Source of the DNA: Verrucomicrobiota bacterium
GTDB taxonomy: Bacteria; Verrucomicrobiota; Verrucomicrobiia; Chthoniobacterales; UBA10450
NCBI GenBank assembly: GCA_003220055.1
Contig: QHRF01000083.1
Location: 564 to 64,563 of the forward strand
Reading direction: 5' to 3'
Length of the DNA: 64,000 nucleotides
Part shown: positions 1 to 64,000 of the stretch, piece after piece
How positions within the stretch are numbered: the stretch's first letter is position 1
Layout of the letters: each line of letters begins with the position of its first letter
The notes under the pieces: model-generated
Told to the model about the DNA's origin: nothing
The model's database searches: none
What the model saw: the letters and a program-made list of their open reading frames with translations, nothing else
Translations under genes and position numbers: made by a program

Positions 1-366
1 GGAAATTTCGATGGTTCGCTTCTGATCGTTTCCGGTGAAGCCGACGAAGATCAAACTCGGCAGCTCGAATCGATCTGGCAAAATCCAAGGGTTCGGTTCG
101 CGAAACATTTGCCGTTGCCCGATCTGCCGGCTTTGCTGCAGAGAACGATCTTTGTCGGGCACGACAGCGGCATCTCCCATTTGGCCGCGGCCACTGGCGC
201 AAAATGCATTTTGCTGTTCGGCCCGACCGACCCGTCCGTCTGGGCTCCGCTGAATGAAAACGCGCGAGTCATCCGCGCGCCGGACAGAGATCTATGCCGT
301 CTCGATGTCGATCTTGTGCGCGCCGCGCTCGATCAGGAACTGATGCGCATTGGCATCAGCACATAA
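1..366 (+). CDS. Glycosyltransferase family 9 (LPS heptosyltransferase-like), C-terminal fragment; 5' end lies outside the window
   Basis: Frame 1 is open from base 1. Translation ...GEADEDQTRQLES...FVGHDSGISHLAAATGAKCILLFGPTDPSVWAP carries the GT9 C-terminal DSG..H.A.A......FGPTDP motif. Confidence 0.7.
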   Translation, partial: GNFDGSLLIVSGEADEDQTRQLESIWQNPRVRFAKHLPLPDLPALLQRTIFVGHDSGISHLAAATGAKCILLFGPTDPSVWAPLNENARVIRAPDRDLCRLDVDLVRAALDQELMRIGIST

Positions 367-1430
367 AGAAACGGTGTCTGGATTTTCAAAACCCCCGGAC
401 TCATCTCGTCGATCAGATCGAGAAAAACTTCGTCCTCGGTCAGATTGCGCAATGGCGCCATTAAGAATTCCGGATTGAAGGCGATCGAAAAATCGCGGCC
501 CTTGTATTGCACCGGGAGTGATTCCTTAGCTTCGCCGACTTCCGGAGTGTTGGCCGTGATGTCGATGTTGTTCTTGGCAAAATTGAGCTTGATCGAATTC
601 GATTTTTCGCTCGCCAAAAGCGACACGCGCCGCAGCGAATTCAAAAAGGTCTCGCGCTCGAGGGTGATACGCTCCTTGGCTTCAGCCGGAATGACCTGTT
701 TGTAATTCGGGTAATTGCCTTCGATCAGCTTTGAGACCAACAGCGTCTTGTTTAAATCGAAAGCGATCTGGCCATTGGACACGCTTACCTTGACATCGTC
801 ATCATCGGTCAGTAACCGCTGCAATTCGGTCACGGCTTTGGTCGGAACAATGATGTCGGCTTCCTGGCTCCGCGGAATTTCCAATTCGATATCGACCATG
901 GCCAGCCGCCGCCCATCCGTGGCCACGAGTGTGAGCTTGTTCTCCTTCATGCTGAACAGGAGTCCGTTCAGCACGTAGCGAGTTTCGTCGCTCGAGATCG
1001 CGTAGGACGTTTTTCGCAAACCATCACGCAAATCTTTCTGACGGATCGTGACCACTTTGGCATCTTCGAACTTCGGAAGCGGTGGAAATTCTTCTTCCGG
1101 CAATCCGAGAATCTTGAAGAAACTTTGTCCGCTCCGAATCGAAGCGGCATTTTTTCCATCGACATCGATCTGGATTTCACTCGAAGGCAGCTCACGGACG
1201 ATGTTGAAAAGCCGACGTGCCGGCAGGGTGGTAGCGCCCTCCTTTTCCACTTCTGCTTCAAAACTTCCGCGAACGCCGACATCGAGATCCGTGGTCGTGA
1301 GATGCACTTCGCCGTCGGTGGCTTGGAGCAAGACGTTGGAAAGAATCGGCAGCGTCGTGCGCGTGCTGACGACATTTTGGACCTGTTGCAGACCTTCGAG
1401 CAGCTTTTCTTTGGTGACGCTAAACTTCAT
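333..1430 (-). CDS. dnaN: DNA polymerase III beta subunit (sliding clamp)
   Basis: 365-aa ORF MKFSVTKEKLLEGLQQVQNVVSTRTTLPILSNVLL...; typical length, and located directly downstream of dnaA. Confidence 0.95.
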   Translation of the reverse strand: MKFSVTKEKLLEGLQQVQNVVSTRTTLPILSNVLLQATDGEVHLTTTDLDVGVRGSFEAEVEKEGATTLPARRLFNIVRELPSSEIQIDVDGKNAASIRSGQSFFKILGLPEEEFPPLPKFEDAKVVTIRQKDLRDGLRKTSYAISSDETRYVLNGLLFSMKENKLTLVATDGRRLAMVDIELEIPRSQEADIIVPTKAVTELQRLLTDDDDVKVSVSNGQIAFDLNKTLLVSKLIEGNYPNYKQVIPAEAKERITLERETFLNSLRRVSLLASEKSNSIKLNFAKNNIDITANTPEVGEAKESLPVQYKGRDFSIAFNPEFLMAPLRNLTEDEVFLDLIDEMSPGVLKIQTPFLYVLMPMRISS

Positions 1431-1496
1431 GAGGGCGATTCTGCCTAAGATGTTAGGCGTGCGATCTTATTCAGCAACCGTAATCTCACAGCGCAA

Positions 1497-2849
1497 TTAG
1501 CGTTGCAACGCACTGTCGATAAACGAAATCGTCTGCCGAATGCTGTCCTGTTCTTTCATCCGCCTTTTCACCAACTTACACGCGTGCAGGACGGTGCCGT
1601 GATCGCGCCCGCCGAACGCATCGCCGATTTCGTTGAGCGAAGATTTGGTTAATTCGCGAGCCAGATACATCGCCACCTGCCGCGGGAACGCGATGCTGGC
1701 CGGCCGGCGTTTGCTCGTCATGTCCGCCAATCGCACATCAAAATGCTCGGCCACGCGCCGCTGAATTTGCTCGATCGTGATCGAAGTGCGCGCCTCCTCC
1801 TGCAAAATGTCTTTGAGCAGGTGCTCGATCACTTCACCGGTGAGTTGTTTGCCGCTGAGCGACGCGAACGAGGCGACACGCATTAGCGCGCCCTCCAATC
1901 GACGCACATTGCTCCGAATTCGATTCGCTAAAAACTCGAAGGTCTCATCCGGCAGCTTGATCTGCATGCCACGCGCTTTTTTGCGAAGAATCGCAAGTCG
2001 CGTCTCAATCGCAGGGGGCTGCAGCTCGGCGGTCAGGCCCCATTCAAAACGCGAGACGAGCCGATGCTCGAGATTGGCGATCTCCGATGCCGGCCGGTCA
2101 CTCGAAAGCACGATCTGTTTATGTCCGTCGAAAAGCGTATTGAACGTGTGAAAAAATTCCTCCTGCGAACGTTCCTTGCCGCCCAGAAATTGAATGTCGT
2201 CAATGCACAGCAGATCGGCCTGGCGGTAGCGTTTACGGAATTTGACCAGGTTGTTGTGCTGAATCGCGTCGATGAATTCGTTGATGAAAAGCTCGCTCGA
2301 AAGATAAATCACCTTCACGTTTTTCTTTTTCGCGAGCACGTACTGGCCTATCGCCTGCATCAGGTGCGTTTTGCCCAGGCCGACGCCGCCGTAAATAAAA
2401 AGCGGGTTATAAGTGCGCGCGGGCGACTGCGCGACCGCGAGACTGGCCGCGTGCGCGATTTCATTGTTCGGTCCGATCACAAACGATTCAAATGTGTTGC
2501 GCGGATTGAGTCCAAGCGAACTGCCGCTCGCCGGTTTGGTTTCGCGGCCGGATTCGGTTTGTTTTGCGAGACTGATGGCTTCGATTTCTTCAACCGGCGA
2601 TTCGGAGGAAATGAATTTAATTCCGCGCGGTTCGCCCAATGCCGTCAGCACGGCCGCCTGAAGCGCCGTCATGTGGTTACTCTCAATCCAATATTGGTAG
2701 ATGTTGTTCGGTACGCGAAAACTCAGCGTCTTGTCGGTGGCGCCGACTAATTCGACCGCCGAGAACCAACGCTTGAAAGTGTCCGGGCTAACCTGGGGTT
2801 TTAGCGCGGCCGATAACTTTTGCCAAAGCTGGTTACATTTCTCGTCCAT
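1497..2849 (-). CDS. dnaA: Chromosomal replication initiator protein DnaA
   Basis: Walker A GGVGLGKTHLMQAIG and a C-terminal DNA-binding region (IAFPRQVAMYLARELT). The ATG at 2849 (MDEKCNQLW) is preferred; the GTG at 2897 gives the longest alternative. Confidence 0.95.
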   Translation of the reverse strand: MDEKCNQLWQKLSAALKPQVSPDTFKRWFSAVELVGATDKTLSFRVPNNIYQYWIESNHMTALQAAVLTALGEPRGIKFISSESPVEEIEAISLAKQTESGRETKPASGSSLGLNPRNTFESFVIGPNNEIAHAASLAVAQSPARTYNPLFIYGGVGLGKTHLMQAIGQYVLAKKKNVKVIYLSSELFINEFIDAIQHNNLVKFRKRYRQADLLCIDDIQFLGGKERSQEEFFHTFNTLFDGHKQIVLSSDRPASEIANLEHRLVSRFEWGLTAELQPPAIETRLAILRKKARGMQIKLPDETFEFLANRIRSNVRRLEGALMRVASFASLSGKQLTGEVIEHLLKDILQEEARTSITIEQIQRRVAEHFDVRLADMTSKRRPASIAFPRQVAMYLARELTKSSLNEIGDAFGGRDHGTVLHACKLVKRRMKEQDSIRQTISFIDSALQR

Positions 2850-3121
2850 AGGGGACTTGTTAACAGTGTTACACAATCGCCATACAGGCGGCTGCACGAG
2901 GAACTTCGTGCTTCCGATGAAGGCGAGGCTTCCAGAACCCCGCCGGCATCTGAAGCATTAAAAACTGCAAAAACGGGGAAAAATCACTAAAATACGAGGG
3001 GAAAGGGGCACTCAGCTTCCGGGCAATGAAACGTTGCGAACCAGGGTCAACATCTCCTTTATGTTCTCGATTTAACAGGGTTAAGGGCTTACTCATTCTC
3101 GGGAATTAATCTTTCTCAGAC

Positions 3122-3262
3122 ATGTTCACATCTTATTCACACGTGCCTTCCTTTCCTCCCTGCCGCTGGCTTGAGATTAGAAATCAGTTCCGATAGCGAC
3201 AAGAAAAAATCTGAACTTTATTTTTCTTTTTCGGTCAAAAAAATCTTGACTGAAAAACCAAA
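3122..3262. promoter_or_regulatory. Candidate oriC / dnaA-upstream segment (DnaA-box-like 9-mers plus an AT-rich tract)
   Basis: TTATTCACA at 3133-3141 has 1 mismatch to TTATCCACA. ATGTTCACA at 3122-3130 is a weaker match. 3205-3262 is markedly AT-rich (aagaaaaaatctgaactttatttttctttttcggtcaaaaaaatc). Only these two boxes were found by eye. Confidence 0.3.
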
Positions 3263-3383
3263 ACGAGCGTGTCCCTAGGCAACGAAAATCTCACGAAGCG
3301 CACACACCTGATCGCATTCTCGAGCGCGGACATTTTCTTTGCTTCAGCACGTTGTTAATGTCTGCTTGCGCCTTTGATTCAAC

Positions 3384-3902
3384 ATGTCGCGCGTTCTGAT
3401 TGCATCCGTTCTGCTGCTCTTCGTCGTTTCAACAACGCGCGGGGCTGAAGAACTGTTGCCCCCTTTTGGATTTCGCTGGAACGATCCGATGTCGCGCGTC
3501 GATGCTGTGCTCAAGGGCGCGAAAGCGACGATTATTTCGCGCGAGAAAAAAGAAAACCGCGAACTCTGGACGGTGGAGGGCTTGGTCCATCCCGGATTGA
3601 AGCGAACACTCTTTACTTTTAAAAGCGGCGCCTTATTCGGCGTCGAATTGCAATACGAATATCCCGATTGGTCGATTGAACGTTACAACGAGCGTATGGG
3701 CGAGATCCGTCGCTACTTTGACGCCAAGTACGGCACCGGAAAATTAGTCTCCCGGACTCGCGACACCGATTCCGATGTCATCCAGACGCTTGTCGGGTAT
3801 CAATGGACCATCGGCGCGACCATGCTCGAACTGTTTTATTTCTCCGCGCAACACGACGCGCTCGTCTTCCGCACTATCTCAGTGGATTACAAAGCGCTCT
3901 GA
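3384..3902 (+). CDS. Hypothetical secreted protein
   Basis: 172-aa ORF with an N-terminal signal-like peptide MSRVLIASVLLLFVVSTTRGAEE. No recognisable catalytic motif. Confidence 0.65.
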   Translation: MSRVLIASVLLLFVVSTTRGAEELLPPFGFRWNDPMSRVDAVLKGAKATIISREKKENRELWTVEGLVHPGLKRTLFTFKSGALFGVELQYEYPDWSIERYNERMGEIRRYFDAKYGTGKLVSRTRDTDSDVIQTLVGYQWTIGATMLELFYFSAQHDALVFRTISVDYKAL

Positions 3903-3904
3903 TG

Positions 3905-3940
3905 CTATAGCCGATGTCGCTGACATCGGCCGCGGCTACA
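3905..3940. repeat. REP-like GC-rich hairpin (TATAGCC...GGCTACA class) between convergent genes
   Basis: ctatagccgatgtcgctgacatcggccgcggctaca. Inner stem GCCGATGT/ACATCGGC, outer TAGCCG/CGGCTA. Same architecture as the 28407-28455 copy. Confidence 0.6.
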
Positions 3941-3943
3941 ACG

Positions 3944-4540
3944 TTATAGCGTCGTCTCCGCGGCCGCTGTCTGTCGATGTTTTGCGCCGCTCCGGGTTTC
4001 TTTCTGCAGACGCTTGAGCTTGCTCGACAAACTTATTTTGGCCGCTGTGCTCATTCGATCAATGAAAAGAATCCCGTTGAGATGATCGACCTCATGTTGA
4101 ACCGCCCGCGCCAGAAACCCGGTCGTTTCGATCTCGATCGGTTCACCATCTAAATTCTGGGCCTGCACCGTGATCGATTTTGCCCGTCCAATTTCGCCTG
4201 TGATTTCCGGAAAGCTCAAACAACCTTCGGTTCCCTTTTCGGTTTCAGCGCTCAAATCAATTTGTGGATTGATCAAGAGCAGTGGCATCGCGGTTTTTGG
4301 ATCGATGCTCTCGCCGTTCAATTTCATCGTACTCGGCCGATCCTCGACCTCCGAAACGTCGAGCACCGTGAGTTGAAGCGCCTCGCCGATCTGCTGTGCG
4401 GCTAAACCGACGCCATTCGCGGCGTGCATCGTTTCGATCATGTTTTGCGCTAATTCGCGAATGTGAGCGTCGATCTTGTCGATGGGTTTGCCTTTCGCCC
4501 TCAGAATCGGATCGCCGTATTGCAAGATCGACAATCTCAT
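3944..4540 (-). CDS. def: Peptide deformylase
   Basis: The three PDF motifs are present: GVGLAAQQIG, EGCLSFP, HEVDHLNG. Confidence 0.95.
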   Translation of the reverse strand: MRLSILQYGDPILRAKGKPIDKIDAHIRELAQNMIETMHAANGVGLAAQQIGEALQLTVLDVSEVEDRPSTMKLNGESIDPKTAMPLLLINPQIDLSAETEKGTEGCLSFPEITGEIGRAKSITVQAQNLDGEPIEIETTGFLARAVQHEVDHLNGILFIDRMSTAAKISLSSKLKRLQKETRSGAKHRQTAAAETTL

Positions 4541-4944
4541 TATTCGCCGCGTGTAAATGCCGGTAAATTTTTCACGCCGGCGAGCTTCAACGCGTCCATG
4601 ACTTTAACAATTGTCCCGAACGACGCTTTCTTGTCGGCTTGAAGGGCGAGCGTGCTCCGGCGCGTTTCCGATAAATTTTTCACTGCTCCTTCCAGTTCTT
4701 CCACCGCCACGGTTTTCCCATCCAATTTGATTTCGTCGTTTTGGTCGACGGTCACGATCGCGTGCTCGAGCTCGGCCGGCGCGCTCGTCGCCGTTTTTGA
4801 TTCCGGCAAATTGATCTGCACTTGGGGCTGATCCCTTTTGAACGTCGTCGAGACGACGAAGAAAATCAGCAGGATAGTCAGGATGTCGACCAGCGAGACA
4901 ATGATGATCGAGGGCGCGCGCCGCTTGCGAACTGCAAATTTCAC
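4540..4944 (-). CDS. ExbD/TolR family biopolymer transport protein
   Basis: 134 aa with a single N-terminal TM (IIIVSLVDILTILLIFFVV) followed by a periplasmic domain. Its stop overlaps the def start (TAATG at 4538-4542). Confidence 0.9.
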   Translation of the reverse strand: MKFAVRKRRAPSIIIVSLVDILTILLIFFVVSTTFKRDQPQVQINLPESKTATSAPAELEHAIVTVDQNDEIKLDGKTVAVEELEGAVKNLSETRRSTLALQADKKASFGTIVKVMDALKLAGVKNLPAFTRGE

Positions 4945-4960
4945 AGGTGTCGATCTTGTG

Positions 4961-5677
4961 TCACGCCATCGGCGCGATTTCCGGCGTCGCGGGCTCCGCC
5001 GGCGTCACCGTCTGCGCGGGGACCTGCGTCTTGGCTCGCCCACCGGCGAGCCGGCCGTGGTAACACTTTGAAAGCAGATCCGTCACGAGCGATTCCATTT
5101 CCACTGAAAGGACTTCCACTTTCTTCGAAAAATAAACGAACGCGACCAAACTTGGGACGGCGATTCCGAGGCCGAATACGGTGCAGTTCAGCGCTTCAGA
5201 AATTCCTCGCGCGATCAGTTTCGGGTCGGCTGAGCTGGCGCTGACGCCGAGACTGGCGAAAACGTGGACTAAACCGGACACGGTGCCGATCAGTCCGATC
5301 AACGGCGCAATACCGATGATCACTTCCAGGACGACGAGCCCTTTTTCCAAGCGGACCATCTCGTGACGCGCGCGCGTTTGCACCGTCTCCACGTTTTCCG
5401 AGCGCGGCCAGCGTAAATGCGCCAGTGCGACGCGCACGATCCGAGCGAGCGAAGAGGCGTCATGTTGCACGATGCGAAAGAGCCGTTCCGGATTTGCGCC
5501 AGGAGCGAGGCGTTCCATTTCACTCTCGATCGTGAGCGGCAGCACATTTTTTTCCCGCAATGCCAGCGTCCGCAAGATAATCACGGTGAGCGAAACGATT
5601 GAGCACACCAGCAAAGGCCACATGAAAATGCCGCCCTTGGTAAAAAATCCGCCTATGGTTTGGAAAACGTCGAGCAT
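4961..5677 (-). CDS. MotA/TolQ/ExbB proton-channel family protein
   Basis: 238 aa with the typical 3-TM layout; the C-terminal half GLIGTVSGLVHVF...ISEALNCTVFGLGIAVPSLVAFVYF resembles TolQ/ExbB. Confidence 0.9.
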   Translation of the reverse strand: MLDVFQTIGGFFTKGGIFMWPLLVCSIVSLTVIILRTLALREKNVLPLTIESEMERLAPGANPERLFRIVQHDASSLARIVRVALAHLRWPRSENVETVQTRARHEMVRLEKGLVVLEVIIGIAPLIGLIGTVSGLVHVFASLGVSASSADPKLIARGISEALNCTVFGLGIAVPSLVAFVYFSKKVEVLSVEMESLVTDLLSKCYHGRLAGGRAKTQVPAQTVTPAEPATPEIAPMA

Positions 5678-5690
5678 GATTCAACGGCCG

Positions 5691-6671
5691 TCATCGATTG
5701 CTAAATGTGGTGAATGAAATTTCCGTTTCCAAACCTTCTGGCGGCAAGGCGTTCGCTACATCTTCTGGGATCGGCGGTAATTGCACCTCTAGGATCGATT
5801 GCAGACACACATTCGCGAAGGCTTCATTGGCGTCATTTGCCATTACCTTGAGATTCCTTACTCGTCCGCTGCGGTCAATCGCAAAGCTGATGCGCGCCGT
5901 CCCGAGGCTGATCAGATCGGTCTTTGCTTCGACGTAGGCGTACCAACGCGAACCAATCGCATCGAAAAGCATTTTTTGATACCGGCCAAGCGGTGTCCCA
6001 ATTGCATTGACTGCGGAGGTGCCACGATTCGTGATCGATCCGGCCAGACGCGTCTTTTGTTTAAAGGGTTGATAACTTGATTTTGGCTGCTGCGGGGTGC
6101 TCGCAGCGCTGGGACGCGGCGTCGGTGTGGAAGTCAACATCGCAAACTCTTCCGATTTTGAAATCGGCGTCGGCTGCGCGCTCGGTTGCGGCGTCGCCGA
6201 TTGCTCCGCCACGCTCGGCTGGGGTTGGGCGCCTTCATTCGGCAACGATTCCCGATGCGAATCCAAATCGATCGTATTGCGATCGACTCCCTGCTGCGAC
6301 GGCAGCGGCATGCTACCAGTCGGCAGAATTTCGCTCGCCGCGATCGAGTTCGCATTCGATTCGAACGTTTTTTCTTTTGGCTGCTCGGTTTGTTTCGATT
6401 CGTCGTTCGGGATGAACATCGCGTTCTTGACCGGCGCGGGCGTGGCCAGATCGACAAACGTCAGCTCAACCGGTTTGTCTTCTTCGATCACCGAAAATGG
6501 CGAATAAAGTAACCCTCCAAAAACCGCGAGCGAATAGCCGATGAGCAAATGAATACCGAGCGCCGCCAGAAGCGCCCAAAGAATCTTGCGCGCCTCCTTC
6601 TTTCTTTCGGCCGCATCGTCCGCCGAATGGCCAATGATGAACTCCGCCGTGGTCATTGAATTCAGAACCAA
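5691..6671 (-). CDS. TonB/TolA-like energy-transducer candidate (N-terminal TM, Pro/Ser/Gln-rich linker, TonB-C-like domain)
   Basis: TM segment ILWALLAALGIHLLIGYSLAVF, a long low-complexity linker, and a C-terminal ...ARISFAIDRSGRVRNLKVMANDANEAFANVCLQSILEVQLPPIP. Located directly upstream of the TolQ/TolR-like genes. Confidence 0.6.
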   Translation of the reverse strand: MVLNSMTTAEFIIGHSADDAAERKKEARKILWALLAALGIHLLIGYSLAVFGGLLYSPFSVIEEDKPVELTFVDLATPAPVKNAMFIPNDESKQTEQPKEKTFESNANSIAASEILPTGSMPLPSQQGVDRNTIDLDSHRESLPNEGAQPQPSVAEQSATPQPSAQPTPISKSEEFAMLTSTPTPRPSAASTPQQPKSSYQPFKQKTRLAGSITNRGTSAVNAIGTPLGRYQKMLFDAIGSRWYAYVEAKTDLISLGTARISFAIDRSGRVRNLKVMANDANEAFANVCLQSILEVQLPPIPEDVANALPPEGLETEISFTTFSNR

Positions 6672-6680
6672 AACATTATC

Positions 6681-7691
6681 TTACACGCGGGATTGTGACA
6701 AACGACGCCGTTTCGACTGCGTCGAGCCGATTGTGCGGCTTCGCCTCGCGGTTTTCCTCGCATGATGAAAGAGATACTGCTGTGCGTAACCGCCATGGTC
6801 GCCAAAGTATCCCTCTGTGAACGCTTGGAGCCGCGCGGCGTTCAATCTTCGCGTCCGCGGAAAATACTTTTCACGCAAAACGCGCTCGATCCAGACGTCG
6901 ATCGGGAACGCGCGCAGCCGCTCGTAGGCAAAGAGCATCACACAATTAGCAACCTTCGCGCCTACGCCGGGCAGCTCGCATAACCGCGCCCGAAGATCGA
7001 GATCGATGAGCGCAGCCAGCTTCTCAAGATCGACATCTCCACTCGCAATCAGGCCTGCGCTTGCCCGTAAATTTTTCGCACGATAACCAAGTGCACATTT
7101 TCGCAATTCTTTCTCCGAGCTGTCCGCAATCCGGTCAGCACTCGGAAATCTAAACGTAGTATAAGTTTGGGTGGATCGAGCAGTCCCTTGCTCGATGCCA
7201 ACAAATGTCGGCGAAGCCGAGTCGATTACCATCGCCCGCGGAGCGGCCGATCCACCATCCGTATTTTCGATTGAACGTTCGAGAGTGATCTTCCGCCGCT
7301 CCCCAAACCGTTCGCGCAAGCTTCGAGAGATCTGCCGGATATGGGCGACTTGCTTCATCGATGAGCAAATGAACGTGGCGAGACATTCCCATTTTGGTTG
7401 GCGAACGATTCGTAATCCGCGGCAAAATTCTTTGGCCGCGCCCATCGCCGGATCGACTGGGAAGGACGCACAAATTTCGGCAAGCGGATGATCGAGCGCA
7501 AAATAATTGCGGATCAGTTTTTCATCTTCGCAGCTCGTCAATAACGAATCTCCACGTTGCTCGACATAGACCGGTCGATCTCCGATCGCTCCAACAAATC
7601 CGCCATCGACATTCTCCCAATGAAAGACCTGGCCGGAACCGAGCGTCATTGCCAGATCGAAATCCGGCGCGGGAATTTTTGCGAGCTTCAT
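6681..7691 (-). CDS. 8-oxoguanine DNA glycosylase / HhH-GPD family (OGG-like) carrying an internal repeat-element insertion
   Basis: HhH-GPD signature LCELPGVGAKVANCVMLFAYERLRAFPIDVWIERVL and an OGG-type N-domain (GQVFHWE...RIVRQPKWECLATFICSS). The ATG at 7691 (MKLAKIP) is preferred. The extension to 7745 is encoded by repeat copy B. Confidence 0.8.
   Translation of the reverse strand: MKLAKIPAPDFDLAMTLGSGQVFHWENVDGGFVGAIGDRPVYVEQRGDSLLTSCEDEKLIRNYFALDHPLAEICASFPVDPAMGAAKEFCRGLRIVRQPKWECLATFICSSMKQVAHIRQISRSLRERFGERRKITLERSIENTDGGSAAPRAMVIDSASPTFVGIEQGTARSTQTYTTFRFPSADRIADSSEKELRKCALGYRAKNLRASAGLIASGDVDLEKLAALIDLDLRARLCELPGVGAKVANCVMLFAYERLRAFPIDVWIERVLREKYFPRTRRLNAARLQAFTEGYFGDHGGYAQQYLFHHARKTARRSRTIGSTQSKRRRLSQSRV
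7171..7256. mobile_element. MITE-like ~87-bp element, copy A (inside the OGG coding sequence)
   Basis: Terminal inverted repeats GGTGGATCG...CGATCCACC and an internal hairpin ATCGAGCA-AGGGAC-TGCTCGAT. Alignable along its length with copies at 7692-7780 and 49172-49260. Confidence 0.75.
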
Positions 7692-7780
7692 GGTGGGTCG
7701 AGCAGTCCCTTGCTCGATGCTAAATATTAGCGGCTCTGCCGCCATTAACTAACATCGCGCGACGGAGCACGCGATCCACC
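7692..7780. mobile_element. MITE-like ~87-bp element, copy B (fills the divergent intergenic region between OGG and the symporter)
   Basis: ggtgggtcgagcagtcccttgctcgatgc...gcgatccacc. Starts at the base next to the OGG ATG (7691) and ends at 7780. Confidence 0.75.
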
Positions 7781-7816
7781 TTGCACGTTCGCGAAATTCT
7801 GTCACCTAAGATCGAC

Positions 7817-9418
7817 ATGGATGGACGGCTCGCCATCGATAGCGCGGTTCTCCTGCTTTATTTTTTCATCATCATTTTCATCGGCCTGCGCATGGGCCGC
7901 AAGGAGCGTGACCTGGAAGACTTCGCTCTCGGTCGCCGGCAAATTCCCTGGTGGGCAGTCCTCGCCTCGATCATCGCCGCCGAAACGAGCGCCGGCACTT
8001 TCTTCGGAACGCCCGGCGAAGGTTTTGCGCTGCGGAATTACACCTACATCCAGCTGGCCTTTGGCACGATCCTGGCCCGCATTCTCGTCAGCTACATTTT
8101 CATCAAGCCCTACTACGATTACAAAGTTTTCTCGATCTACGAATATCTGACCGCGCGGTTTGGCGTCGCGACCAAAAACGCCGCCTCCGCCGTTTTCATG
8201 TTCACCCGCTTGCTCGCTTCGGGCGCACGGCTTTACGTCGCCGCGATTGCACTCGTGCTCGCTTACGAAATGATTCGCGGCACGCGGCCGGGACAAACTG
8301 AAACCCTCCTCATCTACATCGGCGCGACGGTCGTGATCGTGATCCTGACTGCGATCTACACTACCATCGGCGGAATCAAGGCGGTTGTTTGGACCGATTT
8401 CATTCAAGCTTCCATCATGATGGGCAGCGCACTGGTTGCGCTTGGTCTGCTTTACAGCGCGATTCCCGGAGGCTGGCACAAAATCGCCGAGCTCCACGGC
8501 GGGTTTCATATGTCCGATATCATCACGACCGGGCTCGACCCCGCGAAAAGTGGTTGGGACAAATGGAAAGGCATGTTCGAAATCGAGTACACGATTTTTG
8601 CCGGACTCATTGGTTCGACGTTCATTACCATGGCTACGCACGGAACCGACCAGGACATGGTGCAGCGAATGTTGACGGCTGTGGACATTCGGCGGAGCCG
8701 GCGCTCGCTCGTTCTTTCTGGAATCGCCGACATCCCGATCGCACTTACATTTCTCAGCATCGGCTTGCTCCTTTGGGTTTATTACCAAACACACTTCGAC
8801 CCCAACCTTCCGAAATCGCCGAACGAGACTTTCTGCCATTTTATTCTCTACGAAATGCCGATCGGTCTGCGCGGTTTGTTGATCGCGGGAATCTTCGCCA
8901 CTGCCATGGGCTCGCTTAGCACCGCGATCAATGCACTGGCCACCAGTTTCACCCGCGATTGGTACGAACCTTACATTAATCCTGGCGCAACCGGCGAACA
9001 GAGCTTGCGCACCGTGCGTTGGGCAACGGTCGGATTCTCGTTCTTAATGATCGTGGTCGCATCGACCACATCCTATTTCGTGATCGTGCTGCCGAACGTC
9101 CGCATCATTCCGATTGTGCTCGGAATTTATGGCTACACTTACGGTTCTGTGCTCGGCATTTTCCTGGCCGGCATGCTTACAAAATCGCGCGGCAATAATC
9201 GCGGGAACATCATCGCCATGATTACCGGCTTTATCGTCGTCACGATTCTGAGCGACCTGCTGAATACGGTCGCGCGATTGTTCGGCAAAGTTGCTTACGT
9301 CAAGCCAGCCTGGCTTCCAACCATGGAATTTCCGTGGTGGATTTGCTTTGGAACAATCGTCACTTTTTCGGTGGCGATTCTTTTCCGGACTGGCCGCGAG
9401 CATCCCCCGCCAGCTTGA
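7817..9418 (+). CDS. Sodium:solute symporter family (SSF) transporter
   Basis: Polytopic membrane protein of about 530 aa with SSF-like segments (GRRQIPWWAVLASIIAAETSAGTFFGTPG; MATHGTDQDMVQR). ATG at 7817; the TTG at 7781 is an alternative start. Confidence 0.85.
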   Translation: MDGRLAIDSAVLLLYFFIIIFIGLRMGRKERDLEDFALGRRQIPWWAVLASIIAAETSAGTFFGTPGEGFALRNYTYIQLAFGTILARILVSYIFIKPYYDYKVFSIYEYLTARFGVATKNAASAVFMFTRLLASGARLYVAAIALVLAYEMIRGTRPGQTETLLIYIGATVVIVILTAIYTTIGGIKAVVWTDFIQASIMMGSALVALGLLYSAIPGGWHKIAELHGGFHMSDIITTGLDPAKSGWDKWKGMFEIEYTIFAGLIGSTFITMATHGTDQDMVQRMLTAVDIRRSRRSLVLSGIADIPIALTFLSIGLLLWVYYQTHFDPNLPKSPNETFCHFILYEMPIGLRGLLIAGIFATAMGSLSTAINALATSFTRDWYEPYINPGATGEQSLRTVRWATVGFSFLMIVVASTTSYFVIVLPNVRIIPIVLGIYGYTYGSVLGIFLAGMLTKSRGNNRGNIIAMITGFIVVTILSDLLNTVARLFGKVAYVKPAWLPTMEFPWWICFGTIVTFSVAILFRTGREHPPPA

Positions 9419-11186
9419 TCGCGAGATCACGCAGTTGCCGCGGATCGACGTCGGCTGGTGACTGCGTCATCAGATCCATCCCGCGATTATTTTTCGGGAA
9501 CGCCATCACGTCGCGGATCGATTCCGCACCGCAGAGAAGCATGACGAGCCGATCAAGTCCGAGTGCAATCCCGCCGTGCGGCGGCGCGCCCAGGCGCAGC
9601 GCGCGGAGCAAATGACCGAACATCGATTGTCGATCTTGCGCACTGATCCCAAGTGCTTCGAACATTTTCTCCTGCAACTGCGGCTCATGGATTCGCATGC
9701 TGCCGCCTCCAATCTCCACACCGTCGAGGACGACGTCGTAAGCTTCCGCACGGATCTCGGAAAACTTGTTCCCATCGTCCAGGAGCGAAACATCCTCAGA
9801 TTTGGGTCGGGTGAACGGATGATGGACCGCGTTCCATTTATTTTCTTCGGCGCTCCATTGCAGCAGCGGGAAATCCGTTACCCAGAGGAAGTCCCAGATG
9901 TCCGAGCCGGACGAGCCTTTAACAGAGGTGCCAAGCAAGTCCTGGATCTCGGCAACGCGTAACCGGATCCGCCCAAGCACTTCGCAGGCGATCTCCCATT
10001 TATCGGCGCCGAACAAAATGAGATCGCCTTCTTCGATTTTTAATTTCGACTTCAGCGCAGCTTTCTCGGCGTCGTTGAAGAATTTCACGATCGGCGATTT
10101 CCATTCGCCGTTCTCGACCTTGATGAAAGCAAGCCCTTTCGCGCCGAAAACCTTCGCCGTTTCCGTCAGCTCTTCGATCTGTCCGGTCGTGATTCCGGCA
10201 AAACCTTTCGAGTTGATCGCCTTGACCACGCCGCCCGCGTCGAGCGCGCCGCGAAAAACTTTGAAACCGCTTGCACGGAAATCGTCGCTCACGTCCACCA
10301 GTTCAACCCCGAAACGGCGATCGGGCTTATCACTGCCGAACCGGCCAACGGCTTCGCGATACGTCAGCCGATCGAACGGCGTTTTGATGTCGATGTTGCG
10401 GGCAACTTTGAAAATCGCCCCGAGCATTCCTTCGGTCAGCGCGAAAATATCGTCCGGAGTTACGAACGAGGCTTCGATATCGATTTGAGTAAATTCGGGC
10501 TGCCGATCGGCACGAAGGTCTTCGTCGCGAAAACATTTCGCGATTTGAAAATATTTTTCGACACCAGCGACTTGAAGCAATTGTTTGTATTGCTGCGGCG
10601 CCTGTGGCAGGGCGTAGAACTTTCCCGGCATCAATCGGCTCGGCACCAAGAAATCGCGCGCACCTTCCGGCGTGCTCTTCGACAAAATCGGCGTCTCGAT
10701 TTCGATGTAGCCCTGCGAATCGAGATAATCGCGCGTGGCCTTAGCGGCGCGATGACGGAGGCGCAGATTGCGCGAGAGCTCCGGCCGGCGCAGATCGTAA
10801 TAACGATAGGTCAGCCGCAGATCTTCGTTGTGGATCTCGGCATCGATCGGAAACGGCAAATCGGCCGCGCGATTGAGAATTCGCAACTGACTTGGAATTA
10901 ATTCGATTTCGCCGGTGGCGAGTTTTGAGTTTTCGGTCCCCGGCACGCGCGCCGCGACTTTCCCCGAAACTTGAATCACGTCTTCGCTCCGCAAACCGTG
11001 CGCTTCCTTCGCAAGCTGCGCGTTCTCTTCTGGTCGAAAAACAACTTGAGTGATCCCTTCACGGTCGCGCAGGTCGATAAAAATGACACCGCCATGATCG
11101 CGCGAAACGTGGACCCATCCGGCAAGGGTGGCGTCCTTGCCGATGTCTGTCTTGCGAAGTGAATTGCAGTTGTGCGTCCGGTACAT
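9360..11186 (-). CDS. aspS: Aspartyl-tRNA synthetase
   Basis: Starts MYRTHNCNSLRK. Class II motifs FRDEDLRADRQPEFTQID, GGGSMRIH and GIALGLDRLVMLL. The ATG at 11186 was verified in the sequence. Confidence 0.95.
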   Translation of the reverse strand: MYRTHNCNSLRKTDIGKDATLAGWVHVSRDHGGVIFIDLRDREGITQVVFRPEENAQLAKEAHGLRSEDVIQVSGKVAARVPGTENSKLATGEIELIPSQLRILNRAADLPFPIDAEIHNEDLRLTYRYYDLRRPELSRNLRLRHRAAKATRDYLDSQGYIEIETPILSKSTPEGARDFLVPSRLMPGKFYALPQAPQQYKQLLQVAGVEKYFQIAKCFRDEDLRADRQPEFTQIDIEASFVTPDDIFALTEGMLGAIFKVARNIDIKTPFDRLTYREAVGRFGSDKPDRRFGVELVDVSDDFRASGFKVFRGALDAGGVVKAINSKGFAGITTGQIEELTETAKVFGAKGLAFIKVENGEWKSPIVKFFNDAEKAALKSKLKIEEGDLILFGADKWEIACEVLGRIRLRVAEIQDLLGTSVKGSSGSDIWDFLWVTDFPLLQWSAEENKWNAVHHPFTRPKSEDVSLLDDGNKFSEIRAEAYDVVLDGVEIGGGSMRIHEPQLQEKMFEALGISAQDRQSMFGHLLRALRLGAPPHGGIALGLDRLVMLLCGAESIRDVMAFPKNNRGMDLMTQSPADVDPRQLRDLAIKLAGDARGQSGKESPPKK

Positions 11187-11188
11187 GC

Positions 11189-12445
11189 TCAAGCGGAACC
11201 GGAGATGTTGAAGAATTTTGCGACGCTGTCCAGCAGCGCGTCGCCGGCGATCAACGATTCCTCGCGGGTGGCGAGATTCTTCACTTTCACCTGCGGCCAT
11301 TCGTCGCCGTAAAGGAGTGTGATCCGCGCGCCGAGGTTTTCGGCGGTTTGGAATTGTTTGGGCACCTTGTCGGCCGTGAGCGGGTAATCGACGCGATAAC
11401 CGCGATCGCGGAGCTCCTGAATTTCCTCGAGCGCGTCAGGACGGCGTTGCTCCTTGGCAATGACAACATAGATGTCGATCTTGTTTTGCTCTTTTACGCC
11501 CGCTTCCAATTTCTCGCGGGCCGCGGCCCGATCACGAAGCAATTCACCGAGCACAACGTCGCCCATGGCGAAACCGAGGGCTGGCATCGAAACCGCGCCT
11601 TCGCTGAGTTGGCCGATCAGATTGTCGTAGCGTCCGCCACCGGCAATCGCTCGCAGTTTTCCAGCGCGATCGAAGACTTCGAAAACGGTGCCGGTGTAAT
11701 AAGCCAGACCGCGCACAATCCGAACATCAACATCGACAAAGCCAGCAAGTCCGCGCGCGCCAAGTCCATCCACCAGTCGGTCGAGTTTTCCGCTTCGACC
11801 ACCTTTGTCGAAGATCGAGAAGACTGGCTCGGCCAACTTGCCAAGTTTCTCCTCTGTTTTCTCGCGCGGTTCGCGGCCGGATTTGTCGATCGTCTGCAAA
11901 ACGTCTTCCCATTTTTCGGTCGGAAGTTCTTGTTGCCGCAAAAAATCAGTCCAGAACTCCCGGTCACTGATGCGAACAACGAAATCTTTTTCCGTCAGCC
12001 CGAAGGCACGCAAGATGTCGATGCAGAGCGCAATCAGCTCGATGTCAGCGACGAAATCGTTTTCGCCCATGATGTCACAGTTGAGTTGGTAATGTTCGCG
12101 CAACCGGCCGCGCTGTTGTTTTTCGTAACGAAAGAATTGACCGATCGAAAACCACTTGAGCGGTTTTTTGAATGCGCGCTCGTGCGCGGCAACGACGCGC
12201 GCCAGCGTTGGTGTCAGCTCTGGCCGCATCGACACTTCGCGATCGCCTTTGTCGGTGAAATTGAAAAGTTGATCGACAATTTCCGCGCCACTTTTCTTGC
12301 GGTAGAGATCGGTCGGCTCGAGCACTGGACCGTCCCATTCGACGAAACTGTAGCGGCGCGCGACTTCACGCCAGCGCGCAAAGATGTAATTCCGGGCAGC
12401 GCAGTGGTCGGGTAGGAAATCACGAAATCCGGGAAGCGCTTGCAT
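11189..12445 (-). CDS. hisS: Histidyl-tRNA synthetase
   Basis: MQALPGFRDFLP..., MRPELTPTLARVV, FRYEKQQRGRLREHYQ. Its stop lies 2 nt upstream of the aspS start. Confidence 0.95.
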   Translation of the reverse strand: MQALPGFRDFLPDHCAARNYIFARWREVARRYSFVEWDGPVLEPTDLYRKKSGAEIVDQLFNFTDKGDREVSMRPELTPTLARVVAAHERAFKKPLKWFSIGQFFRYEKQQRGRLREHYQLNCDIMGENDFVADIELIALCIDILRAFGLTEKDFVVRISDREFWTDFLRQQELPTEKWEDVLQTIDKSGREPREKTEEKLGKLAEPVFSIFDKGGRSGKLDRLVDGLGARGLAGFVDVDVRIVRGLAYYTGTVFEVFDRAGKLRAIAGGGRYDNLIGQLSEGAVSMPALGFAMGDVVLGELLRDRAAAREKLEAGVKEQNKIDIYVVIAKEQRRPDALEEIQELRDRGYRVDYPLTADKVPKQFQTAENLGARITLLYGDEWPQVKVKNLATREESLIAGDALLDSVAKFFNISGSA

Positions 12446-12569
12446 AATTTTCAAAGACCGATCGTGCGGCAGGGCGCGAAACAAGATTGCGGTCGAATAA
12501 ACGGCCGCTCCGAGAAGTCCAACCCATCTACAACAACGAGCATTTGGTTAACCAAAGCAGAGGACAACT

Positions 12570-12989
12570 ATGAAACAAACTACATTAGCGAAAATATTGG
12601 CGGTGGCCTGCAGTCTGGGCGTCGTAACAGCGATGGCTCAAACCTCGACCACAGTCACAACGAAAGATGCTGCGGCCGGAACGACCACTACAGAGACGAG
12701 TACGGCCACCAGCACAGGAACAATCAGCACCTACACCCCGGGAACGGATTACATCACGTTCCGCACCAGCACGGACGCGGCACCGGTGCGGTATTACTAC
12801 AGTAAGGACACGACGATTCTTGATCCGGAAGGCCATACCGTCACCTGGTCAGCGGTGCGTCCAGATCTGCCCGCAACGGTCTATTATACGCGGGACGGCG
12901 AACGCATGGTTGTCCGCAAAATCGTGCTGAGCAAGCCTACTGTGACCGAGAAAGAAACAACGACCACAACGACCACGCAAAAACCGTAA
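12570..12989 (+). CDS. Hypothetical secreted Thr-rich protein
   Basis: Signal peptide MKQTTLAKILAVACSLGVVTAMAQ, with Thr-rich N- and C-terminal tracts. Followed by a clear terminator. Confidence 0.65.
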   Translation: MKQTTLAKILAVACSLGVVTAMAQTSTTVTTKDAAAGTTTTETSTATSTGTISTYTPGTDYITFRTSTDAAPVRYYYSKDTTILDPEGHTVTWSAVRPDLPATVYYTRDGERMVVRKIVLSKPTVTEKETTTTTTTQKP

Positions 12990-13022
12990 TCGAAGCGGTT
13001 GGTAGTTAATTAGGACTCAAAC

Positions 13023-13054
13023 GCGCTCGCGAAGAAATTCGCGGGCGCTTTTTT
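13023..13054 (+). terminator. Rho-independent terminator
   Basis: 11-bp stem gcgctcgcgaa / ttcgcgggcgc (one G-U pair) with a 4-nt loop, followed by TTTTTT at 13049-13054. Confidence 0.75.
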
Positions 13055-14024
13055 AATCTTCATAGCCGCGCGGAAATTTTTGGTGCCATTTCCAGGCGCT
13101 CTCGATAATGGCGTCGAGGGATTGAAACTGCGGCTGCCAGCCAAGCTCTCTTTTAATTTTTTCCGAAGACGCGATTAAGCGCGGCGGATCACCCGGACGG
13201 CGTGGTTTTTCCACGATGTCGATGTTACGTCCGGTAATTTTGCTACAGGAATCGATTACGTCTCGGACACTCGCACCGCCACCGGTGCCGAGATTGTAAA
13301 AATCACCCCTGGTCGCGCTGAGCGCGAGGATGTGAGCGCGGGCAAGATCGACAATGTGAATGTAATCACGGATGCAGGTCCCATCCGGTGTCTCATAATC
13401 GGTCCCAAAAATCTCGACGTTTGGTTTCTGTCCGAGCGCAACCTTCAGAATATTCGGGATCAAATGCGTTTCGACGCGATGGTCTTCTCCAAATTTCGCC
13501 GAAGCGCCGGCCGCATTGAAGTAGCGAAGGGAAACGAATTTCAATCCGTGGATCTCGCCATACCAGCGGAGAATTTTCTCGAAGGCCAATTTTGATTCGC
13601 CGTAGGGATTGATCGGCCGGGGTGTCATCGCTTCATCAATCGGCACGCGCTCGGGCGGACCAAAGATCGCGCAAGTGGAAGAGAAAATGATCTTCTCAAC
13701 ACCTGCGGTGATCATCGCGTCGAGCAGATTGAGGCCGTTGGCGATGTTGTTGCGAAAATATTTCGACGGATTCTGCATCGATTCGCCAACGAGGGCGTTG
13801 GCCGCGAAATGCATGACCGCATCCGGCTGTTGCTTCGCCAGTATCTTCTCGATCAATTGCTGATCTACCAAATCGCCTTCGACGAATTCAGCCCGCGGAT
13901 CGAGCGCGCGACGATGACCTTCGCTCAGGTTATCGAAAATCGTGACGCCGTGGCCCTGGTCGAGCAATAGCTCGGCGCAAACGCTCCCGATGTAACCGGC
14001 GCCGCCGACAACGAGAATTTTCAT
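13053..14024 (-). CDS. galE: UDP-glucose 4-epimerase
   Basis: MKILVVGGAGYIGS Rossmann motif, the catalytic YGESK context (NPYGESKLAFE), 323 aa. Confidence 0.9.
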   Translation of the reverse strand: MKILVVGGAGYIGSVCAELLLDQGHGVTIFDNLSEGHRRALDPRAEFVEGDLVDQQLIEKILAKQQPDAVMHFAANALVGESMQNPSKYFRNNIANGLNLLDAMITAGVEKIIFSSTCAIFGPPERVPIDEAMTPRPINPYGESKLAFEKILRWYGEIHGLKFVSLRYFNAAGASAKFGEDHRVETHLIPNILKVALGQKPNVEIFGTDYETPDGTCIRDYIHIVDLARAHILALSATRGDFYNLGTGGGASVRDVIDSCSKITGRNIDIVEKPRRPGDPPRLIASSEKIKRELGWQPQFQSLDAIIESAWKWHQKFPRGYED

Positions 14025-14055
14025 TCTCGGGAAAATCGGCGGCCTGGGCCGTTAA

Positions 14056-14661
14056 TCAATCCAAAGTGCGACTGGATGAGGGCCGAGCCGAAGCTTCCTT
14101 AGAAGCGCTGGCCACCTTCGAGGCAGGAACGACGTTCTTTTTCCGAAGCGAAGCAATCATGCGTCGAGCGGTTTGATGTTTCGCGCGCGGGCCGAGCACT
14201 TTGAGGCTCTGCTCCTCAGAACCCCATTGCAGAATGTCGATGTCGACATTGCGCACACCCCAGCGTTTCATCTCCAGCTTGGTCGGCTTGTAAAGATCGA
14301 TCGTACTGGTACCGACTAGCGCCGTTCCGTAATCGTCGATGATAAATTCCTCCTGCGTACTACAGATTCGAAAGCGAGTCCCGAGCGGGAAGCGCGACCA
14401 ATCAGAGGCGGCGCTCATGACGTGATGACCCGAGAGATATTTGCCGAGCGCGTTTCGACGTCCGCCTTTTTCGATCCGCGTGTAAGCGGTGGTACGGACA
14501 TCGGGCATGCGACCAAGGTGCGAATTCGCGGCTTCGACAGCAGCCAAGGGCTTCTGCACTACAGCTTGTTCTGCGCAACCAACGAGAATACAACCAACAC
14601 CAAGAACTATTGTAAGGCTAAGGCTTCTCGACACTTGCAACACCGCGGCGTCAGACAGCAT
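14056..14661 (-). CDS. 3D-domain (MltA/RlpA-like fold) lipoprotein
   Basis: Lipobox-like LVGC after MLSDAAVLQVSRSLSLTIVLGVGCILVGC. 3D-domain-like RTTAYT...SAASDWSRFPLGTRFRI...IIDDYG...IDLY. The longest ORF reaches 14718. Confidence 0.7.
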   Translation of the reverse strand: MLSDAAVLQVSRSLSLTIVLGVGCILVGCAEQAVVQKPLAAVEAANSHLGRMPDVRTTAYTRIEKGGRRNALGKYLSGHHVMSAASDWSRFPLGTRFRICSTQEEFIIDDYGTALVGTSTIDLYKPTKLEMKRWGVRNVDIDILQWGSEEQSLKVLGPRAKHQTARRMIASLRKKNVVPASKVASASKEASARPSSSRTLD

Positions 14662-14747
14662 CGAAGGTCCACCCGGCAAGTACTTATTTGGTGAGAGGAA
14701 ACAGCCGACCCGAGGCACACCCCATTTAGCAGCAGACTACAGGCCAG

Positions 14748-15215
14748 TTACACGGGCGATTGTCGGGAAAATTCCGTCGTGCAATGCGGACAGCGGCTCG
14801 CCTTTACCGGGATCGTCATCGCACAAGCGGGGCACTCCTTTGTCACCGGTTCGGCGTGTTTGGGTTGCTTCAAGCGATTCATGGCCCGGATAAGGAAGAA
14901 AACTGCACCCGCGACAATCAGAAAATTGATGATCAACGTGATAAAATTGCCGTAATTCCAGGTAACAGCTCCCGCTTTGGCCGCGTCCGCCGGCGTGTTA
15001 AACGCGATTGAGCCGTCTTTCGCCGCGCGCAGCACGATGAACTTGTTTGAAAAATCGAGGCCGCCCGTGAGCAAACTGACCGGCGGCATGACAACGTCTT
15101 TAACCAGCGAATTGATGATCCCGCCGAAGGCAGCGCCGATGATCACGCCGACCGCAAGATCAACCGCGTTTCCCTTGATCGCGAACTCTTTGAATTCTTT
15201 CCAAGCTTTTTTCAT
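14748..15215 (-). CDS. mscL: Large-conductance mechanosensitive channel MscL with a C-terminal CxxC...CxxC extension
   Basis: [45 protein letters not shown] is canonical MscL. The tail is [24 protein letters not shown]. Its start overlaps the leuS stop (ATGA). Confidence 0.9.
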
Positions 15216-17752
15216 AGGACGATGTTTACCAGCTTCTTCGGAATCACGACGACTTTACGAATTTGCTTACCCGCAGTGAGCCCCTGAATTTTTGGGAGGG
15301 CAAGCGCGGCGTTCTTGATTTCCTCTTCGCTCGCCTGGATCGACATCTTCATTCGGTCTCGCACTTTCCCATTCACCTGAATCACGATTTCGACTTCGTC
15401 TTCGACCAGGAATCTTTCGTCGTAACCCGGCCATGGCTGTTCCGTGATTTGACCAGGCAACTTCAACTTTTCCCAGAGCTCGGAACTCAAATGGGGCGCG
15501 AAAGGATTGAGCAAGACAAGAAAGGGTTGCATTGCCGAGATCGGTATCGTTTGGGCAGTGGTAAACGCGTTCACGAAAATCATCATCTGTGAGATGGCGG
15601 TATTAAATGAGAGAGACTCGATGTCGTCGGTCACCTTCTTGATCGTCGCATGCAGGATTTTCCGCTGCGCCTTGGTAAGATCGACATCTTGCACCGCGGG
15701 CGATAATCCCCATTGGCCCGCCTGGTTCTCCGACATCATCAACCGCCAGACTCGGGCAAGGAACCGGGCAATCCCTTCCACGCCGCGCATGCTCCACGGT
15801 TTCATTTGCTCGAGCGGGCCCATGAACATTTCGTAGCAACGAAACGCGTCCGCGCCGTATTGCTCGATCACATCATCCGGGTTGACGATGTTGCCGCGCG
15901 ACTTCGACATTTTCTGATTGTCTTCGCCGAGAATGATTCCCTGATTGACCAAGCGCTGAAACGGCTCCGGTTTCGAAACGTAGCGAAGATCGAAGAGCAC
16001 TTTGTGCCAGAAACGCGCGTAGAGCAGATGGAGCACGGCATGTTCAGTTCCGCCCACGTAAAGATCGACGCCGCCCGGTTTGTCGCCGCCCATCCAATAT
16101 TTCTCGGTCTTCTCGCCCACGAACCGTTGATCGTTTTGCGGATCGCAAAAGCGCAGATAGTACCAACACGAGCCGGCCCACTGCGGCATCACGTTTGTTT
16201 CGCGCACGGCTTTCTTTGAGTAACGAATCCAATCCTTCGCTTTCGCCAGTGGCGGCTCCCCGGTGCCGGTCGGTTTGTAATCTTCCAATGCCGGCGGAAC
16301 CACCGGCAGCTCGCTTTCACCAAGCGCGCGATGTTTAGGCCCGTCCGGCTCGGACTCCCACACGATCGGGAACGGCTCGCCCCAATAGCGTTGCCGTGAG
16401 AAAAGCCAGTCGTGCAGTTTGTAGTTGATCGCGCGTTTGCCGAGCCCGCGTTCTTCCAGCCAGGCGGTGATTTTGCGAATGGCTTCGCGGGACCGGAGAC
16501 CGTCGATGATCGGGGAATTGATCGCGATGCCGTCGCCCACGAAACCGATCGGTTCTTCATCTCCCGGCGGCTGAACAACCCGGCGAATCGGTAAATTGAA
16601 TTTGCGGGCGAACTCAAGATCGCGCTCGTCATGCGCTGGCACGGCCATGATCGCGCCGGTGCCATAGCCGAGCAGAACGTAATCGGCGATCCAAATTGGA
16701 ATTTTCTCCTCGTTGACCGGATTGATTGCGTAAGTGCCGGTAAAAACGCCGGTCTTTTCCTTCGCCAGCTCAGTCCGTTCAAGATCGCTTTTGCGGGCAG
16801 TCTTTTCCCGATAATCGCGGACGGCCGGCCATTGCTCTTCGGTCACGATCAAATCGATCAGCGAATGTTCCGGCGCCAGCACCATGTAGGTGGCGCCGTA
16901 AAGCGTGTCCGGTCGCGTGGTGAATACCCGGATTTTTTTGTCGTCGATCTTGAAATCGACTTCCGCGCCTTCGCTTCGGCCGATCCAGTTTCGCTGGAAC
17001 AATTTGATTCCTTGCGGCCAATCGAGGCCTTCGAGTTCATCAATCAATCGCTCCGCGTAAGCGGTAATGCGCAACATCCACTGCCGCATCGGCCGTCTGA
17101 CGACGGGAAATCCACCGACCTCGCTTTTGCCATCAACCACTTCTTCGTTCGCCAAAACGGTGCCAAGCTCAGGACACCAGTTCACCAGCACATCGGCAAC
17201 GTAAGCGAGGCGAACTTCATCCGGATTCTTGCCGCGATAAGTCTTGATCGGCTCGGCCTTGTTCGTTTTCGGATTGAACCACGAATTATAAATCTGGAGA
17301 AAAATCCACTGCGTCCATTTGAAGTAACGCGGATCGGTGGTGTTGATTTCACGCTGCCAATCATAGGAGAAACCGATCCGCTTCAGCTGCGATTTGAATT
17401 TGGTAACGTTCTCGCGGGTGGTGACAGCGGGATGCTGGCCGCTCTTGATCGCGTACTGTTCTGCAGGCAGGCCAAAGGCGTCCCAGCCCATCGGATGGAG
17501 AACATTGAACCCGCGCATCCGTTTGTAACGCGCGATAATGTCGGTGGCCGTATAACCTTCCGGATGTCCGACGTGCAAACCGGCGCCGCTTGGATACGGA
17601 AACATGTCGAGCACGTAGAATTTCGGTTTGGCCGCGTCGAAATTCTTCGCGCCCGGATTCGGCGCGTGAAAAATCTGGCGCTCGTCCCAGATCGCCTGCC
17701 ACTTGGGCTCAATCTGGTCGAACGGATATGGTTTGCGGCGCTCGCTGCTCAT
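15212..17752 (-). CDS. leuS: Leucyl-tRNA synthetase
   Basis: 846 aa with a HIGH-type motif (HVGHPEGY) and KMSKS. Confidence 0.97.
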
Positions 17753-17764
17753 TGAATATCTCTT

Positions 17765-17788
17765 AGGAAAGCAGGAAAGCAGGAAAAG
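17765..17788 (+). repeat. Tandem octamer AGGAAAGC x2 plus AGGAAAAG directly upstream of the rdgB start
   Basis: aggaaagc aggaaagc aggaaaag aaa ATG(17792), in the 39-bp leuS/rdgB divergent spacer. Confidence 0.6.
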
Positions 17789-17791
17789 AAA

Positions 17792-18388
17792 ATGGATTTG
17801 CTCTTAGCCACTCGCAATCCGAACAAGACGCGCGAATTTCGCGAATTACTTGGACAAGCATTCGGCGTGATCGATCTCAGCTCGTTTCCGGAAATCGCGA
17901 CCCCGGAAGAAGCGGGCCGGACATCGGAAGAAAACGCAATTTTGAAAGCGATCGCCGCGTCGAAACAATTGCCGAGCCTCGTCATCGCCGATGATTCCGG
18001 TCTCGAGGTCGACGCGCTCGGGGGGGCGCCGGGTGTTTTTTCAGCCCGTTACGCTGGCGAAAATGCTGGTGACGTTTCGAACGTCGATAAATTGCTTCGC
18101 GAGTTACGAAAGCAAAACATCGCGACCGAAAAACGATCGGCGCGATTCCGGTGCGTTATCGCGCTGGCGCAAAACGGAAAGTTGCTGGGCGTGTTTGAAG
18201 GTTTTGTGGAAGGAAAGATTGTCGATCCACCGCGTGGAAGCGCCGGCTTTGGTTACGATCCGATTTTCGAACCAAAGGGATTCGACCAGACCTTTGCCGA
18301 GATCACGCCTGAATCGAAAAACAAAATCAGTCACCGCGGACAAGCAATCGCAGCCCTGCGGAAAGCTCTCCGCGAGATTGAAAATTAG
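17792..18388 (+). CDS. rdgB: Non-canonical purine NTP pyrophosphatase (RdgB/HAM1 family)
   Basis: [54 protein letters not shown]. Confidence 0.9.
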
Positions 18389-18852
18389 TGCGGTGGGGGA
18401 GGAGGAGGCGCCCCGGGAGTGCCGGGAGCAGCAGCGGGCCCACCTTGGGCCGCGCGAATTTGATAGCCGACTTTCTCAATTCCGGCGCGTCGGGCTTTAT
18501 CGAGCACGGTAATGACGTCGCCATGACGCGCCATACCTTCGCCACTAATTGAAACCTTGATTCCAGGATTTGCTTCGTGCAATCGGAACAATCGCGGCAA
18601 GATGTCGTCGTCGTTCACCAGTTGCCCATCGAAACTCACCGCGTTGCCCGCGCCAACCCGAATTGACACATAATCCTTCACCGTGTTCGGCGGTACCGCT
18701 GTTGCCGACGGCAACGCGACTTTGATACCTTTCATGTGCGTTTGGCTCAAGCTCACCATCATAAAGCTGGCCAGGAGAAAGAACATGATGTCGATCAATG
18801 GAATGATCTCAATCCGGGCGCGTTTGTGCGGAATGGGCGAAGCAAGACGCAT
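18385..18852 (-). CDS. exbD: ExbD/TolR family protein (paralogue 2)
   Basis: RARIEIIPLIDIMFFLLASFMMVSLSQ TM segment. The first ~45 aa are nearly identical to the 19480-19917 paralogue. Confidence 0.9.
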   Translation of the reverse strand: MRLASPIPHKRARIEIIPLIDIMFFLLASFMMVSLSQTHMKGIKVALPSATAVPPNTVKDYVSIRVGAGNAVSFDGQLVNDDDILPRLFRLHEANPGIKVSISGEGMARHGDVITVLDKARRAGIEKVGYQIRAAQGGPAAAPGTPGAPPPPPPH

Positions 18853-18856
18853 AAAA

Positions 18857-19474
18857 TTAGTAGGAGGCTCCAGTCAGAGTGTAGGTGATTGGAACTTTCA
18901 CTTTCGGCGCAACCTTACCCGCTTGAAATCGCCAGCGGCGGAATGTGGAGGTTGTAGCGTTATCCAGAATCGGACTGCCGATGCTTTGCGCCATCGTTGC
19001 GTCTGTGACGGTGCCGCTGGCCGTGTCAACACTCAAGACGGCAACGCCGCTGCCGGTAACATGACGGCTCTTTGCTTCATATGGATATTCGGGTTTCGGT
19101 GCATAAATTGCCACCGCCTTTGCACCGGTGATCGACATCGTTCCCGGTACGCCTGCTTGCGGCGCCTTAATTGGACCGGCCGGCTTGGCCGCGTTTTTAG
19201 GTGGCGGCGGTTTTTCTTCGTGAAACTCCGGCGCCACTTCCGGAATAGGCGGCGGCTCGGGAATGGGAATGTCTTCCGGTGGCGGCGTTGGCTGATCTTC
19301 CGGTTGCAGAGTCGCTTCGACTGTCGCCGTTGGAATATTCGTCAGATCGACCGGGGGCGGCTCGTGTTTAATTGCCGCGATACCGACCGAGGCCAGATGG
19401 ATCGCAATTGCGCCACCCAAAGCGGCCCAGAATTGCCATCGGGGAGGTGGTCGATAGAGAAGCGGTCCAGGCAT
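18857..19474 (-). CDS. tonB: Energy transducer TonB
   Basis: N-terminal TM, a Pro-rich linker (PPPEDIPIPEPPPIPEVAPEF), and a TonB C-terminal domain (PEYPYEAKSRHVTGSGVAVLSVD...GSPILDNATTSTFRRWRF). Confidence 0.85.
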   Translation of the reverse strand: MPGPLLYRPPPRWQFWAALGGAIAIHLASVGIAAIKHEPPPVDLTNIPTATVEATLQPEDQPTPPPEDIPIPEPPPIPEVAPEFHEEKPPPPKNAAKPAGPIKAPQAGVPGTMSITGAKAVAIYAPKPEYPYEAKSRHVTGSGVAVLSVDTASGTVTDATMAQSIGSPILDNATTSTFRRWRFQAGKVAPKVKVPITYTLTGASY

Positions 19475-19479
19475 TGCCG

Positions 19480-19917
19480 TTATCCTCGAGGTCCGGGAAT
19501 CCCTCTGGCGGATTCGCTCTTGATTTCGAAGGCGACTTTGTAAAAGCCAACCGATCTCAAGATGTCGAGCACGCGAATAATGTTGAAATGGACGGTGTCA
19601 GCGTCGCCCCGAACAAACACCTTCGCCTCGGGATTCTCATCGTGCACTTTTTTCAGCCTCGCCGTCAACGTGTCGTAATTCATCTCTTCCTTGTCGAAAT
19701 AAGGGTTGCCATTGGCGTCAACGGAGACGCTGATGTAATCCTTTTTCGACTGCGTTTCGCCGCGTTGCCCGGTGGGCAGGTTCACCTTGATGCCCTTCAT
19801 GTGCACCTGGCTCAAGCTGACCATCATGAAGCTCGCCAGCAGAAAGAACATGATGTCGATCAACGGGATGATCTCGATCCTCGCTTTGTGCTTAGGAACA
19901 GGCGAGCTAACGCGCAT
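19480..19917 (-). CDS. exbD: ExbD/TolR family protein (paralogue 1)
   Basis: KARIEIIPLIDIMFFLLASFMMVSLSQ TM segment followed by a periplasmic domain. Confidence 0.9.
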   Translation of the reverse strand: MRVSSPVPKHKARIEIIPLIDIMFFLLASFMMVSLSQVHMKGIKVNLPTGQRGETQSKKDYISVSVDANGNPYFDKEEMNYDTLTARLKKVHDENPEAKVFVRGDADTVHFNIIRVLDILRSVGFYKVAFEIKSESARGIPGPRG

Positions 19918-19925
19918 AACAACTC

Positions 19926-20966
19926 CTAGATTGAGGAACCCTTGGCTGAGCTCGGCGTATGACCGCCGATGGCCATCTCAGGGCGTTCCTTACTCTGGGC
20001 TTCCAACATAACTTCCAAGTTCGTGGCCGCGGTTTGCAATTCGAACTCTAAGTTAGACACGCGCGACGTGAAAAAGTTAAACGGAATCAGCGAGAAGATG
20101 GCGATACCCAGACCGCAGGCAGTCGCGATGAGCGCTTCCGCGATACCGCCGGTGACAGCCTGAATGGCCAATTCTTCGTTGCCCAAGAATCGGAAGGAAC
20201 GGATCAATCCGGTGACCGTTCCCAATAAACCGAGCAACGGGGCCAGCGTGACCAACGTGTCCATCACCACTAGGAACCGGCCGGCGCGCTTGATCTCGAT
20301 GCCGGCTGCAACCTGGAGCGCGCCCTGCAACGACGCATGCTGATGGTTCAAGCCGTTCCACATCATGCGCAGAACCGGATCGCGCGAATCGCGCGAAAGC
20401 CGCGACGCTTCCGCGACATCCGCCACTTCGATCGCGGTAAAGACTTTTTCAATTCGCTTCGGGTCGCGCCGGAACCAACGGCCGCCCCACCAGAAAATTC
20501 GTTCGATCACGACCGTCAAAGCGACGATCGAGACAAGGAGAATCGGCCACATAATGGGACCGCCCTTGCGAAAGTTGTCGATGATGAAGTTGCTACTCCA
20601 ACCGCTCACTTCCGGAGTGGGTGCCGCGCTTGCTGCTGGAGTCAATGTCGCCGTAACAGCTGCTCCGGGAGCAGCTGCTCCCACCGGAGGAGCGCCAGCC
20701 GGACCGACTGGAGACATTCCCGGCGCCCCTGGCGACATGCCGGCAGGTGGTTGTTGAGCGGGCGCCCCAGGCATTGGCGCACCTGGTTGGGCTGCTCCGC
20801 CGGGGGGCTGTTGTGCCGGTTGTGCCGGGGCCCCGGGCTGAGCCGGTGCACCTGCAGCCGGCGGTGCGTTCGGCGATGGCGGCGGTTGTTGTGCTGGCCG
20901 CTGCGGCGGCTGAGCAAACGCGCTCAATGCGATGAAGCTGAGACAGAGAGTAAGCAATGTTTTCAT
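19926..20966 (-). CDS. exbB: MotA/TolQ/ExbB family protein with a signal peptide and a ~110-aa Pro/Ala/Gly-rich N-terminal extension
   Basis: MKTLLTLCLSFIALSAFAQ, then PA-rich low complexity, then an ExbB core (GPIMWPILLVSIVALTVVIERI...LLGLLGTVTGLIRSF...GIAEALIATACGLGIAIF). Confidence 0.85.
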   Translation of the reverse strand: MKTLLTLCLSFIALSAFAQPPQRPAQQPPPSPNAPPAAGAPAQPGAPAQPAQQPPGGAAQPGAPMPGAPAQQPPAGMSPGAPGMSPVGPAGAPPVGAAAPGAAVTATLTPAASAAPTPEVSGWSSNFIIDNFRKGGPIMWPILLVSIVALTVVIERIFWWGGRWFRRDPKRIEKVFTAIEVADVAEASRLSRDSRDPVLRMMWNGLNHQHASLQGALQVAAGIEIKRAGRFLVVMDTLVTLAPLLGLLGTVTGLIRSFRFLGNEELAIQAVTGGIAEALIATACGLGIAIFSLIPFNFFTSRVSNLEFELQTAATNLEVMLEAQSKERPEMAIGGHTPSSAKGSSI

Positions 20967-21135
20967 AATTTCGGCGGAGTTGGATTAACTGCTCGGCACA
21001 TCTCCTTTATTCCAAAACGGTTGGACACGAGTCGAGACAAAAGTTTTCACTTTTCTTCAGCGACGTTCCGCTTCGGCGAACGTCACTTATACTTCGCATC
21101 AGACGTCGTCCGAGGATGTAGGATAAGACCAACAA

Positions 21136-21909
21136 TCAGTTCGCGTTGATCACGGGATTCCGCAGGGGCGGCCAATCACCGATTCGCGCTTCCAATTTAT
21201 CACCGGCCCGAATCGGTCCGACGCCCGACGGGGTTCCGGTCAAAATCACATCGCCCGGCATCAATGTGAGTGATTGGCTCGCGAAGGAAACAATTTCGGA
21301 AACGGAGTAGATCATCTGACTCGTGCGCGCTTTCTGCCGCACTTCACCGTTCTGGCGCAATTCCACCGGCAGGTCGCCAACATCGATATCGGCATAAACA
21401 AACGGTCCGATCGGCGTGTAGGTGTCGAACGATTTGCAGCGCCCGAATTGTTTCTCCGATTTCTGCAAGTCGCGGTCGCTGATATCGAGAGCGATGGTGT
21501 AACCGCAAACAAAATCCCGCGCTTGTTCGGCCGAAACATTCTTTGCCCGCCGTCCGATAACAATCGCCAGCTCAGTTTCGAAATCCGTTTGATGCACCGG
21601 AAACGCGATTTCGATTTTGCCATTGTGCGGCAAGAGCGAGCTTGGCGCTTTGAACCAAATCAAAGGCGTCTCCAGCGGTGTCCGTTTCATCTCCGCGATG
21701 TGATCGGCGTAATTCAAGCCGACCGCGATCAGCTTTGAAGGCGCGACCGGAAGATCGACATCTAATTGCCCCAGCTTGCGAAGCTCACCCGTTCGCTCGA
21801 GGGCGATCCAATACGGCTTTGCCAGGAGATGGACATCCTCGCCACGGACTTCACCGTAAAAGAATTCGGTGCCCGATTTGAATCCACCGAATGTGCGCAT
21901 GATCGTCAC
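21136..21909 (-). CDS. Fumarylacetoacetate hydrolase (FAH) family protein
   Basis: LIAVGLNYADHIAE..., TDFETELAIVIGR, PGDVILTGTPSGVGP. Confidence 0.85.
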   Translation of the reverse strand: MTIMRTFGGFKSGTEFFYGEVRGEDVHLLAKPYWIALERTGELRKLGQLDVDLPVAPSKLIAVGLNYADHIAEMKRTPLETPLIWFKAPSSLLPHNGKIEIAFPVHQTDFETELAIVIGRRAKNVSAEQARDFVCGYTIALDISDRDLQKSEKQFGRCKSFDTYTPIGPFVYADIDVGDLPVELRQNGEVRQKARTSQMIYSVSEIVSFASQSLTLMPGDVILTGTPSGVGPIRAGDKLEARIGDWPPLRNPVINAN

Positions 21910-22673
21910 CGCGGCACAATTGCCACAAAGTCGCGCACCGGTTTTTGTTCGGCGATGGAAAATGCCGTTCCGTTCGCGCGTTTAAACCAAAAAGCGCTGG
22001 ACGAGCCGCCATCGAGATTGAGCGCCCGTTGGACCTTAAAGTCGGGAGCCAAAACGGTTGCGAGAATGCTGGAAAGATCGGCGAGGGTTACATCGGAACA
22101 AAACCCCAAAACCCCCCTGTCCCCCGCTCCGGTGGCGGCAAATGTGCGGCGAGCCGGGCGCCTCGATTCTAGGCCCCGGACCGGTTTGCCAAGATCGACA
22201 ACCATCGGGCCGGACTCGACCGCGGCGTCCGGTTTTTGCGCCATCGAAAATTCAGCGACGCGCGAAATTTGCACTTTTTTTGATGACGCGCTCAGGACGC
22301 CACTAAGCAGACGCGCCTTTTGCAACGGCGCAATGATCGTTCCATCGACCACGAGTAATCCGATTGGCTTGTAGTCGGGATCGAAATAGCCGCCGTTGAC
22401 CGCGGCCAGAAAATTTCCGCGGCCCATGATTTCTTCCAAATCGACATGCGGTTCGCTTGGTTGATCGATTACCCGAAGGCGACACGATTTCGTCGAAAAA
22501 ACCGCGAGCTCGAGCGAAGCGCGATCGCCAGCCGCGGAATCTTCGACCACGATGTAGCGATGTTCGAGTCCGCGCAGTGGCGACGGCTCGGACTGAGACG
22601 AGATTTGCGTCCACTGCGCTTTGGCGGTGGAAAAAAGAAGAAGAACAAAAATCGCGGCGCTAAGCTTTCGCAC
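21906..22673 (-). CDS. Phosphodiester glycosidase family (DUF2233-like) secreted protein
   Basis: Signal peptide; AAVNGGYFDPDYKPIGLLVVDG and ALNLDGGSSSAFW motifs. Overlaps both neighbouring genes by 4 and 14 nt. Confidence 0.75.
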   Translation of the reverse strand: MRKLSAAIFVLLLFSTAKAQWTQISSQSEPSPLRGLEHRYIVVEDSAAGDRASLELAVFSTKSCRLRVIDQPSEPHVDLEEIMGRGNFLAAVNGGYFDPDYKPIGLLVVDGTIIAPLQKARLLSGVLSASSKKVQISRVAEFSMAQKPDAAVESGPMVVDLGKPVRGLESRRPARRTFAATGAGDRGVLGFCSDVTLADLSSILATVLAPDFKVQRALNLDGGSSSAFWFKRANGTAFSIAEQKPVRDFVAIVPR

Positions 22674-24666
22674 CGTACTTGTCGATCAAAGCCTGGAAGC
22701 GCGGATCTTTGCGAATCGGATCCCAAATTGGATTCAACTTCAGGAGGGCAACCGTGACGGTGCTCGGCCGCTGCAATAATCCATCGAGCACGGGAACGGC
22801 GCCGGCCGCGTCTTCGAAGATAGCGTGAATCCTCGCCACGGCTTCCGTGATCGCCGGACCTTCAAAAGCATCTTTGCTTTCGGGTAACAACTCCTGGGCG
22901 CGTTTGATTTCACCGAGCGCCGCGTCCTTTTGTCCGAGCCACGCAAGCGCTTCGGCCAGCCCGGCGTGGGCAGACGCATCATCGGGCGTTTGCTTGATGT
23001 CGTCTTCCGCGAAACGCTTCGCTTTCTCGAGGGCTTCTCGCGCGCCGGCTCGATCGCCCATTGCCTTCTTCGCCGCTCCAATGATGGTGTATTTGCCGCA
23101 CAAAGAGCCGTGACGCGTTGTAAGCATCGCGTCCGGGAGCTTTTCCGCTACACCCACGGCCTCGCCAAACTTACGCTGCAAAATGAACATCTGCGCGCGC
23201 CCGGCCGTGATTTGGCCCTGGATCTCCGGACTCAGTTGGCTTGAATCGACATTGTTCAGGAATTTTTCACCGAGAGAGAGATCGCCCCTCTCTTCAATGG
23301 CAACCTTGCACTTGATCTCCATGAGACCGAATGCGGTGGGAGTGATCGCCAGCGCCCGTTCCAAAATCTTGCTCGCCGCATCCCACTTCCGTTGCATCTC
23401 GTAATTGATCGCGAGGTTTTGCATCGACCATGTGTCGTTCGGATTGAGACTGACGGCTTTTTCAAGGCTGGCGTTGGATTCCGTCCACTTGCCTTGGCGC
23501 CTTTGAATAGCGCCGAGCGCGAGATAGCCTTCCGATTCGTTAGGCAATCCTTTCTCGGCGATCTCAAATTCGCTCGCCGCAGCCTGGAAGTTGTTGTCGA
23601 CATAATAATAAACAAACCCGAGGGCCAGATGCGCCTCCGGCAACTGCGGCTGCAATTGGACCGCGCGCACGGCCAGGGAACGCGCTTTCTCCCGTCGGGG
23701 CGACGCGCGCTCAAACGAGTGAACGATCCAGCTTTCCAATTGGGAATACCGAGCAAACGCCAGGGCAAAGTTAGGATCGAGCGTGATCGCCCGCTCGTAC
23801 GCCTCCTCGCCCTGCTTTAATTTTCCCAAATCCTCATAGGAGCTGCTCTGAAGATCGTGCGCCCGGACAAATGCGAGATAAGCCTCGGCATTTTGGGTCG
23901 GTTTGCTCTCGATCTGCGCCTTTTCGCTCGGCGAAAGCTTTGCCTGAAGTTCGTTCGCGATCTTTTGGGCAAGATCGGTTTGAATGGCAAAGACGTCGGT
24001 CAAATCGCGGTCGTAGTCGCTGGCCCAGAGATGCTCGTCCGTCGTTGCGTCGATCAACTGCACATTAACGCGGACACGATTGCCGGCACGACGGACGCTG
24101 CCTTCCAAAATGGTCGAAACGCCCAGCGCTTTTCCGATTTCGCGCACGTTCGGCGTGTGCCCGCGATAGGACATCACCGATGTCCGTGAGATCACTTTCA
24201 AATCGCCGATCTTCGAGAGATTGGTCAGGATATCGTCCTGAACGCCATCCGCGAAATAGGCGTTCTCTTTTTCGTCGCTTAGACTTTCAAACGGCAGCAC
24301 TGCGATCGATTTGTCGATCTTGCGCGCGGCTGCGCGCGGGAGCAGGAAAAATCCGGCGGCGGCGGAAATAATAATGCCAGTGGCAACCAGCATGATCACG
24401 TTGCGACGGCGATGAGAGCCCGCCGTTACCACCGCTGGCGTTGTTTTTATGCCTTGAGACGTGACGTCGAAAGCCCAAGCCAGAATCAGCGCGATCGGGA
24501 AGCCGATCAGCAGCAACACGATGACCAAACGCAGCGACCAACTCGGCAATTCCCAGGCCGGAAACGCGGCCGAGGCGAGCTGAATGATGCCACCAGCGGC
24601 GATAACGTAGGCGACCGCCACACGGTAAACCTTCCGTCGCTTCACTTCCTCGAAGAAACCGCTCAT
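22660..24666 (-). CDS. Membrane-anchored TPR-repeat protein with a TolB-N-like periplasmic domain
   Basis: N-terminal FEEVKRRKVYRVAVAYVIAAGGIIQ plus a second TM. SIAVLPFESLSDEKENAYFADGVQDDILTNLSK module, then multiple TPR-like repeats. Confidence 0.75.
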   Translation of the reverse strand: MSGFFEEVKRRKVYRVAVAYVIAAGGIIQLASAAFPAWELPSWSLRLVIVLLLIGFPIALILAWAFDVTSQGIKTTPAVVTAGSHRRRNVIMLVATGIIISAAAGFFLLPRAAARKIDKSIAVLPFESLSDEKENAYFADGVQDDILTNLSKIGDLKVISRTSVMSYRGHTPNVREIGKALGVSTILEGSVRRAGNRVRVNVQLIDATTDEHLWASDYDRDLTDVFAIQTDLAQKIANELQAKLSPSEKAQIESKPTQNAEAYLAFVRAHDLQSSSYEDLGKLKQGEEAYERAITLDPNFALAFARYSQLESWIVHSFERASPRREKARSLAVRAVQLQPQLPEAHLALGFVYYYVDNNFQAAASEFEIAEKGLPNESEGYLALGAIQRRQGKWTESNASLEKAVSLNPNDTWSMQNLAINYEMQRKWDAASKILERALAITPTAFGLMEIKCKVAIEERGDLSLGEKFLNNVDSSQLSPEIQGQITAGRAQMFILQRKFGEAVGVAEKLPDAMLTTRHGSLCGKYTIIGAAKKAMGDRAGAREALEKAKRFAEDDIKQTPDDASAHAGLAEALAWLGQKDAALGEIKRAQELLPESKDAFEGPAITEAVARIHAIFEDAAGAVPVLDGLLQRPSTVTVALLKLNPIWDPIRKDPRFQALIDKYGAKA

Positions 24667-24730
24667 AGAACAAATTTCGGTTGATTATCGTTCAACGGCA
24701 ACGATTAGACAGACCAATTCAACGCCCCGT

Positions 24731-25666
24731 TCACTTAACACCGGTGGCGAAGACGGTCTGGAACTGAGGGTTCTCCTTTTCGCGCGAGACCACGCTCACT
24801 TCGATGTCGCGAAAGCCGCCTTTTTCCAAAAGCTCATGCAATTTCACTTCGCTAAAGCCTAACCAGCGGTCGGCATAAAGTTCGCGCGCTCTTTCGAAGC
24901 GATGACTCAACAAGTCGAGGACAACGACCCGGCCGTTCCTTTTCAAAATGCGGTGGGCCGCCTGGACCGCTCGCTCGGGCTTGATTGCGTGATGCAACGC
25001 CTGACTCAACAGGACAAGATCGACACTGCCCTTTGTAACCGGCGGATCTTCCAGATCACCCAGCCGATACTCGAGATTTTTGAAACCATGTTTCTTCGCC
25101 AGCTTCGAACCGAACTCGACCATCTTTGGCGAGTTGTCGATCGCGATAACTTTACGCGCGCTCTTCGCCAGCAACTGGGAGAGTGTTCCTTCGCCCGCGC
25201 CAAGATCGACAATCGTCAGCCGTGGAACGAGCGAGATCAATGCGTGCGAGAGCGCTTTCCACGATCGTCCCGGGACGTAACTGCGACCGAACTTCCCTGC
25301 CAGTTCATCGAAATATTCGCGCGCTTTGTCCTGACGCTTGCGCAACGCGAGTTTCAGCGCCGTCCGGTCGCGGCCGGTTTCGGGAATTTCACGCGCGAGT
25401 GTCTCGATCACTTGTTGGACGCGGCCGCGCGCGCCATTGCGTCCTGCGGTTTTAGTCGCGCCGTAGTAAACATTCTTGCCCGCCCGGCGGCCTGCCACTA
25501 CCCCGGCGCGCTTCAATTGTGCGAGATGACTGGAGATCCGCGATTGGCCCATGTTCAGAATCTGCTGCAGCTCGGCCACGGAAAGCTCTTCCTCTTCCAG
25601 CAAGAGCAGCAGTCGCAGCCGGGTCGGATCAGCCAGTAGCCGCAATAAATTAATGGTTGACGTCAT
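24731..25666 (-). CDS. ArsR-family HTH fused to a SAM-dependent-methyltransferase-like domain (SahR-like regulator candidate)
   Basis: LADPTRLRLLLLLEEEELSVAELQQILNMGQSRISSHLAQLKRAG (ArsR wHTH) plus VDLGAGEGTLSQLLAKSARKVIAIDNSPKMV (MTase motif I). Divergent from metK-ahcY. Confidence 0.75.
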   Translation of the reverse strand: MTSTINLLRLLADPTRLRLLLLLEEEELSVAELQQILNMGQSRISSHLAQLKRAGVVAGRRAGKNVYYGATKTAGRNGARGRVQQVIETLAREIPETGRDRTALKLALRKRQDKAREYFDELAGKFGRSYVPGRSWKALSHALISLVPRLTIVDLGAGEGTLSQLLAKSARKVIAIDNSPKMVEFGSKLAKKHGFKNLEYRLGDLEDPPVTKGSVDLVLLSQALHHAIKPERAVQAAHRILKRNGRVVVLDLLSHRFERARELYADRWLGFSEVKLHELLEKGGFRDIEVSVVSREKENPQFQTVFATGVK

Positions 25667-25735
25667 CAGCGGTCTGAGACGATATATCTACATATCATGA
25701 TCGGTCAATATGTTGCTGTCAGCTTGACTGTTTTT

Positions 25736-25763
25736 GCCACTCGTCACTAGTCACTCGTCACTT
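25736..25763 (+). promoter_or_regulatory. Four in-phase heptads GCCACTc GTCACTa GTCACTc GTCACTt ending 7 nt before the metK ATG
   Basis: Read directly from the sequence; repeat starts at 25736, 25743, 25750, 25757. A TTGACT -35-like hexamer lies at 25724-25729. Confidence 0.6.
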
Positions 25764-25769
25764 CCTGTT

Positions 25770-26972
25770 ATGTCACGTCGCTACGTTTTCTCTTCCGAAT
25801 CCGTTGGTGAAGGTCACCCCGACAAAGTTTGCGACACGATTTCGGATGCCGTTCTCGACGCCTGCATTAAACAAGATCGACGCAGTCGTGTTGCCTGCGA
25901 GACCTACGCCAAGAGCAATATCGTTGTCGTTGGCGGGGAGATCACGATTCCGAATCTGGCTGACGACAAACCGCTCGGCGCGGTTCTTCCAATCAACAAA
26001 ATCGTCCGTGAGACCGTGCGCGAGATCGGTTACGTAAACGACGATGACGTCTTTCACGCGGATAAGATCGACATCCAGAACATCATCACCAAACAATCGC
26101 CTGACATCGCCCAGGGCGTCGATGCGCGCGCAGCCGATGGCAAAGAAACGGCCGAACAGGGCGCGGGCGATCAGGGGTTGATGTTTGGTTACGCCTGCGA
26201 CGAAACGCCGGAGCTCATGCCGGCGCCGATCATGTTTGCGCATCGGCTCGGACGCGAGCTCACTCGCATTCGCAAGAGCGGAAAAGTCGGCTGGCTCCGA
26301 CCGGACGCGAAATCGCAGGTCTCAGTTATTTACGAAAATGGCCGACCGATCGGCATTTCCTGCGTTGTTGTTTCAACGCAACACTCCCGCGACGTCAAAC
26401 ATTCCGAAATCCGGAGCTTCGTGATCGAAGAAGTGATCAAAAAAGTTTTGCCGAAGGAAATGTTAAGCGAGAGCACGCAATTTCTGGTCAATCCCACCGG
26501 CAATTTCGTGGTTGGCGGACCGCAAGGCGACACTGGTCTGACCGGCCGCAAGATTATTGTCGATAGTTACGGCGGAATGGGACGCCACGGCGGCGGCGCA
26601 TTTTCCGGAAAAGATCCGAGCAAAGTCGATCGCAGCGCGGCTTACATGGGACGTTGGGTCGCGAAGAACGTGGTCGCGGCCGGACTGGCATCGAAATGCG
26701 AAGTACAGTTCGCCTACGCAATCGGTCATCCCAAACCGCTCAGCGTCCATGTTGACACGTTCTGCACCGGCAGCGTCGACGAAGAAGCGATCGAGCAGGC
26801 GGTGCTGCAGACATTCAGCTTTAAACCGGCCGACATTATCGATCAGCTCGATCTGCTCCGCCCGATTTACTCAAAGACGACGAACTACGGTCACTTCGGC
26901 AAAGTCGACGACCCTGAGATCACTTGGGAAAAAACTGACAAGGCCGCCGCGCTGAAAAAGGCGGCGAAATAA
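25770..26972 (+). CDS. metK: S-adenosylmethionine synthetase
   Basis: [60 protein letters not shown] at 25770; the TTG at 25734 lies inside the repeat array. Confidence 0.95.
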
Positions 26973-26976
26973 ATTT

Positions 26977-28404
26977 ATGATCAGCACGAAGACAAACACG
27001 AAACAGCATTTCAAAGTTAAAGACATCTCGTTGGCCGACTTTGGCCGGAAGGAAATTTCGATCGCGGAAAAGGAAATGCCCGGATTGATGGCGATCCGCG
27101 AAAAGTACGCACCCCAAAAACCGCTCGCCGGTGTGCGTATCACGGGTTCGCTCCACATGACGATTCAGACGGCGGTATTGATCGAAACACTGGTCGATCT
27201 TGGCGCGAGTGTGCGCTGGGCTTCGTGTAATATTTTTTCAACGCAAGATCACGCCGCCGCGGCGATCGCCAAGGCTGGCGTGTCGGTGTTCGCGTGGAAA
27301 GGCGAATCACTCGAGGAATATTGGTGGTCGACGTATCAGGCGATCTCGCATCCGGACGGGAAAGGTCCGCAGCTCATCGTGGATGACGGCGGTGACGCGA
27401 CGTTGCTAATCCACAAAGGTTACGAGCTTGAAGAGGGCAGCGATTGGGCGAAAACAAAATCGGAGAACAGGGAAGAACAGGTTATTAAGGATCTGCTGCT
27501 CGAGATCCAACGAGATAACCCGTATCGCTGGCACGAGATCGCGAAAGATTGGCGCGGCGTTTCGGAGGAAACGACCACTGGCGTGCATCGCCTTTACAAA
27601 ATGCATCAGGAAAACCGGCTCCTCGTTCCGGCGATCAACGTCAACGATTCCGTTACGAAATCGAAGTTCGACAATCTCTACGGCTGCCGGCATTCGCTAA
27701 TTGATGGGTTAAATCGCGCGCTCGATGTCATGGTCGCGGGCAAAGTCGCGGTCGTCTGCGGTTATGGCGATGTCGGCAAAGGCTGCGCCCAATCACTCCG
27801 CGGTCAGGGCGCGCGTGTGGTCATCACCGAGATCGATCCGATCAACGCGCTCCAGGCCGCGATGGAAGGTTACGAGGTCACCACCATCGAAGACACGCTC
27901 GGCCGCGGCGACATTTACATCAGCGCAACCGGCAACACCGACGTGATCACGTTCGAGCATATGCAGCGGATGAAAGATCAAGCTGTCGTCGCAAACATTG
28001 GTCACTTCGACAACGAAATTCAGGTCGACGCGCTCAACGCCGGCAAAGGCGTGAAGCGGACCAATATCAAACCGCAGGTCGATAAGTACACGTTCCCGGA
28101 CGGCCACGAAATTTTCCTACTCTCCGAGGGCCGGCTGGTGAACCTCGGCAACGCGACGGGTCATCCGAGCTTCGTCATGTCGAATTCGTTCTCGAACCAA
28201 GTGCTCGCTCAATTGGATCTCTGGAAAAATCGCGACACCTACAAGGTCGGCGTTTACGTCTTGTCGAAGAAGTTCGACGAAGAAGTCGCGCGCCTGCATT
28301 TGAAAAAAATCGGGGTCAAACTGACCAAGCTCAGCAAAGCACAAGCCGATTATCTCGGCGTGCCAATCGACGGTCCGTTTAAATCCGAGCACTACCGTTA
28401 TTGA
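26977..28404 (+). CDS. ahcY: Adenosylhomocysteinase
   Basis: 475 aa: [29 protein letters not shown] site [35 protein letters not shown]-terminal ...PFKSEHYRY. Confidence 0.95.
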
Positions 28405-28406
28405 CT

Positions 28407-28455
28407 TGTAGCCGACGACGCTGTCGTCGGCCCGCGGTCAACGACCGCGGCTACA
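28407..28455. repeat. REP-like double hairpin flanked by TGTAGC...GCTACA
   Basis: tgtagc CGACGAC-gct-GTCGTCG gc CCGCGGTC-aac-GACCGCGG ctaca, starting 3 nt after the ahcY stop. Confidence 0.7.
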
Positions 28456-28479
28456 GTGTTGTTCGACAGACTTTTCGCC

Positions 28480-28851
28480 TTACCAACGCGCTTCCTGCGC
28501 TTCGACTTGGGTGGCCTCCACGTAGTAACAGCCCGGCGCCTTGCCGCGCCGCCATCTGCCCAAGACTCGAACGCTGCGGCGGTCATGGACGGCATCCGTA
28601 AGAATTTTCGATTGCCGTATCGGCGCGGCGAGCGAGATCGATGTCGATCTTCCAGAGTGAAAAACAAACATGATTTGCGAGGCGCAGGATTCGCCCGGAT
28701 ATAAACTCACTTTCCCGATCTGATCGAACGACGCACCAACTGATGCCGCGCTGACGTTGGTCGTCGCCGGCCTTGGTTTTTCCGGTTCGCCGCAACTGGT
28801 CAACACAGATGCGATCGCAAGCAACCACGCCGAAGCCCAAAACGACTTCAT
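28480..28851 (-). CDS. Hypothetical lipoprotein
   Basis: MKSFWASAWLLAIASVLTSC lipobox. The ORF-track version (to 29223) overlaps the upstream gene in another frame, so it was trimmed to the ATG at 28851. Confidence 0.6.
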   Translation of the reverse strand: MKSFWASAWLLAIASVLTSCGEPEKPRPATTNVSAASVGASFDQIGKVSLYPGESCASQIMFVFHSGRSTSISLAAPIRQSKILTDAVHDRRSVRVLGRWRRGKAPGCYYVEATQVEAQEARW

Positions 28852-28855
28852 TTTG

Positions 28856-29401
28856 TTAATTGGATGCAGCGTCACGCTGCTCGACAAACTTTTCACCGTT
28901 CCAGGTAAACTTGTGGAGAACTTTTCCGCTCTTATGACTGCGGACGAGAATCGTGCGGCCTTGTCGCGGCAGCTCAAATTGCAAGTCTTCATATTTTGAT
29001 TCGTATTCGCCAGAACTCCACCTGTCGCCGATCGGAAAAACTCTTCGAGATGCTTTGTGCATCTTGCCGTCCGCTCCGAGCTCGAAAAAGTCCAGGGTGA
29101 CCGAATCATCCCCTTCAAGTTCACCGGAGCAAAGCGCGAGGAGCGAACGTCCGTCTCGATAACGAAACAGCGCGACCTGAAACGATGGCTGAGCTCCATC
29201 GCCGGCGATGCTGATGTAGCCATTTTGCCTGTCGATCACTTGCGCGTTGCCTAGCCAGGCGCGCGGCGGAGCTTCCAAAGTCTTGTCTGGCAGCAACAGA
29301 AAATAATCCACCACCGTCATTTTCTTTTCGTCCGCGGCGCCGAGCGCGAACGGGAGACAAAGACCGAGCGCCAGGACAACAAAGATCGACAGTCGTTTCA
29401 T
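28856..29401 (-). CDS. Hypothetical secreted protein
   Basis: Signal peptide MKRLSIFVVLALGLCLPFALGAADE. 181 aa with no recognisable motif. Confidence 0.65.
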   Translation of the reverse strand: MKRLSIFVVLALGLCLPFALGAADEKKMTVVDYFLLLPDKTLEAPPRAWLGNAQVIDRQNGYISIAGDGAQPSFQVALFRYRDGRSLLALCSGELEGDDSVTLDFFELGADGKMHKASRRVFPIGDRWSSGEYESKYEDLQFELPRQGRTILVRSHKSGKVLHKFTWNGEKFVEQRDAASN

Positions 29402-29428
29402 CTCAGCCGCGGACCGTGGCTGAACTTA

Positions 29429-30109
29429 TCAACTCACTGTCACGCTCACGGCGTCGCTCGGCTGGCCGATTTCTTTGCCGTTCATCACGGCGCGGGCGGT
29501 GTATTTGAGTTCGCTTTTGCCGGGCGACGTGTCGATCGCGGGTGTCCGGAAAAAGAAACCGACTTTTTGCGGAGATTTGTCGCCTTTGCCTTGGCGATAC
29601 AGATTGATCCCGGAAACGCCGCCACCGGCTTTACGGAACGGGATCGTGACAAAATTTCCGGTCTGGCGCGCGCGACCGAGCTCGGCCTTGTAATTCGCGG
29701 CCTCAAATTTTCCGATGTCGATTTTGAGTTTGTTGCCGATGTCTGTCGTGAACTTCGCGTGGGCTTTGATCCGTTCGACGCGCGCCTGCCGGCGCGTGTC
29801 GATTCCGGGCCGCACCGGAGTCGGCGCGCTCGCGCCCGCGGGAAGATCGACATAATCGCCGGAAGATTGTCCGCTTAGAACCGCATTTGCGGCATGACCG
29901 GGATCGGCATCGAGGTCGGGACCGAGCGTGGTTAAAATGTGCACGGCGTAGTTCGAATCGTTGACCGCGTTCGTGATCTCGGTTTCGCTGAATCCGAGAT
30001 CCTTTCCGGCTTTCGGAAACTCTTTGGCGAAATTGCTATACCAGTCGATGCGACCGGCTCGATCAGCAGGAAAATAGGATTTGCTCATACGTGGCAGAGG
30101 TGTTGCCAC
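29429..30109 (-). CDS. Hypothetical protein (beta-rich, Ig-like-looking C-terminal region)
   Basis: 226-aa ORF co-directional with the SET-domain gene. No motif recognised. Confidence 0.55.
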   Translation of the reverse strand: MATPLPRMSKSYFPADRAGRIDWYSNFAKEFPKAGKDLGFSETEITNAVNDSNYAVHILTTLGPDLDADPGHAANAVLSGQSSGDYVDLPAGASAPTPVRPGIDTRRQARVERIKAHAKFTTDIGNKLKIDIGKFEAANYKAELGRARQTGNFVTIPFRKAGGGVSGINLYRQGKGDKSPQKVGFFFRTPAIDTSPGKSELKYTARAVMNGKEIGQPSDAVSVTVS

Positions 30110-30136
30110 CTTGATAACGCCGTCGCACCGAACCGG

Positions 30137-30646
30137 TCAAGACTGCTTCGAGATCTTGCGTGCGAGATAAGCCGAGAAATAGCCGGCGTATTTCCTTTGC
30201 AATTCCGGCTTTTGCCAATCCTTGCCCGTCAGGACTTTCCGGCAGCTATTGGCGCCGCAATTGCATTCGACCGAGTAATCATCGTCATCGGTCATCGCCC
30301 AATCGTGGGTCAGTTCTTCGCCCGCGCGAATCTCACACATGGCGACGAACGTGATCTCACCGCGGAGACCAAGGTTCGGATCGCAGGAATGATTGCTATA
30401 CAACATCGACAATTCTCTTTCGACGGCATTCACCGGCGCGATGAACAAATTGTCGTCGATCTGGATTTCGACCGGCCCGAGGGTCGGCGTGATTTCGCGA
30501 CGCAAAGTTTCGCGGTCGACAATGTGCCCACCTTTCACGAGGACGACCTCGTCTTGGGCGATGTCTGCTTTGGCAAATAAACCGCGCCCATGGATTTTGC
30601 TCTCGCGCACTTCCGTTTTCAGTGAGCGATAAGACAGCGGTGTCAT
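30137..30646 (-). CDS. SET-domain protein (putative protein-lysine N-methyltransferase)
   Basis: KIHGRGLFA..., YSNHSCDPNLG, ELTHDW, post-SET-like CNCGANSCRK. The ATG at 30646 (MTPLSYR) is preferred; the longest ORF reaches 30667. Confidence 0.8.
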   Translation of the reverse strand: MTPLSYRSLKTEVRESKIHGRGLFAKADIAQDEVVLVKGGHIVDRETLRREITPTLGPVEIQIDDNLFIAPVNAVERELSMLYSNHSCDPNLGLRGEITFVAMCEIRAGEELTHDWAMTDDDDYSVECNCGANSCRKVLTGKDWQKPELQRKYAGYFSAYLARKISKQS

Positions 30647-30652
30647 TAGAGA

Positions 30653-30736
30653 AGTGACGAGCGACAACTGGCGAGTGACAAGAGAAAAAATTGCTGCTCT
30701 TCTTACTCGTCACTCATCGCATGTCACTGGTCACTA
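30653..30736. promoter_or_regulatory. Imperfect palindrome built from GTCACTn heptads, filling the SET/MFS divergent spacer
   Basis: Left arm AGTGACg AGCGACa ACTGGCg AGTGACa (30653-30680), 12-nt centre aaaaaattgctg (30685-30696), right arm CTTACTc GTCACTc ATCGCAt GTCACTg GTCACTa (30702-30736). The 11-mer CTCGTCACTTC (minus strand, 30661-30651) is identical to metK leader 25754-25764. Confidence 0.6.
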
Positions 30737-30740
30737 TCAA

Positions 30741-32048
30741 ATGAAGTCACGCCCGGCCGCGGTCGTTTTTATTTTCATCACCGTGATGCTCGACATGCTC
30801 GCGCTCGGTTTGATCGCTCCAGTGTTGCCGAAGCTGGTCCTGAGTTTCCTGAACAACGACATGACACGCGCGGCGAATTGGAATGGCATTTTTCTGACTG
30901 TATTCGCCGCGATGCAGTTTCTCTTTTCACCGGTGATCGGCGTTTTGTCCGATCGATTTGGCCGACGGCCGGTCCTTCTCCTTTCCAGCCTTGGCCTCGG
31001 TCTCGACTACATCGTCATGGCAGTCGCCCCCACCATTGGGTGGTTGTTTCTCGGTCGCATCATCTCCGGGATTACCGCTTCCAGCATTCCCACTGCCTTC
31101 GCTTACATCGCCGACGTAACTCCAAAAGAAAAGCGCGCCGGCGCCTTTGGCATGATTGGCGCAGCGTTTGGTATCGGTTTCACGCTGGGGCCGGCAATCG
31201 GTGGATTGGTGGGAAACACGAATCCGCGGCTGGCATTTTGGGTGGCCGCAGGTTTCAGTCTGACCAACTGGCTCTACGGGTTTCTCTTCGTCCCGGAATC
31301 ACTCGCGCCCGAGAAGCGAAAGGAATTCTCGTTAGGCCGCGCCAATCCAGTCGGCTCGCTCGTTTTACTGCGCTCACATCCGGATTTGTGGAAACTCGCT
31401 ACGATTCAATTTCTCGCCTACGTCTCACATGAAATTTTCGCCATCTGGGCGCTCTACGCCATTTATCGTTTTGGCTGGGATGCGTGGAGCATCGCCAAGT
31501 CGCTCTTTGTCGTCGGCGTCTGCACTGCGGTGATCTCCGGCGGATTGACGGGACGAGTTGTGGCCTGGTTGGGCGAGAAGCGCACTCTTTACATCGGCCA
31601 GTTTTTTGGCGCCGTCGGCATGCTCATCGCCGGTCTCGCCCGAAGCGGCGCCGTTTACGTGGCGTCAATCCCGGTCATTTCGATGTGGAACATTTCCTTT
31701 CCCGCCGCCCAGGGAATCATGACGCACCATGTGAGCGAGCGCGAACAAGGCGAGTTGCAAGGCGCCATCGGCAGTTTGCGCTCGATCGCGTTCGTCATCG
31801 GACCATTTCTATTTTCATGGACGTTTGCCTGGTTCATCGATCCGAAACATTCGTTTCAATTGCCCGCCGCCGGGTATTATCTCGCAGCCGCATTGCTGTT
31901 CACCGCGATGTTCATGGCGACGCGTATCAAACAACCGCAATTTGCCGCGGCATCGACGGTGTCCCCCGGCGTTCCCGACGTCGTGCCTCCGGAAGGCCTG
32001 ACTTCAGGCACCGTCGCGCCAATGATCGAGCCCAAAGAAAACATTTGA
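30741..32048 (+). CDS. MFS transporter (TetA/drug:H+ antiporter-like)
   Basis: 12-TM-type protein with an MFS motif-A-like GVLSDRFGRRPVLLLS. ATG at 30741 (MKSRPAAVVFIF). Confidence 0.85.
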   Translation: MKSRPAAVVFIFITVMLDMLALGLIAPVLPKLVLSFLNNDMTRAANWNGIFLTVFAAMQFLFSPVIGVLSDRFGRRPVLLLSSLGLGLDYIVMAVAPTIGWLFLGRIISGITASSIPTAFAYIADVTPKEKRAGAFGMIGAAFGIGFTLGPAIGGLVGNTNPRLAFWVAAGFSLTNWLYGFLFVPESLAPEKRKEFSLGRANPVGSLVLLRSHPDLWKLATIQFLAYVSHEIFAIWALYAIYRFGWDAWSIAKSLFVVGVCTAVISGGLTGRVVAWLGEKRTLYIGQFFGAVGMLIAGLARSGAVYVASIPVISMWNISFPAAQGIMTHHVSEREQGELQGAIGSLRSIAFVIGPFLFSWTFAWFIDPKHSFQLPAAGYYLAAALLFTAMFMATRIKQPQFAAASTVSPGVPDVVPPEGLTSGTVAPMIEPKENI

Positions 32049-32079
32049 GCATTTGGTCCGAGTCAGCGATTGAAGCAAT

Positions 32080-32475
32080 GTGAAAGCAAGCGCGCGTGGC
32101 GTGATCGTCGCGTTGACGATCTGCTCCTGGATCGCGATCTCCAATCACTGCGCGTTTCGCGCGATTGCCACAAAAACCGATAGGGCCGAGAGCGGTTGCC
32201 CCTTTCATTCCAAACCAGCGAAACCTCAACCGCCACCTGCCGGAACCGAGTGTTGTAAAATTCTTCGCGCTGTCTCGACAACGCCGGCAAAGATCCTTGC
32301 GCCGGCAATCGTCGATCTTATTCATGTCGATCTTCCCTTGGTGAAGTTTGCGGCTTTCGCGCCGCCAAAAATTTCGTTCACTCGGCTATCGCTCGATACC
32401 GGACCGCCTGGCCGAACGTCATTCGTTGAATTGATCGGGAGCTTGCGCGCGCACGCTCCACCATCGTTCGCGTAA
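32080..32475 (+). CDS. Hypothetical small exported protein with Cys/His motifs (NHC...CPFH...ECC)
   Basis: 131 aa with an N-terminal hydrophobic segment. Cys at SNHCAF, SGCPFHS and TECCK. Located directly upstream of the HMBD protein. Confidence 0.5.
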   Translation: MKASARGVIVALTICSWIAISNHCAFRAIATKTDRAESGCPFHSKPAKPQPPPAGTECCKILRAVSTTPAKILAPAIVDLIHVDLPLVKFAAFAPPKISFTRLSLDTGPPGRTSFVELIGSLRAHAPPSFA

Positions 32476-32498
32476 TCGCGCGACCACTGCGTTCTGCT

Positions 32499-32575
32499 TG
32501 TAGGGCAACCGCTTCTGCCAGTCCGGCGTCGGACTTGTCGCTTTTCCAGCCGGCAGGCGAGGCGCCTGCCCTACA
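32499..32575. repeat. REP-like element (TGTAGGGCA...TGCCCTACA outer stem with inner hairpins)
   Basis: Outer 9-bp inverted repeat. Inner GGCAGGCG-agg-CGCCTGCC (32552-32570) and GTCCG-gcgt-CGGAC. Related to 37251-37274. Confidence 0.65.
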
Positions 32576-32582
32576 AACAGAA

Positions 32583-34166
32583 ATGACAAAACGAATTTTA
32601 GTTTTGATCGCGACAATCGCCCTCGGTCCGATTGGCGCGGTCGCCCAGGTAGGGGCGATTGACCCCAATCGCCCAAGTCGGAGCCAAGATCACGAGCAAG
32701 AGCAGGAGAAGAAACAACGATACACCTGCCCGATGCATCGTGAAATCGTGCGAGCTGAGCCAGGCCAATGCCCAAAATGCGGAATGACATTGGTGCCGAT
32801 AAAAGAAAACGGAAAACGTCCGATGCCGAAGTCAGAACACACGACGCATCAACACATGTCACATGACGCAAACGGCATGGCGATGCCAGATCATGAACAC
32901 CCGCCTTCGCACAGCTCCGGCGCGGCAGGCGAAATGAAAATGCAATCGTCGGTCAACGTGGCCGACCCGATGAACCGCGAAAGTTCAGGCACGAGTTGGA
33001 TTCCGGATTCGTCACCGATGTACGGCCGGATGTTCATGTTCGGTGACGACATGTTGATGCTGCACGGCGCAATTTTTCCGCGATACACCAACGTGACTAC
33101 GCGCCGAGGCGACGATCGGATCGACGCCCCCAATTGGATCATGGCGATGTATTCGCATCCGTTTAGCGACACAACGCAAATTGGCGGGAGACTCATGATG
33201 AGTCTGGATCCGCTGACCGAAGGCGGCCGCGGTTATCCGCTTTTGTTGCAAAGCGGCGAATCGTGGCACGACCAGCCACTGCACGATCGACAGCATCCAC
33301 ATGACTTGTTCGACGAATTGTCCTTTTCGCTTTCGCAAAAGCTCACCGACGATTTGAGCGGCTATTTATATTTTGGTTATCCGGGCGAACCGGCGATTGG
33401 TCCGCCGACGTTCATGCATCGGCCTTCAGCGATGGACGATCCGGACGCGCCGATCGGCCATCATTGGCAGGACTCAACGCATGTGACGTTCGGAGTTGCG
33501 ACCGCAGGAGTGCAATGGCGCAACCTGAAAGTTGAAGGCAGCGTTTTCACCGGTCGCGAACCGGACGAGCACCGTTACGACTTCGATCGCCCACGGTTTG
33601 ATTCATTCAGCGGACGCATCTCCTGGAACCCAACGCCTGATCTGGCACTGCAAGTTTCGCACGCCTACATCGAAAGCCCGGAAGGGCTCGAACCCGACGT
33701 GAACCGCCACCGCACCACAGCCTCGCTCATATATAATAGAGCGCTCGGCCCCGACTCGAACTGGGCGACCTCGCTGGTGTGGGGACAGAACGACGATACT
33801 CATGAAGGAAAAACTGAATCGGTTCTGATCGAGACAAATTACCAGCGCGAGCGCGACACTGTTTACGCGCGATGGGAGCGCGTGGAAAAGTCGGGACACG
33901 AACTCGTTCTTGCACCCGGCGATCTCAATGAAATCTTCCCGGTCAACGCGGTTTCAATCGGTTACGTCCGCGATCTTTCGCACGGAAACAACATCGACAT
34001 CGGTCTCGGCGGCCAATTCACCATCGACGTTTGGCCGGAGGAACTTGATCGTTATTATGGCAGCGGGCCAGGTTACGGATTTCAAGTTTTTCTGCGCATT
34101 CGCCCGTCGCGCCACGATCACAGCGGAATGCAGATGGAGAAACCTTCGCACTCAATGCCTAAATAA
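32583..34166 (+). CDS. Exported heavy-metal-binding-domain protein with a His/Met-rich tract and a large beta-rich (barrel-like) C-terminal region
   Basis: Signal peptide MTKRILVLIATIALGPIGAVAQ. YTCPMHREIVRAEPGQCPKCGMTLVP (HMBD-type motif). HTTHQHMSHDANGMAMPDHEHPPSH. An alternating beta-strand-like pattern runs to ...YGFQVFLRIRP. Confidence 0.7.
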   Translation: MTKRILVLIATIALGPIGAVAQVGAIDPNRPSRSQDHEQEQEKKQRYTCPMHREIVRAEPGQCPKCGMTLVPIKENGKRPMPKSEHTTHQHMSHDANGMAMPDHEHPPSHSSGAAGEMKMQSSVNVADPMNRESSGTSWIPDSSPMYGRMFMFGDDMLMLHGAIFPRYTNVTTRRGDDRIDAPNWIMAMYSHPFSDTTQIGGRLMMSLDPLTEGGRGYPLLLQSGESWHDQPLHDRQHPHDLFDELSFSLSQKLTDDLSGYLYFGYPGEPAIGPPTFMHRPSAMDDPDAPIGHHWQDSTHVTFGVATAGVQWRNLKVEGSVFTGREPDEHRYDFDRPRFDSFSGRISWNPTPDLALQVSHAYIESPEGLEPDVNRHRTTASLIYNRALGPDSNWATSLVWGQNDDTHEGKTESVLIETNYQRERDTVYARWERVEKSGHELVLAPGDLNEIFPVNAVSIGYVRDLSHGNNIDIGLGGQFTIDVWPEELDRYYGSGPGYGFQVFLRIRPSRHDHSGMQMEKPSHSMPK

Positions 34167-34169
34167 AGG

Positions 34170-34198
34170 ACCGCGTGAGGCGAAGCCTTTTACGCGGT
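34170..34198 (+). terminator. Possible terminator hairpin
   Basis: ACCGCGT-15 nt-ACGCGGT right after the stop at 34166. No clean T-tract. Confidence 0.3.
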
Positions 34199-34237
34199 TG
34201 TCATCTCGCATGACCTGCGTGAAAATGATCGCCCGTC

Positions 34238-35302
34238 ATGCATCGGTTGCCGAAAATAAATTATTACGACATCGAGCGCATCATTGAGTTCGATTTCGTG
34301 CGCGCGACGGAAGCGGCCGCCCTCAATTCGCTCCGCTGGCTGGGGCGAGGCGACAAGGAAGCGGCCGATGCGGCCGCGTGCGATGCCATGCGCGGCATGT
34401 TCGATCTGATGAATATCTGCGGCGAAGTTGTGATCGGCGAAGGAATCAAGGACGACGCCCCCGGAATTTTTAAAGGCGAACAACTCGGCACCTGGGTCCC
34501 GGGCGCGCCCCAGTTCGACATCGCGATCGATCCGATTGACGGAACGACGAACATTTCCAAGGGCGCGCCGAACTCGATCAGTTGCATTGCGGCCGCGAGT
34601 CCGGAGGAAGGCGTCAAAGTCGCGCTCCGCGATGTGCCCTCGTTTTACATGTCCAAGCTGGCGTATGGACCGCGCGTGATTCAGTACATGCAGAAGCGGG
34701 GGGATTCGCTCAACATCGACATGCCTATTTCCGAAGTGCTCGCCATCGTTGCGCGGGCAACCGAGAAACGCGTCCAGGACCTCGCCGTGATGATGCTCGA
34801 CCGCCCGCGGCATAAGGAAATCGTGGAACAAATCCGGGCGTGCGGCGCGACGCTCCGGATGATCGGCGATGGCGACATTGCCGCGGCCATGGCGCCGTCA
34901 CTTCCCGAATCCGATGTCGATCTTTACATGGGCATCGGCGGCTCACCCGAAGCGGTGCTGGCGGCGGCGGGGATCAAATGTCTCGGCGGCGAGATGCAAT
35001 GCAAAATGTGGCCGCGCGATGATAAGGAGCGCAAACAACTCGTCGACGACGGCAATGAAAAGGACCTCGAGCGCGTTTACACGGCGGACGATCTCGCCCA
35101 GGGCGAGAATATCGTTTTTTGCGCGACCGGGATCAGCGACAGCGCCCTTTTGCGCGGGGTGAAATCAAAAGGCACGACTGCGATCACCCATTCCATTTTG
35201 ATGCGGGCCAAAAGCAAAACCGTCCGGCTCATCCGCGCGATGCACAATTTGCAGAACAAAACGATCCGGCTACGCTCCGACAACCGAGAACATTTGATTT
35301 GA
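34238..35302 (+). CDS. glpX: Class II fructose-1,6-bisphosphatase (GlpX type)
   Basis: FVRATEAAALNSLRWLGRGDKEAADAAACDAM, IDPIDGTTNISKG, GIGGSPEAVLAAAGIKCLGG. Confidence 0.9.
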   Translation: MHRLPKINYYDIERIIEFDFVRATEAAALNSLRWLGRGDKEAADAAACDAMRGMFDLMNICGEVVIGEGIKDDAPGIFKGEQLGTWVPGAPQFDIAIDPIDGTTNISKGAPNSISCIAAASPEEGVKVALRDVPSFYMSKLAYGPRVIQYMQKRGDSLNIDMPISEVLAIVARATEKRVQDLAVMMLDRPRHKEIVEQIRACGATLRMIGDGDIAAAMAPSLPESDVDLYMGIGGSPEAVLAAAGIKCLGGEMQCKMWPRDDKERKQLVDDGNEKDLERVYTADDLAQGENIVFCATGISDSALLRGVKSKGTTAITHSILMRAKSKTVRLIRAMHNLQNKTIRLRSDNREHLI

Positions 35303-35310
35303 GTTTCCCA

Positions 35311-35394
35311 CCCGCGAATTACGCGAATGAGACGAATTCTTAAGAGAGAAAGCTTTTGCCTTCGATTTTTCGTGTGATTCGCGTCATTCGCGGG
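35311..35394 (+). repeat. Structured intergenic element X1 (18-bp stem enclosing 48 nt; TTTCGTGT next to the 3' arm)
   Basis: cccgcgaattacgcgaat (35311-35328) pairs 17/18 with attcgcgtcattcgcggg (35377-35394). Homologous in layout to 50181-50260. Confidence 0.65.
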
Positions 35395-35459
35395 CATCTT
35401 TCTCGACTCGACAGACGTGCAGAAGCTATTGCAAGATCAACCTTGAACCTCCGCCGCTT

Positions 35460-35858
35460 ATGAGACAAATACCGAAAACCGAATTGTCGCCGGATAACGG
35501 CTGTATTATCGACATGAAGTGGAAACTGGGGTCGCTCGGATATCACGCCAGCGCGGCCGGCAAAGAAGCTGCGCCCGCTTCCAAGGAAGCCATCCGACTG
35601 CCCGAGCTCGTCCTTTATGATCACATTGGTTTCAAAGGTGCCTACGCGCGGACGAACTTGAGCTTTCATTATATCGGCGATTTCTGGAACGACCGGATCA
35701 GTTGTCTGATCGTGGTCAGCGGTGTCTGGCGATTTTATCGGGACGAATATTACAAAGGCCCGCACTGGGACCTCGGCCCCGGCTATTACGAAAGTTTTTT
35801 CGCCGCCAAAGGCCCTGACGACGTGGTCAGCTCCTTCCAGTGCGTCGCGCTGACGTAG
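35460..35858 (+). CDS. Beta/gamma-crystallin-fold domain protein
   Basis: Two Greek-key signatures YDHIGFKG and YRDEYYKG, with NDRISCLIV / DVVSSFQCV. An internal ATG at 35514 is also possible. Preferred over the antisense ORF 35340-35765. Confidence 0.65.
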   Translation: MRQIPKTELSPDNGCIIDMKWKLGSLGYHASAAGKEAAPASKEAIRLPELVLYDHIGFKGAYARTNLSFHYIGDFWNDRISCLIVVSGVWRFYRDEYYKGPHWDLGPGYYESFFAAKGPDDVVSSFQCVALT

Positions 35859-35887
35859 TTTCGTCCGGGACAGTCTAACGGCGAAGT

Positions 35888-36277
35888 ATGACAGAAGAAG
35901 TAGTCGCTTCTGGAAAGAACCGTCACGGATGTCTGACGGCCTACCTGATCGTCATGATCATTGCGAACTCGTTAACGGGCCTGCTCTACCTTTTTGGCGC
36001 CGATGCGATCAAACAGAGGCTTCCTAATATGCCGAACTGGGCCTTTCCGGTTCTCATCGCTATCGCGATAATCAATCTGATCTGCGCCTTTGCCCTGTTT
36101 AGGTGGAAGAAATGGGGGTTCTGGGGATTTGCGCTATCGAGCCTTATCGTGTTCGCGGTAAATCTCGCTATCGGTCTTAATATCGTATCGGCTATCCTCG
36201 GTCTCGTTGGTGTGGCAGTTCTTTTTGGGGTGCTTCACATCGGCAAAGAGAACAAGGGCTGGACACAGCTCGAGTAA
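35888..36277 (+). CDS. Hypothetical integral membrane protein (about 4 TM)
   Basis: 129 aa made almost entirely of hydrophobic helices (LTAYLIVMIIANSLTGLLYLF, AFPVLIAIAIINLICAFALF ...). Confidence 0.6.
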   Translation: MTEEVVASGKNRHGCLTAYLIVMIIANSLTGLLYLFGADAIKQRLPNMPNWAFPVLIAIAIINLICAFALFRWKKWGFWGFALSSLIVFAVNLAIGLNIVSAILGLVGVAVLFGVLHIGKENKGWTQLE

Positions 36278-36293
36278 GAATCACTCGCTCCTT

Positions 36294-37241
36294 TCACTCC
36301 GCCGACGAAGAAAAGCTGAAGACGGTCTCGGCGCAGCCCCAGGAAAGAGTGAAACCAGAGCCGCCGTGTCCGTAGTTATGAATGACAGTGCGACCGTCGC
36401 GACGTTTTCCGCACTCGAGGCGAACGCCTGATTTTCGAAACGGGCGGAGACCGACGCGTTCGTTAAGCACGCGCGGATTATCAATCTTCAACACGCGGCT
36501 GCATTCATCGACGATCGCGGTCGTTGTCGCTGGATTCGCTGCAAGATCATTGCTGACGTCATTCGTGCCGCCGAAAACGCAATCGTTCGTCCGCGGGATC
36601 GCGTACATGAGCGGCGCGTCATCGCAAACGATCGCGCACTTCAGATTGTCGATCTTCGGAACGATCGCGACCTGTCCGCGGTGCGGCTCCAGATCAATAT
36701 CGTGCACGAGTCCGCGCGCTCCGATTCCAGCGCAATTGATCACGAGATTGAATTTTGGATCGACATCTTCAAGCTTTTCAAACCGAACGTTGGCATTGAT
36801 TGAGCCGCCGGCTTTTTGAAAGCGGTTCACGAGGTAATCGAGATAAATGGTCGTGTCCATGAGAGGGACGTTGAGAGACAAGCCGGAGGAGAAAACAGTA
36901 AAAGATTTCTCCACTTCGGTCGGAATGACAAAAGATTGAGCCCAATCGGGGATTTGGATTTCGCCGGTGCGGCAATATTGATGGAGCTCGATTATCGAGA
37001 CGCCGCTGCGCGGATCTCTGCAAAGATCGACAAGCACTTTGTAAGTCGCAAGCGCCCACGGGATCACTTTGTCCGCCGGCTCGGCGTCGTAGGGAAACCA
37101 AAGCGCAGCCGCTGCGCCGGAAGTGGTTTGCTGGCCAATCTGTTCGGCAAAGATCGCGGCGCGAAATCCGCGCTCGGCAAAAAGAACGCCGCAGGTCAGT
37201 CCGGAAACGCCGCCGCCCACGATGGCGATTGATTTAGCCAT
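36294..37241 (-). CDS. FAD-dependent oxidoreductase, D-amino-acid-oxidase family
   Basis: IAIVGGGVSGLTCG dinucleotide fold and HNYGHGGSGFTLSWG near the C-terminus. Confidence 0.85.
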   Translation of the reverse strand: MAKSIAIVGGGVSGLTCGVLFAERGFRAAIFAEQIGQQTTSGAAAALWFPYDAEPADKVIPWALATYKVLVDLCRDPRSGVSIIELHQYCRTGEIQIPDWAQSFVIPTEVEKSFTVFSSGLSLNVPLMDTTIYLDYLVNRFQKAGGSINANVRFEKLEDVDPKFNLVINCAGIGARGLVHDIDLEPHRGQVAIVPKIDNLKCAIVCDDAPLMYAIPRTNDCVFGGTNDVSNDLAANPATTTAIVDECSRVLKIDNPRVLNERVGLRPFRKSGVRLECGKRRDGRTVIHNYGHGGSGFTLSWGCAETVFSFSSSAE

Positions 37242-37250
37242 GAAGAAAGT

Positions 37251-37274
37251 TGTAGGGCAGGCGCACCGCCTGCC
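37251..37274. repeat. REP-like hairpin TGTAGGGCAGGCG-cac-CGCCTGCC
   Basis: The GGCAGGCG/CGCCTGCC stem is the same as at 32552-32570. Lies in the divergent spacer between the DAAO-like and mqn genes. Confidence 0.6.
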
Positions 37275-37318
37275 AACTCAAAACGCTCGTAAGCGCTGCG
37301 CGAATCGGTTAAATTAGG

Positions 37319-38413
37319 GTGATGGTTTCACTAAATCGCGACGCGCTGACCGACAAAGTGCTCGAAGGCGGACGAATCTCGCCAGAGGAAGCGCTTCAGC
37401 TTTATTCGCTGCCGCTGGAAGAATTGGGCGCGTTGGCAAATGTGCGGCGAAACCTGGCCAAGGAAAAAAGTTACGGCGGACGCGGGCGCGAGATCGTGAC
37501 CTACATTGCGGACCGCAACATCAATTACACCAATGTTTGCAACGTGTATTGCAAGTTCTGCGCGTTTTACCGGACGGAGCGCGATGAAGACCATTACGTT
37601 CTTTCGCTGGAACAAATCGACCAGAAACTCGACGAACTCTCGGCGGCCGGCGGAGTTCAAATCCTAATGCAGGGCGGGCACCATCCGAAATTGCCGTTCG
37701 CGTGGTATCTCGATCTTTTGCAGCACATCCGAACAAAATATCCGCACATCAATATCCACGGATTCAGCCCGCCGGAGTTTCAGCATTTCGCGGAAACATT
37801 CCGAATGCCGCTACGGGAAGTGATTGCAGAATTCAAAAAAGCCGGGCTGGGATCCATCCCCGGCGGCGGCGGCGAAATTCTGGTCGATCGGGTGCGCAAG
37901 AAAATTTCGCCGTTGAAAATTAACAGCGACCAATGGCTGGAGGTGATGCAGGTCGCGCATGAGCTCGGTTTGAAATCGAGCGCCACGATGATGTTCGGTC
38001 ACGTCGAAACGACCGAAGAACGGATCGAACATTTGCAACGCATTCGCGATCAGCAGGACCGGAGCGGCGGGTTCACCGCTTTCATCTGCTGGACGTTCCA
38101 GCCGCAACACACGGTATTGAAGGTCGAACAGCCAACCGGCGTGGCCGAGTATTTGCGGACGCAGGCGCTCTCCCGGATTTTTTTGGACAACATCGACAAC
38201 ATCCAGAGTTCCTGGGTCACACAAGGGCCGGAGATCGGCCAAGTGGCATTGAAATATGGCGCCAACGACTTCGGTTCGGTAATGATGGAGGAAAATGTCG
38301 TGAGTGCGGCGGGAACTACTTTCTGTTTGAACGCAGTCCAAATCGAATCATTGATTCGCGATGCGGGTTACGAACCGCGCCGCCGAAATAATTCTTACGA
38401 ACTGTTGAACTGA
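37319..38413 (+). CDS. Radical-SAM menaquinone (futalosine pathway) enzyme, MqnC/MqnE family
   Basis: NINYTNVCNVYCKFCAFYR (CxxxCxxC) plus a CofH/ThiH-like C-terminal barrel. MqnC cannot be told from MqnE by eye. Confidence 0.8.
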   Translation: MMVSLNRDALTDKVLEGGRISPEEALQLYSLPLEELGALANVRRNLAKEKSYGGRGREIVTYIADRNINYTNVCNVYCKFCAFYRTERDEDHYVLSLEQIDQKLDELSAAGGVQILMQGGHHPKLPFAWYLDLLQHIRTKYPHINIHGFSPPEFQHFAETFRMPLREVIAEFKKAGLGSIPGGGGEILVDRVRKKISPLKINSDQWLEVMQVAHELGLKSSATMMFGHVETTEERIEHLQRIRDQQDRSGGFTAFICWTFQPQHTVLKVEQPTGVAEYLRTQALSRIFLDNIDNIQSSWVTQGPEIGQVALKYGANDFGSVMMEENVVSAAGTTFCLNAVQIESLIRDAGYEPRRRNNSYELLN

Positions 38414-38549
38414 ACGGCCCACGGCGTTGTCTATGACAGGCGCCTCGCCACTCGAAGAAAATCACGCCTTGACGATAGCCCGCTTCTCCTCTAATTGCGC
38501 CTGTCCCGCGCCAGTTTTTTATGCTGCGCGGGATTCGGCATCTTGATTT

Positions 38550-41075
38550 ATGAGAGAATTTCCGGGATCGGTACGGGGCTGGACGGCAGTAATGCTTTTC
38601 GTGACCGCGTTAGGATTGTTCGCGCCGGCGATTGCGCGCGGACAGCAGGCGCCGATCATCCGTTCGATCGATGTGCAATACTCCGGTCCTGCGACCGTGT
38701 CGAAGGACGTGATTCTGGCGCAAATCAGGACGGCGGTCGGTCAGCCCTATTCCGATTCGACGGTCGAAGACGACATTCGTAGTCTCTACAAGACCGGCAC
38801 CATCCAGAATGTGCGCATTTTTGCGCAGCCTGAAGAGGACGGCGTCAAGGTGATTGTCGCAGTCCAAACGCGACAGGTGCTGCGCGAACTAGTTATTGAC
38901 GGCGCCCAACGGGTAAGTGCGAAGAAGCTTCGCAAGGAAATCGGAGTGAAACTGAACTCGCCGGTCAATGAAGATGATCTTCAGAAAGCGCGCCAAAAGA
39001 TCATCGACAGGTATCAAAGCAAAGGTTTCACCGACATTACCGTGGATTTCCGGGTCGAGCCGATCGACGAGAGACGCGGGACGGCGCGCGTCATTTACAC
39101 GGTCAACGAAGGCGTGAGGGGCGCGGTCAAAAGAATCCGTTTTGAAGGCAACGAGCATTTCAGCGAAAAGATTCTGCGCAAGCAGATGAAAACTCGCGGC
39201 AAGACGATGATCGCATTCATCGACAAATCAGGGCGATTGGACGAGGTCCAACTGCAACAGGACCTCGACGCGATCAAAGAGTATTACCAAAACCACGGCT
39301 ACATCGACGTGGAGGTGCAGGAGACCGGCCGGGAACGAAAGAACGGGCCGCTTCTTATCACTATTGGAATCAAGGAGGGAACGCTCTATCACGTCAACAA
39401 ATTGTCCTTCGCCGGTTACAAGGAAACGACCGAGGAGAAAATTCGTAAGGTCATCAAAATGAAGGAGGGCTCCGTCTATTCGCCCAAGGACTTACACGAC
39501 GACGCGAAAGCAATCGCCGATAACTATGGCCGCGGCGGATATGTCGATCTTATCATTCTGCCGCAAGGGACCCCCGCTGGCGCCGGTTTGATCGACGTTC
39601 ATTACAAGATCGAAGAGGGCAATCGCTCGTTTGTGGAACGGATCAACATCATTGGGAACACGCGGACCAAGGACAAAGTGATCCGCCGCGAAATCTTGGT
39701 CAGGCCGGGCGATGTGTTCGACACGGTGCGAATGGACACGACTAAGAAACGCCTCGAAAACCTAGGCTACTTTACCAAAGTCGAAGCCTATCCGGAGGAA
39801 ACCGGGGTGGAGGGCCGCAAAGATTTGGTGATTCAGGTGGAAGAAAAACGAACCGGTTCGCTCAATTTCGGCGCCGGTTATAGCACGGTCGACAAATTGA
39901 TTGGTTTCGTGGAGCTGACTCAGGGCAATTTCGACATTACAAACTGGCCCGGATTAACCGGCGCCGGTCAAAAATTCCGGGCAAAAGCACAGATTGGTAG
40001 TGAGCGGAAAGATTTTGTGGTTGGCTTGACCGAGCCTTATTTTCTCGATCAGCGGCTTTCGCTCGGCGGGCAGCTATTTTATTCCGAAGCGAACTATCTA
40101 AGTTCGGCCTACGACCAGCGTAACTACGGCTTTTCACTGGAGGCGCGAAAGCCGCTCTTCTCATGGGTCTACGCAGTCCTCGGTTACAGCATACAAAATT
40201 ACGATATCTTTAACGTGGCCAATGGCGTCTCGCCGGAACTTCTTGCTGAAGAAGGGACAACGACGAAGAGCTCGGTCACCACCAGTTTAGTTTGGGACCG
40301 GAGGGACAATCCGTTTTTGACCCGAAAGGGCGAGCGAATTTCCATCACGTCTTACGTTGCCGGAGGCCCGTTGGGTGGAGACGAGCAAATTTACGGATTT
40401 GATATCGAAGCAACCAAATATATCCGGTTCCCCGGAGATCTGATCCTTTTGTTCGATGTCGAGGCAGCCACGGTGGACGTATGGAACAAGCCCGAGCAAA
40501 CCAGACTCAGCGGCTTTTTTGGTGAGGTCTTTGATATCAACGGTAAGCCGGTTATCGATCCATTAAACCCACCTAAGCAACTTAGTTTACCAATTAATGA
40601 ACTCGTCCCCACCGTCCCGATTTTCGACCGACTTTATCTGGGCGGGTCGAACAACCTGCGCGGTTTCCGTTTCCGCGACATCAGCCCGAAGGATTTCCAA
40701 GGTCAGCCACTCGGTGGTCAATCGATGGCCCGCGGGACGGTGGAACTGACCTTTCCCATCATTGAAAAGGCCCGGGGCGCGATATTTTACGACGCTGGTT
40801 TAGTCAATCCGGATCCATGGGATTTCGGGGATGAAACACTGATAGTTCAGCGCGGCCCCAACGCCCGGGCTAGCGCCAAGTACGCAAGAATAAACCATTT
40901 GCCTTACAATTTGACGCCCAAAGCCACGTTCGACAGCTTCGGGTCTGATTTCGGCGTTGGTCTGCGCCTGGATCTGCCGATCGGCCCGTTACGGCTCGAT
41001 TACGGTTATCCGATAGACCGGGCTGGAAATACCGGTCACGGCCACTTGAACTTCAGCGTCGGCTACCAATTTTAA
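38550..41075 (+). CDS. bamA: Outer-membrane protein assembly factor BamA (Omp85)
   Basis: Signal peptide, repeated POTRA-like modules (IRSIDVQYSG..., IKRIRFEGNEHFS..., VNKLSFAGYKE..., ERINIIGNTRTKDKVIRRE), and a C-terminal barrel ending ...LNFSVGYQF. Confidence 0.9.
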   Translation: MREFPGSVRGWTAVMLFVTALGLFAPAIARGQQAPIIRSIDVQYSGPATVSKDVILAQIRTAVGQPYSDSTVEDDIRSLYKTGTIQNVRIFAQPEEDGVKVIVAVQTRQVLRELVIDGAQRVSAKKLRKEIGVKLNSPVNEDDLQKARQKIIDRYQSKGFTDITVDFRVEPIDERRGTARVIYTVNEGVRGAVKRIRFEGNEHFSEKILRKQMKTRGKTMIAFIDKSGRLDEVQLQQDLDAIKEYYQNHGYIDVEVQETGRERKNGPLLITIGIKEGTLYHVNKLSFAGYKETTEEKIRKVIKMKEGSVYSPKDLHDDAKAIADNYGRGGYVDLIILPQGTPAGAGLIDVHYKIEEGNRSFVERINIIGNTRTKDKVIRREILVRPGDVFDTVRMDTTKKRLENLGYFTKVEAYPEETGVEGRKDLVIQVEEKRTGSLNFGAGYSTVDKLIGFVELTQGNFDITNWPGLTGAGQKFRAKAQIGSERKDFVVGLTEPYFLDQRLSLGGQLFYSEANYLSSAYDQRNYGFSLEARKPLFSWVYAVLGYSIQNYDIFNVANGVSPELLAEEGTTTKSSVTTSLVWDRRDNPFLTRKGERISITSYVAGGPLGGDEQIYGFDIEATKYIRFPGDLILLFDVEAATVDVWNKPEQTRLSGFFGEVFDINGKPVIDPLNPPKQLSLPINELVPTVPIFDRLYLGGSNNLRGFRFRDISPKDFQGQPLGGQSMARGTVELTFPIIEKARGAIFYDAGLVNPDPWDFGDETLIVQRGPNARASAKYARINHLPYNLTPKATFDSFGSDFGVGLRLDLPIGPLRLDYGYPIDRAGNTGHGHLNFSVGYQF

Positions 41076-41130
41076 TCGAATATTGACACTTGCGGTCGGG
41101 ACGGTTTCCGACGACTTATTTAGCCCTCTT

Positions 41131-41775
41131 ATGAAAAAATTGCTTTGTTTGACGGTTGTTTCCTTGCTCGTTCTGCCGATCGCGGCGCGGGCGCAGGGAA
41201 CCTTGAAGATCGGGACGGTCGATATGAACCGCACGTTCCGGGAATACAATAAGACCAAGGACGCTGAGGCGAAGATTAACGACGCCAAGAATCAGGCGAA
41301 AAAAGAATACGACGAACGTGCGGATGCCTATAAAAAAGCGCTCGACGATATCAACAACCTTAACAAACAGCTTGAAGCGCCGGCCCTGAGCGCCGATGCC
41401 AAGGCTCAGAAAGCCAAGGAACGCGACGACAAGATTTCAAACATCAAGAACATGGAGCGCGAAATCACCGAGTTTCGGCAGACGCGCGAACGCCAGCTTC
41501 AAGAGCAGGCGTTGCGCATGCGCGAAGGCATCGTCAAAGAAATTAGCGACGTTGTCATGGACAAGGTGAAAACAAGCAACCTCGACCTCGTCTTCGATAA
41601 ATCCGGCAACAGCCTCAATGGCGTTCCGGTGCTGATGTATTCTCGCGACAGCGTCGATTTCACGAACGACGTGATCACGGTCTTGAACAAGCCAGGCCGG
41701 GCCAGCTCGATAACAACTGGAACCCCGACCACGGCGACGACTCCGAGCGCTTCCGCGACTCCAAAGAAGCCTTAA
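41131..41775 (+). CDS. skp: OmpH/Skp family periplasmic chaperone
   Basis: MKKLLCLTVVSLLVLPIAARAQ signal. KIGTVDMNRTFREYNKTKDAE and a coiled-coil body. Canonical position after bamA. Confidence 0.85.
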   Translation: MKKLLCLTVVSLLVLPIAARAQGTLKIGTVDMNRTFREYNKTKDAEAKINDAKNQAKKEYDERADAYKKALDDINNLNKQLEAPALSADAKAQKAKERDDKISNIKNMEREITEFRQTRERQLQEQALRMREGIVKEISDVVMDKVKTSNLDLVFDKSGNSLNGVPVLMYSRDSVDFTNDVITVLNKPGRASSITTGTPTTATTPSASATPKKP

Positions 41776-41796
41776 CGGCAGCTGAAGAATTAAAGA

Positions 41797-41828
41797 ACAC
41801 ACGCGGGACAAACTCGCGTGTGTTTTTT
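41797..41828 (+). terminator. Rho-independent terminator
   Basis: ACACACGCG-ggacaaact-CGCGTGTGT followed by TTTTTT (41823-41828). Confidence 0.8.
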
Positions 41829-41879
41829 GCGTACAGGTTGAAGATTCGCGATTACGTTTCGGTTGGATTCGGAGCGAAG

Positions 41880-42722
41880 GTGAGTTCAAACCAAGACCAG
41901 CAAACTCGATCGCCAAAATGCGGACTTCCAGCGCTCTGGTGGATCGTCTTCGTTTCACTCACCCTGGTTCGACTCGGACAAGCGGCCCCAAGTTGGGAAT
42001 CCACTCTGACCAAAGATCCGCCCGGTAGCTTTCCCGAGCTTCGACCGGTCCGTACCACTTATCATTTCGGCTGGTCCGGGTTTACCGCCGGCACCGGCGA
42101 CATCCACTTTGCCAAGACGGCTGATAAGCGTTTTCAGCTTGAGGCGACCGGTCGAACGATTGGTCTCGTTCGCGCTCTGTGGAGATTGGACGCGAGCTAC
42201 CGCGGATTGGCCAACCCGGAAACGCTTCGTCCGATCGAAAGCAAACAGACCGAAATCTACCGAAAGAAAAAGCTCGTTACTGATCTCAGTTTCACCGATT
42301 CCGGCGTTATGCGAGCGCGAACGGAAGGGACCGGTGCCAAAGCAACCAAACCGTTCAATTTCCCCAACTTGTTCGATCTGCACAGCGCCCTGCTTTATCT
42401 GCGCAGCCAACCGTTAAGCGATCACGGCGTTTATCGCGTTGTCGTTTATCCAGCCACCTCCGCTTATCTGACAACTGTGACCGTTCTCGGCCGCGAACAC
42501 GTGGCCGTCCGAGCGGGCGCCTACAACGCGATCAAGATCGATCTTCAGCTTCAGCGCTTGGGCAAGAAACTTGAATTGGAGCCACATCGGAAATTCCGGC
42601 GCGCGACTATTTGGATCTCGGACGATGCAAACCGAATTCCGCTGCGCATTGAAGCACAGATTTTCGTCGGCACTGTCTTTGCCGAGCTCCAGGCGGTGCA
42701 CTTTGATCAGGAAAAAAGTTAA
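41880..42722 (+). CDS. DUF3108-like exported protein
   Basis: YHFGWSGFTAGTGDIHF...LEATGRTIGLVRALWRLD... pattern. The ORF-track start at 41820 lies inside the skp terminator, so the in-frame GTG at 41880 is proposed. The start remains uncertain. Confidence 0.6.
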   Translation: MSSNQDQQTRSPKCGLPALWWIVFVSLTLVRLGQAAPSWESTLTKDPPGSFPELRPVRTTYHFGWSGFTAGTGDIHFAKTADKRFQLEATGRTIGLVRALWRLDASYRGLANPETLRPIESKQTEIYRKKKLVTDLSFTDSGVMRARTEGTGAKATKPFNFPNLFDLHSALLYLRSQPLSDHGVYRVVVYPATSAYLTTVTVLGREHVAVRAGAYNAIKIDLQLQRLGKKLELEPHRKFRRATIWISDDANRIPLRIEAQIFVGTVFAELQAVHFDQEKS

Positions 42723-42785
42723 TGCTCTAATGTCGATCCGCTGACAAGATCCATCCGGCAAGGACGGATTCGCCGCGGCGGCCAA

Positions 42786-43562
42786 TCAGCGTTCAGGTAT
42801 CCATTCACCGCGCACTGGCGCTTCGCGGAACGGGCGGCGGCGCGGAACGCGAATCGGAGCGTTCGCACCTGGTAAGAGCTCGAGAGCGGCAAGAGTTTCC
42901 AAGTCGAGTCGCCCGGTGACCGGAAGGCGGACCCGAGCCTGATAGGCCCGTAAGGAAAATTCCAAACCAGGACTGGGGTACCCGTCGATCGCACCGCGAT
43001 AAAGCCCGCGCCGCGCCAGAAGATTTTGTGCTGAAATGATGACATCCCTCCGAACTTGCGGCGGCGCTGCTTCATACGGTGTGCCAGCAAAATCCTCCGC
43101 CGGATGCGCCGGACCTGTGTCGTAATCCGGTCGGACCGGTAATTGTTCGCCACCGCGAATCCGTCCGTCGGCGGATCGATCTTGCGGCGGTTCCGGAAAC
43201 GGCTGGCCAGTTAAAGGGTTTGTCGGAGCCGAACTTTCTCGCGGTTGGGCGCGCAAGTCCGAAGTTTCCGGCGCAGCCGGCGCTGGAGTTGGGGACGCTT
43301 TTACGATCGCGCGAGCGCCGGAAGAATCGACCCCAAGAGATTTGAGCGTTTCATCATTGAGATCGCCACTGATTTGAAGCCCGTTGCGGATTTGGTAGCG
43401 CCGAATCGCCGCCGTCGTGTCCGCATCTTTTTCGCCAGTAACTTCGCCGTAATAAAAACCCTGGTCCTTCAGCGCTTGCTGCACATTTTGGACGACTTGA
43501 TCTGCCCTTGCTCCTGCCACGAGTGCGGCCACCAGAACCACAACTGCGATCAAAAGTTTCAT
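42786..43562 (-). CDS. Secreted protein with two peptidoglycan-binding (PG_binding_1-like) domains
   Basis: VQQALKDQGFYYGEVTGEKDADTTAAIRRYQIRNGLQISGDLNDETL and AQNLLARRGLYRGAIDGYPSPGLEFSLRAYQ. Confidence 0.75.
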   Translation of the reverse strand: MKLLIAVVVLVAALVAGARADQVVQNVQQALKDQGFYYGEVTGEKDADTTAAIRRYQIRNGLQISGDLNDETLKSLGVDSSGARAIVKASPTPAPAAPETSDLRAQPRESSAPTNPLTGQPFPEPPQDRSADGRIRGGEQLPVRPDYDTGPAHPAEDFAGTPYEAAPPQVRRDVIISAQNLLARRGLYRGAIDGYPSPGLEFSLRAYQARVRLPVTGRLDLETLAALELLPGANAPIRVPRRRPFREAPVRGEWIPER

Positions 43563-43594
43563 GTCGATGTTGCTTTGACGCCGAAATCTGTCCG

Positions 43595-44395
43595 CTATTC
43601 AGTCCCCGCCCCGGTCACGGCCAGCGGCAGCTGCCGTTCTTTTAAAACGTCGCGATAACGCAGAATACCTTCGCTAATGGCCGCCGCCATCTGTTCGCGG
43701 TAATCGTTACTTTCCAGCTTCGTGATATCGTCCTTGTTGCTAAGAAACCCAGCTTCCACCAGCACCGCCGGGACTCCAACGTTGGCAATCACAAAGAACT
43801 GCTCGGCTTTTGTTCCGCGATCAGGCGCCTTCGTTCGCGCCACCATCGCTTCCTGAATGAACCGGGCCAAACTCTGGCTCGCCAAAGTGGGCGACTCGGC
43901 CGCCGGCCCCTGAAAAAAGGGAATCCACGAAACAAGCCGCGGGGCCGGAGCCGCCTGATGCTCGGCATAATAAGTTTCTACGCCGGCGACCACCTTTTTG
44001 CCTTCATTGAAATGGATGCTGACAAAGATACAATCCCGCGCGCGATTCGTAACTGCCGCGCGATCGGCGAGCGAAACATAACTGTCGCCAACTCGCGTCA
44101 TCAGCGTCGCCAGACCTTGGGCTTGAAGCAATCGATCGACCCGCTGCGCGATGTCGAAAGTCAGATCCTTCTCATAAATTGCGCCGCACATCGCGCCGGA
44201 ATCCTGGCCGCCGTGGCCAGGATCGAGAACAACCAGCGTGAATGGCGCCGGCGCGGCAGTATGGCGCACCGAAGGTTCCGGCCGTGGAGTGGAAAGGACC
44301 TGCCACCAGACGAACGACGCCGCCATCAGCGAAAGTCCCAGCCAGGCGACAATGTTTTTCATTGCCCCGCCGAAGCCGAATCGCCCTTGAAACAT
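43595..44395 (-). CDS. N-acetylmuramoyl-L-alanine amidase (Amidase_3 family)
   Basis: VVLDPGHGGQDSGA, SIHFN, PAVLVEAGFLSN. An alternative ATG at 44362 (MKNIVAWLG) gives a cleaner signal peptide. Confidence 0.85.
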   Translation of the reverse strand: MFQGRFGFGGAMKNIVAWLGLSLMAASFVWWQVLSTPRPEPSVRHTAAPAPFTLVVLDPGHGGQDSGAMCGAIYEKDLTFDIAQRVDRLLQAQGLATLMTRVGDSYVSLADRAAVTNRARDCIFVSIHFNEGKKVVAGVETYYAEHQAAPAPRLVSWIPFFQGPAAESPTLASQSLARFIQEAMVARTKAPDRGTKAEQFFVIANVGVPAVLVEAGFLSNKDDITKLESNDYREQMAAAISEGILRYRDVLKERQLPLAVTGAGTE

Positions 44396-44397
44396 CG

Positions 44398-45174
44398 CTA
44401 CCTTTCAAGACTGGATCGCAGTTCTTCGTCCGCCAAAGTTCGATAACGAATCGCGCTCTTCCGGTCGCGCTCGAGCACGGCCGCTTCAATCCCAGCCTTG
44501 GCCAGCTCCTCTTCTCGGTGTTTGCGAACAGCGTCGCGCTCTGGCAATTCCTTGCTCGCGTTTTCTCCCATCGCCATCCGGCCAACGCTCCATGCATCGA
44601 ATGCCACATTGATCGCATCCGGCAACGCCCCATCGGTGACGTGTTCTTTTTGCAAAAACTTTTCCATCAGCTCTGCCGACTGGCGCGTTCCGCTCAAGAC
44701 TGCAAACCGCTGCCGCGGTTGCCCGGTCAATCCGTCAGCCGCGATTGCGCCGTCGTAATCGATGCGCAAAAACAAATCTTCCTTCGAGCTCGAACCGATC
44801 TCGGCAAAAAGCAACCGCGCAAGGTAGGGGGCACCATAAACTTGCTCGAACGCACTTTTCATTACCGGGCTGAGTGAGTAATGCGCGAGACGACGCAGGG
44901 AAACGTCCGCAGCCGAACGCGTGAAACCCTCCGTGCTCGCCAATTCGATTGCCGCTAGCCGCAGTCGTTCGATATCTCCGGGATGACCAATCGCGCCCAT
45001 CGCGATCCGGTCGTAAATCTCAAAAATCTTTTGCCGCACGCGTCCGAGCGTTACGAAAAGAATTCCGTCACGATATCCGACCGCCGCGATCGGACTCCCC
45101 GCCGCCAGCTGCGTTTCGATGTACTCGCGCCGGTTCGCGATCGCCTCTACCCAACGATACGGCTCTTCGATCAT
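44398..45174 (-). CDS. prcA: 20S proteasome alpha subunit (bacterial PrcA type)
   Basis: Remembered Mycobacterium PrcA blocks line up: EIYDRIAMGAIGHPGDIERLR, PYLARLLFAEIG...LFLRIDYDGAIAADG, IEAAVLERDRKSAIRYR. Its start overlaps the prcB stop (ATGA). Confidence 0.85.
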   Translation of the reverse strand: MIEEPYRWVEAIANRREYIETQLAAGSPIAAVGYRDGILFVTLGRVRQKIFEIYDRIAMGAIGHPGDIERLRLAAIELASTEGFTRSAADVSLRRLAHYSLSPVMKSAFEQVYGAPYLARLLFAEIGSSSKEDLFLRIDYDGAIAADGLTGQPRQRFAVLSGTRQSAELMEKFLQKEHVTDGALPDAINVAFDAWSVGRMAMGENASKELPERDAVRKHREEELAKAGIEAAVLERDRKSAIRYRTLADEELRSSLER

Positions 45175-45986
45175 GCCACCTTTTGTTTGAACACGCTGGC
45201 TATCTTTTGCTCCGGCAACGTTGTGATCCCTTCGCGCGAAACAGTTTTGATCAGTGGAAAAATTTTTCCGCTCCGATCGACTCCGCCGGTGGAAGTGTCC
45301 GCTTCCGCGGCTGTGTCGAGCGCGCGCAATGCGATCGCAATCGCTTCGTCCTCGTTCAATTGCTGCAGCTTCTTGTCGCCCCAGTTGTTTTCGTAATAAA
45401 GGATACCACGCACCGCCGGCGAACCGGAGCCGGTTGCGGCGTAATCCGTCACTTCGAATTGCGCGCCCATCGCGTCGTAAAAATAGAGTCGCGCTTCCGG
45501 TTTTGAATTTCCATCGTAGGTCGCGAAGATCGGCACCACCACGCCGACGCCTTGCATGACGAATCCAAAGTTGTCCCGCAACAATTTGGAAAGGGCGCGC
45601 ACCTTGCCATCCACGCTCATCTCTTGCAACTGCGACCGCCGAAAATATTGAAACGAATGCTCGAGCACACGCGCCATTTCCCAGGCCGTAGCCGGCACAC
45701 CCGCGATGGCCATGATCGAATGGCGATCGATCTCGAGCACCTTGTCCGCGCGATCGTAAACGACGGTATTGCCTGCGGTCGCGCGACGATCGCCCGCTAC
45801 CAGCACGCCGCCCGCAAATTTGAAAGCTAGGATAGTGGTCGACTCCGTCTGAACGAACGGATGATTTCCTGCCGCGCCGGTTGGATCGGGCGCGATTTGG
45901 AGCAAACCTTTGCGCCGCAAGAGCGCCGGGAAATCTTCACTCGCGCCAGAAAAATTCTGGTCCAATGCCAAAGGCGGCTTGTCCAT
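45171..45986 (-). CDS. prcB: 20S proteasome beta subunit (PrcB type) with propeptide
   Basis: The catalytic-Thr context ...ESTTILAFKFAGGVLVAGDRRATAGN... and GSGS...TGG blocks match bacterial PrcB. The ATG at 45986 (MDKPPLAL) is chosen because the longer ORF (to 46124) overlaps the UBact-like ORF. Confidence 0.85.
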   Translation of the reverse strand: MDKPPLALDQNFSGASEDFPALLRRKGLLQIAPDPTGAAGNHPFVQTESTTILAFKFAGGVLVAGDRRATAGNTVVYDRADKVLEIDRHSIMAIAGVPATAWEMARVLEHSFQYFRRSQLQEMSVDGKVRALSKLLRDNFGFVMQGVGVVVPIFATYDGNSKPEARLYFYDAMGAQFEVTDYAATGSGSPAVRGILYYENNWGDKKLQQLNEDEAIAIALRALDTAAEADTSTGGVDRSGKIFPLIKTVSREGITTLPEQKIASVFKQKVA

Positions 45987-46162
45987 TATTGGCCGGTGCG
46001 CTGGCGGTAGCGTTTCGACTGGTTCGGGTCCACCTTCCGCATTTTTTTCAATAAATCTTTCGTGTCCGGCCGCGAGACGTCGGGCGAGCGCGGACCACCT
46101 TCGTCCCCCTGCTTCGGACCCCACGGAGCGGGATCAAACGGCTTTTGCACGCGCTCCGGCAT
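45986..46162 (-). CDS. UBact-like small ubiquitin-like modifier (Pup analogue), 58 aa
   Basis: MPERVQKPFDPAPWGPKQGDEGGPRSPDVSRPDTKDLLKKMRKVDPNQSKRYRQRTGQ. Ends in R-T-G-Q. Located immediately upstream of prcB with a TAATG stop/start overlap. The ATG at 46162 was verified. Confidence 0.7.
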   Translation of the reverse strand: MPERVQKPFDPAPWGPKQGDEGGPRSPDVSRPDTKDLLKKMRKVDPNQSKRYRQRTGQ

Positions 46163-46260
46163 GGCAAAAAATTTAAGGAGAAATGATAAGAAGGCAAGCT
46201 GGCGCCCTCCAGCCGGCCCTGCTTGCCAGCGGAAGCGGCTAATGCCAAAATCGAGGGTTG

Positions 46261-46773
46261 ATGAAATCCCTGGTCGCGAATCCTCTTGCCGCATCGGTTT
46301 TGATCGCTCTCGCGAGCTCGAACGGTTTCGCCCAGACATCTGCGCCCACGCCGCACACCACTGCGACTCAAGCCGCCGCAGGCCAGGCCGCGCAACTTCA
46401 GGAGCTAACCAAAAAGATCGAAGAGCAGAATGCGAAGATCGATATGCTTTCGCAGCAAATTCTTAAGCTTCAGTCACAGCTGTCCAATCAACGTCCCGGC
46501 GTCATGATCGGCGAAGGCGCCCCACCAACATCGACATCGACCGCATCGACGTCTACTCCAGCAGCGGCCGAACCGTCCGTGAAAGCAGGCGATGGCAACA
46601 GCCACATCGTCGCGCGCGGCGAAACGCTTACCTCAATTGCGCGGATGCACAACATCAGCGTGAGCGAGCTGCAAAAGTTCAATCACATCGATAATCCTTT
46701 GAAATTGCAGGCCGGCCAGACCCTTTTGATTCCCCCATCGCCGATCCCGTCGCCATCTTCTTCGGGCGAATAA
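46261..46773 (+). CDS. Secreted LysM-domain protein
   Basis: Signal peptide MKSLVANPLAASVLIALASSNGFAQ, a coiled-coil segment, and LysM HIVARGETLTSIARMHNISVSELQKFNHIDNPLKLQAGQTLLIP. Confidence 0.8.
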   Translation: MKSLVANPLAASVLIALASSNGFAQTSAPTPHTTATQAAAGQAAQLQELTKKIEEQNAKIDMLSQQILKLQSQLSNQRPGVMIGEGAPPTSTSTASTSTPAAAEPSVKAGDGNSHIVARGETLTSIARMHNISVSELQKFNHIDNPLKLQAGQTLLIPPSPIPSPSSSGE

Positions 46774-46776
46774 GCG

Positions 46777-47331
46777 ATGGAGGAAGTTTTCAGCCAACCC
46801 TGGTTTTTACGAAAACATCAGGACGGCTCTGTCTTCGGCCCAATTTCGTTCGATCAACTTTCCGGTTGGGCTTCGGCCGCTCAAGTCGCGCCGCACGATC
46901 TTGTTTCGACTGATCAACAAACGTGGTTAAAAGCGCCGATGCTTGCGCAGCTCGCAATGGATTGGTTGGTCGAAGTGACCAGCGAGCATTATTACGGACC
47001 AACCACTGTCGGTGCGATCCAGGAATTTATCCGGCTTGGCGATATCAAAGCGGACGCCTTCCTTATCAACTCCTGCGATGGAACTCGCCGGCAGATCGGC
47101 GAAATGCCTGCGCTCTTCAAAACAAACGCCACCGCCTCTAAGACGAGCGCAGGCGACGCTGCGGTCGAGCCAGCCGCGGCCGGTATTTCAATTCGCCTTC
47201 AGGAACGCATCCGCGATCTCGAACAAACTTTGCGGGAAGAACGACGCGCCTTAGCTGAAGCCGAGCAGAGTTACGAAAAGCTGGAAGAAAAATACAACGC
47301 CCTGCTGCAGCGTGGCGGCCCGACCGCTTAG
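46777..47331 (+). CDS. GYF_2 (DUF4339-like) domain protein with a C-terminal coiled coil
   Basis: WFLRKHQDGSVFGPISFDQLSGWASAAQVAPHDLV and a second YYGPTTVGAIQEFIRLGDI module. Confidence 0.6.
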   Translation: MEEVFSQPWFLRKHQDGSVFGPISFDQLSGWASAAQVAPHDLVSTDQQTWLKAPMLAQLAMDWLVEVTSEHYYGPTTVGAIQEFIRLGDIKADAFLINSCDGTRRQIGEMPALFKTNATASKTSAGDAAVEPAAAGISIRLQERIRDLEQTLREERRALAEAEQSYEKLEEKYNALLQRGGPTA

Positions 47332-49130
47332 ACCGACATCTGTTCGTCCGCCGGCGCGACCGGCGCTTCCTCCAAGCTCGTCGCCGCATCGACGATCTCC
47401 CGTGGCGATTCGAGCAAACTTTGCTCGCACAACGCCGCATATTTGCCACCGTGCCCAATCAGCTCCTCGTGCGTGCCGCGCTCAATGATGCGCCCGTGAT
47501 CGAGCACGAGAATCTGATCGGCACGCACAATCGTCGAAAGCCGATGCGCGATGACCATCGACGTTCGGTTCGCCATCAAATGTTCCAGCGCTTCCTGAAT
47601 CAGACGCTCGGTCGCGGTGTCTACACTTGCGGTCGCTTCATCGAGAATCAAAATCGGCGGATCCTTCAACAGAGCGCGCGCGATCGAGAGCCTTTGCTTT
47701 TCCCCGACACTCAACTTCACACCGCGCTCGCCCACTACACTCTCCAATTTGTCTGGGAGTCGTTCGATAAACTCGCGCGCATTGGCGGCTTCCACTGCGC
47801 GCCATAACTCCGCGTCGGTCGCGCTCGGTTTTCCCATCAAAAGATTCTCGCGGATCGAGCCGTTGAAAAGAAAACTTTCCTGTGTCACCAGGCCGATATT
47901 CTCTCGCAGCGCGCGAATGCCGTATTCGCGGATCTCTTTGCCATCGACAAAAATCTGGCCATCGCCCTCTTTCAATTCGTAAAAACGCGGAAGCAAACTC
48001 GCCAGGGTCGATTTGCCAGCGCCAGTCGCGCCGACCAGGGCCACCGTTTCTCCCGGGTGCGCATGCAGTGAAATATTCTTTAGCGCCGGCAAACCTTCGG
48101 CGTAACTAAAATTGACGTTTTCGTAACGAATGTCGCCGGCGACACGCAACGGCGCATAACTGTCGATCCAGCCAGTTTCAATCGGCTCGTCCAAAATCTC
48201 AAACACGCGCTCGCCCGCGGCGCGGCCGGCTTGGACGAGTTGATTCAATTGATGAAGCCGGCTGATTGGATCGTAGAGAAACGCGGTCAACATCAGGAAC
48301 GCGACCAGGTCGCCGATTTGCATCGTGCCGTTGAGCACCGCGTAACTTCCAAACCCGAGCACGACCACCGCACCGATCGCTTCGAACATCGACATCGACG
48401 GCGAGTAAATCGCCCAGACCCGCATCACCACGAGAGTGGCGTGCCGCAACTGATCGCTTACGCGATTGAACCGGGCGTGCTCCTCTTTCTCGCGCGCAAA
48501 ACTCTTGATCTGGCGAATCCCGGACAGGTTATCGTGCAAAAGCGCGTTCATCGCCGAGGCCGCGCGACGCTGGAGACGATAACGCCGATGCGCGGTCAGG
48601 GTGTAAGTCAACGCGCCCGTGATCAAAAACGGGAACGGAATCAGCGCGAGCAACGCGAGCTCGGCATTGAAATAAAACATCACGCCGAGAACGATCATCA
48701 CTTGAAGGATCGCGACCACGCCCTGCTCGATCCCATCGATTAGCACCCGTTCGACCGAATTCACGTCTTCGATTACCCGCGTCATCAAATCGCCGGTCGC
48801 ACGATTGTCGAACCACCGCAGCGGCAGCAGTTGAATGTGCGAATACAAATCGCTCCGCAGATCGAAAATCACCCGTTGTTCGAAGGTATTGTTCAGAATG
48901 ATCCGGAGCGTGTTGAAGCCGTGCTGAAGCAGAAACGCCACGAGAGCGAACAACACCAGCGGCAGCAATTTTTCCGGATGATGCTGGCGCACGACATCGT
49001 CGATGATCCATTTGGTCACGCCCGGGAAAACGATCACCATCAACGTGCCGATGACGGCGCACCCGAGCGTGCCGAGCGCGAGCGCCGGATAACGCTTCAA
49101 GTAACCAAACACGCGCCAGACCGTTTTCAT
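47328..49130 (-). CDS. ABC exporter, fused permease/ATPase (MsbA/ABCB-like)
   Basis: 6-TM N-domain, Walker A GATGAGKST, signature LSVGEKQRLSIARAL, Walker B ILILDEATASVD. Confidence 0.9.
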   Translation of the reverse strand: MKTVWRVFGYLKRYPALALGTLGCAVIGTLMVIVFPGVTKWIIDDVVRQHHPEKLLPLVLFALVAFLLQHGFNTLRIILNNTFEQRVIFDLRSDLYSHIQLLPLRWFDNRATGDLMTRVIEDVNSVERVLIDGIEQGVVAILQVMIVLGVMFYFNAELALLALIPFPFLITGALTYTLTAHRRYRLQRRAASAMNALLHDNLSGIRQIKSFAREKEEHARFNRVSDQLRHATLVVMRVWAIYSPSMSMFEAIGAVVVLGFGSYAVLNGTMQIGDLVAFLMLTAFLYDPISRLHQLNQLVQAGRAAGERVFEILDEPIETGWIDSYAPLRVAGDIRYENVNFSYAEGLPALKNISLHAHPGETVALVGATGAGKSTLASLLPRFYELKEGDGQIFVDGKEIREYGIRALRENIGLVTQESFLFNGSIRENLLMGKPSATDAELWRAVEAANAREFIERLPDKLESVVGERGVKLSVGEKQRLSIARALLKDPPILILDEATASVDTATERLIQEALEHLMANRTSMVIAHRLSTIVRADQILVLDHGRIIERGTHEELIGHGGKYAALCEQSLLESPREIVDAATSLEEAPVAPADEQMSV

Positions 49131-49171
49131 TCTAGAGCAAAGCTATCACAGCTCGCGCTGTGCAACATCTG

Positions 49172-49260
49172 GGTGGATCGGCCGCTCCGCGGACGATGTT
49201 AAAAAAGAACGGCGCCGCCGCCAAGAGTTTAACATCGAGCAAGGGACTGCTCGATCCGCC
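49172..49260. mobile_element. MITE-like ~87-bp element, copy C (intergenic)
   Basis: ggtggatcggccgctccgcgg...atcgagcaagggactgctcgatccgcc. It is the reverse complement of the layout seen at 7171-7256. Confidence 0.75.
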
Positions 49261-49263
49261 GTC

Positions 49264-50160
49264 TCAAAGGCGGTCGCCGGAATGTTTATGTCGACCTTTG
49301 AACGTGAGTTCGGCGATACCGGATTTGTCGAGCTCGCCCAAACCTTCCGCGATCATGCGCTCGTATTGTTGTTTGGTCGCGCCCGCGAGCGGCAGATCGA
49401 GCCCGCGCTGACGTGCAAGTTCGAGCGCGATGCCGCTGTCTTTGGACGCGTGCGCGGCGGAAAAGAAGCAGCTGTGGTCGCGGTTCTGCATATCTTCGCC
49501 ATCAGTTTCCAAGACGCGCGACGCCGCGCCGGTCTGAGCAAAAACTTCGCGGAGCGTTTTCAGATCAAGTCCAAGCGCGTCGCCGAGCGCGAGCCCTTCG
49601 GCCAGGCCGGCGGTGTTGATGTTCATCACCATGTTGACGAGCGCTTTCACTTTCGCGGCTTCGCCCGCTTTACCAATGAAACGCACCGTCGCCGCCAGCT
49701 CCCTAAGCACCGGTTCTGCTTTCCGGAAGGCCGCCTCGGCCCCGCCGCACATCAAATAAAGTTTCCCTTCGCGTGCCTGGGTGATGCTCGACGCCATGCA
49801 GGCTTCGAGCGATTGCGCGCCGGCTTTCTCCGCCAGCTTCTCAACATCGACATGCACCTGCGGCGAAATCGTCGCGCAGTTAATGAAAAGTTTTCCGCGC
49901 GCGTTGACGAGAAGGTTGTCGCCGGTTCCCGAGAAAATGTTGCGCATCGCTTTGTCGTCGGTCACGACAGTGAAGGTCACGTCCGATTGCGCCGTCACTT
50001 CCGCCAAATCCTGACACGCGGCGCAACCAAGCTCTCCCGCCAGATCCGTCGCCACTTTTCGGTTCGTGTCGTAGACCGCAGTCACGTGAAAGTTTCGATC
50101 TTTCAACCGGCGCGCCATGTTCGCGCCCATTCGCCCAACGCCCACAACACCAATGTTCAT
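49264..50160 (-). CDS. NAD(P)-dependent oxidoreductase, 3-hydroxyisobutyrate/6-phosphogluconate-dehydrogenase-like family
   Basis: MNIGVVGVGRMGANMARRL Rossmann N-terminus; 298 aa. Confidence 0.8.
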   Translation of the reverse strand: MNIGVVGVGRMGANMARRLKDRNFHVTAVYDTNRKVATDLAGELGCAACQDLAEVTAQSDVTFTVVTDDKAMRNIFSGTGDNLLVNARGKLFINCATISPQVHVDVEKLAEKAGAQSLEACMASSITQAREGKLYLMCGGAEAAFRKAEPVLRELAATVRFIGKAGEAAKVKALVNMVMNINTAGLAEGLALGDALGLDLKTLREVFAQTGAASRVLETDGEDMQNRDHSCFFSAAHASKDSGIALELARQRGLDLPLAGATKQQYERMIAEGLGELDKSGIAELTFKGRHKHSGDRL

Positions 50161-50180
50161 GACGATAATGTTTCAGATTT

Positions 50181-50260
50181 CGGCTAAATACGCCAACGAC
50201 ACGAAAGATTCACGGGATTCAATTTTCAAATCCTTTGGCGTAATTTGGCGTGTTTAGCGG
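50181..50260 (-). repeat. Structured intergenic element X2 (16-bp stem enclosing 48 nt; TTTCGTGT next to the 3' arm on the gene-sense strand)
   Basis: cggctaaatacgccaa (50181-50196) pairs with ttggcgtgtttagcgg (50245-50260): 14 Watson-Crick pairs, 1 G-U, 1 mismatch. The interior begins cgacacgaaagattc. Confidence 0.65.
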
Positions 50261-50276
50261 ATACCAGCCTCAAACA

Positions 50277-51095
50277 TCAAACTTTATGGGCAAAGAACGG
50301 ATTGTGTCGCTTCTCTTCCCGGACGCTCGTCATCGGCCCGTGACCGGGACAAATGATCGTTTCATCCGGCAAGGTCAGAATTTTCTCGAGATTGTTTCGA
50401 ACCGCGTCTTTGTAGGAAACGGTCCCGCCACCCATCGAGCCGGCAAAAAGCGAGTCGCCGACTATCGCAATCGGTCGGGCGAGGCCGGTCACAACGAACG
50501 TCATTCCTCCCGGCGAATGCCCCCAGGTCAACCGTGCTTCGATCTGGATCTTGCCGACGCGAAATTTTTTTCCGTCATCGATTGTTTCCGCTGCCGGCAC
50601 CGGTTCGCGCGCCGGAGCAAAAACTTCGGCGCCGGTCTCTTCGCGCAGTCGCGGCAAATCGGCGACGTGATCGGAATGGGCATGGGTGAGCAAAATCAAG
50701 CTGATGCTGAGATTTTCTTTCGTCGCCAGTTTTAGCATTCCGGCGCAATCTGCGCCGGTATCAAATGCGGCCGCGTGTTTCGTTGCCGGGTCCCAAACGA
50801 GATACGCATTGACCAGCATCCCGCCGTAACTGGTATTGGATTGGGCAAGCCCTTCGAAATTCTCGAGCTTGTCCGGTTTCCATTTACGCTGCGCAAGATA
50901 GACCAGTGCGTCCGCGTCGAGATCCAGGACCGGCGCGATCGTGCGCAAAGTCGCTTCGTCCGCTTGCCCATCGCGCGCTTTACGAATTGCTTCCGCTCTC
51001 AAGCCGGATTTCTTCGCAAGTTCGCTATCGGAAATGCTCAAACCGCGTTGCGCTTTGCCGACGATGTCCCCGATGTTGTCTTCCAGTTCAATCAT
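50277..51095 (-). CDS. MBL-fold metallo-hydrolase with an N-terminal HTH-like extension
   Basis: THAHSDHVADL metal motif and a glyoxalase-II-like core, preceded by ~70 aa resembling an XRE-type HTH (LSISDSELAKKSGLRAEAIRKARDG). Confidence 0.75.
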   Translation of the reverse strand: MIELEDNIGDIVGKAQRGLSISDSELAKKSGLRAEAIRKARDGQADEATLRTIAPVLDLDADALVYLAQRKWKPDKLENFEGLAQSNTSYGGMLVNAYLVWDPATKHAAAFDTGADCAGMLKLATKENLSISLILLTHAHSDHVADLPRLREETGAEVFAPAREPVPAAETIDDGKKFRVGKIQIEARLTWGHSPGGMTFVVTGLARPIAIVGDSLFAGSMGGGTVSYKDAVRNNLEKILTLPDETIICPGHGPMTSVREEKRHNPFFAHKV

Positions 51096-51107
51096 AACCT
51101 TCTTTCG

Positions 51108-51806
51108 TCAGGCAGTGAGCGCGTGCGCTTCTCGATCGCAGCGCAGGTTGCGAATCTTTTGCGGAACGAATTTTTCGAAAGCGCTCGCAATATCAGCAAC
51201 CGAAAGCAATTTGCCTGTTTCCTTCTCCATCGAAGTCATTTTCACATCCGAAATTCCGCACGGAATAATGTGAGTGAACGGTGTCAGATCGTCGCAAACG
51301 TTAAGCGCGAAGCCATGCATCGTGATCCAATGGCGAACGCCGACCCCGATCGACACGATCTTGCGATGGCCGATCCAAACACCGGTGAGACCTTCGCGCT
51401 GCTTCGCCTCGATTTCGTAGCCGGCGAGAAATTCGATCAGCGTTTGCTCGAGCCAGCGCAGGTAGCGATGCAAATCCTGCCCGCACCGGCGAAGATCGAC
51501 AATCGGATAGCCCATCAGTTGGCCGGGGCCGTGATAAGTCGCCTGACCGCCGCGATTGATTGCGAAAAGCGAATGCGGCAAATGCATTGCGCCTAACAAA
51601 CTCGATTTGTCCGGCGTCCGTCCGATGGTGTAAACCGGTTCGTGCTCGAGTAAGAGCACTTCATCGGCGGCATCGCGATCTTCACGCTTTCTGGCAACGA
51701 TCTCTTCCTGAAGCGCGAGCGCATCGGCAAAATTGACTCGGCCGAGCCAGCTGATTCGAAGCATTGAATCGCCTGCCGCGCCGAAACTTTGCGAAGGAAG
51801 GTTCAT
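51108..51806 (-). CDS. lipB: Lipoyl(octanoyl) transferase
   Basis: LLLEHEPVYTIGR, GGQATYHGPGQLMGYPIVDL, KIVSIGVGVRHWITMHGFALNV. The alternative start at 51764 (MLRISWLG) is plausible. Confidence 0.9.
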   Translation of the reverse strand: MNLPSQSFGAAGDSMLRISWLGRVNFADALALQEEIVARKREDRDAADEVLLLEHEPVYTIGRTPDKSSLLGAMHLPHSLFAINRGGQATYHGPGQLMGYPIVDLRRCGQDLHRYLRWLEQTLIEFLAGYEIEAKQREGLTGVWIGHRKIVSIGVGVRHWITMHGFALNVCDDLTPFTHIIPCGISDVKMTSMEKETGKLLSVADIASAFEKFVPQKIRNLRCDREAHALTA

Positions 51807-52306
51807 ATTTGCGTCGCTCCGGGGATTCCCATCCGCGCGGTTTCTTGCGCGCGCACGTGGGTCAGACCGATCGCGAGTGCGTCGGCTGCGTCCGCATCCG
51901 GCGTTTCGGTCAAACTAAGAAGCGCGCGCACCATGAATGCGACCTGGTTTTTTCCAGCGCCGCCGCGACCAACCGTGGCCTGTTTGATTCGTGTGGGCGG
52001 ATATTCGAAAACCGGCAATCCATTTTCAGCGGCGGCAAGAATGGCCGCACCGCGCGCGGCCCCGAGCAGAATCGCCGTCTTGTAACTCTGGACGTAAATA
52101 ACGGATTCGAGCGCGCAACAATCCGGATCGTGCTCGCGAATTAATTCAATCAACCGGTCTCGAATCGCGACCAGACACGACGACGAGCGGAGCTTCTGCG
52201 CGTTGTGAATCGTGCCGAAGTAAAGAGCGCGCGCTTTCCCGTTGTTTGCATCAACAACTGCGACGCCGGTATTGCGCAAGGAAGCGTCGATGGCGAGAAC
52301 GCGCAT
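51803..52306 (-). CDS. ruvC: Crossover junction endodeoxyribonuclease RuvC
   Basis: MRVLAIDASLRNTGVAVVD..., ...DAADALAIGLTH. ATG at 52306. Confidence 0.85.
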   Translation of the reverse strand: MRVLAIDASLRNTGVAVVDANNGKARALYFGTIHNAQKLRSSSCLVAIRDRLIELIREHDPDCCALESVIYVQSYKTAILLGAARGAAILAAAENGLPVFEYPPTRIKQATVGRGGAGKNQVAFMVRALLSLTETPDADAADALAIGLTHVRAQETARMGIPGATQI

Positions 52307-52307
52307 G

Positions 52308-52832
52308 TCAGTGACCGGAACCAAGCGCGAGAAAAACGCAACCGGCAATGCCGAAGAGGAGACTGACTATCCAGAAGCGCCGTTTTCTTGTTAACGCCGA
52401 AATGGCTGCAATCGCGATCGCGATTTGAAACATGGTTACACCGCGCGCAAAAACTTCGTGCTGATGAAAATTCGATTTCGCTTCCGCTTGCTTGTGCTCG
52501 GCCTCGGTTTTGATTTCTTCCTGCTCTTTTTCGTAACGATCCCGCTTGGCGGCGTCGGATTCGTTAGGCGCGGCCGAGAGCGCAATTTTCGCGTCGAGCA
52601 CGGAAGCTTTGATGCTCTTGGCCTGATAATAACCCCATTGATCGGACGCTTCGATCTGGCTCATCATCGCTTCGTTGGCGTGTTTTCCGGAAAGAAGTCC
52701 GGCGATCGCAGCCAGAACGGCGAGAATGGCCGTGCTCAGCGCGACCCAGGAAATCCAGTTCTCGCCACCATGCTCGGCGCTGTGATGGATTTCTTCGTGC
52801 AAATGTTCAAGTGGAACTTCCGCTTCTTCCAC
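52308..52832 (-). CDS. DUF4337-like membrane protein
   Basis: WISWVALSTAILAVLAAIAGLLSG...DQWGYYQAKSIK...; C-terminal TM pair. Confidence 0.6.
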   Translation of the reverse strand: MEEAEVPLEHLHEEIHHSAEHGGENWISWVALSTAILAVLAAIAGLLSGKHANEAMMSQIEASDQWGYYQAKSIKASVLDAKIALSAAPNESDAAKRDRYEKEQEEIKTEAEHKQAEAKSNFHQHEVFARGVTMFQIAIAIAAISALTRKRRFWIVSLLFGIAGCVFLALGSGH

Positions 52833-52885
52833 GGGTTCACTCTAAGATCGACATCTACAGCTTCAAGGTCGAAACGTAACGCACT

Positions 52886-54158
52886 GTGAGCCGGCAAGGG
52901 GACGATCGCCATCCGGGTTTCAGCAGGCGATTTTTCCGCTCGCTCGGTCCCGGGGTGATTACTGGCGCGGCGGACGACGATCCCTCAGGCATCGCGACTT
53001 ATTCGATCGCCGGGACGCAACACGGCCTCGCCCTTTTGTGGACGGCGCTGATCACCTGGCCGCTGATGGCCTTCGTGCAAATGATGTGCGCGCGCATCGG
53101 AATGGTAACTGGCCGCGGCCTCGCCGGCGCCATGCACCACAAATATCCGCGGCCACTGATCCTCGTCGCGGCAGTAGCGCTCTTTGCCGCAAACTCGATC
53201 AACGTCGGCGCCGATCTTTCCGGAATGTCGGATGCGGCTGAAATGCTCACTCGCGTTAACTCTCATGTTTTCGTTATCGTGTTTGGCATTGGCATTTCTG
53301 TCGCCACAATATTTTTCCGTTATCATCAGATCGCGACCATTCTGAAATGGCTGGCGCTCGTTTTGTTCGCTTACGTCATCAGGGTTCATCGTTCATCCGG
53401 ATTGGCGAATGGTTGCGCACGCCGCCTTCATTCCGACCTGGCCGAAGAGTCACGACCAATGGGGAATGCTGGTCGCGATCCTCGGCACCACGATTAGCCC
53501 TTATTTGTTTTTCTGGCAGCCGTCGCAGGAGGTCGAAGAAGACAAAGCAAAAGGACGCCGAATGTTGTATCGCCGTTTCGGCGCTACACCGGTCGAAATC
53601 ATCACGCGCAAGATCGATGTCGACGTCGGCACGTTCTTTTCGAATCTGGTCCTGTTCTTCATCATTCTCACAACCGCGCTCACGCTTCACCAACACGGAA
53701 TCACCCAGGTTGAGACTTCGACGGACGCGGCGCAGGCGCTCTCTCCGCTTGCCGGGAAATTTGCCGGCACGCTTTTCACCCTCGGCATCGTAGGCGTCGG
53801 TTTGCTCGCGATCCCCACGCTCACCGGCTCGGCCGCGTACGCGCTCGCCGAAACTTTCGCGTGGCGCGAAGGACTCGACCAACGTTTTCGCGGCGCGCGC
53901 CCTTTTTATCTAGTCATCATTGTGTCAACTCTGATCGGCATCGCGATGGACTTCCTCCATGTCAACCCGGTGCGCGCGCTTTACTGGACAGCGGTAATCA
54001 ACGGATTGCTCGCGCCATTTCTTCTTCTCGGCATTATTTTCGTCGCACTCGATCGCAAGCTCATGAAGCAGCAGCCCAGCTCGATCCCGAGTGTAATCAT
54101 CGTGTCCGTGGCAACGCTGCTTATGTTTGGAGCGGCTATTGGAATGTTCATCTTCTGA
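52886..54158 (+). pseudogene. NRAMP-family divalent metal transporter interrupted by a +1 frameshift (7-bp tandem duplication)
   Basis: N-part GPGVITGAADDDPSGIATYS... (52886-53497) and C-part ...AAFIPTWPKSHDQWGMLVAILGTTISPYLFFWQ... (frame 3, to 54158). GTTCATC is duplicated at 53384-53390 / 53391-53397. Deleting one copy gives a continuous ...AYVIRVHPDWRMVAHAAFIPTW. Confidence 0.8.
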
Positions 54159-54205
54159 AGATCGACAAGTCGGGCGAGTGCGCCTTTATTCAACCTCGAA
54201 TCACC

Positions 54206-54904
54206 ATGAGCGAAACCTGCGTTTGCCAGATCTGCCAGAAGCCGAAATCTCCGACTGACGGGCAAATTGCCGAAGTAATCCGGCCATCACTGCTCGACTG
54301 CATCAAGAAGCACCATCCGGAATGGGATGGCACCGGATTCGTTTGCTTCGACGACATTGGCGATTGCCGCAAAGAATACGTCAAGGAAGTGCTGCAGGAG
54401 GAGATCGGAGAACTCTCCGCGCTCGATGAAGAAGTCGTCGAGAGTCTGCGCCAGCACGAGATCGTTTCCAGCGATATCGAGAAGCAATTCGAAAAGAAAC
54501 TTACTTTTGGCGAACGTCTCTCCGATCGCATCGCCGAATTCGGCGGCAGTTGGAAATTTCTTATCAGCTTTGGCGCTGTCATCTTCGTGTGGATCGGCGC
54601 CAATATCGTCTTGCTCGCCACCAAACCCTTCGATCCGTATCCGTTCATTCTTCTCAATTTGATTCTCTCATGTTTGGCCGCCGTCCAGGCGCCGGTCATC
54701 ATGATGAGTCAGAACCGGGCCGAGGCTCGCGACCGCTTGCGCGCGGAAAACGATTACAAGATCAATCTCAAAGCTGAACTCGAAATCCGGCACTTGCACG
54801 AAAAAATCGATCACCTCCTGCGTCGCCAATACAATCGGCTCTTCGAGATTCAGCAGATCCAGATCGAATTACTCGAAGAACTCGGCCAGAAACGGGAAGG
54901 ATAA
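54206..54904 (+). CDS. DUF1003-like membrane protein with an N-terminal Cys-cluster
   Basis: MSETCVCQICQK...; core FGGSWKFLISFGAVIFVWIGANI...FILLNLILSCLAAVQAPVIMMSQNR. The upstream part of the ORF-track call overlaps the NRAMP gene. Confidence 0.7.
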   Translation: MSETCVCQICQKPKSPTDGQIAEVIRPSLLDCIKKHHPEWDGTGFVCFDDIGDCRKEYVKEVLQEEIGELSALDEEVVESLRQHEIVSSDIEKQFEKKLTFGERLSDRIAEFGGSWKFLISFGAVIFVWIGANIVLLATKPFDPYPFILLNLILSCLAAVQAPVIMMSQNRAEARDRLRAENDYKINLKAELEIRHLHEKIDHLLRRQYNRLFEIQQIQIELLEELGQKREG

Positions 54905-54934
54905 TTGCTTGATGGCCCGCAAACTGGGCGAACG

Positions 54935-55258
54935 ATGAAAATAATCGTCCTCATGATAATGAGTTTTTTCGGGCCGTTCTCCGCGCAGGGCGCAGATCCA
55001 AAAACTAACTGGGCCAACAACTGCATGCAATGTCACGGGCCCGATGGGAGCGCGAACACCAGCATGGGAAAAGCCCTCAACGCAAAGGACCTCACCAACG
55101 CCGCGATTCAATCATCGTTCAGTGACGCTGAAGCAGCGGCGGCGATCAAAGATGGCGTGACTAAAGATGGTATCACCAAGATGTTCGCGTTCGGCGGCAA
55201 ACTGAGCGACGACGAGATCAAAGCTCTGGTAGCTTACGTCCGCACCCTCAAGAAATAG
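54935..55258 (+). CDS. Small c-type cytochrome (class I)
   Basis: Signal peptide MKIIVLMIMSFFGPFSAQG. Heme motif CMQCHG and a distal Met (KMFAFGG). Confidence 0.75.
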   Translation: MKIIVLMIMSFFGPFSAQGADPKTNWANNCMQCHGPDGSANTSMGKALNAKDLTNAAIQSSFSDAEAAAAIKDGVTKDGITKMFAFGGKLSDDEIKALVAYVRTLKK

Positions 55259-55331
55259 TGTCACTTAAAATCGGGGTAGGAAAGCGCAACCAAAAGAACG
55301 TAGAATGGTTTCATTTGGTGAGGGCGTGTTC

Positions 55332-56174
55332 ATGAAGACATCCTTTGCAGTCGTGGCGGTGGTGGCATTTGGCTTGGCTGGTAACGAAGCCGCCAAGGGC
55401 AGCGGGAACACATCCTCGAATTCTGGCGGCGCGGCTCCGCATCACGGCTCGGCACCAGCACCAGCAACAACAACAGCAGTGGCTCCACGTTTTAACGGCG
55501 GCGTCCCGCATTACTCCGGCGCAATGCCATACCGACCGACCGTTAATTACGGAAACGGCAATCGCACGCTGAATTACCCGCCGGTCGGCAATTCCGTGTT
55601 ACGTCACCAGATCCATTCCAGCGCGAACAGCCTCAATACTGGTTACGCGCTTCAACGCAGCGGCGGCAATCTGAATAAGACGGGCAGTTTGCATCAGCCT
55701 TCCGCGCTAAACGCACTGGCCAAAAACAAGCTCGATCCGCAAATTTCCACCCGTCTCCGCAATTGGAGCGGAAACGTCAGCAGCGTTTCGCAAGCGCGAT
55801 TGAACCACGCGAACAACTGTCACCATCACCACGGCTCCAATTGGTGGAGAAACCGCTGCGCCGCCATCATCTTTTTCGACTGGGGCTGGTGGGGTTGGTA
55901 TGACGGCTGGTGGTATCCGGCCTGGGGTTACGATCCGTACTCTAATTATGAGTACAACGAACCGATTTATGGCTACGACGGACTTTCACCGGACCAGATC
56001 GTTGCCAGTGTTCAAGCTCAGTTGCAGCAGCTCGGTTACTACACCTACGCCATCGACGGTAGAATGGGCCCGCTGACCCGCGCCGCGATCACGCGTTACC
56101 AGCGAGATCGCCTTCTGCCGATCACTTCAGGCATTGATCCGGCAACACTCGGATCACTCGGCATTATTCGCTGA
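55332..56174 (+). CDS. Secreted Trp/His-rich protein with a C-terminal peptidoglycan-binding domain
   Basis: Signal peptide MKTSFAVVAVVAFGLAG. CHHHHGSNWW...WGWWGWYDGWWYPAWGYDPY. VQAQLQQLGYYTYAIDGRMGPLTRAAITRYQ. Confidence 0.7.
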   Translation: MKTSFAVVAVVAFGLAGNEAAKGSGNTSSNSGGAAPHHGSAPAPATTTAVAPRFNGGVPHYSGAMPYRPTVNYGNGNRTLNYPPVGNSVLRHQIHSSANSLNTGYALQRSGGNLNKTGSLHQPSALNALAKNKLDPQISTRLRNWSGNVSSVSQARLNHANNCHHHHGSNWWRNRCAAIIFFDWGWWGWYDGWWYPAWGYDPYSNYEYNEPIYGYDGLSPDQIVASVQAQLQQLGYYTYAIDGRMGPLTRAAITRYQRDRLLPITSGIDPATLGSLGIIR

Positions 56175-56198
56175 CTTGCAACTGCGGCGAGTCTGCCG

Positions 56199-56708
56199 TT
56201 GAAAGATGGCGTGGAAGATTCGCCGTCACCGCAAAAACGAAGATGCAGTCGCGTCAGCGCCGGCCTGCTCATCTTTCGCCGAAACAATATTATCCAAGTT
56301 CTGCTTGCGCATCCCGGCGGGCCGTTCTTCGCCAGAAAAGATGACGGAGTATGGACAATTCCTAAAGGCGAAGCCGGCCCGGGCGAGGACTTGTTAACAC
56401 GCGCTCGGATTGAGGTCGAAGAAGAGATCGGAATCAAACCTTCCGGAAATTGGATTCCGCTCGGCTCAATCAAACAAAAAGGCGGCAAGACCGTTCACGC
56501 CTGGGCCGTCGAGGGCGATTTACCAGAGCAGTTCGAACTGAAATCGAATCTCTTCGAGATGGAATGGCCGCCCCGCTCAGGAAAATTGAAAGAGTTTCCG
56601 GAGATCGATCGCGCGGAGTTTTTTCCGGAGGAAATTGCGCGGCGGAAAATAAACCCTGCGCAGATTCCATTTCTCGATCGCTTGCGGGCGGCACTGGCAC
56701 CGAACTGA
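56199..56708 (+). CDS. NUDIX hydrolase
   Basis: Nudix box GEAGPGEDLLTRARIEVEEEIG. TTG start; the start is uncertain. Confidence 0.8.
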   Translation: MKDGVEDSPSPQKRRCSRVSAGLLIFRRNNIIQVLLAHPGGPFFARKDDGVWTIPKGEAGPGEDLLTRARIEVEEEIGIKPSGNWIPLGSIKQKGGKTVHAWAVEGDLPEQFELKSNLFEMEWPPRSGKLKEFPEIDRAEFFPEEIARRKINPAQIPFLDRLRAALAPN

Positions 56709-56715
56709 CAAAAAC

Positions 56716-59232
56716 CTATCGGTTGTCGATCCGGTCGCTGCTTTCCGGTGCCAGCACACATCGGAATCCGTAAATCACGTCGCGTTCGTTCCGATCGACG
56801 ACGTTGCGATACGACGATTGCATTTCCAAACGATTGCTTGTCGCCCAGGAACCGCCGCGGAGAACTCCCCAATCGCGGCCGGTTCCACTGCTCCCGCCTT
56901 TGTAGGTGTCGGCGCACCATTCCCAAACGTTGCCCCCGAGATCGTAGAGGCCTAACGCATTCGCCTTGAAGCTTCCTACTGGCATGGTCGTGCCGCGACG
57001 TTGCCCCGCGCCAACGAGATAATTTCCCGCGCCGGCGGGCGGCGGCCATTGTTTGCCCCACGGAAACTCGTTTTTGATTTTGCCATCACGCGCTTGCGGC
57101 GTCGCGCCGCTCTCGTTGGCCAACCCAACAGCCAGGCTCCATTCCCGATCAGTCGGCAACCGATAGGATTGTCGATCTTCCAGGAGATTTTCATCGCGCT
57201 CTTTATCGGTCAGCCATTTGCAGAACGCCATTGCGTCGAACCAGTTTACTTTCACCACCGGATGTGTCGGCGCCTGCTGAAAGTCGGCTGGTTCATAATG
57301 CCGTCCGCTCGCGCGGGAAAACGCTTCGTAATCCTGCACCCGCGTTTCCCACACCGATATGCGAACGTCGGCGAGCGGAACGAACTTCATCCCTAACGAA
57401 TTGGCGAACGATTGGCCCGGCTCAGGACCGACGCTTTTTTCCAGGCGCGCCGCCAGAAACGACTGCTGCTGCGGTTCAACCTTGCCGCTGACCGAAGTCG
57501 ACTTATAACCGCCGAGCCGCAGCTCAAACATTACGTCGCCCGGTTTTACCTCCTCGATCACGAGCGGTGTTTGGCCGAGTTCCTTGCCATTAGCGATGAC
57601 CGCTGCGCCGCCGGGCGCACTCGTGATCTTCACACTGCCGTTGGCAAAAACAAAATGAACGGCGTTTTCGTGCTGTGGATCGATGTCGATCTTTTGCTGC
57701 TCGTTAGGCCAACCGTCAAGGTGCGCCGTCAGTTCGTGCGACCGCACCGGTAAATCGAGCCGGAGCGGAGCACGGCCTCGAGATTTTCCATCCGCAAAAA
57801 TCTCAGCTCCACTCGGCTCGCTCGTGATGTTCGTTGTCGCGCTGACGAACGCCAAAACCTTCCGGGCGATTTCTCCGCGACTAACTTCGACTTCGCCTCG
57901 CATTTCCCAATCTCCGCGATGCGCCACGACCAAGTATTTTCCCGTTGGTAAATCGACGATCGATTGGGGCGTTGTCCCCGCGCGCGAAACCTGACCGTCT
58001 TGACTTCGAATGGAGAATTGCGCGCCCGTCGGCTCGGATTGGATTTCAAGTGCGCCTTTGCTGCGGACGAGACGAAACGGCGGCGGATCAAACGACCGCT
58101 TGCCGCTAAGATCCACCGCCGACTCTACCGGCTCATAACCAGGACTCATGATCCGCAGGTTATATTTACGCGGCTCCAGATCCGCGAACGTCGCCGGACT
58201 TTTCTGCGCATGATCGCCCAGGACGACGAGGGCGCCAGGCGGTTCGGTCCGAACCGTCATTTGCAAATGCAGACCGACATTTGGTTGCGGATGGTTCAGC
58301 CAAAACCAAACGCCAGCAACCGCGACCACCAGAATCGACATCGTCGCCAACAAAATTTTCGTGCGCGATTTTCCCGGACGTTCGCCGCGCTCGAGAGCCG
58401 CAAGATCGCGATGCATTTCTGCGGCCGATTCGTAACGTTTCTTCGGATCGTTCGCGCACGCTTTAACCAGCACGTTGTTGAGTTGCAGCAGCTGCTCGCG
58501 ATCGGGTCGCTGGCTCAACTGCGAATCGATCTCCGGAAAATCGAGCCGGTCTTTTCCGGTGCAGGTCTCGTAAAGAAGTTTGCCAAGACTGTAGATGTCG
58601 GCTTGCGGCGTCCCCGGTCCCTCCGGCGGAACATAACCTTCCGTGCCGACGAACGATTGCTGTCCACTCACCGCCACCAACCCGATGTCGGCGAGCTTCG
58701 GCACGCCCTCGGTGAAAATGATGTTCGACGGTTTGATGTCACGATGTGTAAGTCCGTGCGTGTGCAACGCGTCCAACGCTTCAGTTAACGAAATACCGAG
58801 GCGTATCGATTCATCGGCCGACAACCGTTTCTGGCGGCCAAGATCGCTCTTTAACGTCCGCGGCTCGTAACTGAGGATGTCGATCTCGCGACCCGCCAAG
58901 TGATCGTCCGCCAGCTCCATGCTGTAATAGAGATATTCGTTCGTGCGGCCGACGTGCAGGATATCGATGAACCCGGCATGCCCGCGCGAGATCGGCTCGA
59001 AGGCGGACATTCCTTCGAACTCACGCAGGAACGCCCGCTCGCTCTCAAACGTGCTCCGATAAACAATTTTCACCGCGCGGAATGCGCCGGTGACCGTCCG
59101 CGCCAGCCAAATCTCGCCATAAGCGCCGCGCCCGATCACGCGTAGGAGTTCGTGATCGGGAATGATTGGGACTTGAGCGGAAACTTGTTCGGGAATGGTC
59201 GCGATTTTACACAAGCCGCGAGCGCGAGGCAA
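56716..59232 (-). CDS. Ser/Thr protein kinase - TM - PEGA repeats - FGE/SUMF1-like domain fusion
   Basis: GRGAYGEIWLA, HRDIKPSNIIF, DIGLV...GTEGYVPPE. Mid-protein TM ILLATMSILVVAVAGVWFWL, then repeated PEGA-like beta modules. C-terminal GNVWEWCAD...RGGSW...GFRCV. The TTG start is uncertain. Confidence 0.85.
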   Translation of the reverse strand: MPRARGLCKIATIPEQVSAQVPIIPDHELLRVIGRGAYGEIWLARTVTGAFRAVKIVYRSTFESERAFLREFEGMSAFEPISRGHAGFIDILHVGRTNEYLYYSMELADDHLAGREIDILSYEPRTLKSDLGRQKRLSADESIRLGISLTEALDALHTHGLTHRDIKPSNIIFTEGVPKLADIGLVAVSGQQSFVGTEGYVPPEGPGTPQADIYSLGKLLYETCTGKDRLDFPEIDSQLSQRPDREQLLQLNNVLVKACANDPKKRYESAAEMHRDLAALERGERPGKSRTKILLATMSILVVAVAGVWFWLNHPQPNVGLHLQMTVRTEPPGALVVLGDHAQKSPATFADLEPRKYNLRIMSPGYEPVESAVDLSGKRSFDPPPFRLVRSKGALEIQSEPTGAQFSIRSQDGQVSRAGTTPQSIVDLPTGKYLVVAHRGDWEMRGEVEVSRGEIARKVLAFVSATTNITSEPSGAEIFADGKSRGRAPLRLDLPVRSHELTAHLDGWPNEQQKIDIDPQHENAVHFVFANGSVKITSAPGGAAVIANGKELGQTPLVIEEVKPGDVMFELRLGGYKSTSVSGKVEPQQQSFLAARLEKSVGPEPGQSFANSLGMKFVPLADVRISVWETRVQDYEAFSRASGRHYEPADFQQAPTHPVVKVNWFDAMAFCKWLTDKERDENLLEDRQSYRLPTDREWSLAVGLANESGATPQARDGKIKNEFPWGKQWPPPAGAGNYLVGAGQRRGTTMPVGSFKANALGLYDLGGNVWEWCADTYKGGSSGTGRDWGVLRGGSWATSNRLEMQSSYRNVVDRNERDVIYGFRCVLAPESSDRIDNR

Positions 59233-59239
59233 TTGCAGC

Positions 59240-59303
59240 TGTAGTGGCCGCTGTCCTCAGCGGCAAATCCCTCGCCTAAGCCGCCGAGGCGGCGGCCGCT
59301 ACA
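59240..59303. repeat. REP-like element (TGTAGTGGCCGC...GCGGCCGCTACA outer stem with inner hairpins) between the sigma factor and kinase genes
   Basis: Outer 12-nt arms pair with one bulge. Inner GCCGCTG-tcct-CAGCGGC. Confidence 0.6.
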
Positions 59304-59312
59304 ACACAAATC

Positions 59313-59936
59313 TTAGCGGCCGAGTTTTTCCAGCGCTCTAATTTCCTTTTTCAAGACCGCCGAGACGCGATGCCGCGCCAGATAGACCTGCCCGATGTTT
59401 ACTCGCAATTGGTCGGCGACTTTTTGCGCCGGCCATTCTTTGCGCACGTAGCAATCGAAAATCTGAAACTGTTTTGGATCGACCTTCTTTTTGGCGCGCG
59501 CAATCGCTGCCTCAAACAAATTGTCCTTCCATTCCGCTTCCCAGACCGCATCAAGATCGACGACGTGCGCGTCCGGCACGCGTTCGATCGTTGCGGTGAG
59601 ACGATCATCCGCAACGTGCGGACGTTTCGCTCCGCCCGGCTCGCGTTTCCGAAATTGATCGACGATCCGCCAGCGCGTGATTTGCAAAAGCCATCCTTTA
59701 AAAGAACCAATCGCCGGATCGTATTTCAGTTTGTCGATCTTCTTCGCCACGGTGATGACGGTTTCCTGCACGACTTCCTGCGCTTCCGCATCGGTCAGAC
59801 CGGATTTGCGCGCGGTCGAATAAATCAGCTTCCAGTACGTATCGAAGAATTCCTGCCAGCGCTTCTGGTCGTCCCAATTCGCCAGCCGATCGACCAGACT
59901 TCGACGCGTCGCGGCTAAACCGGCACTCTTCATCAC
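59313..59936 (-). CDS. ECF-type sigma-70 family RNA polymerase sigma factor
   Basis: Region 2 (FFDTYWKLIYSTARKSGLTDAEAQEVVQETVITVAKK...FKGWLLQITRWRIVDQFRKR) and a region 4 HTH (VADQLRVNIGQVYLARHRV). Confidence 0.85.
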   Translation of the reverse strand: MMKSAGLAATRRSLVDRLANWDDQKRWQEFFDTYWKLIYSTARKSGLTDAEAQEVVQETVITVAKKIDKLKYDPAIGSFKGWLLQITRWRIVDQFRKREPGGAKRPHVADDRLTATIERVPDAHVVDLDAVWEAEWKDNLFEAAIARAKKKVDPKQFQIFDCYVRKEWPAQKVADQLRVNIGQVYLARHRVSAVLKKEIRALEKLGR

Positions 59937-59943
59937 AATCTAC

Positions 59944-59990
59944 TGTAGCTGGGGTCGTTGACCCCGGCCAACCGCGATCAGCGATCGCGG
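59944..59990. repeat. REP-like double hairpin starting with TGTAGC
   Basis: tgtagct GGGGTC-gtt-GACCCC ggccaa CCGCGATC-agc-GATCGCGG. Same two-hairpin layout as 28407-28455. Confidence 0.6.
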
Positions 59991-60035
59991 CGACAATTGT
60001 CTGAAAGATTGGTGCGGAGCCGGCGTATTGCTCTC

Positions 60036-63000
60036 ATGAAAACTCCCGCGCCTCTCTCGAATGCGATCAAATGGGTTGCCAGTGCCGCTGGTCGTGCCCG
60101 ACGTTTTCCCGAGCAAATCTTCGGAGATATTTCCTGGCGCCCGCCTCGTTGGCTGAGTCGATGCGGAGAAAATTGGATCCGTCTCGAACACGCTTATCCG
60201 CGTCAGATCGCTCCGGCAATCGTCACGATTTTTCTGGTCTCGTGCGCAGGTGCCTGGACTTGGAACTGGTATTCGCATTTGCCAAAGCCGCGTCGCGTAT
60301 CGGTAAAGATTGCGCCGATCGAAGTCACCAAGCTCGAGAAAGATCTGAAGTTCCCGCGGCTAGTTGTTTATTTCAGCGAATCGGCTGCTCGCCTGGAAGA
60401 TTTAAAAAGGCCGTCGGTCCAAGGCGTGCACCTTCAGCCGAAACTCAACGGTGCCTGGCGCTGGCTCCAGGCCGACATCCTTGTTTTCGAGCCGACCGAA
60501 GATTGGCCGGCCGACCTGAAATTCCGTGTCGTCTTCGACGAGAAATTTTTCCCGAATCATGTGCTGATGGAGCGGTTCGTTTACGAAATGCAAACGCCGC
60601 CATTCGGGATCGCGATCAAACAACTCGAATTTTATCAAGACCCGACCAATCCAACGCAACGTGCGGTCACCGCGACGCTGGAACTCACCCACGCCGTTGA
60701 CCCCGGCGAATTAGATCGACATCTCCAGTTCACAATGGTCGGCGGATCTAACATTTTCAGCGATCCCGCTCCGCACTTCTCGATCATATTTGGACTGCAT
60801 CGTCGCGTCGCCTTCGTGCACAGCTCGCCGATCACTCTGCCCGAGCGCGACGATTTCGTGAAACTGATCTTGAGCAAAGGGGTGCGCACAGCCCAAGGCG
60901 GCGCGCAAACGAAGAACGGCGTCGAACAAAAACTCCGTCTCCCGTCGATCGCGTCGATGTTTCAGATCGATTCGATCCAAACCACGATCGCGCGAAACAA
61001 GAACGGCGAGCCCGAACAACTCATCGTCCTCACCACCACGGCCGAGATCGGCACGCGTGAACTGGCAAAGGCGCTTGAGATCCGATTGTTGCCGAAACGC
61101 AAAATCCCGGACGCAGACAAAGCAGCCGAGGAAACAGAAGACGCCGAACAAACGCGAGATGAATCCGCCGGATCGGATAACGAAAACGATTCGAGCGAGG
61201 CACCGGCAACTTCGGAGTTAAAAGAGAGCGAACGTTGGAAGAGCGAGACTGACGTTCCGGACGATATCCTGGATAACGCGCGGCCAATCACCCACGTGCC
61301 GCTGCCGTCGGAAAAGGCCCAGGGCCGACAACATGCGTTTCGTATCCGGGTCGAAACCGATGGCGAGCTTTACGTTCGGGTAAAGAAAGGTGTCCGCGCG
61401 TTCGGTGATTATCCGCTCAGCGACAATTACAATGCGGTCGTCGACGTGCCGTCGTTGCCTCGCGAAGTGCAAATTGAAGGCCAGGGCGGATTGCTCGCCT
61501 TGAACGGCGAAAAGAAATTATCGATCAGCTCCCGCGGGCTGAGCGCGATTGAATTCGAAATCGCTCGCGTCGCCACCACCCAGATCAATCATTTGGTCAG
61601 TCAAACCGAAGGGAAATTCGAGCATCCGCTCTTTGAAGCTCCGGATTACTTCAACAAGGACAACATCTCGCGGATCGCGACCGAGCGGCAAGGCATCGCG
61701 CTCGAGAACAAATGGAAAGCGAACTATTCGGCATTCGATTTTACCGAGCATTTGCGCAAGCCGGCCGACAGCGGAAGCGAGCGCGGTCTGTTTTTTCTAA
61801 CCGCGCAAGGATGGGACCCGGCCAAGAAAAAGCCGATTGAGGTTCGGGATTCGCGTTTCGTTCTTGTTACCGACATCGGAATTCTCACCAAGAAAAACGC
61901 AGACGGCAGCCACGACGTCTTTCTGATGTCGATCAAAGAAGGCAATCCATTGCCGAACGTAATTGTCGATCTTCTAGGGAAAAACGGCATCCCGATCCAG
62001 AGCGCGAAGAGCGATGCGAATGGTCATTGCGCTTTCACGTCGGTCGAGAAATCGATCCGCGAGAAAACACCGGTCGCCTTCGTGGCGCGCAACGGCGACG
62101 ACGTGTCGTTCATTCCCTATGCGCGCGAAGATCGACAACTGAACTTTTCGCGCTTCGACATCGACGGCGTGGACAATGTTCTGCCGGAAAATCTCGACGC
62201 GTTCGTCTTTACCGAACGCGGGATCTACCGGCCGGGCGACGAGATTCACATCGGCGTCGTCGTGAAGCAACGAAACTGGCAGGGCCGGCTGAAAGGATTG
62301 CCGCTCGAGACCGAAGTAGTGGACGCGCGCGGGCACGGCGTGCAAACGAGAAAAATCAATCTGCCGGACGCGGCCTTTATCGAGCTGACCTATCAGACCG
62401 CGAACGAATCGCCGACCGGCCTTTACATCTTCAACGTTTATCTCGTTAAGAATAGCAAGCGTTCGACGCTCCTCGGTTCAACCATGGCAAACGTGAAGGA
62501 ATTTTTGCCGGACCGGATGAAAATCGACACGCACTTATCGGAGACCTCGCGCCACGGATGGATCAGCCCGAAAGAAATGCGCGCCTCGGTTTCGCTGGCC
62601 AATCTTTATGGAAAGCCCGCGACCGATCGACGCGTGGTCTCACGAATTGAGCTCACGCCGACCGCGTTTTCATTTCCCGAGTTTCGCGAATACGTCTTTT
62701 TCGATCCGCTCTGCGATCCAAAAAAAGAGCGACAGGAACAAACGATCGAGCTCGGCGAAAATAAAACCGACGGTGCCGGTCAAACGCAGTTTGATTTGCA
62801 ACTCGAGCGCTTCGCCGATGCAACGTACTCGATGCGGTTTGTCGCCGAAGGATTTGAAGCCGAAGGCGGCCGAAGCGTTACCGGCACAACCAGCGCGCTC
62901 ATTTCAACGTTACCGTATGTGATCGGCTGCAAAGCAGACGGCGACCTGCGTTACATCGACATGAACAAGCCGCGCGCGGTCGAACTCGTGGCAGTCGATC

Positions 63001-64000
63001 CGCAACTCAACCGGATCGCACTCGCCAACGTCACCGCGAACGTGATCGTGCAAGAATATGTTTCGGTCCTGACCAAGCAGGAAAGCGGCAAGTTCGCCTA
63101 CGAATCGGCCCTGAAAGAGAGCATCACGAAATCCGAGAAGATTTCTGTTTCCGCAAATGGATTTCGCTACACACTTCCGACCGATCAGCCGGGCAATTAC
63201 ATTTTTGAACTGCGCGATGATCAGGATCGCCGGCTGACCAAGTTGCAATTTTGCGTCGTCGGACGCGGCGCCGTTACGCGATCACTGGAGAAGAATGCCG
63301 AGCTTCAAGTAAAGCTCGATCGCGCCCAGTACAACAGCGGCGACGAGATCGCGGTCAGCATCACCGCGCCTTACGGCGGTAACGGCTTGATCACGATCGA
63401 GCGCGACAAGGTTTACGCCCGGCAATGGTTCCAGGCAAGCAGCGCCAGCAGCGTCCAGCACATTCGCGTCCCGGAAAATTTCGAAGGCAGCGGTTACATC
63501 AACGTCGCATTCGTCCGGGCGCTCGACTCCAAAGAAATCTTTGTCAGCCCGCTGAGTTACGGCGTCGTCCCGTTCACGGCCAACAAAGAAAAACGCCGGC
63601 TCAAAGTCGACATCAATGCGGTCGCAACCGAGAAACCAGGCGAACCGTTGCACATCAGTTACAAAACGGACCGGCCGAGCAAGATCGTCATCTTCGCGGT
63701 CGACGCGGGAATTCTGCAAGTCACCGATTACAAAACGCCGGACCCGCTCGAGTTCTATTTCCGCAAATGCATGCTGCGGGTCGACACCGCACAGATTGTC
63801 GACCTTATCATCCCTGAATTTTCGCTCTTGCGTTCAGTCTCGGCCTTCGGCGGCGGCGGCGACGTTCAAAAGCTCAACCCCTTCAAACGCATCACCGACA
63901 AGCCGGTCGTGTTTTGGTCGGGCATCATCGACGCCGACAATACGCAGCGCGAAATCGTTTACGACGTGCCGGATTATTTCGACGGCACGTTGAAGATTAT
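60036..64000 (+). CDS. Bacterial alpha-2-macroglobulin family protein, N-terminal ~1320 aa; 3' end lies outside the window
   Basis: Not in the ORF track because it has no stop in the window. Frame 3 is open from the ATG at 60036 to the end. My own translation gives MKTPAPLSNAIKW...FLVSCAGAW...RGLFFLTAQGWDP...RFVLVTDIGILTKK...ERGIYRPGDEIHIGVVVK...KPVVFWSGIIDADNTQREIVYDVPDYFDGTLKI, typical of YfhM-like A2M. Confidence 0.85.
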   Translation, partial: MKTPAPLSNAIKWVASAAGRARRFPEQIFGDISWRPPRWLSRCGENWIRLEHAYPRQIAPAIVTIFLVSCAGAWTWNWYSHLPKPRRVSVKIAPIEVTKLEKDLKFPRLVVYFSESAARLEDLKRPSVQGVHLQPKLNGAWRWLQADILVFEPTEDWPADLKFRVVFDEKFFPNHVLMERFVYEMQTPPFGIAIKQLEFYQDPTNPTQRAVTATLELTHAVDPGELDRHLQFTMVGGSNIFSDPAPHFSIIFGLHRRVAFVHSSPITLPERDDFVKLILSKGVRTAQGGAQTKNGVEQKLRLPSIASMFQIDSIQTTIARNKNGEPEQLIVLTTTAEIGTRELAKALEIRLLPKRKIPDADKAAEETEDAEQTRDESAGSDNENDSSEAPATSELKESERWKSETDVPDDILDNARPITHVPLPSEKAQGRQHAFRIRVETDGELYVRVKKGVRAFGDYPLSDNYNAVVDVPSLPREVQIEGQGGLLALNGEKKLSISSRGLSAIEFEIARVATTQINHLVSQTEGKFEHPLFEAPDYFNKDNISRIATERQGIALENKWKANYSAFDFTEHLRKPADSGSERGLFFLTAQGWDPAKKKPIEVRDSRFVLVTDIGILTKKNADGSHDVFLMSIKEGNPLPNVIVDLLGKNGIPIQSAKSDANGHCAFTSVEKSIREKTPVAFVARNGDDVSFIPYAREDRQLNFSRFDIDGVDNVLPENLDAFVFTERGIYRPGDEIHIGVVVKQRNWQGRLKGLPLETEVVDARGHGVQTRKINLPDAAFIELTYQTANESPTGLYIFNVYLVKNSKRSTLLGSTMANVKEFLPDRMKIDTHLSETSRHGWISPKEMRASVSLANLYGKPATDRRVVSRIELTPTAFSFPEFREYVFFDPLCDPKKERQEQTIELGENKTDGAGQTQFDLQLERFADATYSMRFVAEGFEAEGGRSVTGTTSALISTLPYVIGCKADGDLRYIDMNKPRAVELVAVDPQLNRIALANVTANVIVQEYVSVLTKQESGKFAYESALKESITKSEKISVSANGFRYTLPTDQPGNYIFELRDDQDRRLTKLQFCVVGRGAVTRSLEKNAELQVKLDRAQYNSGDEIAVSITAPYGGNGLITIERDKVYARQWFQASSASSVQHIRVPENFEGSGYINVAFVRALDSKEIFVSPLSYGVVPFTANKEKRRLKVDINAVATEKPGEPLHISYKTDRPSKIVIFAVDAGILQVTDYKTPDPLEFYFRKCMLRVDTAQIVDLIIPEFSLLRSVSAFGGGGDVQKLNPFKRITDKPVVFWSGIIDADNTQREIVYDVPDYFDGTLKI

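Follow-up and report, generated by a model that had tools for sequence, protein, structure and literature searches.

The metK gene of an uncultured, Udaeobacter-like soil verrucomicrobium (Chthoniobacterales) is preceded by four in-phase GTCACTn heptads that are under purifying selection within one clade, and arrays of the same kind abut the start codons of two neighboring genes, one for a SET-domain protein and one for an MFS transporter. The arrays are sense-oriented and start-proximal, they stand where no Shine-Dalgarno (SD) sequence is present, the metK leader is unstructured, and they vary independently of a palindromic box in the same intergenic region; at orthologous metK genes, other tandem units take their place. 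GTCACT arrays thus belong to a kind of start-proximal heptamer repeat that is already known, while the unit, the phyla, and the data on conservation and turnover are new. The reading that we tentatively prefer is that the metK array is transcribed and, as an unstructured, SD-less tandem-heptad leader, may have its effect when translation begins, perhaps by offering a platform to a single-strand-binding protein.

The locus lies in a 64-kb window, by which we mean the whole stretch of DNA that was analyzed. Its gene order is TPR protein, ArsR-methyltransferase, metK, ahcY, three hypothetical genes, SET-domain protein, and MFS transporter. metK (25770-26972, plus strand; Pfam MetK) and ahcY (26977-28404, plus strand; Pfam AdoHcyase), both in agreement with public gene calls, form a SAM-cycle operon (25770 to 28404) behind the heptad leader. 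Divergent from this pair and next to it is the ArsR-methyltransferase gene (24731-25666, minus strand), an identical copy of which is found on contigs of several soil metagenomes and in MAG GCA_003219585.1. Its product combines an ArsR-type helix-turn-helix (HTH_5, E = 2.7e-13) with a C-terminal SAM-methyltransferase-like domain (Methyltransf_11, E = 9e-22). Given this domain architecture and the neighboring metK and ahcY, searches of Pfam, NCBIfam, and the literature point to a SahR-like regulator. The SET-domain gene occupies 30137-30646 on the minus strand (Pfam SET, E = 4e-11), and the MFS transporter gene, Tet(A)-like at a score below the family cut-off, occupies 30741-32048 on the plus strand (Pfam, NCBIfam). 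Public gene calls agree with the start codons of all array-bearing genes.

The metK array, read directly from the plus strand at 25736-25763, consists of GCCACTC (25736-25742), GTCACTA (25743-25749), GTCACTC (25750-25756), and GTCACTT (25757-25763). Its core on the sense strand is RTCAC, with 12% G and 40% C, and Tandem Repeats Finder (TRF) reports a period of 7 and 3.6 copies. The only palindrome inside the heptads is the 9-nt GTCACTAGT; otherwise, the units are direct repeats. A pyrimidine-rich spacer without an SD sequence, CCTGTT (25764-25769, plus strand), separates the last heptad from the metK ATG at 25770, and its length differs by 1 to 2 nt in relatives. An earlier, sequence-only reading of this DNA had described the four in-phase heptads correctly and had put the gap to the ATG at 7 nt; the gap is 6 nt, the larger figure being obtained when counting from the last GTCACT hexamer. 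The SET array runs on the minus strand from 30679 to 30652 (GTCACTC GCCAGTT GTCGCTC GTCACTT) and is followed by CTCTA and the ATG (30646 to 30644). The MFS array runs on the plus strand from 30709 to 30736 (GTCACTC ATCGCAT GTCACTG GTCACTA) and is followed by TCAA and the ATG at 30741, so that both share one 94-nt intergenic region. Each of the three arrays has four in-phase units on the sense strand of its own gene and ends 4 to 6 nt upstream of the ATG; no further four-unit array of this kind was found elsewhere in the 64-kb window. The sequence-only reading had glimpsed these additional arrays as recurrences of an 11-mer, CTCGTCACTTC, near the SET start and of a 10-mer, ACTCGTCACT, upstream of the MFS gene. 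Both recur as described (an exact second copy at 30651-30661 on the minus strand and a copy at 30705-30714, respectively), and both belong to the full four-unit arrays. When the whole window was searched with GTCACTNGTCACT, representing a pair of adjacent units and allowing one mismatch, 5 matches were obtained versus 0.04 expected, a number reached in 0 of 100 shuffles, which bears out the proposal of a nonrandom cis element common to metK, SET, and MFS. A literature search with the exact repeat words found no paper.

To place the metK array in its evolutionary context, the sahR-metK intergenic region was taken from the 80 closest orthologous loci (75 to 97% protein identity) in a species-level genome collection, all from Chthoniobacterales/Spartobacteria except one mislabelled bin. 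RTCAC heptads preceded metK in about 19 of the 80, namely, in the clade of the window and in L155, which carries AATCACT TATCACT AATCACT. The other loci have ATCACT, CTGAACC, TTYAACG-type 8-mers, or TTTCTAC tandem units at the metK position instead, and these replacement arrays often have an inverted copy array further upstream. In an alignment of 19 clade sequences, mean pairwise identity was 0.79 for the array (25736-25763), versus 0.36 for the 8-nt variable segment between the box and CTTGA, 0.36 for the sahR-proximal 12 nt, 0.48 for the spacer before the ATG, and 0.52 for four-fold sites of metK. The metK array is therefore under purifying selection in the clade, and the expectation that close relatives would carry it upstream of metK held. 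The best-conserved unit positions were T2, C3, A4, and C5, and the best-kept units were the second (GTCACTA) and the last (RTCACTT). All aligned clade sequences have four copies, and the window shares an identical array with six contigs from different samples (seven population sequences in all). Because copy number is this stable, with no polymorphism in the population sequences and four units throughout the clade, we rejected the idea of a phase-variable contingency locus. A coding extension of the MetK N terminus from TTG 25734 was also rejected because relatives have 1- to 2-nt indels within and after the array; furthermore, Pfam coverage begins at residue 5 of the ATG product, and public calls use the ATG.

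A census of 160 Chthoniobacterales loci plus the window (∼0.7 Mb), in which an array was defined as at least three in-phase RTCAC units, returned 29 arrays. All 29 were sense-oriented, with the last TCAC 6 to 15 nt upstream of the metK, SET, or MFS start codon, and none lay inside a gene or at another intergenic site in these ∼0.7 Mb, as anticipated by the suggestion that such arrays cluster just upstream of start codons. Only three sites are independent in the clade, so the strand bias there is statistically thin. The SET array is conserved in seven clade genomes and the MFS array in four (L208, L216, L224, and L255). Among the genomes that could be matched between the two sets of loci, arrays were present at both metK and SET in 6, at metK only in 3, at SET only in 1 (DASYVQ01, with TTTCTAC at metK and GTCACT at SET), and at neither in 21. 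Presence at metK and SET is only partly coupled within the order, and since the array-bearing genomes all fall in a single clade, phylogeny confounds the association. A cis element shared by three neighboring, partly SAM-related genes is a possibility within the clade, and to that extent, the small SAM-related regulon proposed earlier survives; as a general property of the arrays it is not supported, given the partial coupling and the unrelated genes that follow such arrays in other phyla.

The intergenic region between the regulator gene and metK contains a second conserved element, the imperfect palindrome GATATATCTACATATCATGATCGGTCAATATG (25681-25712), which was present in 80 of 80 orthologous loci with the consensus CGATATATC[T/G]AC[A/G]TATCATGAT[C/T]GGTCAATATG. 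Its arms (25684-25699 and 25696-25711) are 75% complementary over 16 nt, its pairwise identity in the clade is 0.96, and its single copy in the window lies 25 nt upstream of the metK array and coincides in part with a sigma-70-like minus-strand promoter of sahR (TTGACC-18-TATCGT). SahR was described as an SAH-responsive repressor of the ArsR family that recognizes a 20-bp palindrome and has a core regulon of sahR, ahcY, metK, metH, and metF (Leyn et al. 2014; PMC4239095). The neighboring gene resembles this system in architecture and context, and the box fits both the palindrome type and the core regulon (sahR, metK, and ahcY). We consider the box a candidate SahR operator and the more likely route for SAH control of metK-ahcY transcription, an assignment that would correct the regulatory map by moving such control from the heptads to 25681-25712. 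SahR bound at this one site might repress both divergent promoters.

No sigma-70-like site was found upstream of metK on the plus strand. As the sequence-only reading had noted, a TTGACT lies at 25724-25729, 6 nt upstream of the array. Its proposed service as a −35 element, with the array covering the −10 region, found no support: there is no plus-strand consensus site, and the distance from the TTGAYT of a conserved CTTGA(Y)T to a conserved TAG/TAA inside the array is 15, 18, or 21 nt among relatives, variation that argues against a −35/−10 arrangement. We also rejected, on sequence grounds, a leaderless mRNA with GTCACT as the −10 element (the hexamer lies at −12 to −7 at SET), as its second position does not have the A that a sigma-70 −10 element requires. 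A weak candidate metK promoter is located inside the SahR box (TCTACA at 25687-25692, a 16-nt spacer, and TATGTT at 25709-25714; 8/12 matches), and its candidate −10 is TATGAT in some lineages. This promoter would start transcription near 25721 and would thereby place the whole array in the 5′ untranslated region (UTR).

Around the locus, 4 of 19 publicly called genes have an SD-like motif, and none of the three array genes does. Pairing of the heptad with the 16S rRNA 3′ tail was set aside, as complementarity to the canonical tail is not evident. Rfam covariance models gave no match at E ≤ 1 across 24000-32000, so no known SAM or SAH riboswitch is present there, in line with the previous judgment on SAM riboswitches. 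Folding of the metK leader (25713-25830) gives less structure than is obtained after shuffling (z = +1.36), with 185 of 200 shuffled versions as stable or more so. In the last 35 nt of 76 orthologous metK leaders, G makes up 0.10 and C 0.34 of the sequence regardless of the unit; the persisting feature of the metK leader is that it is G-poor (10% G) and SD-less. Where two inverted arrays precede metK, folding is weaker for the metK-sense strand than for its antisense in 34 of 39 loci. Base composition explains this difference, which therefore lends no support to a selected mRNA hairpin, and we rejected the idea that the longer metK leaders found in other lineages form a functional hairpin. In the window, the SET and MFS arrays can pair as a hairpin (−38 kcal/mol on the plus strand, −43 kcal/mol on the minus strand), both arms of which would lie in a gene's own transcript only if the SET or MFS transcript starts inside the other gene.

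An exact three-unit pattern matched at least 120 loci in the species-level genome collection. Among the matches listed, most come from Pyrinomonadaceae, Blastocatellia, Terriglobia, Chloroflexota, and FCB-group phyla, with other Verrucomicrobia also represented; the usual form is cTTGCTC (GTCACTY)3-5 GTTCTT ATG, and the modal distance to ATG starts in other phyla is 6 nt. Among these same listed matches, the sense strand has a long open reading frame (ORF) starting 0 to 14 nt downstream of arrays of up to seven units in 27 of 102 cases, versus 7 of 102 for the antisense strand, and a start codon follows 23 of 40 arrays that have an inverted partner upstream versus 9 of 62 unpaired arrays. Of 20 downstream ORFs scanned among the matches listed, 18 have Pfam domains, typically from the N terminus; the genes are of unrelated housekeeping functions and include those for MutS2, RNase HII, CysS, RecG, TsaE, an SDR, enoyl-CoA hydratase, an M20 peptidase, EutN, and others, and no SAM theme was found among the 20.

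GTCACT is one unit among many. In 445 kb of Chthoniobacterales sequence, we counted 28 arrays of period 7, 25 of period 8, 5 of period 6, and 8 of period 9, and the GTCACT-selected loci among the matches listed hold 394 period-7 arrays in 836 kb; altogether, the sampled loci contain hundreds of period-7 arrays built from dozens of different units. Sixty-four sets of adjacent arrays are inverted pairs, with the G-rich arm first in 58 of the 64, on either strand. These pairs mostly begin right after a stop codon and were found at 12 convergent, 11 co-directional, and 0 divergent intergenic sites. Because many arrays are inverted pairs directly after stop codons, the class is heterogeneous. In several Chthoniobacterales, a small gene here called X (TIGR02436, a four-helix-bundle or "23S rRNA intervening-sequence" protein family) lies between metK and ahcY, and inverted arrays occupy both intercistronic spacers around it, with a lineage-specific unit that switches on both flanks together. 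In these metK-X-ahcY operons, the spacers are wholly filled by arrays, which leaves no room for a promoter. The idea of a single unit per genome, read by one trans factor, was rejected, since the metK and X/ahcY spacers of the same contig carry different units; it is also contradicted by DASYVQ01, with its different units at metK and SET.

The closest precedent is the TAACTGA heptamer of marine Beggiatoaceae, Cyanobacteria, and Bacteroidetes, which occurs in 2 to 6 forward copies a few nucleotides from start codons where SD sequences are rare and for which S1, Csp, and CsrA were proposed as binders (MacGregor 2015; PMC4679880). The window likewise has several sets of direct 7-nt repeats within this copy range (three four-unit arrays in 64 kb), and the two repeats share tandem sense units, start proximity, the lack of an SD sequence, diverse downstream genes, and a patchy distribution across phyla. 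Triplicate TAACTGA arrays run through our pipeline were start-proximal in 28 of 99 sense versus 0 of 99 antisense cases, which gives ∼27 to 28% sense start-proximal arrays for both repeats. Since the same pipeline reproduces the TAACTGA pattern, we place the GTCACT arrays in the same phenomenological class. The units differ (RTCACY plus one variable base rather than TAACTGA), as do the modal distances (5 to 6 nt here versus ∼1 nt) and the hosts, which here are soil Verrucomicrobia and Acidobacteria. Start-codon-hugging heptamers have been described once, in 2015, and never explained. The present locus adds a second unit in new phyla. It also adds evidence, which the TAACTGA paper does not contain, that the unit is kept by purifying selection inside a clade and that it is exchanged at an orthologous gene, the leader of which keeps its architecture (tandem 7- to 8-mers, 10% G, no SD sequence) through the exchange.

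Gammaproteobacterial MetJ met-boxes have an 8-bp period and the consensus AGACGTCT and are not tied to the start codon. The likeness to MetJ drawn in the sequence-only reading holds insofar as tandem short boxes precede methionine/SAM genes in both cases and the sequence is, as stated there, unrelated to AGACGTCT; it fails on the period, which is 7 here rather than 8. The MetJ motif itself is of the tandem-repeat type (PMC4239095).

Could the arrays be read as double-stranded DNA instead? The sequence-only reading made them a cooperative operator of the adjacent ArsR-methyltransferase, a proposal that is largely refuted by the sequence comparisons and that we find scarcely credible. Although the regulator is adjacent, the array lies in the shared intergenic region, and known relatives of the regulator control metK and ahcY, the published motifs of this family are 20-bp palindromes (PMC4239095), and a separate palindromic box is kept with the regulator in all 80 loci. 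The heptads, in contrast, are direct repeats without a ∼20-bp palindrome, are unrelated in sequence to the box, and are not conserved together with the regulator, being lost or replaced in most genomes that have both regulator and box; moreover, no copy of the box accompanies the SET and MFS arrays. Among DNA-level alternatives, the strongest is a ribbon-helix-helix repressor of the omega type, that is, a tandem-binding protein other than SahR that would place one dimer on each 7-bp heptad from promoter to ATG in a small set of genes. Omega (ParB of pSM19035) binds contiguous 7-bp 5′-WATCACW-3′ units over promoters and needs at least four for full activity (PMC9499535). The likeness is considerable: four contiguous RTCACY units with a nearly identical ATCAC/GTCAC core lie in promoter-proximal DNA, the L155 units have the ATCAC core itself, TCAC is under sequence-specific constraint, arrays in the order are limited to three neighboring genes, and the metK and SET arrays co-occur in one clade. 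We nevertheless regard such a repressor as unlikely, because it would need neither strict sense orientation nor a fixed distance of 4 to 8 nt from the start, and it names no candidate protein. Omega operators belong to a Firmicute plasmid, have a known ribbon-helix-helix binder, and comprise 7 to 10 units in mixed direct and inverted orientations, whereas the arrays here are chromosomal, purely direct, sense-oriented in 29 of 29 cases, and locked to the start. Furthermore, RTCACY units also precede unrelated genes in other phyla, the many units that coexist in a genome would require many such proteins, and units turn over at orthologous metK leaders.

Two further explanations were considered. 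The arrays could be by-products of replication slippage or of palindromic elements, tolerated in leaders and spacers because they are G-poor, free of starts and stops, and harmless, and without a function of their own. The abundance of period-7 arrays, the dozens of units, the turnover at orthologous sites, and the uniform polarity of the inverted pairs, mostly beside stop codons, are in keeping with this view, as is the statement, attributed in PMC4679880 to Mrazek et al. (2007), that many genomes have heptanucleotides as their most frequent long simple-sequence repeats. We regard it as quite unlikely: position, copy number, and TCAC core of the metK array are conserved over 19 species with near-saturated neutral sites, copy number is invariant in seven population sequences, and all three genes keep a constant interval between array and ATG. 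Alternatively, translation of an upstream ORF (uORF) of 7 to 9 codons through heptads 1 and 2 might set ribosome delivery to the metK AUG. The candidate in the window, for which frame conservation provides weak evidence, has 8 codons (25724-25750, plus strand; TTG to TAG); it begins at the conserved (T/C)TG of CTTGA, and its conserved stop (TAG/TAA at 25748-25750) lies 19 nt upstream of the AUG. Of the 19 clade sequences, 17 preserve its frame although indels of 3 and 6 nt have occurred; past the stop, indels are 1 to 2 nt long; the two sequences with indels that are not multiples of three have lost the stop; and at SET and MFS, uORFs through the arrays finish by overlapping the main start (TAATG and ATGA). 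Yet the initiation codon would be TTG (CTG in three species), without an SD sequence; the peptide is poorly conserved; the frame argument rests on two independent 3n indels; the SET uORF is lost in L211, L232, and L255; and such ORFs arise easily because the arrays are nearly stop-free in all frames. We therefore judge uORF control very unlikely.

Strand bias, a position locked to the start codon at three genes, and the lack of both SD sequence and structure favor a role as RNA at translation initiation, as do the occupied spacers and the G depletion that persists through unit turnover. In this preferred reading, the GTCACTn array would form the body of a short SD-less 5′ leader, read as RNA on the sense strand. 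Four G-poor heptads, reaching to 4 to 6 nt before the AUG, would take the usual place of the SD sequence and offer an unstructured C/U/A-rich landing region to the 30S subunit. Cold-shock domains bind heptanucleotides, and a 7-nt period would suit OB-fold binders; the heptads may thus also be a platform for a single-strand binder that covers ∼7 nt, for which S1 and a cold-shock-domain OB fold are candidates. GTCACTn would then be the local, clade-specific version of a habit of soil lineages, that of building leaders and spacers from 7- to 8-nt tandem units. Several observations count against this reading. The TCAC-specific conservation exceeds what an unstructured, G-poor leader would need, placement in the 5′ UTR depends on a promoter guess that is itself weak (8/12), unpaired GTCACT arrays outside the order are near starts in only 9 of 62 cases among the matches listed, and the SET/MFS hairpin misfits a purely unstructured leader. 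How start codons are found without an SD sequence matters for large parts of the bacterial tree, and here the question concerns abundant, mostly uncultured soil lineages, the Udaeobacter-like Verrucomicrobia and the Pyrinomonadaceae.

Sequence-specific conservation of TCAC implies a reader. A more specific proposal, which we offer as a long shot, is that (GUCACUN)4 provides the sites of a multimeric, sequence-specific RNA-binding regulator of the TRAP/HutP or cold-shock-domain type, with a 7-nt footprint, that would co-control translation of metK-ahcY, the SET gene, and the efflux-type transporter. In Bacillus, the (G/U)AG triplets of TRAP and the UAG repeats of HutP are sites of oligomeric RNA-binding regulators. 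The arrays resemble them as periodic short sense-RNA motifs over the initiation regions of a few pathway and transporter genes; motif and period differ, and the arrays here also precede unrelated genes in other phyla. If such a regulator exists, a posttranscriptional SAM-related regulon would be layered on transcriptional control by SahR, and the heptad "code" for equivalent factors would differ among lineages.

Intergenic tandem heptanucleotide arrays are also a feature of the cyanobacterial STRR sequences and long simple-sequence repeats, which, as far as they are described in PMC4679880 (citing Mrazek et al. 2007), differ from the arrays studied here in having 6 to 40 units, in varying in copy number, and in not being tied to start codons. 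Among the matches listed for the GTCACT pattern are (GTCACTG)n arrays of Scytonema.

Between the divergently transcribed sahR, which encodes a SahR-like ArsR-methyltransferase regulator, and metK lies the box GATATATCTACATATCATGATCGGTCAATATG (25681-25712), an imperfect palindrome inside a conserved block at 25679-25714. This box was found in all 80 orthologous sahR-metK loci, is single-copy within the 64-kb window, and overlaps a sigma-70-like promoter of sahR on the minus strand (TTGACC-18-TATCGT). The box is likely the SahR operator. Two contigs (L160, DATHHW01, labeled Pyrinomonadaceae; L248, JBLMXH01, labeled Nitrospirota) have sahR-metK and SET loci whose arrangement is nearly identical to that of Chthoniobacterales loci, with protein identities of 75 to 78%; this probably reflects contamination of the MAGs concerned by misbinning.

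Heptads 1 and 2 before metK are spanned by a candidate 8-codon uORF (TTG...TAG, 25724-25750), the frame of which is preserved by indels in multiples of three in 17 of the 19 aligned sequences from close relatives that carry heptads at metK (the clade). The arrays before SET and the MFS gene are likewise crossed by small ORFs, whose stop codons overlap the main start codons as TAATG and ATGA. The MFS transporter itself (30741-32048) is closest to efflux pumps of the Tet(A)/(B)/(C) family (E value of 8e-87), with a score far under the family cut-off, and is a generic DHA1-type exporter, not an identified resistance gene.

At non-clade metK loci, the core RTCAC occurs within positions -40 to -1 at 16 of 58, versus 5.9 expected, and its reverse complement occurs once. 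A sub-lineage lacking heptad arrays keeps one AACGAATCAC(G/T)T motif about 16 nt before the metK ATG (L150, L158, L162, L184, L185, L194, L201, and others); the heptad unit may have arisen from an older single element. In most Udaeobacter-type genomes without heptads, SET is preceded, at a distance of ∼50 nt from its start, by a conserved CAACGCGTTGAGGACAACGCGTTCCACC element with two AACGCGTT palindromes (L212, L214, L219, L220, L226, L228, and others), possibly the site of a different regulator.

Several Chthoniobacterales have metK and ahcY separated by an inserted gene for a four-helix-bundle protein of ∼120 to 130 residues, which belongs to TIGR02436, the "23S rRNA intervening sequence protein" family (L148, 660-1220; L182, 690-1260; L197, 730-1260; L204, 680-1230; also L198, L203, and L157). 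Both spacers around the gene are filled by inverted heptad or octad arrays, and the array unit depends on the lineage, yet both flanks change together. This arrangement gives an IVS-like stem whose loop contains the gene. ATCACT heptad arrays also lie on both sides of a homolog from Ignavibacteria (L011, 5113-5588).

Heptad arrays in inverted pairs, with dozens of distinct units among them, are a common feature of soil MAGs, those of Pyrinomonadaceae included (loci L007 to L126; e.g., L080, 3519-3585; L083, 6127-6204; L125, 1394-1462). The G-rich arm comes first, on either strand, in 58 of 64 pairs. Most start immediately behind a stop codon, where the flanking genes are convergent or codirectional, and none was seen between divergent genes. 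These pairs look like terminators or REPIN elements made of tandem heptads.

TAACTGA arrays, hitherto known from Beggiatoaceae, Cyanobacteria, and Bacteroidetes (PMC4679880), are also present in genomes of Chthoniobacterales (L339; QHMY01, Verrucomicrobia AV89) and Pyrinomonadaceae (L310, L341, and L366), lineages that carry GTCACT arrays as well. Within the window, the divergent start codons of leuS (minus strand) and a Ham1-like gene (plus strand) are just 39 nt apart (17753-17791). Between them, the 8-nt unit CTTTCCTG is repeated in tandem 2.8 times on the leuS sense strand (17765-17786), and on the Ham1-like strand the array reads as the SD-like AGGAAAGC.

Follow-up and report, generated by a model that had tools for sequence, protein, structure and literature searches.

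A palindromic GTCACT heptad repeat between divergent SET-domain and MFS transporter genes of a Chthoniobacterales bacterium, with related arrays next to start codons in other soil bacteria

Heptad arrays in the SET/MFS spacer and the metK leader

The DNA analyzed here, referred to as the window, is a 64-kb stretch from a Verrucomicrobiota bacterium of the order Chthoniobacterales. Near its middle two divergently oriented genes, encoding a SET-domain protein and a TetA-like MFS_1 transporter, are separated by a spacer of 94 bp, and about 5 kb away lies the metK-ahcY operon. Domain searches upheld the identities proposed for the SET, MFS, MetK and AhcY proteins. The start codon of the SET gene is consistent with its orthologues, the MFS protein scores 292 bits against the NCBIfam tet_MFS family and is thus under the family cut-off of 475, and the ATG of metK is at position 25770, which corrects the previous assignment. 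The features of the locus are listed in Table 1.

Table 1. Genes, heptad arrays and candidate operator discussed in the text (window coordinates).
Feature	Position	Strand	Remarks
SahR-like gene, ArsR HTH and SAM-methyltransferase fusion	24731-25666	-	adjoins candidate operator
Candidate SahR-type operator, sahR-metK spacer	25681-25711	.	separate from heptad element
metK-leader heptad array	25736-25762	+	GCCACTc GTCACTa GTCACTc GTCACT
SET-domain protein gene, 169 aa	30137-30646	-	Pfam PF00856, E 4e-11
SET-side heptad array	30653-30680	-	plus-strand letters AGTGACg AGCGACa ACTGGCg AGTGACa
Palindrome centre, inner stem extension and 12-nt loop aaaaaattgctg (loop 30685-30696)	30681-30701	.	
MFS-side heptad array	30702-30736	+	CTTACTc GTCACTc ATCGCAt GTCACTg GTCACTa
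MFS transporter gene, 435 aa, TetA-like (DHA1-type)	30741-32048	+	Pfam MFS_1, E 4e-49

The initial annotation described the SET/MFS spacer as a palindrome made of GTCACT heptads, and both the sequence and the coordinates match this description. Read on the minus strand, the SET-side array is GTCACTc GCCAGTt GTCGCTc GTCACTt, followed by ctcta and the ATG, and it ends 6 nt from the SET start codon; the last hexamer of the MFS-side array ends 5 nt ahead of the MFS start codon. Between the arrays the central stem cgagtgacaagag / ctcttcttactcg is paired at 11 of 13 positions around the loop. Taken together, the two arms of the palindrome (30653-30684 and 30697-30728) are 32 nt each, 75% complementary and 12 nt apart, and on folding the spacer forms an imperfect hairpin of about 30 bp. 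The predicted energy is -36.6 kcal/mol for RNA of the plus strand (z -4.8) and -39.1 kcal/mol for the minus strand (z -5.4), and none of 200 shuffles folded as well. The spacer contains no ORF. No intrinsic terminator was found in it, its flanks being tctcta and atcaa, and a consensus scan of the spacer gave no sigma-70-type promoter. Because the SET and MFS genes are divergent, the two arms would share one RNA only if transcription starts within the neighboring gene.

Scanning both strands of the window for period-7 GTCACT arrays led to the identification of exactly three, of 4-5 units each, at metK, SET and MFS. In 300 mononucleotide shuffles of the window, arrays with at least 19 of 24 matches occurred with a mean of 0.003 and arrays with at least 21 of 24 matches did not occur, against three observed at either threshold. 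All three arrays are in sense orientation and end 5-7 nt before an ATG, and the claim that the metK, SET and MFS start codons share one cis motif holds, at a distance like that of a Shine-Dalgarno sequence. The metK array, which ends 7 nt before its ATG, lacks an inverted partner, and folding predicts no structure for it (z +0.75). The SET and metK leaders do have the 11-mer CTCGTCACTTC in common, and the bases between the units of these two arrays largely follow one pattern.

metK has in addition a candidate control site of another kind. The SahR motif is a 20-bp palindrome, and a separate conserved block of such kind, 31 bp long, lies in the sahR-metK spacer. This block is conserved in every sahR-metK spacer long enough to show it, including the most diverged. 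It has no second copy in the window, even with three mismatches, and is absent from the SET/MFS spacer. The core regulon of SahR comprises sahR, ahcY, metK, metH and metF (PMC4239095). The candidate operator is a likelier site of SAM/SAH control of metK-ahcY than the heptads. MetJ occupies tandem arrays of 2-5 short boxes in front of met genes, metK among them. A metbox array was rejected for the heptads since the period here is 7 and not 8 and the GTCACTN unit is unrelated to AGACGTCT. No ribbon-helix-helix (RHH) or MetJ domain was found among the 10 neighboring proteins scanned. The Rfam covariance models, SAM and SAH riboswitches included, gave no match at E values up to 1 between 24 and 33 kb and nothing at gathering score in the whole window, and related palindromes from other loci gave only sub-threshold matches to generic miRNA-precursor hairpin models.

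Distribution and divergence among related Chthoniobacterales loci

The comparison covered 80 related loci, 468 kb in total, and every one of the 37 GTCACT arrays in this material is located at SET (22 loci), metK (9) or MFS (6). The arrays at metK and SET persist even between lineages in which the identity of the SET proteins is no more than about 81-86%, and lineages with a SET array mostly have a metK array too. The initial annotation named the lack of the motif in orthologous spacers as a refuting observation, and most of these spacers do lack it, the SET-side array being missing from 58 of the 80 loci and the MFS-side array from 74. The element is present or absent from one orthologous spacer to another, and the spacers that are devoid of arrays mostly carry other small palindromes. 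The MFS-side arm was found only as the inverted partner of a SET-side arm, in the clade of the window and, by eye, in L207 and L212; the loop sequence aaaaaattgctg is also common to the L212 lineage (SET identity 81%). The metK array is conserved in related lineages, where the heptad pattern is kept while the flanking spacer diverges, and it even outlives replacement of the metK allele (L009, MetK 70% identical). Sister lineages have other tandem repeats at the metK ATG, either an 8-mer of the CTTCAAC type or the heptad TACTTTC.

Within the clade of the window, the SET/MFS spacer diverges at 0.065 per site, versus 0.09-0.10 at four-fold sites (about 65-70% of the synonymous rate). The arms (0.067) are not more conserved than the loop (0.062), and the inner heptad units decay freely. 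Constraint on this spacer is weak. A single 14-nt deletion, corresponding to two units, was observed among 13 loci of the clade, and no change in unit number was found at either locus among 10 strains with an identical SET protein, which indicates that the heptad arrays are not phase-variable simple sequence repeats (SSRs). In the reading tentatively preferred below, the arm facing MFS is the inverted counterpart of an old array on the SET side, and the same repeat family is represented at metK, about 5 kb away, by a solo copy that is better conserved.

In relatives, the metK-ahcY operon contains inverted tandem arrays that flank ORFs of the 23S_rRNA_IVP or PDDEXK_3 type, the right arm of these cassettes abutting the ahcY ATG. 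The ORFs are small and look selfish. In L015 the inverted arrays consist of GTCACT and ATCACT units and enclose an IVP ORF, and among the at least 120 loci retrieved in the genome-collection scan described below, this is the only case of an IVP or PDDEXK_3 ORF within a GTCACT palindrome. The link between GTCACT arrays and the IVP cassette, from this one locus, is a thin one. The repeat also connects the long unexplained excess of heptameric repeats in bacterial intergenic DNA to hairpin-bounded cassettes that resemble the intervening sequences (IVS) of 23S rRNA.

Heptad arrays in other soil bacteria and known repeat systems

To define the distribution outside the clade, a collection holding one genome per species was queried with a perfect triple heptad. 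At least 120 loci were obtained; among those listed, 42 are from Acidobacteriota, including 21 from Pyrinomonadaceae. Identical arrays precede, among others, the genes for MutS2, RecG, RNase HII, LepA, a thiolase, CheB, CysRS, Cmk, SOD and an NtrC-like protein, which have unrelated functions in repair, lipid metabolism, translation, signaling and other processes; no MetK, AhcY, SET or MFS gene was found downstream of an array among the at least 120 loci listed. One identical array is located in a Ca. Udaeobacter contig, and one Ca. Udaeobacter array points away from the nearest downstream gene. In the Acidobacteriota loci, 75 of 83 arrays lie outside called genes, and among 24 sense arrays situated at most 40 nt upstream of a gene start, 17 are 5-12 nt from it (mode 6). 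According to Pfam domain boundaries, the starts preceded by arrays are true N-termini. The Blastocatellia loci have 149 period-7 arrays versus at most 6 for each period from 8 to 12, and most related loci have 3-5 units per array. The seventh base of the heptad alternates between C and T.

Inverted pairs are strongly biased toward the arrangement of the window, 5'-(AGTGACR)n-loop-(GTCACTY)n-3' (28 cases versus 5 in the reverse arrangement), with 8 to 64 nt from arm to arm. These palindromes often take up all of the DNA that separates the stop codon of one gene from the ATG of the next in the same direction, which leaves no space for a separate promoter. Such palindromes have stems of 25-33 bp and predicted energies of -38 to -60 kcal/mol, and the copies in Pyrinomonadaceae have a T-rich tail, G-Y-T-T-T-T. 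Among the mismatches in palindrome arms, 24 are G.U and 34 are A.C on the sense strand. As G.U is not in excess over A.C, the hairpin is not visibly selected as sense RNA, and overall this comparison supports neither direction.

The arrays lie where a Shine-Dalgarno (SD) sequence is otherwise found, in genomes that make little use of it. SD sequences are not enriched in the window (6% versus a background of 6%) and show little enrichment in the Pyrinomonadaceae loci. We considered whether the heptads mimic an SD and rejected this candidate: their position fits the 5-9 nt at which an SD precedes the start codon, but they have no complementarity to the CCUCC anti-SD, in a window without SD enrichment. 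The 16S rRNA tail reads AUCACCU, and GUCACU resembles this tail itself and not its complement, as an SD would require. Arrays by themselves are unstructured on folding, and their G content is 12-15%, versus 25 +/- 6% upstream of other genes. The sense strand is likewise G-poor in independent repeat families that occupy these positions, with no G in CTTCAAC, TACTTTC and AAAACTT and two in nine bases of AAATCTGCG.

Several known systems resemble the heptad element in part. The GGGAATC repeat of Xanthomonas, GGGGAYT of Nostoc and the cyanobacterial STRR heptanucleotides are intergenic and their function is not known (PMC4692102). Like the arrays described here, these heptameric SSRs consist of tandem 7-nt units with a preferred size of about four (PMC4692102), are strongly biased toward non-coding DNA close to ORFs, have their pyrimidine-rich strand as the sense strand upstream of genes, form occasional inverted pairs able to fold into stem-loops, accompany genes from all functional classes and differ in length and sequence between close relatives. 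By their approximately four 7-nt units, their non-coding position near ORF ends and the lack of a common functional class downstream, our arrays belong with these families. They differ in their GTCACTN unit, which cannot form a G-quadruplex, and in their hosts, which belong to Verrucomicrobiota, Acidobacteriota and other soil phyla. Their distance from the start codon is sharply defined, at 5-7 nt, and the outward-facing palindrome is the rule, whereas in Xanthomonas repeats between divergent ORFs are under-represented. A literature search on the repeat sequence and on heptanucleotide repeats in Acidobacteria found nothing.

The operators and parS sites of the omega protein (ParB_pSM) of plasmid pSM19035, such as AATCACT and AATCACA, are likewise contiguous non-palindromic 7-bp units that share the core TCAC and run both direct and inverted; high-affinity binding and full activity require at least 2-4 of them in a row (PMC9499535). 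The omega unit is WATCACW as opposed to (C/T)GTCACT here, and omega arrays have 7-10 units that are not positioned relative to a start codon. The heptad arrays in turn are chromosomal, and neither an RHH gene among the 10 neighbors scanned nor an overlap with a recognizable promoter was found. REP, BIME and MITE elements share with the heptad element that they are short extragenic imperfect palindromes, dispersed within a lineage and variable between close relatives, which also occur between operon genes and form hairpins in the mRNA; REPs, by contrast, are typically 3' of genes, not built of tandem heptads, and present in hundreds of copies per genome with an associated RAYT transposase. In the IVS of 23S rRNA, terminal inverted repeats form a long stem whose loop may hold a small S23p/23S_rRNA_IVP ORF or none, and in Coxiella this terminal stem is 28 bp long and cut by RNase III (PMC4990558). 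Unlike these, the heptad element is found in intergenic regions of mRNA and not in rRNA helices, its arms are made of tandem short repeats, and the copy in the window is ORF-less with 32-nt arms of only 75% complementarity and would be a putative target of cleavage.

Possible roles of the heptad element

The initial annotation proposed that the shared motif co-regulates SAM synthesis with a SAM consumer and a transporter. In favor of this proposal, the arrays within the clade occur at metK, SET and MFS only. Either a specific regulon or local copying would account for this restriction equally well. Against the proposal, the same array precedes unrelated genes in other genomes, sister lineages have different repeats at the metK ATG, metK-ahcY has its own SahR-like regulator and an operator-like block that the SET/MFS spacer lacks, and the MFS-side arm occurs only as the inverted partner of the SET-side arm. 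Nothing that we found requires co-regulation of the three genes, and rather than a SAM-specific switch, the heptad repeat is likely to be a leader or hairpin repeat of a general kind. More generally, a motif common to neighboring leaders need not mean a regulon, which calls for caution in annotation.

The reading that we tentatively prefer, while giving it somewhat less than an even chance, is that the spacer is an ORF-less copy of a dispersed palindromic repeat that acts at the level of RNA, where it provides a hairpin and unstructured leaders poor in G. One copy of the element, in which two outward-facing GTCACTN arrays flank a short loop, would occupy the spacer. Short arrays of tandem repeats and palindromes that abut start codons in soil bacteria with little SD use would form the class to which it belongs; these bacteria include Pyrinomonadaceae and other Acidobacteriota, some Verrucomicrobiota and Chloroflexota, and others. 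Each outward arm would form the last ~30 nt of a leader that is SD-less, pyrimidine-rich, G-poor and unstructured and that ends 5-7 nt before the AUG, the place of the SD otherwise. When both arms are on one transcript they may pair into a stem of about 30 bp, a possible RNase III-type substrate or transcriptional insulator. By likeness to the terminal stems of rRNA IVS, we propose that such stems could split or process neighboring transcription units, leaving a short leader on the downstream gene. Transcription of the arrays, processing of the stem and any effect on translation are what we infer from the sequences. Start-site choice and the organization of operon transcripts are poorly understood in abundant low-SD soil lineages such as Ca. 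Udaeobacter-like Verrucomicrobiota and Pyrinomonadaceae, and a repeat that takes the place of the SD in one orientation before many unrelated genes in several phyla offers a concrete, testable handle on these questions.

The main competitor to such an RNA-level role is that the repeat has no function. It would have arisen by slippage and fold-back copying, or as the relic of a selfish MITE-, REP- or IVS-like element, and be tolerated wherever the few nucleotides ahead of a start codon are left undisturbed, the motif common to metK and SET then reflecting local copying across 5 kb. It is known that heptameric SSRs occur in excess in the intergenic DNA of bacteria and that no function has been found for them (PMC4692102), and the patchy occurrence among orthologues with other palindromes in its place, the exact two-unit deletion, the weak constraint with arms and loop evolving alike, the symmetric arm mismatches and the selfish-looking ORF-bearing versions in relatives all agree with this view. 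We nevertheless find it rather unlikely, given the orientation bias of the palindromes, the sharp peak 6 nt from the ATG, the stable unit number in near-identical strains and the persistence of the metK pattern across lineages despite spacer divergence and allele replacement; the C/T alternation of the seventh base also implies that the units are not fresh identical slippage copies. At the other extreme, and with only a small chance, the GTCACTN arrays and the sister repeats could be a previously undescribed cross-phylum signal of low-SD soil bacteria that sets translation initiation or mRNA fate and, for GTCACT, is kept at metK and SET in Chthoniobacterales. Such a signal might offer a periodic single-stranded platform to a conserved RNA-binding factor or to the ribosome, or stems processed by RNase III might leave near-leaderless mRNAs. 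The SAM synthetase would then be genuinely coupled to a SAM consumer (metK and the SET operon).

Two further explanations place the function in DNA. An oligomerizing repressor, resembling the RHH protein omega/ParB of pSM19035 or MetJ with its tandem 8-bp metboxes, might place a dimer on each 7-bp unit. It would cover the leaders as well as the 94-bp spacer and repress metK, SET and MFS together, perhaps in response to SAM. In its favor, the arrays are made of 3-5 adjoining 7-bp repeats that occur in both orientations and have a TCAC core, close to the omega sites. The confinement to metK, SET and MFS in the 80 related loci, the 11-mer CTCGTCACTTC and base pattern that metK and SET share, and their joint occurrence in lineages also argue for it, as do the 8-mer arrays at metK in sister lineages, whose period recalls metboxes. 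The 94-bp spacer moreover must house both promoters, and these would be blocked by a protein sitting on the arms. An operator array is unlikely all the same: elsewhere the arrays precede unrelated genes, sit between cistrons or surround ORFs inside operons, and a fixed distance of 5-7 nt to the ATG with a G-poor sense strand across unrelated repeats is unexpected of double-stranded DNA sites. The absence of a detectable promoter in the SET/MFS spacer and of an RHH or MetJ domain in the 10 neighboring proteins, the loss of the sites from most orthologous spacers, the free decay of inner units and the SahR-like regulator and operator already present at metK speak against it as well. It is very improbable that the arrays supply -35- or -10-like hexamers (TTGTCA, GTGACA) to transcripts starting at or near the ATG. 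Both TTGTCA, formed where two units join, and GTGACA, on the arm opposite, differ from TTGACA at one of its 6 positions, a Pyrinomonadaceae palindrome (L087) has GTGACA-N17-TAACTT at a spacing that fits a promoter, and the genome is SD-less, as it would be if leaders, or leaderless starts, were short. However, no unit gives the TA of a -10 box, the variable arm distance excludes a constant geometry, and the -35-like TTGACT ahead of the metK array shifts its spacing between orthologues; with the negative consensus scan of the spacer, these observations led us to reject a sigma-70 promoter made of arrays. Lastly, the window contains a second family of hairpins abutting start codons, GGCAGGCG...CGCCTGCC-CTACAA, each copy of which lies 6-8 nt before an ATG.

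Heptad arrays in the SET/MFS spacer and the metK leader

The 94-bp spacer between the divergent SET-domain and MFS transporter genes (30647-30740) has the make-up proposed in the initial annotation, namely two arms of tandem GTCACTN heptads around a stem-loop centre, in which a 12-nt loop is enclosed by a stem pairing at 11 of 13 positions. The heptad array described in the metK leader is also present, with the metK ATG located at 25770 and not at 25771. Scanning both strands for period-7 repeats identified these three arrays in the 64 kb and none elsewhere (mean of 0.003 in shuffled sequence). The lone hexamer GTCACT is not enriched in the window (21 observed versus 14.7 expected) and the signal therefore lies in its phased repetition. 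The segments 30653-30684 and 30697-30728 are 75% complementary, and the spacer RNA of either strand is predicted to fold into a single long hairpin with imperfect pairing (folding energies of -36.6 and -39.1 kcal/mol; z -4.8 and -5.4). The metK array on its own is predicted to fold less than shuffled sequence does (z +0.75). G accounts for 12-15% of the sense strand of the arrays versus 25 +/- 6% in other upstream regions. Shine-Dalgarno (SD) sequences are not enriched upstream of the ORF starts of the window (6% versus 6% background), and neither Rfam matches nor tRNA genes were found in its 64 kb. By the source organisms of its close homologues, the window belongs to Chthoniobacterales (Verrucomicrobiota).

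Features of the window and cassette loci of relatives
Feature	Sequence	Position	Strand	Remarks
8-nt tandem repeat AGGAAAGC x 2.8	window	17765-17786		in a 39-bp divergent spacer
ArsR HTH + SAM-methyltransferase domain fusion (SahR-like)	window	24731-25666	minus	divergent from metK
metK-leader array	window	25736-25762	plus	GCCACTc GTCACTa GTCACTc GTCACT; ends 7 nt before metK ATG
MetK	window	25770-26972
AhcY	window	26977-28404
SET-domain protein	window	30137-30646	minus
SET-side array, four heptads	window	30653-30680	minus	GTCACTc GCCAGTt GTCGCTc GTCACTt; ends 6 nt before SET ATG
MFS-side array, five heptads	window	30702-30736	plus	ends 5 nt before MFS ATG
MFS_1 transporter	window	30741-32048	plus	TetA-like, under NCBIfam cut-off
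GGCAGGCGnnnCGCCTGCC-CTACAA hairpin element, copy 1	window	32552-32576	plus	ATG 32583
GGCAGGCGnnnCGCCTGCC-CTACAA hairpin element, copy 2	window	37250-37274	minus	ATG 37241
metK-ahcY junction cassette	L135	13440-13990
metK-ahcY junction cassette	L181	8660-9230
metK-ahcY junction cassette	L159	3980-4530

The ArsR/methyltransferase fusion shares its domain architecture with SahR, the SAH-responsive repressor. SahR recognises a 20-bp palindrome, and sahR, ahcY, metK, metH and metF form its core regulon (PMC4239095). A 31-bp block (25681-25711) is kept in all sahR-metK spacers long enough to show it, the most diverged included, and occurs once in the window. This block is probably the true operator through which the metK-ahcY operon responds to SAH/SAM. 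Two conserved genes without a Pfam family (219 and 181 aa; 28856-30109, minus strand) lie 3' of SET; in most relatives they accompany it, and the three genes may be an operon.

Dispersed arrays abutting start codons in other genomes

A motif scan for GTCACTNGTCACTNGTCACT in one genome per species led to the identification of at least 120 loci. Among the matches listed, 42 belong to Acidobacteriota, including 21 Pyrinomonadaceae, and the others to Chloroflexota, Bacteroidota, Ignavibacteria, Gemmatimonadota, Planctomycetota, Verrucomicrobiota and further groups; those of Scytonema and Shewanella are long simple tandem runs. No MetK, AhcY, SET or MFS homologue was found among the genes located 3' of the arrays in these listed matches. 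According to Pfam, the genes found there encode MutS2, an AMP-binding enzyme, M20 peptidase, RecG, OpcA, a D-serine-dehydratase-like enzyme, an anti-sigma factor, enoyl-CoA hydratase, SDR, a SIS protein, CDP-alcohol phosphatidyltransferase, RNase HII, CheB, a LepA-like GTPase, RsmE, thiolase, an NtrC-type regulator, cytidylate kinase, SOD and CysRS, and the domain boundaries show that the array-adjacent ATGs are true starts. A Ca. Udaeobacter contig carries one array, flanked by an amine-oxidase-like gene and a hypothetical gene. The motif is not specific to SAM genes and has no tie to gene function outside the clade of the window.

In Acidobacteriota the arrays mostly consist of 3-5 units whose seventh base alternates between C and T. 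Period 7 is far commoner than periods 8-12 at these loci, and other heptads such as ATTCACG and GTCAGTT also occur. Out of 24 sense arrays situated at most 40 nt upstream of a gene start, 17 are 5-12 nt away from it, most often 6 nt. No SD was found at the short-distance Acidobacteriota arrays, and an SD-like GGAG or GGGG separates several of the more distant ones (11-19 nt) from their start codons. About half of the arrays are preceded at 8-64 nt by an inverted partner. The order 5'-(AGTGACR)n-loop-(GTCACTY)n-3' is seen 28 times and its reverse 5 times, so that the pyrimidine-rich arm points outward to the flanking gene, just as it does in the SET/MFS spacer. Many palindromes span the entire stop-to-ATG gap of co-directional gene pairs, with predicted stems of 25-33 bp (-38 to -60 kcal/mol); none of the array palindromes matched a bacterial RNA family. 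Among the arm mismatches, G.U is not in excess on the sense strand (24 versus 34), and this test therefore does not support selection for a hairpin in the sense RNA. The SET/MFS element is one copy of a dispersed, orientation-specific repeat family that abuts start codons. The Pyrinomonadaceae genomes of loci L084 (6810-6917), L102 (786-871) and L125 (4181-4304) are also rich in long hairpin elements, with near-perfect palindromes unrelated to GTCACT whose sole matches were sub-threshold hits to eukaryotic miRNA-precursor models.

The closest described elements are the intergenic heptameric repeats of Xanthomonas (GGGAATC) and Nostoc (GGGGAYT) and the cyanobacterial STRR heptanucleotides, which comprise about four units, lie near ORFs of all functional classes, have no known function, are sense on the C-rich strand when upstream and occur in inverted pairs (PMC4692102). 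In contrast to these, the GTCACT family is found in other hosts, has a sequence incapable of forming a G-quadruplex, sharply abuts the start codon and has the outward-facing palindrome as a rule. A literature search found no published mention of GTCACT arrays. We rate heptameric intergenic repeats as an already known, functionally unexplained kind of element, and the GTCACT version as new.

Orthologous spacers and metK leaders

The spacer was compared among close strains, seven contigs with five chosen SET homologues, and 80 loci (468 kb in total) retrieved from metagenomes with the SET protein. In the assembly collection, 93 blocks contain the identical SET protein, and the contigs read come from soil metagenomes and MAGs. 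All 37 GTCACT arrays of the 80 loci are at SET (22 loci), metK (9) or MFS (6), and none was found at roughly ten other syntenic genes. Three forms of the SET/MFS spacer were distinguished: the full palindrome is present in the window clade (93-100% SET identity), L212 (81%) and L207 (82%), ten loci (80-86%) have the SET-side array alone, and most remaining loci lack heptads. In the latter there is at least one GC-rich hairpin, with CTACAAC or CTACAG after it or the complement before it. Since L212 has the same loop sequence, the palindrome is old. Both GGCAGGCGnnnCGCCTGCC-CTACAA copies of the window are sense-oriented and located 6-8 nt before an ATG, and hairpin-CTACA(A/G) elements are a second family of small palindromes abutting start codons. 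Another short tandem repeat adjoining start codons, that of AGGAAAGC, lies between genes ending at 17752 (minus) and starting at 17792 (plus).

The metK array is retained in the window clade and in several further lineages. In some lineages CTTCAAC-type 8-mer repeats with an inverted GTTGAAGC partner end at the metK ATG and in others TACTTTC heptads do so; these alternative repeats have no G on the sense strand. In the strain of locus L009, SET is 100%, AhcY 97% and MetK 70% identical to the window proteins (MetK of 392 versus 400 aa), and the upstream heptad array outlasts this replacement of the metK allele. The swap, seen between L009 6689-9303 and window 25770-28404, separates otherwise near-identical genomes. 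The SET leader of L143 (around positions 101-128) has an array shorter by 14 nt, exactly two units, the sole change in unit number seen; the other 12 window-clade loci are unchanged. Within this clade the spacer diverges by 0.065 per site versus 0.09-0.10 at four-fold sites, with similar values for arms and loop, and constraint is therefore weak. In this clade the GTCACT element is old yet dispensable.

Proposed mode of action and resemblance to IVS-like cassettes

We favour a model in which the element acts on RNA, as suggested by the fixed distance of 5-7 nt to the AUG, the G-poor sense strand, a property common to several unrelated repeat sequences, the unstructured arrays, and the copies located between cistrons and around ORFs within operons, positions implausible for a promoter or operator. 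Each outward arm would serve as an SD-less, unstructured leader of its gene, and the paired arms would form an RNase III-type or insulating stem. The weak points of this RNA leader and stem model are the divergence of SET and MFS, the lack of G.U bias and the weak constraint on the spacer. A promoter made of the arrays does not fit the geometry.

The strongest version of the regulon proposed in the initial annotation is an operator array similar to those of omega or MetJ. The omega sites AATCACT and AATCACA also have a TCAC core, a 7-bp period and mixed orientations (PMC9499535), and in this clade the arrays are confined to metK, SET and MFS. However, the distribution of arrays across genomes, the operon-internal copies and the strand asymmetry argue against an operator, as does the failure to find a ribbon-helix-helix gene nearby or a recognisable promoter. 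We consider SAM-linked co-regulation of the three genes a minority possibility. A functionless slippage product or selfish repeat would fit in part, given the patchy presence and weak constraint, but would account for neither the orientation bias, the 6-nt peak nor the persistence of the metK array.

Inverted arrays also bound ORFs. At the metK-ahcY junction, 4 nt long in the window (26973-26976), several relatives carry a small cassette in which inverted repeats enclose an ORF, with 9-mer arrays (CAGATTTCG and AAATCTGCG) around a PDDEXK_3 ORF, or AAGTTTT and AAAACTT heptads around a 23S_rRNA_IVP (IVP, PF05635) ORF. The left arm stops 3-4 nt short of the cassette ATG. In L159, which has the IVP cassette, the right arm continues up to the ahcY ATG without a gap, and in the PDDEXK_3 cassettes it lies about 23-25 nt away. 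An ORF between inverted-repeat arms is likewise a feature of rRNA intervening sequences (IVS), in which terminal inverted repeats pair into a stem of about 28 bp that RNase III cuts within, and the loop may contain an S23p ORF (PMC4990558). By analogy, the SET/MFS spacer and other GTCACT palindromes without an ORF resemble an empty version of IVS-like elements. For GTCACT itself the putative link comes from one locus, L015 (Ignavibacteriaceae), in which an IVP ORF is bounded by inverted arrays of GTCACT and ATCACT units. The metK-ahcY cassettes are selfish-looking and display an IVS architecture inside an mRNA operon.

Follow-up and report, generated by a model that had tools for sequence, protein, structure and literature searches.

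What keeps the two arms of an intergenic hairpin complementary when their sequence differs from copy to copy? The question is raised by two elements in the window (the whole 64,000-nt stretch of DNA analysed here): X1, an 84-nt hairpin on the plus strand, 3' of glpX (35311-35394), and X2, a hairpin on the minus strand (50181-50260). A sequence-only reading had proposed a dedicated structured RNA, namely a processing site, a terminator or an sRNA. The comparisons presented here favour another answer, to which a probability of about 0.7 is given: X1 would be a gene-less copy of a dispersed palindromic repeat with heptamer-built arms and an associated nuclease gene, and X2 a copy from a sister sub-family. 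Elements were searched for by k-mer and Smith-Waterman genome scans and in ortholog sets; the window's own genome (G000) comprises 2.08 Mb in 148 contigs and is 80% complete.

Architecture of the hairpins and their class

The stem of X1 is formed by CCCGCGAATTACGCGAAT (35311-35328) and ATTCGCGTCATTCGCGGG (35377-35394), which pair at 17 of 18 positions around a 48-nt interior, as first described; the sole mismatch is T.C, and the stem extends inward via ACGAA/TTCGT. As RNA, X1 has a predicted folding energy of -41.2 kcal/mol (z = -5.75), and none of 200 dinucleotide shuffles was as stable. X2 follows the same plan, also as first described: 50260-50245 pairs with 50196-50181 in a 16-position stem (14 Watson-Crick pairs, one C.A and one C.C) around an interior of 48 nt. 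The C.A becomes G.U on the plus strand, where the fold reaches -30.5 kcal/mol (z = -4.7) vs -27.3 kcal/mol (z = -3.3) on the minus strand. The equal interiors are real for this pair and no strict rule: the X1 ortholog of a close sister genome (G001, locus L002) has 46 nt. Neither element matches Rfam at the gathering score, and relaxed thresholds return chance hairpin matches only (best mir-3140, 22.6 bits vs a gathering score of 93).

Both elements are built of three plus three phased units, with a period of 9 nt in X1 (arm periodicity 0.71 at lag 9). The full layout of X1 is CCCGCGAAT-TA-CGCGAAT-GA-GACGAAT ... TTCGTGT-G-ATTCGCG-TC-ATTCGCGGG, and that of X2, in gene sense, is TCCGCTAAAC-ACGCCAAAT-TACGCCAAA ... 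TTTCGTG-TCG-TTGGCG-TA-TTTAGCCGA (Table 1). The unifying point is that the X1-type and X2-type unit has a 7-base core, C-R-C-N-R-A-N, followed by about two spacer bases, with CC-R-C at the outer end. The units within one element change together. An 8-mer, TTTCGTGT, had been noted as abutting the 3' arm of X1 and of X2. Both do contain it, 1 nt (X1) or 2 nt (X2) ahead of the arm, and it is not enriched in the window (4 occurrences vs 3.2 expected); since the arms are built of phased 7-base units, it is the degenerate innermost (third) arm unit.

Table 1. Features of the window around X1 and X2, and loci elsewhere that carry the same or related repeats.
Feature	Position	Strand	Remarks
glpX (class II fructose-1,6-bisphosphatase)	34238..35302	+	Pfam PF03320, E = 1.2e-113; X1 begins 8 nt past the stop codon
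X1 5' arm	35311..35337	+	Units CCCGCGAAT (35311-35319), CGCGAAT (35322-35328), degenerate GACGAAT (35331-35337); period 9; outer end CCCGC
X1 loop	35338..35368	+	Unconserved even vs the close G001 ortholog L002
X1 3' arm	35369..35394	+	TTCGTGT (35369-35375), ATTCGCG (35377-35383), ATTCGCGGG (35386-35394)
Conserved block CTCGACAG (N17-18) CAAGAT ... CCTCCGCCGCTT-ATG	35407..35459	+	Downstream edge of the variable slot
Beta/gamma-crystallin-like gene	35460-35858	+	Downstream of X1 and the conserved block
X2 3' arm, gene sense	50180..50206	-	TTTCGTG, TTGGCG, TTTAGCCGA
X2 5' arm, gene sense	50234..50261	-	TCCGCTAAAC, ACGCCAAAT, TACGCCAAA
Outer-array remnant GTTTGAT GTTTGAG	50269..50282	-	MBL-fold hydrolase stop codon falls within it; X2 lies inside the array
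X1 5' arm type elsewhere			GxxExxY cassettes of sister genomes: L092, L099, L107, L191, L194, L201, L202, L210
X2 5' arm type elsewhere			G000 C37:18563, C11:27867; GxxExxY cassettes of sister genomes: L093, L096, L109, L192, L193, L198, L203, L205, L209
PF05635 genes in the X2 slot of sister genomes			L024, L028, L031 (GTTTGAN/NTCAAAC); also L030, L038, L041
Palindrome TGTCATTCCGAGCGAAGTCGAGGAATCTCT ... AGAGATGTCTCGACTTCGCTCGACATGACA			G000 C110:561, C139:1310, C60:36098, C122:3547, C134:1600, C119:22620, others

X1 and X2 belong to a populous class in G000. A stricter catalogue holds 41 heptamer-built hairpins, and a k-mer detector finds 49 vs 3-8 in shuffled genomes. Each arm consists of 2-4 phased 7-base units with the inverse units on the opposite arm; the unit varies by element, and others in G000 include CACGAAG, ACACGAAT, GAATGAC, ACAGGAT, ACAGAAT, CACAGAT, CAGGAA, CTCAACG/GTTGAG and GTGAC. 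Loops range from 13 to 87 nt across this wider class, and whole gene-less elements of the X1 and X2 types measure 59-85 nt (median 83). Further copies, whose existence the sequence-only reading had left to be checked, do occur: two more of each type bring the count in G000 to three apiece, the X1-type ones lying at C113:7520 and C36:5327, and all their loops are unrelated. It had also been argued that X1 and X2 fit a MITE poorly because their terminal repeats differ; this argument falls away, as the two represent separate sub-families, each with near-identical arms at other loci.

The class shows no preference for a transcriptional context. In the catalogue of 41, 22 spacers are co-directional, about 10 divergent and 7 convergent, roughly 2:1:1 as for any spacer, and members often lie within 20 nt of the flanking genes. 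In 33 of the 41 the 5' arm is A-rich and the 3' arm T-rich. Because this property is the same on both strands of a palindrome, the orientation of an element relative to genes is unreadable from its arms, and the earlier claim that X1 and X2 share one orientation relative to their flanking genes has no definable meaning. G000 separately holds ordinary short A-stem-T terminators and several families of GTAG REP repeats.

A predicted nuclease gene between the same arms

In sister genomes, arms of the X1 and X2 types bracket a small gene of the GxxExxY family (about 125-140 aa; TIGR04256, E = 1.5e-37; Pfam PDDEXK_3), of which genomes of the genus carry 1-10 copies. Since the same arms bracket the same gene there, arms and gene form one cassette lineage. 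The likeness can be close: the right arm of locus L202 (G033), ATTCGTGTCCATTCGCGTCATTCGCGGG, matches that of X1, TTCGTGTGATTCGCGTCATTCGCGGG, except in the innermost unit and the spacer belonging to it. The proteins of X1-type and X2-type cassettes are 76-84% identical. The proposed kinship of X1 and X2 is thereby borne out, their arm types bracketing sister lineages of one GxxExxY gene that occupy the same slot between nuoK and nuoL.

The function of GxxExxY proteins has been listed as unknown (PMC3424549). In their alignment D63, E73 and K75 are invariant, and the AlphaFold model (pLDDT 96.4) finds its best PDB fold match in Cas4 SSO0001 (E = 6e-5, TM-score 0.62), followed by other PD-(D/E)XK nucleases; a sequence search against PDB chains gave no match.

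Bracketing by inverted heptamer arrays is common around such genes and rare elsewhere. It is found at 17 of the 26 GxxExxY loci sampled in the genus, and at 26 of 30 sampled genes of a second family, PF05635 (23S_rRNA_IVP, four-helix bundle; 0-18 genes per genome in the genus); only 3 of 250 randomly chosen genes reach the bracketing score. Beyond the genus, 54 of 79 usable GxxExxY loci are bracketed by inverted repeats; these 79 come from Verrucomicrobiota, Acidobacteriota, Planctomycetota, Bacteroidota, Chloroflexota, Gemmatimonadota, Proteobacteria and methanogenic archaea. At 37 loci the upstream arm holds at least two C-R-C-N-R-A words (CACAGAG, CGCAGAG, CACGGAG, CACAGAT, CGCGAAT, CGCCAAG), and 19 of the 54 have the CC-R-C-N-R-A end within 14 nt, in a sample biased toward relatives of the query. 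No paper was found in the literature that links GxxExxY to such repeats or describes the cassette class.

Two GxxExxY genes of G000 have gene-less counterparts with the same arms: C11:3414, C52:23660 and C108:10137 for the gene at C144, and C134:4090 for that at C140. When G000 was scanned for inverted arrays that enclose a gene (loops of 121-3000 nt), C140 alone gave a convincing case and most other hits were chance; C144 was identified through homology. This 80% complete genome yielded no GxxExxY gene whose arms are of the X1 or X2 type, and X1 is therefore without a visible cognate partner there.

PF05635 cassettes have some features of their own. Their unit types at loci L051-L080 include GTGAYCA, GTTGATA, GTTGAGN, GTGACGA, TAAGAAT and GATTGCA among many. 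The right array often reaches the ATG of the next gene, and the stop codon of the open reading frame overlaps that ATG. The sole PF05635 homolog in G000 (C138:38917-39330) lies between two FtsX-type permease genes; TTCGATA occurs three times after the gene, and the inverse array upstream is weak (score 16). Within the window, a GTCACT/GTGAC palindrome between SET-methyltransferase and MFS genes (30640-30727) resembles the PF05635 cassettes L061, L076, L077 and L080 in arm polarity and unit type (GTGACNN ... NNGTCAC), which makes it a probable gene-less copy of that cassette type.

These cassettes bear on the suggestion that the hairpins arise in place, by slipped-strand duplication of a 7-mer and inverse copying through template switching, X1 and X2 being independent products. 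It would account for the joint change of units within an element and for unit numbers that differ among orthologs, as heptamer number does among Coxiella strains (PMC4990558). The outer array at the X2 slot (GTTTGAT/GTTTGAG) opens with the ...GTTTGA stop region of the hydrolase gene itself, a sequence also present at the empty locus L027. Against local origin, three-unit arms recur almost unchanged, with their spacers, at unlinked loci and in other genomes, and some arm types cross phyla (e.g., CGCGAAT units at the Planctomycetota locus L117). The arms also travel with one gene lineage, and 62% to 87% of sampled GxxExxY and PF05635 genes are bracketed vs about 1% of other genes. We regard in-place origin as quite improbable.

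How X1 itself relates to the gene-bearing cassettes is less simple. A likeness by eye between TTTGCCTTCGA and TTTCCTTCTGA had suggested a deletion derivative; it scores within the shuffled range, and the candidate was dropped. All 11 gene-less loops compared are no more similar to the 5' and 3' ends of the cargo genes than shuffled loops are, so that an origin of X1 by gene deletion is unproven. By analogy with REPINs or NTS repeats, the gene-less hairpin may instead be the primary unit.

Variable slots and a probable constraint at the DNA level

The slot behind glpX was followed from the stop codon to the CTCGACAG block in 22 syntenic genomes of the genus, whose glpX products are 90-95% identical. 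It is hypervariable, with six heptamer types in all. X1-type arms occur in three genomes (G000, G001, G031), CGCGGAT/CACGGAT in five, CCGGATA in four, ACAGGAT and TCGAAAT in three each and ACAGAAT in one. In two genomes (G017 and G016; loci L007 and L014) a GTAG REP stands in place of the heptamer hairpin, and in G033 the slot holds almost nothing. The block that follows (35407-35459) is kept in 17 of 19 genus loci, with a variable slot ahead of it. That this block is a promoter is something we only infer; a promoter scan left it unflagged. It contains no Shine-Dalgarno sequence before the crystallin-like gene, and CCTCC precedes the ATG. A second glpX is found on another contig of G000 (C81:948-2006), its product 87% identical to that of the window copy; it may be a paralog or reflect strain heterogeneity in the bin.

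The slot of X2, at the junction of the MBL hydrolase and dehydrogenase genes, varies as well. Six sister genomes have it empty, with the flanking genes overlapping at ATGA, and others hold GAATGAC-type hairpins. In six genomes it contains a gene for a 125-aa PF05635 four-helix-bundle protein (E = 6.9e-17) between inverted arrays, either GTTTGAN...NTCAAAC or AAGATGT...ACATCTT; L037 is the only locus that resembles such a cassette with its open reading frame deleted.

Such turnover within a slot also bears on whether the arms are operator or iteron arrays for a host regulator of glpX or of the downstream gene. In favour of this, the sites of multimeric DNA-binding proteins typically show phased repeats of such spacing (a period of about 9 nt) in a palindromic layout. 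Yet about a dozen unit sequences coexist within one 2-Mb genome, the same slot holds different units in sister species whose flanking genes are 91-95% identical at the protein level, and copies adjoin unrelated genes in every orientation. An operator function is, in consequence, extremely improbable.

The junction between nuoK and nuoL provides a natural experiment among congeners, being empty, filled with either arm type or scarred. Across 21 genus genomes (L191-L211) it is empty in nine, X1-type in five, X2-type in six and a scar of 16 nt, ATCCGCGAAAAAA, in one (G006). Empty junctions have a 4-nt stop/start overlap, TTGA; filled ones carry a GxxExxY cassette of about 480 bp, and nuoL then starts at a new ATG and not at the overlapping TTG. 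Close sisters differ: G010 is filled vs G036 empty, and G003 is X2-type vs X1-type in G011. Mapped onto a tree built from the neighbouring nuoL DNA, the junction states require at least nine changes (shuffled mean 10.3), whereas arm type requires a single change on a tree of the cassette interior from which the arms were excluded. Arms and cargo are therefore co-inherited and discordant with the host, and this discordance in turn implies that the site has repeatedly gained, lost or exchanged its cassette, whether through transposition or allele recombination. Presence and absence at this junction could reflect homologous recombination of alleles and not transposition. No repeat that would mark a target-site duplication flanks X1 or the copies on C113 and C36; at nuoK-nuoL, TGA stands on both sides of the cassette, yet TGA is also needed there as stop and start.

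The differences between arms are compensatory, as had been proposed for X1 and X2. Over 22 aligned arm pairs, 82% of cells pair vs 71.8 +/- 1.1% after shuffling, a level reached by none of 500 shuffles, and 29-43% pair when one arm is shifted along the other. The covariation, whose significance had been left to be assessed, scores 0.308 vs 0.141; both sides have changed in 19 of 28 pairs. An RNA stem under selection would be expected to tolerate G.U far better than A.C. The cassettes behave otherwise: read in the orientation of the cargo gene, the arm mismatches of 46 cassettes (1518 columns) comprise 62 G.U vs 59 A.C (p = 0.86). The lack of wobble bias, the unconserved loops and the lack of a preferred context together suggest that complementarity is kept at the DNA level.

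These numbers weigh directly on the view that X1 is an RNA maintained by selection on transcripts (a stabiliser of the glpX 3' end, an RNase III site or a terminator), with X2 as an intercistronic element. Much about X1 is in keeping with it. The fold is very stable (z = -5.75), the arms covary, and the element runs from 8 nt past the glpX stop codon to just before the conserved block. Some heptamer hairpin fills the glpX slot in 18 of the 22 syntenic genomes, and a REP hairpin in two more. G000 encodes RNase III, and this enzyme cuts the heptamer-containing stem of the Coxiella intervening sequence (IVS) at its first GACAGAT heptamer (PMC4990558). In opposition to these points stand the equal numbers of G.U and A.C mismatches, the unconserved loops, the Rfam matches no better than chance and a slot that elsewhere holds other heptamer types, a GTAG REP or almost nothing. 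Divergent gene pairs, between which a 3' end is not expected, enclose about a quarter of the class. The genome has ordinary short terminators of another form. With a loop of 32-48 nt and a 3' tail (CAUCUUUCUC / CATCTTTCTC) that has no U-tract, X1 does not fit the intrinsic type (G+C-rich stem, short loop and a U-tract directly 3'), and only an inner 6-bp sub-hairpin is flagged as terminator-like. Cassettes with the same arms lie between nuoK and nuoL, inside the essential nuo operon, a location that speaks against the arms being efficient terminators. Selection on a transcript is thus unlikely to be what maintains X1, and a dedicated structured RNA is not supported as its best explanation.

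When glpX is transcribed, X1 must still fold as an RNA hairpin of -41 kcal/mol. The hairpin may act as a barrier to 3' exonucleases, or RNase III may cleave it as in the Coxiella 23S rRNA IVS; any such consequence is regarded as a side effect and not as the reason for the element's existence. For the hunting of RNA motifs this holds a caution: covariation between the arms of a palindromic repeat need not mean that an RNA is under selection.

Under the favoured reading, in which X1 is a gene-less copy of a nuclease-associated repeat, the two arms would each copy a single recognition word that is read in the DNA itself, and complementarity would persist on that account. The most likely reader would be the predicted GxxExxY nuclease, acting on duplex ends or on the folded single strand, on the model of RAYT on REP and Ssn on NTS. 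Gene-less copies such as X1 would be either mobilised in trans or fossils. A fuller version can be put forward tentatively and is more doubtful than not: GxxExxY proteins would be the enzymes of a hitherto undescribed kind of selfish element, each lineage recognising a phased heptamer word of its own in the two arms, cutting there and so copying cassette and gene-less hairpins alike (X1, X2 and about 40 more in G000) into gene junctions, with arm word and nuclease specificity co-evolving; a parallel system based on the four-helix-bundle protein would explain 23S rRNA IVSs as well as the bacterial heptamer repeats that have long lacked an explanation. If nucleases do read their own arms, they would represent a new source of sequence-programmable nucleases, and an origin for rRNA intervening sequences would be at hand.

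Relation to known repeat systems and other palindromes

The heptamer-armed GxxExxY hairpin element is a working class, unnamed in print, and kin of the REP/RAYT, Ssn/NTS and IVS systems. It supplies a context for two very large families, GxxExxY/PDDEXK_3 and PF05635, whose genes sit inside heptamer inverted repeats that have many gene-less copies.

Intervening sequences of 23S rRNA (Coxiella burnetii, Leptospira; S23p/PF05635) resemble the cassettes in that an inverted-repeat stem surrounds a small selfish open reading frame. In Coxiella, 2-3 tandem GACAGAT heptamers precede the S23p frame, the number varying by strain (PMC4990558), and inverted heptamer arrays similarly surround 26 of the 30 PF05635 genes sampled in the genus. 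X1 differs in its position, in the spacer between two protein genes (glpX and the crystallin-like gene) and not in a 23S rRNA helix, and in having no open reading frame; moreover, its arm type goes with the GxxExxY gene and not with PF05635.

Like REP and REPIN sequences, the class consists of many-copy short intergenic palindromes, mostly gene-less, with sub-families each specific to one small cognate enzyme gene, which the repeats also flank; a GTAG REP even occupies the slot of X1 in two sister genomes (L007, L014). In contrast to these repeats, X1 lacks the GTAG head and has three phased heptamers per arm in place of one imperfect stem, and the gene of its class has a PD-(D/E)XK fold, whereas RAYT is a Y1 (IS200/IS605-type) transposase.

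The Ssn/NTS system comprises genes for small GIY-YIG single-stranded DNA nucleases and hairpin repeats that are also dispersed without the gene (PMC11893778). There, the hairpin repeat cleaved by the enzyme stands on both sides of 42% of ssnA homologs (PMC11893778). The parallels are a nuclease gene flanked by hairpin repeats, dispersed gene-less copies and repeat variants that match nuclease variants. The nuclease superfamily and the repeat architecture are different, and cleavage by Ssn has been shown by experiment, whereas GxxExxY is known here from sequence and a fold model.

With MITEs (Correia, ERIC, RUP, Nezha), X1 shares its small size (84 nt), its intergenic position and multiple copies, terminal inverted repeats without an open reading frame, gene-bearing partners with the same ends, and sites both occupied and empty. 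Differences are that its class has no DDE transposase partner and no clear target-site duplication, and that its arms are arrays of 7-base units drifting in concert. Nor does X1 display the internal deletion of a full-length element that is typical of MITEs, its loops comparing with cargo ends as shuffled loops do.

Short phased 7-base arrays in intergenic regions and near start codons are also seen in the cyanobacterial STRR and the TAACTGA repeats of Beggiatoaceae (PMC4679880). These are direct arrays, with one inverted case among 170 sets, and neither a hairpin nor an associated nuclease gene has been described for them. Integron attC sites were considered as well and rejected: GTTGAGC/GCTCAAC units fit GTTRRRY/RYYYAAC, and most units do not.

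Several other palindromes occur alongside the class. REP-like families with a GTAG head (AGGTAGGGGCG..., TTGTAGGGCA..., CTGTAGGGGAAGC..., TGTAGCTGCCGCC...) are found in the window at 32492-32582 and in G000 at C37:5181, C76:10429, C117:5500, C51:46161 and other positions. Short, perfect spacer palindromes of the form ACTTGAC-N-G-N-T (3 nt) A-N-C-N-GTCAAGT lie at C139:2162, C30:11314, C58:38458, C98:22835 and C28:4245 of G000 and look like operators of one dimeric regulator. A separate repeat family, a palindrome of about 90 nt (TGTCATTCCGAGCGAAGTCGAGGAATCTCT ... AGAGATGTCTCGACTTCGCTCGACATGACA), has at least 10 copies in G000 (Table 1).
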